15,901 bases of DNA from Parachlamydiales bacterium (GTDB lineage Bacteria > Chlamydiota > Chlamydiia > Chlamydiales > JAJFMK01), in the NCBI GenBank assembly GCA_963765145.1, contig CAVXVG010000032.1:1-15901 (forward strand), given 5' to 3'. The notes beneath the pieces are model-generated. The model ran no database searches. It worked only from the letters and a program-made list of their open reading frames with translations, and was not told the origin of the DNA. This document shows, one piece after another, positions 1 to 15,901 of the stretch. The translations under genes were made by a program, and so were the position numbers. Each line of letters begins with the position of its first letter. Positions within the stretch are counted from its first letter, which is position 1.

Positions 1-553
1 TACGTGCACCTGCTACGAAGTTGTCAGCCCCGCTTAAAACTAAGTAACCACCAGCAATGCCAGCAACAGCAAAACCAACACCACCTGTTGCTATTCCTGC
101 GGTAATGACCCCTGCTCCAATCATAGCTTGGGTATATCCGCCATGCATACGCAAGCCACCCTGAAGATAAGGATTTCCTAAGATATCGAGCGCAGTTGAA
201 CCGAGAGCTTCATATGCATGTGAAGAAAAGCGACCGGATGGATCCCTGAAGTTGATGGGGTCGCCGTTGGCATAGGAATAGAGATCGAGGGGGAAGGGGT
301 AACCGATCGGGTCTGGTGAAAGGAACCGACCTACTTTTGGATCGTAGTGACGGGCGCCTAGATGGATGAGGCCGGTTGGGTCTTGGCGATTTCCTTGCCA
401 TGTGTGAGATTTGGCAAAGGAAAGAAGATTTTGTTCTAAGGAGGGCGGTGGGCCTGTAGGGCCATAAGATGAAGGAAGTTCTTCGATCCAGTGGATGTTG
501 TCTTTAGAGATGACCGCTGCAAGATTGCCTAGAGCATCATGGAAAAAGCTAGT
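1..553 (-). pseudogene. Orphan RHS C-terminal cassette (core end plus linker), lacking a start codon and truncated by the window edge
   Basis: The frame opens after TGA at 556-554 and stays open to position 1: TSFFHDALGNLAAVISKDNIHWIEELPSSYGPTG...GARHYDPKVGRFLSPDPIG...NGDPINFRDPSGRF...GADNFVAGAR. It is collinear with the RHS gene at an offset of 1669 nt. No in-frame ATG occurs before 148-146. Confidence 0.85.
4..546. repeat. Direct repeat, copy 1 (partner 1673..2215)
   Basis: Aligns without gaps at offset 1669. I count about 8 mismatches over 4-470; 475-546 is clearly more diverged. Confidence 0.95.
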
Positions 554-602
554 TCACTTCTAAAATCAAAAAAAGATATCCTGTACCATTCATTTTTAAC
601 CA

Positions 603-1172
603 TTATTTTACGATGGTTTCTATATCTTTTAGGTTCTTCACTTTTGTGTTTGTTATATTGTATTCTCTTAGCGCGTTGGTTACATTTTCATTAACAAGTA
701 TTCTAACAGTGCCTTCTGGAGAAAAAAAATCAGAGCCGTCCCAACTTTCTAAATTAAAGAAAATTCCCTTATAAAATTTGACTAATGGTCCAGTTGGAAT
801 TAATCTTTTTTCGATAATTTCAGATTTTTCACAAATGATGGGCCCACAATGTCCAATGACAGAAAATCCATGATAACCAACTATCTCTAGGCCTTTTTTA
901 TCATAAAGTTTGATGGGATATGTTTTCCAACCAGTCAATTTCTTTTCATTCAAAACTGACTTTAGCTTTTCAGAAATCAGGAAAAGATTCGCATATCCAG
1001 TATCCAAAATGTCTAACAAATTCATTCCAGAGTTTTGTTTAAATATAACAGGCATTTCAATGCCATTATAATTGCCTGTTATGAGTTCCAGATTGCCATC
1101 ATACGGTATATGAATTGGGCTTGAATGGAAGGTTGAACTAACAAGTTTGCTGCTAAAATCAAAAAAATCCAT
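603..1172 (-). CDS. Putative cognate immunity protein (Imm11/DUF1629-like)
   Basis: 189-aa AT-rich ORF directly behind the toxin tip. The AGGAG RBS overlaps the toxin stop (TAGGAG); start is ATG 1172 or TTG 1175. The pattern D-x5-ANLFLISEKLKSVL...LTGWKTYPIKLYDKKG...YHGF...DGSDFF...ILVNE resembles Imm11/DUF1629-type proteins (recognised by eye). Confidence 0.75.
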   Translation of the reverse strand: MDFFDFSSKLVSSTFHSSPIHIPYDGNLELITGNYNGIEMPVIFKQNSGMNLLDILDTGYANLFLISEKLKSVLNEKKLTGWKTYPIKLYDKKGLEIVGYHGFSVIGHCGPIICEKSEIIEKRLIPTGPLVKFYKGIFFNLESWDGSDFFSPEGTVRILVNENVTNALREYNITNTKVKNLKDIETIVK

Positions 1173-1187
1173 CAACGATTTGGGCTC

Positions 1188-4100
1188 CTAGAAATTTACT
1201 TGATTACCATAATTAGTCATAACTTTGTTTCCGTATTCCAAAATTTGCTCCTTGGTTGCCCTAGGATGATCAGCGAAAAACGCTCTCCAAATGTCATTAT
1301 ATTCCTTTGCACTTGCTCGGTGAGGAGCTCTTTCCCACCATGTAAGAAATTTTGGATCATCTATATTTATGCCTTTTTTTAGAAATTCATCCCGCATTGC
1401 TTGAGGAAAAACATGATGCGCTTCAATCTTGCTCGGCGGGTCCATTCCCGTCAATCGCTTGAGGTTTTCTCTGTAATGTCTTTCATTAAAAGGCTTAAAT
1501 GCTTTGTTAGCATTACTAGCAAAATTTTGTTCAACTTGAGGGAGGAGGTTTGATTTGGAAAAGCCAAGTGAGATCACTGTTTCTACACCACCCGCTTGTA
1601 GACTAGAAAGACCTTGCGATTGGAGGTATTGGCTAGTTAGAGAGTCTCTATATTCACCAGTGGCAATTTGTTGTGCACCTGCTACGAAGTTGTCAGCCCC
1701 GCTTAGAACTAAGTAACCACCAGCAATGCCAGCAACAGCAAAACCAACACCACCTGTTGCTATTCCTGCGGTAATGACCCCTGCTCCAATCATAGCTTGG
1801 GTATATCCGCCATGCATACGCAAGCCACCCTGAAGATAAGGATTTCCTAAGATATCGAGCGCAGTTGAACCGAGAGCTTCATATGCATGTGAAGAAAAGC
1901 GACCGGATGGATCCCTGAAGTTGATGGGGTCGCCATTGGCGTAGGAATAGAGATCGAGGGGGAAGGGGTAACCGATCGGGTCGGGTGAAAGGAACCGACC
2001 TACTTTTGGATCGTAGTGACGGGCGCCTAGATGGATGAGGCCGGTTGGGTCTTGGCGATTTCCTTGCCAAGCGTGGGATTTGGCAAAGGAAAGAAGATTT
2101 TGTTCTAAGAAGGGCGGTGGGCCTGTAGGGCCATAAGATGAAGGGAGCTCCTCGATCCAGTGAATGTTGTCTTGTGAAGCTAGGGCTTTTAGGTTTCCAA
2201 GGGCATCATTGAAAAGGGTGATGCCGTTTCCTTGGCTGTCTACGATGGCATCGCAAGAAGTCGGGCCATAAAGTTTCCAGAAAGTCTTGTCGTTGAGTTT
2301 GACACCAATCTCTTGAAACTCATATTCCGGGTCGAAAAGAGAGGTTATTTTTTCGGTTGTGTTCCAAAGTAACCCTTTTTTGGTAAAGGTCGTTTGGAGT
2401 CGACGGCCAAGGGGGTCGTAGGAAGCTTTCCAGATATAGTTTGGAGAAGAGATCGCACTGAGGTTTCCCCACGGGTCCCATTCGAGTTGTTCTTTGTTAT
2501 CTTTTGTTGTTCTTGAAAGAGTTTGTCCAACAGCATCGTAGATTGTGCTGCAAGTTTTACCTTGTAAAGTCTCGTTGAGTATCTTCCCAAAAGGATCTAA
2601 ACCAGAAGATAGGATGACATGCTCTCGGGCAAACGTCCGAACTCCCCTACCCTGTTTACCGAAATCAAATTCGTACCGGTCTTGGCCAGCAGATTTTAGG
2701 TAACCTCTCGTGGTGTAAGAGAAGGTTTTTTCTGAGTTGTTAGATTTGTATGAAGCAAGTCTACCTGATGGGGTCCAGCTGAGGGATTCTTGAAAGGTGT
2801 CGATTCCAAGAACAGTTTTTCTTGTTTCTGGAAGACCAGAAGGAGTGTAAGAGAAATCTGTCGAATAAAATGGAGTCCTCTTCTTGTCTAGTGCACCATT
2901 TAGGGCATATTCGTAAGAGAGGTCAAAACCTGAAGAGGAAAGCCTTTTGATTTGACCTGTTTCATAGTGAAACTCTCTATTATGATCCCCTATTTGGAGA
3001 GATCTTGAAGATGGGGTCCAAGTTTGGTTGGTCTGTTGTAAACGTTCTCCGTTGAGGTAGATGGCCTCTGAGACGAGATTTCCTGATTGGTTATAATCCC
3101 TTTTAACGACGGCATGATCTGCGCCTGATTGTTCGGCAGAAGTGAGAAAACCCCTTTGATCATAAGTGAATGTGCGGCTCATCTGATCGACCTGATCTGC
3201 AATTAATCTTAGGGCAGAGTCATAGGTGTAGTGGTGGACCCGACCAAGAGGATCCTTGGCTTGTTTAAGGAGGCCGTTTTCATATGTATATTCGTATTGT
3301 TGGGCTAATTGTCCGTTGGCCTGCAGGGCTTCACTTGTTTTCCTACCCATTAGATCGTAGGTCGCTTGCCAAGTGATGTTGCCAGGCAGATGGTAGGCAA
3401 CTAAATTGGAGCCTTCATCGTACGTGAACCTGATAGGTGTGCCATCCGGTAAGATTTGCTCTTTGGTGCGACCTAACTTATCAAACTCTCGGTGGGTTGT
3501 TCTTCCTTCTCCATCAATAGAGGCAATGCAGCGGCCAGCGTGGTCGTATTGATGGGTCGTAAAGAGATCTCCTTGCTGGATGAGAAGGGGTTGGCCTTCT
3601 GTATTTGTCCAGGTTGTTATGATGAGATCTCCTGATATCTCCTCCACTTTGCTCTGATCCGGATAGTAGTGAATCGTTTTGTGGAAGAGCAGATTTCCTT
3701 CAGCATTGATTGTTTTGGTTTCAACCAGTTGTCCTGCTACAAACCGCTGGATAGTTGTTTCCCCATTTGGAAGAGTAGATGAGACAGTATCTCCTTCATA
3801 GCTCCAGGTTTTTGTGTGTCCTTCAGGATCTGTTTCAGAAACAATTCTATTAAGAACGTCATAACTCTTTTCCCAAATGTATCCTCCGGCATCAGTGAAA
3901 GAGATGAGGTTACCTCGAACGTCGTAGATGCTTACTTCGGTGAAACCAGACTCTTTTTGAACCCTAGTAACAGTGTTTTTTGCATCGTCGTAAGTTGTTT
4001 CCCAAGTGATCCCATTCTTAGATTGCATGGTGGGTCTACCAAAATAGTCGTAAGCAAAGGCACTTTCTGTTCCATCAGGATAGATTTCTTTTTTGAGAAG

Positions 4101-6761
4101 GCCATTGGTTGTATAAAGACGACTCGTTTTTCCTCCATTAGGTGTAGTAATGGTTGCAACCATTCCACCAGCTTCGTAAGAAAACTCTGTGGTTAGATCA
4201 TCGGTTGTCTCTTTAGAAACTCTGCCAAGTTCATCGTACTCTCTGTAAGTCGAGACCCCCAGTGGATTGACCTCTTCGATCAGATGCCCACGTGTATCGT
4301 AATTGTAGAGCCTGTAAGCAAAGCCAGCAGGCACGAGGAAGTTCCCCTCCGTTGTTGTTAGTGATTGCATGGATGCTTTAAGCTGCCTATTGGCATTGTA
4401 ATCAAGCATGAGGGTGTTTTGGGGGTCTGGGCCTTGTTGCCAGGCCAGATGATTGTCGTGAGTGTAACCGGCAGTGACCGTCGATAGAACATTTTCTTCT
4501 AAATCCAAAATGGAACGTTGCAATCGATTGCCCATGTTGTCAAAGATGCTGCGCTCAATTCCACTTTGTGTTCTTTTTTCTACACATTGTCCCTGATCAT
4601 TATAACTGTATTTTGTGACTACCTGACGGTTATCCATACCGGTCTCTTGCGCGATCTCAATAGGGAAACCTCGTTTATCATAGGTCCAATGTGTGACCGC
4701 GCCTGAACGATTTTCTTCTTGGAGCAACCCGTTAGTGTACTTAAATTCAACAAATGCAAGGGATGTTTGATCGATAAAAGTCTCAATTCTTTTAGGGAGA
4801 AAAGGAAATTGATCGTCGTAGAGAGTTGTCGTGATCTTGTTGAGGGCCTTTTCTTCGACTGGGAGATTAAACTCGTTATAAGAAAAGTGCTTAGTGATCT
4901 TCTGATCACCAAGTCCGGTCAGATCTTCACCTATGAGGGAGATTTCAATGGGATTGCCATTGCTGTCGTAGCTATATTCAGTGACTAATCCCCGTTTATC
5001 TTGAGTGGATCTTAGACTGCGGCCATATCCCCCTATTTGCTCGAAGGGAACAACACATCCTTTTTCAGGGTCGAAGTAAGAATTTGCATTGATGAACCAA
5101 GACTGGAGGGTGATGTAGCCTTGGGGATCGGTAATTCTGTAGATCTGTTTCCCGAAAAGTTTGTACTCGGTAGAAGCTCCGCTTGCATCTGTCGCTAGGG
5201 TAGAACCATCTCCGTACATGAAGGTGGCGCTAGCTACCATTTCTTGTTGAGGACCTGTAGGGGACTGTTGTTCGATGACTCTTCCCTTTTCGTCGTAAGT
5301 GTTTTTTAATACTTTGCCGTTTGGACGAATTTCTTGGATGATTTGATGGGAAGTGTCGTAGACATATTCGATCTCTGCGCCATTTGGTAAAATAACCTTA
5401 CACAAGTCGCCAAGAGAGTTGTAAAGGTAATATATTCGACGACTATCTTTTGAATAGGCCTCTGTTAGTTTCCCTTCAAAATCATAGCAAAACCCAATGT
5501 AACTTCCGTTTGAGCTCTCTATCTCTTTGAGCTGTTCGCCAACGTAGGAAAAGTTAAGGGTATGACCTGCCGGGTTTATCCACTCTTTGAGGAGATGGTT
5601 TTCGAATCGCCGTTTAGATCCGTCAGATCCAAAAAGAAGATGGCTTCCTTGATCCTCTACAATGTAGGCATGGAATGGATTAGCCACACTTCCGATTCCC
5701 TTTTGATTAGAGTTGTAAAGTTCTGGGTTATCTTCAGGAAAGACTCTCCATCTTGCACTCGACTCATCTCGTCTGTAGACAATCACAGATCCATCTTCTT
5801 CCGCTGCGTAAAGTTTGTCTTCTTCTTCATGAAGGTAAGGATTCAGACTCAATTTCCAACGCGGACCTAGGAAAGTGAATGTAGAATTTTGATTACTGTA
5901 ATTACGTCTGATTTCCAGCGGGAACGGTCCGGGAATAGTGAGGTCAACCTCGTCAATGTAAAAAGCGCCAGTCACGATATCAACAGGGTCGGCAACAGTG
6001 TTTAATGAAGTTTTAAAAAGTTGCCTGACGTCGGCAGTCCATTTGGTGACCCACATGGTTGGGGTCATTTTGGGTTGCAGATTTTGGACTTGATGTTCAA
6101 TCGATATGGAAGAGGGTTTATTCAACCAGTCTGCAATCACCTCATGATTGACTTTTGTAGAATAGAGGTTCCACTTGACCCGATCGAAGGCATTGAGGTC
6201 TTTTAGCAAAAGACCTGATCCATACCCTCCATTTGTATCGCCCATGGAGTCTGAAATCATAGCTAGTGTCTCATGGGAGTTAAAAATGAGTGTCCCAAAT
6301 CCTGTATAGGAGGGTGAATGGGTGGTTGGGTCGATTGCGTTAGAAATAGGAACAGGTGTCATGAAAGCAATAGAATGATCGTCAGCTGCTAACGAGTGCC
6401 CTGCTGTTATCCATTGCTGTCTCCCCTTAGTAAAAATCCTTTCGAAGCTGAAGTCGGGTAGATGAGGAAAATTTAAAAACTTTGAAACAAAAGGGTCTTT
6501 CTCAGCAACAGATTGCGTTCTTTCTGTTAAAGCTAAAAATCCTGAGCCTTCCCTCCCCTTCTCCTGATGGCCTTTGTGGGCAATTTTTAAAAGTTTGATC
6601 GTAGAGATGGCATTTTGATCTTTAAAGACATCTTGAATCACTTGATGTTCATTTGAGGAATAGTCTGCACAAGTTAAGATGAGATAATCTGCCAAACGGA
6701 GATGATAGCTCTCATCAACTGTTAAGAACAAATCAATATTACAGTGGATGTAAAAAGCCAT
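1188..6761 (-). CDS. rhs: RHS/YD-repeat polymorphic toxin: DUF6531 + RHS repeats + RHS core + C-terminal HH-motif nuclease (DUF2380/AHH-like); C-terminal part of a larger frameshifted gene
   Basis: DUF6531-type motif VADPVDIVTGAFYIDEVDLTIPGPFPLEIRRNYS; many YDxxGR repeats; core GARHYDPKVGRFLSPDPIG...YSYANGDPINFRDPSGR (DPSG at 1913-1902); tip EAHHVFPQ...GINIDDP...HR...YNDIWRAFF...ATKEQI. The frame is open upstream to 6824. Confidence 0.93.
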   Translation of the reverse strand: MAFYIHCNIDLFLTVDESYHLRLADYLILTCADYSSNEHQVIQDVFKDQNAISTIKLLKIAHKGHQEKGREGSGFLALTERTQSVAEKDPFVSKFLNFPHLPDFSFERIFTKGRQQWITAGHSLAADDHSIAFMTPVPISNAIDPTTHSPSYTGFGTLIFNSHETLAMISDSMGDTNGGYGSGLLLKDLNAFDRVKWNLYSTKVNHEVIADWLNKPSSISIEHQVQNLQPKMTPTMWVTKWTADVRQLFKTSLNTVADPVDIVTGAFYIDEVDLTIPGPFPLEIRRNYSNQNSTFTFLGPRWKLSLNPYLHEEEDKLYAAEEDGSVIVYRRDESSARWRVFPEDNPELYNSNQKGIGSVANPFHAYIVEDQGSHLLFGSDGSKRRFENHLLKEWINPAGHTLNFSYVGEQLKEIESSNGSYIGFCYDFEGKLTEAYSKDSRRIYYLYNSLGDLCKVILPNGAEIEYVYDTSHQIIQEIRPNGKVLKNTYDEKGRVIEQQSPTGPQQEMVASATFMYGDGSTLATDASGASTEYKLFGKQIYRITDPQGYITLQSWFINANSYFDPEKGCVVPFEQIGGYGRSLRSTQDKRGLVTEYSYDSNGNPIEISLIGEDLTGLGDQKITKHFSYNEFNLPVEEKALNKITTTLYDDQFPFLPKRIETFIDQTSLAFVEFKYTNGLLQEENRSGAVTHWTYDKRGFPIEIAQETGMDNRQVVTKYSYNDQGQCVEKRTQSGIERSIFDNMGNRLQRSILDLEENVLSTVTAGYTHDNHLAWQQGPDPQNTLMLDYNANRQLKASMQSLTTTEGNFLVPAGFAYRLYNYDTRGHLIEEVNPLGVSTYREYDELGRVSKETTDDLTTEFSYEAGGMVATITTPNGGKTSRLYTTNGLLKKEIYPDGTESAFAYDYFGRPTMQSKNGITWETTYDDAKNTVTRVQKESGFTEVSIYDVRGNLISFTDAGGYIWEKSYDVLNRIVSETDPEGHTKTWSYEGDTVSSTLPNGETTIQRFVAGQLVETKTINAEGNLLFHKTIHYYPDQSKVEEISGDLIITTWTNTEGQPLLIQQGDLFTTHQYDHAGRCIASIDGEGRTTHREFDKLGRTKEQILPDGTPIRFTYDEGSNLVAYHLPGNITWQATYDLMGRKTSEALQANGQLAQQYEYTYENGLLKQAKDPLGRVHHYTYDSALRLIADQVDQMSRTFTYDQRGFLTSAEQSGADHAVVKRDYNQSGNLVSEAIYLNGERLQQTNQTWTPSSRSLQIGDHNREFHYETGQIKRLSSSGFDLSYEYALNGALDKKRTPFYSTDFSYTPSGLPETRKTVLGIDTFQESLSWTPSGRLASYKSNNSEKTFSYTTRGYLKSAGQDRYEFDFGKQGRGVRTFAREHVILSSGLDPFGKILNETLQGKTCSTIYDAVGQTLSRTTKDNKEQLEWDPWGNLSAISSPNYIWKASYDPLGRRLQTTFTKKGLLWNTTEKITSLFDPEYEFQEIGVKLNDKTFWKLYGPTSCDAIVDSQGNGITLFNDALGNLKALASQDNIHWIEELPSSYGPTGPPPFLEQNLLSFAKSHAWQGNRQDPTGLIHLGARHYDPKVGRFLSPDPIGYPFPLDLYSYANGDPINFRDPSGRFSSHAYEALGSTALDILGNPYLQGGLRMHGGYTQAMIGAGVITAGIATGGVGFAVAGIAGGYLVLSGADNFVAGAQQIATGEYRDSLTSQYLQSQGLSSLQAGGVETVISLGFSKSNLLPQVEQNFASNANKAFKPFNERHYRENLKRLTGMDPPSKIEAHHVFPQAMRDEFLKKGINIDDPKFLTWWERAPHRASAKEYNDIWRAFFADHPRATKEQILEYGNKVMTNYGNQVNF
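1673..2215. repeat. Direct repeat, copy 2 (inside the RHS gene; partner 4..546)
   Basis: Covers the last RHS repeat region, the core and about 75 codons past DPSG. Confidence 0.95.
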
Positions 6762-8427
6762 GTCGACTTGAGGAAATTTTATTTCCAGCTCTGTATCCAG
6801 CTGTTTTAATCGAGTTCCCTGAAGTCAATTTTGCTAGGCCAACACTAAAGTAGTAAGGATTGGCAAGCTTATGAAGGATAGCAAGTTGCGTTTGAGCACG
6901 GTTGCATTTTTCAAAGTAAAGGGCTCCGGTAAAAGCGAGCAGACTATGCAGATTTTCTTCAGCTTCGTTCTTATTTAGGCAAGGCCGCGCAAATAGAGAG
7001 GTGGTTTTTGGAGAAGTATTCCCAAAACTAAAGCAAAGAGCGGCTTTTGTCCCTTTTGCAACAGAGAAGTTTCTTGTCCATTTTACCTCTTTTTGTTGGT
7101 AGGACAACTGAATGTCTAACGTGAGATCGTTTTGGTCTAGGAGGTAATCAAAGTCGGTTCGTTTTTGAGCAGTGGATGAGGTGATTTTTTCATTATTCCA
7201 TCCATCCATTAGATAAAATGACATCAATTGATGATGGTCATCGCCTTTAAAATCGAGAGCAAAAAAACGACCATTCAGAAAGGGTAGAGAAACCTGTTTT
7301 TTTGATCTTTTCCCAGGGTTTTCTCTTGAAGCTATTTCGATATCTAAAGTGGCATATAGTTGCGGAGGCAGACTTTCAAAAACGTTGTAATTTTCAAATT
7401 CGGGTCTTGGGAATTCTTCCCAAGAGGTGAATTGTTGTTTAATTAGAGTCCGGTGGCAGCCAACATCTTGAATAGACAGTCCTTGTGTCTGTAGTTGTTC
7501 ATTTGCAAAACGACTAAAAAGAACACCGACAGTATCGTCTTTATCAAGTCCTATATGTTTGGAAATCTCTTCGTCAGCCGTGAGGTATCGTTGAATCCAC
7601 TTATTAGCACTTGAATAAGCATCTGGCATCAAATGATAGAGATCATGCCCTTCCGCCACTTGGACATTTTTCATCCAAGGAAATAGAGAGATCCATTTAT
7701 TTTGATCTAACTCGAGCAAAACAAAAGGGTAGTTAAGAACAACCTCTTTTTCCGCTGGCAATTTTGTAAAAAACAACCTTTCAATGTAATCCACAGGCAA
7801 GGTACAGCTTGTTTGGGCGTACGTAGCTTTAAAACCTGCCTCTTCTAGAAGATAGATGAGCAAAGCGCATTGTTCCCACGCGCTTCCTTCTCCTTCCAAA
7901 AAGGTTCCCAGTGCGCTCCTGTGCAAGAGTGGAGCCTCAAAGACTTTATCTTGTGTTCTGAATATAAAAGGATCGGCAAGGTCGATCTCATTTTGCACAT
8001 ACTGCGCGATTGCTAGAGGGTCCTTTTTTAGCTCTACTACGAGCTGATTTAAAAGAGGGTGAGGGATCAATTCATCCCCTTTCTCTAACCGAAGAGATCC
8101 TTGAGGAGGTGCACATGTCGGTGGCGATTGACTGAAGGGTCTGGGTTTGAAAGTAGGTAACCCTGGTTTTTTGAGAACCTCAAGTTGCCAAGGAGGAGGA
8201 GCATTTAAACCAAAGGCATATATTGGTTGATTTTCAAGGCAGATGGAAAACTGATAAGGCGAATCTCCTTTGATTGCTAAGACGAACTCGAATTCAGAGA
8301 GAATTTTTACCCGTAGGTCAAGCCCATAGCTCTTACTTAGCTCTGTTTTTGGTATATAGACATTCCCATCTTCAATAAGATAAGTATCCCATGCTGGGCT
8401 TCCTTTTTGGGAAGAGAGATAATTTCT
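6739..8427 (-). CDS. Transglutaminase-like domain segment of the giant RHS gene (catalytic residues apparently lost)
   Basis: The listed ORF 6739..8070 is actually open back to 8427 (GSPAWDTYLIEDGNVYIPKTELSKSYGLDLRVKIL...). Motif AIAQYVQNEI...RSALGTFLEGEGSAWEQCALLIYLLEEAGFKATYA matches the transglutaminase-like G-x-C-x-D/E-x-A-x-LL-x-x-LLR-x-x-G-I-P-A-R-Y pattern with Ala at the usual Cys position. Confidence 0.7.
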   Translation of the reverse strand, partial: RNYLSSQKGSPAWDTYLIEDGNVYIPKTELSKSYGLDLRVKILSEFEFVLAIKGDSPYQFSICLENQPIYAFGLNAPPPWQLEVLKKPGLPTFKPRPFSQSPPTCAPPQGSLRLEKGDELIPHPLLNQLVVELKKDPLAIAQYVQNEIDLADPFIFRTQDKVFEAPLLHRSALGTFLEGEGSAWEQCALLIYLLEEAGFKATYAQTSCTLPVDYIERLFFTKLPAEKEVVLNYPFVLLELDQNKWISLFPWMKNVQVAEGHDLYHLMPDAYSSANKWIQRYLTADEEISKHIGLDKDDTVGVLFSRFANEQLQTQGLSIQDVGCHRTLIKQQFTSWEEFPRPEFENYNVFESLPPQLYATLDIEIASRENPGKRSKKQVSLPFLNGRFFALDFKGDDHHQLMSFYLMDGWNNEKITSSTAQKRTDFDYLLDQNDLTLDIQLSYQQKEVKWTRNFSVAKGTKAALCFSFGNTSPKTTSLFARPCLNKNEAEENLHSLLAFTGALYFEKCNRAQTQLAILHKLANPYYFSVGLAKLTSGNSIKTAGYRAGNKISSSRHGFLHPL

Positions 8428-9434
8428 TCATGGATAGCATTTCCATCCTCGTAAACTTTGACTTTGAAATCTGTTGGAGGAGGGACTCCTACCAACACTC
8501 TGTAGAATTGTCCCAAATAGTGAGTATATCTGTCTTCAAGAAGGTATTGTCCATCCAGAGGGATAGCAAATGGACCTGGCTTGAACAGCCTATCTATCAA
8601 GAAAGTTAACTGGTTGGATTTATCAGGAAGTGAGGGAAGATGTAGATAAAAGTGTTCTTTCCGCGTCTGTTCTTTCTTGTAGAAATCCTCGGGAAAAGGT
8701 CTTGTTTCTCCTTGAGTATTTTGCTGTTGAGAAAGTGTAAGTTGTTTTTCTAAGGCGAAGAGCTCATTTTCATCTGCTGCGTCTACATCTACAAGTTCTT
8801 GTAGAATCGCTACCATTTGCTTTTGAGCACGCTCTCCACTTTCTTCTTTCTTCAAGAAGGCTAGCTGCTCCTTTAGGGCTAGAATTTGTGACTGTTTCCT
8901 TACAGGCCATTCCTCAGCTTGTTTTGTGCATTTCGCTGCTAAGTCTCTACAATCGGTAGCTTGCTTTGTAAAAAACCGCTTGTTTTCTAGTGCATCAGGA
9001 GTTGAATAGGGGTTAAATAAGGAGATAGCATTTTTATATCCCTCCTCTGCCTCTATGTATAGCTTTGCCGCTTCGTTAAAATAATGGATTGATGTTTCAA
9101 TTTCTTTGAGATGATTAGGGAAAGAATATTGGGAGACATAGGAGGCTGCCTGGTTCTTCTTTTCTTCACAAGCAAACATGATCAATTTTGTCTTTTCAAA
9201 GGCTTCAAAAAAGCCGATGTGATGTTCAAGGTTACGAATATCAGCTTGGTAGTTCTCTATTGTCTTGATGATCCCAGATCGAAATTCAGCTAAAGACCGC
9301 CGGTAGGCTTCGTTTCCAACAATCTTGGTTTTTTCTAAAACTATTGCATGGCAAGCAATAGCTTTTTGCAATCGATCGCCCGCGTCTTTTAAAAGCTCGA
9401 TCAGACTGAAGTCCACTTTTGGTCTTAGCAATAT
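8337..9434 (-). CDS. Alpha-helical (TPR/coiled-coil-like) segment of the giant RHS gene
   Basis: Long open frame rich in Ala/Glu/Lys helices (HYFNEAAKLYIEAEEGYKNAISLF; QILALKEQLAFLKKEE). It has no good start or RBS and overlaps the neighbouring frames at both ends. Confidence 0.65.
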   Translation of the reverse strand: MLLRPKVDFSLIELLKDAGDRLQKAIACHAIVLEKTKIVGNEAYRRSLAEFRSGIIKTIENYQADIRNLEHHIGFFEAFEKTKLIMFACEEKKNQAASYVSQYSFPNHLKEIETSIHYFNEAAKLYIEAEEGYKNAISLFNPYSTPDALENKRFFTKQATDCRDLAAKCTKQAEEWPVRKQSQILALKEQLAFLKKEESGERAQKQMVAILQELVDVDAADENELFALEKQLTLSQQQNTQGETRPFPEDFYKKEQTRKEHFYLHLPSLPDKSNQLTFLIDRLFKPGPFAIPLDGQYLLEDRYTHYLGQFYRVLVGVPPPTDFKVKVYEDGNAIHEEIISLPKKEAQHGILILLKMGMSIYQKQS

Positions 9435-9603
9435 TTATCAACCTCTCGGCTTCAGCCACATGCCCATTTGCAGTTGCAGTCTGAGCCGCTTGCAACTGAG
9501 AAAGTGTGTTATCCCATTCTCTTTTTTTATCCGGTCCTTTTCCTTCTATTGAGAGCGGGGAAAAGGTGAAGAGAGCGATCAGAAAAAATGAGATAAAGTT
9601 CAC
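9286..9603 (-). CDS. N-terminal segment with putative Sec signal peptide
   Basis: GTG start at 9603 with an in-frame TAA two codons upstream. MNFISFFLIALFTFSPLSIEG|KGPDKK is a hydrophobic stretch followed by a charged mature region; no lipobox Cys and no positive n-region residue. Confidence 0.65.
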   Translation of the reverse strand: MNFISFFLIALFTFSPLSIEGKGPDKKREWDNTLSQLQAAQTATANGHVAEAERLINIAKTKSGLQSDRAFKRRGRSIAKSYCLPCNSFRKNQDCWKRSLPAVFS

Positions 9604-9919
9604 AGCTTAAGTCCAACAAACAACCAAAGCTGTGATCGTAACAGAGTCCGATATTTTTAGAGCTGAGTAGAAATATTATGTCTTTGCGGTGAGAAGATGA
9701 GACCAATCGTCCTGAAATCTTATCAAAACCGCAATTTTGCTCCTTTGCTGATCGATGGATAAATTTTTCACAACTCAAGGAACCATTTTGCAGAATGATT
9801 GACAAAGAAGAAGCGTGTCACCAAATAGGTGCCATCAAGATTGAAAAAATTGCGTCCTCATGATTTTAACATGTGTTGAGCAATAGCCATACTTGATGTG
9901 AGTCTATCCATTTGCTCTT

Positions 9920-9943
9920 CAGGATGGCTCGTGAGCCATCTTG
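9920..9943 (-). terminator. Stem-loop just after the stop codon of the 148-aa gene; possible terminator or RNA-stabilising hairpin
   Basis: Perfect arms GATGGCTC (9923-9930) and GAGCCATC (9933-9940), imperfectly extendable to 9920-9943. No U-tract follows. Confidence 0.4.
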
Positions 9944-9945
9944 CA

Positions 9946-10392
9946 TCATTTAACAAAAATTTCTCTGATTTGCACAATGGGTTCATGAGCCTCTTCTGAA
10001 CTGAGGTCTCCGGCTATAAATATTTTTGTAACGATCGTATCGATGTCAGGGGCCGTTTTTTTCATCATAACGATCGCCGCGTAAAGGGGATCTTCTTTAA
10101 AGGCGTTAAACATCTTCAATCCATAAGACTCTTTTAGAGAGTTAAGATCTAGGCTTGTATCTCCCTCTTTTTTTTCTAGGAGTTTCTTCCTTTCTCTCTC
10201 AAATTCATTCTTGATTTGAGACGCCGATTTGCTTTTTAAAAACAGAGCGATTGATCCACCCACCATGCGGTGATTAGTAATGATCTGATCTTGCACCTCT
10301 TTACTTTCATTTGAATACATTTTACGTAGAGATGCCTCCTCGTAATTGCTAAATCCTTCACCACTCATTTTCATGACTCGCTCTAAGGTCAT
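9946..10392 (-). CDS. Hypothetical 148-aa helical protein
   Basis: Intact ORF. AGGAGG lies just upstream of ATG 10392 (MTLERVMKMSGEG...), favouring this start over 10452. No family recognised. Confidence 0.75.
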   Translation of the reverse strand: MTLERVMKMSGEGFSNYEEASLRKMYSNESKEVQDQIITNHRMVGGSIALFLKSKSASQIKNEFERERKKLLEKKEGDTSLDLNSLKESYGLKMFNAFKEDPLYAAIVMMKKTAPDIDTIVTKIFIAGDLSSEEAHEPIVQIREIFVK

Positions 10393-10631
10393 ATATCCTC
10401 CTGGAAAAAGACTAGGTTTATAAGGGATCTCTCTTCGAGTCATCCATAACAAAGTAAATGTTTATTTTCATAGGCGCTCGTGGGATACAGGAGTATTAAC
10501 AGCACGTTGATGGACTTCCAGCAAATTGGTAATCAAAGGGTTATCAAGACACCTACATGCTTTATTCTTGTAAAGAATCTTCTTGAAAATCCCCCGTTAT
10601 TAATGTTAGGCATATAAAGAAAGGGTGGCTT

Positions 10632-11340
10632 ATGGGAGAAGATTTAACTTTTGAAGAGGACTTTGACCCTGCGTTATCGACTGCCGCAAATAGTGAAATA
10701 GCCAGAATCAAAAAGGACATTAAAACGCTTAAACAGGAGTTAAAATCCAAGTCCACTACCGTTCCTATAAGCAGATTAGAGGAGCTAAAAAAAGGGCTTG
10801 GGCAGCTTACAAAGTTAGGGGTGACTCCAAGCCAAATGGCAGATTTGGAGTCACTATTGCCCCAGCCAAGCGCATTTAGCCAAACCGAAGAGAAAGCTCC
10901 TGCTGCTATAGAAGAGTCTGCAAACTTGGGAGCAACTCAGCCAGACGTATCTAAGGAAGATATTGAAGAGCTTTATGTGCGTGCAAGCGCTCTATACAAC
11001 GGAGGGAAGTACAAAGAGGCTTTCTTTGCTTTTTCAAACCTTAATTCTTTTGCCCCCAATGATCCACGTTTTGTTATGGGATTAGGCGGATTGCCAGCTG
11101 GGAGAAAATCGATACAATGAAGCTGCTATTACTTTTGCATTTGCAAGTGCCATCGATATTAAAAATCCGATTCCAACCCTCTATTTGGCAGAATGTCAGT
11201 TGAAATTGGGTCAAATTGAGCTGGCCTTACAATCTTTAGAAGAAGTCATCCTACGCAGTTTAAATAAGCCCGAATATGCCGGATTAGGAGATAGGGCTAG
11301 ACTGACACTCCAAAAATTAAAAAACCACCCTAAGGGATAA
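10632..11340 (+). CDS. lcrH: SycD/LcrH-family (class II) T3SS translocator chaperone with ~105-aa N-terminal extension; one +1 frameshift at 11091-11092 (235 aa when repaired)
   Basis: DIEELYVRASALYNGGKYKEAFFAFSNLNSFAPNDPRFVMGLGG continues in the +1 frame as CQLGENRYNEAAITFAFASAIDIKNPIPTLYLAECQLKLGQIELALQSLEEVI...HPKG* (TAA 11338-11340). Removing one T restores the GLGxC-x6-Y-x2-A spacing of SycD TPR2. Confidence 0.88.
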
Positions 11341-11543
11341 AGAAAGTTCCTTAAAACTTTACGTCTTAATGAATTATTAAAAAACAGTTAAACAAACTTA
11401 ACAATAATGTTCTTTAATTGTATTGGAGAGAAGTAGGATGAGGGATGCTTATGAGCACTAATTCCAGTAATGAAGAGAGAAGAGAGGTTAACAGCCCCCC
11501 CTCAGCATTACAAATCCAAGCTAACCTTAATGTAGAAAAAGCA

Positions 11544-11552
11544 AGAATGACG
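11544..11552. repeat. 9-bp target-site duplication, left copy (AGAATGACG)
   Basis: An identical 9-mer lies at 13100-13108; both copies abut the TIRs. Confidence 0.95.
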
Positions 11553-13099
11553 CAGCCGCTCCCGCTGAGAATATCATCTTAAAATTTTAAGCGACAAAAG
11601 AGTGAGCCAAAAACTTGAGGGGTAGGCGGGCTGTCAATCGAACAATAATTTCAAAAATAAGTGTGAGGCGCAGGCTAAAAAATCAGGTTAAGGATACAGA
11701 TTCACTTGCTAGGATGTATTTAGAGGTCTTTCTTTACTAAGCATTGAGTAGAAATTTTCCCAGTCAATAAGCATCACGTAACGAAACAGCGTTTGCATTG
11801 TTATCCACAGCTCCCGATAGGTCCCTGCGAATTTTCTACACCGTTGGTATAATGAGCAGCAGACTTCCTGGACCTGATCAACCAGAAAGGCCAGCATCAT
11901 TAGGAGGCATAAGACGGTAGAAAGATATTTTTTCCCATGCCCATAGTTGTGTTCAAAGTTGTATCCCAAATTTTTTAGCGTGTTAAATGTTTCGTTTTCA
12001 ATTTTCCATCTTGCTCTCCCGCCCTTAGCGATTTTATGTACGTTTGTTGTTGATATTAAGATGTTTGTAACCCAAGAGAAGTTCAATTCCTTACCCTTAG
12101 GATCGGTCTGCCTATATTCGAGGATGTTGACCTTGACGTCTTGATTGGATTTATTCAGTGCTGCCCCATTAAGGAACCTAAATTGATGGTAATATCCATC
12201 GCTCGTTCTCATTTCATGGTAGAGAGTCTCTTTGCTTGTCTCTAGCTGCTCAAATAGGAACTGATGATCGCCGGGTTTTGCTCCTAGAATGTATTTTAGA
12301 CCAAATTCCTCGATCACTCTTATGTGGGGTGCTGTTGAACTTAGTCCATCTTCTACGAGAATGGCCTTCAGGTGAGGATGCTCTCTCCGGAAGTTTGCTA
12401 AAAAACGTTTACAGGCGTTCCTTTCACAGTCATTCTTCGAACTACCATCCTGATTTAGAATGACTTCTGGGCATAAGGGGATCACATTTTTCTTATCCGG
12501 ATGAACAATACAAGCGCCAAACATCTGGTGATAATAGGTTTTCGTTCCATTTTGGAGCTCTTTTACACAGCACTGCGGACAACACACGCTGCTAGACGAA
12601 AATTGTCCTGTCCCATCACCAGATATAAGGACATGTCCGTCCAAGTATTCAAATTCTTCAAGCCCTTTTCCTCTCTGAAAAGCAGCAAACACCTTTTTAA
12701 AAGCAGGTCGGATATCATTTGGATCGACGTGATCCAACCGCTCTCGTAGATAGGTATCGGAAGGAGGGTTTTTAACATGGTAGAGATCGTGAAGATTCTT
12801 GGCGACCACATCGTCTAAGCGTTTTTTATCGTAATTAAGCAGAGATGGGCACTTCAGGCTAAAAACGGCTAGACCTGACATGAGGTGATCTGTGATCGAT
12901 ATCGCCACATTTTTGGTAAATTCGCGAGGGTCAGGTACTTTTAGAAATTGTTGATGAATGATGGAGAGCAGGCCTGGTGCGCTTAGGTCTTTTCTGAAGG
13001 ATGACATGAGATTTTGTCTTTGAGTTGGGAAACACGTTCTCAAAGTTTACGAAATCAAAGTTTAATCTACACGGTAAAACCGCTCAGCGGGAACTGCTG
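11553..13099 (-). mobile_element. Complete 1547-bp insertion sequence, DDE type, probably ISNCY family (ISMae2-like group)
   Basis: TIRs CAGCCGCTCCCGCTGAG (11553-11569) and the reverse complement of 13083-13099, CAGCAGTTCCCGCTGAG (15/17 match); perfect 9-bp TSD; one intact transposase. Family assigned from memory of the N-terminal motif DHLMSGLAVFSLKCPSLL...PSDTYLRERLD, the CAG ends and the 9-bp TSD. Confidence 0.92.
11709..13007 (-). CDS. tnp: DDE transposase (432 aa from ATG 13007; 444 aa from TTG 13043)
   Basis: Catalytic-type motifs LISGDGTG, ILVEDGLS and GRARWKIENETFNTLK; CCPQC motif; uninterrupted frame between the TIRs. Confidence 0.93.
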   Translation of the reverse strand: MSSFRKDLSAPGLLSIIHQQFLKVPDPREFTKNVAISITDHLMSGLAVFSLKCPSLLNYDKKRLDDVVAKNLHDLYHVKNPPSDTYLRERLDHVDPNDIRPAFKKVFAAFQRGKGLEEFEYLDGHVLISGDGTGQFSSSSVCCPQCCVKELQNGTKTYYHQMFGACIVHPDKKNVIPLCPEVILNQDGSSKNDCERNACKRFLANFRREHPHLKAILVEDGLSSTAPHIRVIEEFGLKYILGAKPGDHQFLFEQLETSKETLYHEMRTSDGYYHQFRFLNGAALNKSNQDVKVNILEYRQTDPKGKELNFSWVTNILISTTNVHKIAKGGRARWKIENETFNTLKNLGYNFEHNYGHGKKYLSTVLCLLMMLAFLVDQVQEVCCSLYQRCRKFAGTYRELWITMQTLFRYVMLIDWENFYSMLSKERPLNTS

Positions 13100-13108
13100 A
13101 GAATGACG
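13100..13108. repeat. 9-bp target-site duplication, right copy (AGAATGACG)
   Basis: Identical to 11544-11552. Confidence 0.95.
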
Positions 13109-13439
13109 AGAGATCTGGACCGTTTAAGTGCTTACAACGACATTCTGATTGGGCTACAAGAACAAATCACAATAGATCAAATAGTAGGATTGGAAGCCCA
13201 GGTTGTTAGGAATAAGCAGTATGTTCAAGCTCTACACGACATTGGTGACCAAATCAATGCAATCACCAAATTGGGTCATCCTGCAGAACTAAACATCTTG
13301 AGAAAACAACTACTTAGAGTTGATAGCAGCTTGAAAGAGCTGTTTTTCAGAACCGATTCGATTTTATTATCCCTTATGGGTTCGTAATGAGTCTGGGTAA
13401 AATAAAGAGGTTTCTAATCTTTGGAATTTAGGGAAATGT

Positions 13440-14706
13440 ATGAGCGATCAAAGTGTAGGTAGTACTGGTAACACCGGCAATGTCGGAGGAACTTCAGGCG
13501 CTTCTAGCGGACCTCTCCCGAGTCTAGAGCAGATCCAAGTTAACATCGATGCTGCAAAAGCAAAGATGAAAAAAAGATTTAAACAACCTAAACACAAACA
13601 TATCCACAACGAAAGGTCTTCAGGGTCAAACAACCAGAAACATCCAGTATGCGGAGAATTTGAAAAACCTCAATAACCAGCTTAAAGATCTCATAGCTGG
13701 TGCTCCTACAGCTGAGACAAACAGCTTAGTAGCTCAAATAAACGATTTGAAAACCACACTTAACCAGCTCATGTATGGTACCGAAAGTGTCCTCTTTTCT
13801 GACCTCCAAGTTTTAGGGTTTTCGACCAGTACACCATCCAGCAAAGTTACATCTACAGGGCTACCTCCTATTCTGTCCGTCCCTCTTTCGAATGGAACTA
13901 CCCAGAAACTTTCAGCTCAAGGTGTAGCTGCCCTTAAGAACTCAGTTGCAGCTTGGCTCGGCCCAAACCTAATAACTGCAATTTTCAAAATAATGGAAGA
14001 GGTCGTTAAGCAAAAAATTCAAAACATTGATACCTATCGTCAATTTCAATGGAACTCCATCGCAGGCACAGAAGCAGCAGCCCTATCTGCAGCGCAATCT
14101 CAACTCTTAGAAGGGCAATTAGAGGCCGCAAGCCAAAGAGCCCAAGCAGCAGGCCAGCTAGCCGCAGGAATCATCGGAATGAGCCTTGGTTTTCTTTCCA
14201 TTGGATTCACCTTTGGTAAGGTGGGCTCAATAGAGAAGGAGTATGGTACAAAGCCGATTGGAGGAGAGGTAGATGACGTCGCAAATCCAGGCACAAAAAG
14301 GCCACTGCTAGGAAGGCAAGGTGAGATTGATTATGAATACAAAAAACCCGGCAGCACTATGACTGAAGCGCAGCATGCTGAAAGAAGCCAACAACTGACA
14401 ATGCAAAAACAGAATGCAATTCAAAACTCATTGCAATCTGACCCATGGTTAAGAATTTTTACTGTTGGAGAACAGACATTCGCACAAATAGCCCAAGGCA
14501 TGGGAACTATCATCGGCGCTGGCTATACATCAGAAGCTGCCTATGCTAAGGCAGTTGCCATGCTCTGGCAGCAGATGATTCAATGTGAACAGAACATCAC
14601 GCAAGACATGAGCCAAGCGATTCAGGGAGCTGTCCAAGATATCCAAGGTATACTGCAAGCTTTTGGAAGTATTTCTTCTTCTGTTACAAATCAAAGCGGT
14701 AGATAA
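13440..14706 (+). CDS. Putative T3SS minor hydrophobic translocator (SctB; CopD/YopD/IpaC-like), 421 aa after removing one A from the A7 run at 13569-13575
   Basis: Ser/Gly/Thr-rich N-terminus; PxLxxP class II chaperone-binding-type motif (PILSVP, 13867-13884); Ala/Gln helix leading into one hydrophobic segment (AAGQLAAGIIGMSLGFLSIGFTFG); C-terminal amphipathic/coiled region (MSQAIQGAVQDIQGILQAFGSIS); lies downstream of a SycD/LcrH chaperone. ORFs 13440..13676 and 13660..14706 join via ATG AAA AAA GAT TTA. Confidence 0.7.
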
Positions 14707-14829
14707 CAGGCAGATACAAAGCATTCTTTACTTTAAATTAATATTTGCTGCAAAAATCTATACTTTGGTAGAGTTATTTTTACTACTCATCTATTGAGGC
14801 TTTGATAAACTCTTTACAAAGGTGATCGA

Positions 14830-15602
14830 ATGGCTACATAGCAGTTTCTAGGCAACCCCTTCAGCCAACTACTGCTTACCAACTAGTCCCTATAACCAGC
14901 AAGCACAATTCGTTAAAACAAAGCGATATGATATTATGCTTGTTGATTCAATCAATGAAGCCCACATGCAGAAGCTTCGTGGACATTGATGATCAGAGAA
15001 GAACAATGGCTATTAAAATGAGACAGCTAAGGCAGATTAAGTAGGGTGCCAGCCTACAGAACCGAAGAAGAAGCACCTTTTCGATAAAGGCAGAAATGCT
15101 TTACCCAAACGACAAAGACTTAAAAGGTAATATGTCATGAGTAGCCTCTTCAAATACTACTCAGACTCTTAGGGCAGTAAAAGCGATAAGAGGACCAGAG
15201 TTATGTCACATAGGCGAAGGGATGACAATCCTACCCATTTCATGAAAATTGAAAATTCAGCTAAAGGACACATAGTCAATCAAACTATGAGTTATTCTGG
15301 TGAATTAAGAAAGATTACTGAAGAACAGTGGGCAAGAATTTGAGAGATAAAGCATCTTATGGAATTGGTCAGATCTATGGTGAAAGATATGCCATGGTAA
15401 AAAGAGCTGCAGATCAAGGTCTACTAGTTGGAGAGGAAGCTTTGTCTGCTGATTACCTACAAAAGGAGAAGGCAAACAACTGGGCATATTAAAGGTGCGG
15501 AAGAAGCTAGAGCTGGTTATGTTCGTGCTTTAGCAGCTACATCTTGCTTATCAACAAGCAAATGCTGCTTTTAGGGCACCACCACCACTTCTACGATTGT
15601 AG
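14830..15602 (+). pseudogene. Heavily frameshifted gene-like unit, tandem paralogue 1 (function unknown)
   Basis: AAGGTG RBS then ATG 14830. Protein-like blocks occur in alternating frames (QQAQFVKTKRYDIMLVDSINEAHMQKLRG; DDNPTHFMKIENSAKGHIVNQTMSYSGELRKITEEQWAR; LRDKASYGIGQIYGERYAMVKRAADQGLLVGEEALSADYLQK; HLAYQQANAAFRAPPPLLRL* ending at TAG 15600-15602). The start is homologous to the unit at 15728. Confidence 0.55.
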
Positions 15603-15727
15603 CCAACCCCTATTGGACTCCAAGTAACGATGCTACGTAACGATCCGTGCACATGGTGATTATTACTAAAATGATTTAGTGTGAGTGTGGTTTCAATAAA
15701 AAAGAAAACCTTAACCAAGGTAAAGCT

Positions 15728-15901
15728 ATGGCAGCAGTAGCAACTATCCCCACAACCTCTTAGCCAATAAATTCTTCCCAACTAGTATCCATAAACCAAG
15801 TAGTACCATTGATTCAAACCAAGCGGTTTGACCTTGTGATTATTGATTTAATCAACGAAGCCCACATGCCAAAGCTCCGTGGTAACTGATGATCTGAGAA
15901 G
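15728..15901 (+). pseudogene. Start of tandem paralogue 2, truncated by the window edge
   Basis: AAGGT RBS then ATG 15728: MAAVATIP..*PINSSQLVSINQVVPLIQTKRFDLVIIDLINEAHMPKLRGN**. DNA 15844-15901 closely matches 14944-15001, with several third-position differences. Confidence 0.55.

Follow-up and report, generated by a model that had tools for sequence, protein, structure and literature searches.

A free-standing copy of the N-terminal domain of a putative SctB translocator in an uncultured chlamydial secretion locus

What is the small gene that lies, split by an insertion sequence, between a translocator and its putative chaperone in an uncultured chlamydia? The window, by which we mean the whole stretch of DNA analyzed, comprises 15,901 nt (contig CAVXVG010000032.1, positions 1 to 15,901 of the forward strand, assembly GCA_963765145.1) from an uncultured Parachlamydiales bacterium (GTDB: Chlamydiota; Chlamydiia; Chlamydiales; JAJFMK01). 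The locus runs in the order SycD-type chaperone, IS-split small gene, SctB-family long gene, and its features are as follows.

10632..11340, plus strand: SycD/LcrH-like class II translocator chaperone, by TPR matches; frameshift near 11090
10683..10865 (approximate bounds), plus strand: N-terminal extension of the chaperone, a shortened form of the module by profile-profile comparison (probability 96%)
11451..11552, plus strand: 5' piece of the small gene (charged leader, start of helix 1), agreeing with the opening of both P0011 and the intact gene in G001
11544..11552, unstranded: left copy of the 9-bp target-site duplication, identical to the right copy
11553..13099, minus strand: insertion sequence with DDE transposase (PF01609, E 5e-5) and inverted ends
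11709-13043, minus strand: transposase ORF of the insertion sequence, DDE type
13100..13108, unstranded: right copy of the 9-bp target-site duplication, identical to the left copy
13100..13387, plus strand: 3' piece of the small gene (rest of helix 1, helices 2 and 3), with a 12-aa insert near 13133-13168
13440..14706, plus strand: minor-translocator gene of the SctB (CopD/YopD/IpaC-like) family, by profile, motif, hydrophobic segment and position of homologs
13440..13514, plus strand: uncharged, G/S/T/N-rich leader of the long gene, a likely secretion signal by composition; disordered in the model of an ortholog
13515..13800, plus strand: fused three-helix module of the long gene, by homology; frameshift in an A-run near 13570-13580
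13867..13884, plus strand: PxLxxP chaperone-anchor motif, by sequence; the small protein is without it
14158..14214, plus strand: hydrophobic segment of the long gene's product (in orthologs, hydropathy peaks at 1.5-1.9)

An initial annotation, made from the letters alone, held that an insertion sequence splits the small gene, and the 9-bp target duplication, the inverted ends (16 of 25 bases match) and the DDE transposase confirm it. The transposase scores below the cut-off of NF033591, an IS4-type model; G000 carries one full copy of the element, with an 87% relative on C21. P0011, an uninterrupted allele on record, matches both window pieces of the small gene. The further claim that the small and long genes are both broken in the window stands for the IS split and the A-run frameshift, but the chaperone, also frameshifted, must be added to it. 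Because the window differs from a 95%-identical G001 stretch by 24 non-triplet indels in 1.45 kb, and because contigs of other runs are without such indels (those at 15341-15541 are absent from short contigs of two runs, near-identical outside gaps, and that at 11090 from a 92%-identical contig), the frameshifts are probably assembly errors. None of the other-run contigs compared spans the IS junctions or reaches across the A-run frameshift of the long gene.

Joined across the insertion sequence, the small gene has 126 codons, and its product matches residues ~20-122 of the long gene. The central proposal, that it is a free-standing copy of the translocator's N-terminal domain, is borne out by alignment scores and by profile rank alike. 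The Smith-Waterman score of the window pair (114, with an X placed at each break) lies far above the maxima of 1000 plain and 1000 heptad-preserving shuffles (52 and 51, respectively); the intact small-long pair of G001, a relative, scores 153, and its small protein scores 172 when aligned with a second paralog, and in neither case do any of 1000 shuffles reach the score. The 3' piece alone aligns with the long gene at 31% identity over 67 aa (E 9e-10). When a profile of five long-gene N-termini, with the small gene left out, was run against 12,320 six-frame G000 ORFs, this piece ranked next after the long genes (iE 4.7e-10, versus 0.74 for the best unrelated ORF). The fused and free forms are paralogs, 30-38% identical, and some DNA similarity between the small gene and the long genes is still present.

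The similarity stops at the end of the small gene, some 20 residues ahead of PxLxxP and before the transmembrane part, as had been reported. A 12-aa insert, originally placed after GLQEQIT, does exist, but its placement is ambiguous: the protein has two GL-x-x-Q words at a distance of 12 residues, so that the insert fits before or after the first of them, and their spacing suggests a short internal duplication. The small protein is a module without G/S/T-rich leader, chaperone anchor or membrane part. Pfam and NCBIfam hold no family match for it, and Atlas gave no usable match, a result that speaks to neither absence nor novelty.

The neighbor's assignment as an SctB translocator likewise holds. 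Against a CopD profile the long gene aligns over 267 columns that run from PxLxxP to its C-terminus (probability 71%, E 3.7e-5) with a 19-row alignment, but at only 0.9% with a 7-row alignment. PxLxxP occurs in all four long proteins and neither of the two short proteins scanned; the available text of PMC4068993 describes it as needed for CopD binding to LcrH_1. A class II TPR chaperone gene lies upstream, and no sctE gene adjoins. Residues 2-21 of the leader are 90% small polar and 5% charged, and the C-terminus is helical in the model at low confidence. Neighbors in Atlas include SctB2, IpaC_SipC and YopD at 0.91-0.93, flagged weak, and at distant-homolog loci 2 of 44 ORFs match SseD with scores under its cut-off. 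Pfam and NCBIfam give no direct match for the close family, and a PDB sequence search with it returned only designed coiled coils (best E 0.011). On sequence grounds, then, the long gene is an SctB-family member, whose family would have it form a pore with SctE.

The Chlamydia operon scc2-CT577-copB-copD (CT576-CT579) offers an obvious comparison: there, too, a class II TPR chaperone is followed by a gene of ~120 aa and then by a translocator, and the long gene shares with CopD the stretch from PxLxxP to the C-terminus. CT577 is of similar size (119 aa, as given in the available part of PMC1403754) and sits directly after the class II chaperone (PMC2817459, accessible portion). The analogy proposed initially is therefore sound in part as to position, but it fails in sequence and in the missing copB. 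With hhalign, the small gene scores 0.45-0.65% against a profile of five Chlamydia CT577-position genes (118-132 aa), and it lies between chaperone and sctB, not between scc2 and copB; CT577 orthology was accordingly rejected, as were the N-termini of CopD, CopB, CopB2/CopD2, Scc2 and Scc3 as module matches on profile comparison. A match to CT577 or to a CopD N-terminus, which would have removed the novelty of the module, is absent, and in Chlamydia neither CopD, CopB nor the second translocator pair carries it. Coiled-coil convergence fares no better, since heptad-preserving shuffles never reach the observed score and the genes retain DNA similarity; that the small gene is either a CT577 ortholog or a product of convergence strikes us as highly improbable.

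In G001 the same gene order recurs with an intact small-gene ortholog (L025:13493-13873(-)), answering the suggestion that intact orthologs be sought in relatives. For want of an sctE gene, the operon departs from the scc2-CT577-copB-copD plan: SseC (sctE) matches number zero in G000 and G001, with none in the chaperone-led sctB loci examined, while at distant-homolog loci SseC is matched by 4 of 16 upstream ORFs scanned. Also unlike the Chlamydia operon, G001 has about five sctB copies, followed in the same arrays by effector-like genes. A promoter and terminator scan of L025 found site numbers not above those of shuffles.

Structure prediction gives the module a definite shape. The G001 small protein is modeled as an antiparallel three-helix bundle (pLDDT 86.8, pTM 0.77; helices 18-48, 55-87 and 92-125), the same three helices as in the fused domain, with a conserved heptad core and a closed bundle that has its own core and no evident groove. 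In the full-length model of a long-protein ortholog (pTM 0.35) the module, residues 24-121, is the only confident domain, without confident packing on the rest. The helical module of the initial annotation is thus predicted to be a three-helix bundle, and fold searches returned only generic bundles: CorA (Z 13.9), spectrin (13.5), Habc (11) and BAG are among the top matches, no Foldseek match has E under 0.001, and among the 50 fold matches listed, in which many generic bundles rank together, CesA, LcrG and IpaD-type domains are absent. Since no match stands out, the likeness reflects a common fold, not family membership. For instance, spectrin repeats, syntaxin Habc and BAG share the predicted antiparallel fold (Z 11-13.5, the best superposing at an rmsd of about 2-3 A), but at 4-17% identity and without a Pfam hit.

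Such folds invite the idea that the module acts outside the bacterium, facing the host, possibly as a spectrin- or syntaxin-Habc-like mimic, with the free copy a secreted soluble effector or decoy. Host-exposed parts of proteins often change fast, and the fused module does so relative to the SctB core (pN/pS 0.73 versus 0.10); effector-like genes lie next in the same arrays, and chlamydial IncA is a known SNARE mimic according to the accessible text of PMC9993115. The fold matches are generic, however, the G/S/T-rich leader is gone from the short forms, and the module also heads a cytoplasmic chaperone, so that a host-facing role appears unlikely to us. Charged residues make up 5-15% of the leaders of nine long proteins versus 25-45% in five short proteins and 25-40% in five chaperones, although leader composition is a crude guide and that of the window small protein is intermediate (65% small polar residues).

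The module is also found, in shortened form, on the chaperone. The intact G001 ortholog (235 aa, 93% identical to the window chaperone) matches TIGR02552 at E 8e-27 and 93.6 bits against a cut-off of 104.8, and its paralogs at L028 and L029 reach 123.8 and 119.1 bits. The extension that precedes the TPR domain aligns with the module at 96% in hhalign, with a score of 52 versus a maximum of 18-19 in column shuffles; taken singly, the window-type subtype scores 9-16% and the L028 and L029 paralogs 86% and 94%. All five chaperones at sctB loci carry such a stretch (9-94%), versus none of 13 others (0.63% or less). No description of a chaperone extension homologous to its client's own N-terminal domain was found in the literature searched. 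This shortened module, the repeated origin of short forms and the recombining sctB array go beyond the initial annotation.

Chaperone N-terminal extensions mediate dimerization and gatekeeper binding in the part of PMC4222845 that is available, and Scc3-CopN (PDB 4NRH) likewise uses an N-terminal helical extension before the TPR domain for docking or dimerization. The module might accordingly be a docking tag on chaperone and translocator for the secretion machine (the gatekeeper SctW/CopN or the ATPase), the free copy titrating the site and so shifting the timing of export. It sits at the N-terminal position of the Scc3 gatekeeper-binding region (PMC4222845, same portion), the TIGR02552 match of window-type chaperones begins only at model position 12-14, CdsN is pulled down by CopD 1-157 (PMC4068993, as far as the available text goes), and all four family genomes have an SctV/FHIPEP gene. 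Yet the window extension is without sequence match to the N-termini of Scc2 and Scc3 (1.4% or less), being homologous instead to that of the client, and the L028 and L029 chaperones, whose TIGR02552 match starts at position 2-3, apparently keep the conventional pre-TPR region besides the module. We consider docking rather unlikely.

How did the free copy arise, and does it matter to the cell? In the window, the spacer between chaperone and small gene shares about 96% identity with the one that separates chaperone and long gene at L026, and a duplication route is inferred because the small gene follows a spacer that elsewhere leads directly into the long gene. The copy is old, since the synonymous distance between small and long genes is saturated (1.5-2.0) while dS between window and G001 is 0.2; the C-terminal cassettes of the G001 arrays, in contrast, are 83-96% DNA-identical to the end of the L025 long gene. 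With two alleles compared, pN/pS is 0.38 (p 0.007 at the measured ts/tv; p 0.15, not significant, with ts/tv set to 10), changes are mostly conservative, codon-position counts are 8/7/12 (p 0.15), and all four indels that blastn places in the gene preserve the reading frame. These sequence comparisons point to moderate purifying selection, and the small gene is likely an old partial tandem duplication kept by it.

It could instead be a recombination by-product of tandem sctB arrays, functionless or nearly so and decaying slowly. Besides frameshifted long genes and a 486-aa hybrid, the G001 arrays do contain orphan cassettes of 65-75 aa from the SctB C-terminus, and because they shed other sctB fragments, fragments arise often; the window copy bears the insertion sequence, and the codon-position test is weak. 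The small gene is dispensable, as G001 has it at only one of its four chaperone-led sctB loci and the window copy is interrupted by the IS. But its reading frame stayed open although synonymous sites are saturated against the parent gene, pN/pS and the in-frame indels speak for constraint, and the hydrophobic core is conserved in a confidently predicted fold, which makes decay, to our minds, a doubtful explanation.

The initial annotation named decoy, co-chaperone and assembly partner as possible roles of the module. We favor, at a probability of roughly 0.4, an old SctB N-terminal duplicate under selection, whose product would remain in the bacterial cytoplasm and act there as an accessory partner to SctB and its chaperone in their complex. 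Little is understood of SctB N-termini, which most solved chaperone complexes lack, according to the accessible text of PMC13466201. The fused bundle would be a self-chaperoning or docking domain of SctB, whose partner would be either the related extension on the SycD-type chaperone or helices of SctB itself. In trans, the free copy would provide this pairing surface or compete for it, and so tune the amount of this SctB paralog held ready for secretion. A parallel may be seen in tip proteins, some of which have a helical domain fused to them (IpaD, BipD) while others rely on a small chaperone that is free (CesA, LcrG). This is the closest functional analogy, a helical module fused or free (PMC13466201, available portion), but those modules act on the hydrophilic tip protein SctA rather than on SctB, and their likeness in that text is structural only, whereas here the forms are sequence paralogs with proposed binding.

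A bolder version, which we judge distinctly improbable, makes one translocator-derived module a control circuit: fused on SctB, grafted onto the chaperone and freed repeatedly, it would assign each chaperone to its SctB paralog by like-with-like pairing, with free copies switching the exported variant among those of a recombining sctB array. For the accessory-partner reading, because a stand-alone copy exists and a related stretch heads the chaperone, the module is likely a reusable partner that helps control the translocator before secretion. No published description of such a module was found in the largely open-access literature searched. The small protein is, in effect, a naturally excised soluble SctB N-terminal domain, predicted to be well folded and with a related form on the chaperone. 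It makes a convenient entry point for studying how translocators are kept and put in order ahead of export, and its gene is an uncluttered example of how partial duplication within a recombining secretion locus can yield a new small gene.

Clear module matches are limited to one genus of uncultured chlamydiae, in 2 of 400 Chlamydiales genomes and inside recombining sctB arrays. Weak order-wide matches in G158 and G132 (E 5-7e-4, 400 genomes) were rejected as chance, one being a long membrane protein with coiled coils and the other a large protein of unknown kind with 3% in hhalign. By sequence, one or two more short forms, P0022 and P0019, were born independently; both end without a complete PxLxxP. 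The P0022 contig is the same size as that of a full-length paralog, P0035, and P0019, on a 2-kb contig, may be a truncation. Scans of metagenome contigs with P0022 and P0002 as queries gave no match. At the small-gene position in L028 lies a 176-aa gene, a candidate for a further copy of the module, that scores 59 against one paralog (1 of 1000 shuffles) and 2% in hhalign, and whose first 18 residues match P0019 at 72%.

The three-gene group occupies window positions 10632-14706 on the forward strand, where a TPR chaperone is followed by a small gene and a long gene.

10632-11340, +: TPR chaperone, frameshifted near 11090
11553-13099: insertion sequence of 1,547 bp with a DDE transposase, splitting the small gene
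13440-14706, +: long gene, frameshifted in an A-run near 13570-13580

The initial annotation had the small gene split by an insertion sequence and the long gene broken too, and both points hold: the element carries an identical 9-bp target duplication, and 16 of 25 bases agree between its inverted ends. Because an uninterrupted allele exists (P0011, from a public assembly), with a start and end corresponding to the window's two pieces, the insertion is recent or polymorphic. An intact orthologue in unchanged gene order, proposed as a check, is present in the relative G001 (locus L025; chaperone, small and long proteins of 235, 128 and 395 aa). The frameshifts in the window are probably consensus errors, since there are 24 non-triplet indels in 1.45 kb at the contig's end versus G001 (95% identity), several of them absent from short contigs of two other runs; the long gene's break lies outside those contigs. 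G001 may also hold assembly errors, given that its sctV/FHIPEP gene, found in all four genomes of the family, falls in two ORFs (C1 900523-902527) and that two long sctB copies carry 5'-proximal frameshifts. The family is small and separate; Chlamydia MOMP was found in another family of the same order (28/400 genomes), which places the window in Chlamydiales.

That the small gene is a copy of the translocator's N-terminal domain, the central claim of the initial annotation, is borne out. With X at the breaks, the small and long proteins align with a score of 114, whereas 1000 plain shuffles never exceed 52 and 1000 that preserve heptads never exceed 51. The 3' piece of the small gene, taken by itself, matches at 31% over 67 aa (E 9e-10). 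A profile built only from long-gene N-termini retrieves the small gene among 12,320 ORFs of its genome at iE 4.7e-10, the next unrelated ORF scoring 0.74. The intact G001 pair scores 153, and the G001 small protein scores 172 against a second paralog.

Neither Pfam nor NCBIfam holds a naming family for the long gene, which we file as SctB family, one feature of that family, an adjacent sctE, being absent. It possesses both the PxLxxP chaperone-anchor motif and a hydrophobic segment. Searching 1.84 billion representatives by profile returned 24 proteins, and a 19-row alignment matches 96/401 of the order's genomes, the similarity lying in the C-terminal two thirds. The family can also be aligned, over the stretch between PxLxxP and the C-terminus, with a profile of five proteins at the CopD position in Chlamydia (71%, E 3.7e-5); two distant homologs match SseD below its cut-off, and the Atlas neighbours (SctB2, IpaC and YopD clusters) offer a weak lead. 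The literature is at odds on the motif: CopD binding to LcrH_1 was shown to require PxLxxP (PMC4068993), whereas two reviews describe chlamydial translocators as lacking it (PMC9993115, PMC13466201). An SseC/SctE match occurs in 4 of 16 upstream ORFs scanned at distant-homolog loci. The two translocator genes seem unlinked in this family: the chaperone-led operons of G002 (weak SseC match) and G001 (position and size only) include a gene of 927-931 aa, with no sctB downstream among the genes listed, while the G003 contig ends within the next gene. Counting G003, these operons (L062-L064) hold a putative SctE gene of 927-943 aa.

Modelling the G001 long protein gives a single confident domain, a three-helix module (residues 24-121), and the small-protein model predicts the same three helices (pLDDT 86.8, pTM 0.77), with its 12-aa insert lengthening helix 1. 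Fold searches returned spectrin repeats, CorA, BAG, Habc and designed bundles (best Z 13.9), with no match outstanding. The module profile matches 4/400 genomes, namely the window's genome, G001 and two borderline genomes that we took as chance. More distant long proteins have N-termini that look helical by eye, of which the narrow profile scored only P0015 (iE 5e-5) and P0018 (0.07). In one of these two borderline genomes, G132, a helix-hairpin stretch of a large protein (L092 1-2691, reverse strand) is weakly module-like (E 7e-4, hhalign 3%). A match to CT577 or CopD would have removed the novelty claimed for the module; the module gave 0.45-0.65% against CT577-position genes, did not match CopD, CopB or Scc2, and scored 0.4% or less with all ORFs at the second translocator locus of five Chlamydia genomes. 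That the small gene is a CT577 orthologue, or reflects convergence, is very improbable. For CT577 itself, conflicting secretion results and no established function are reported (PMC2817459, PMC3931295, PMC1403754).

The initial annotation rightly saw the module both alone and fused to SctB, but missed a shortened copy at the start of the sctB-locus chaperones (profile-profile probability 96%). The score is 52, and two sets of 100 column shuffles reach no more than 18-19; scored singly, all five chaperones from sctB loci reach 9-94%, the window type being weakest (9-16%), versus 0.63% or less for 13 others. SycD-type chaperones with an N-terminal extension homologous to the client's module are:

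window 10632-10865: extension of the window chaperone
L028 8164-8463: extension at another sctB locus
L029 6287-6571: extension at the second sctB locus of the window's genome

Also missed by the initial annotation were further short forms. A short-protein search yielded five proteins, two of which are, on sequence, independent short forms: P0022 (126 aa, lacking the insert; 47-52% against long genes and 29% against the small protein) and P0019 (145 aa; 71% against the long gene of L028). At L028 a different, 176-aa small gene (9004-9534) lies between chaperone and sctB; its product has weak likeness to module helix 1, and its first 18 residues match P0019.

Lacking the anchor and membrane part, short forms would neither occupy the TPR groove nor join the pore. 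Their leaders are charged, as in chaperones, which points to the cytoplasm, whereas long-protein leaders are G/S/T-rich. A module common to client, chaperone and free protein would most simply be an interaction surface inside that complex, and we tentatively favor the small protein as an accessory of the SctB-chaperone complex in the cytoplasm, either partnering or competing with it (probability roughly 0.4). A secreted decoy or host mimic is an unlikely alternative, and a titrator of docking sites is slightly less probable than a decoy. The free/fused module was not described in the literature searched. Known parallels are tip proteins, whose chaperone domain is either fused or free (PMC13466201), and chaperones whose N-terminal extension mediates dimerisation or gatekeeper binding (PMC4222845).

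The small gene could also be a by-product, which we judge marginally less probable still than titration. The chaperone-small spacer is ~96% identical to the L026 spacer that runs straight into a long gene, so the small gene sits at a long gene's 5' place, as would be left by partial tandem duplication. Its synonymous distance from the parent is saturated (window-G001, 0.2), and in a 13-module tree the small protein forms a long branch inside the clade of window-type long genes (96/96). Selection is likely given a pN/pS of 0.38 (from 14 synonymous and 18 non-synonymous changes; p 0.007 with ts/tv at its measured 1.09) and blastn indels that are in frame in 4/4 cases, but not proven, as p rises to 0.15 at ts/tv 10 and counting by codon position is a weak test (8/7/12, p 0.15). 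For comparison, pN/pS is lower in the chaperone (0.21) and the SctB core (0.10) and higher in the fused module (0.73). The locus is a real variant, of restricted distribution and putative mechanism, of the chlamydial chaperone-translocator locus.

The initial annotation did not see the arrays either. In G001 about five sctB copies bear the module and lie in arrays together with effector-like genes; the small gene occurs at one of this genome's four chaperone-led sctB loci. Tandem arrays behind sctB lie at:

L025 7200-12500 (G001)
L026 7900-16700 (G001)
L027 10300-13500 (G001)
window 14490-15901

The arrays look like a recombining, diversity-generating locus. They contain two families of effector-like genes (~290-330 aa) that share a C-terminal tail, and in G001 also orphan cassettes of 65-75 aa from the SctB C-terminus (in DNA 83-96% identical to the end of the L025 long gene) and a 486-aa hybrid that joins an effector-like N-terminus to an SctB core; middle regions are swapped among sctB copies. 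At L029 6682-9809, a divergent chaperone is separated from sctB by three coiled-coil genes (263, 500 and 268 aa), two of which gave no module match by pairwise comparison. On the window's reverse strand (603-9603), a large candidate RHS-repeat gene lies in several pieces, intact in G001 (L027; 2,789 aa) with a different C-terminal tip; the window tip resembles a nuclease-type toxin domain and is followed by a putative immunity gene (603-1175), and a 300-bp repeat occurs at 4-303 and 1673-1972. Divergent from the chaperone, a ~170-200-aa gene (9946-10452, reverse strand) belongs to no Pfam family, recurs at three G001 sctB loci and is under purifying selection (pN/pS 0.25).
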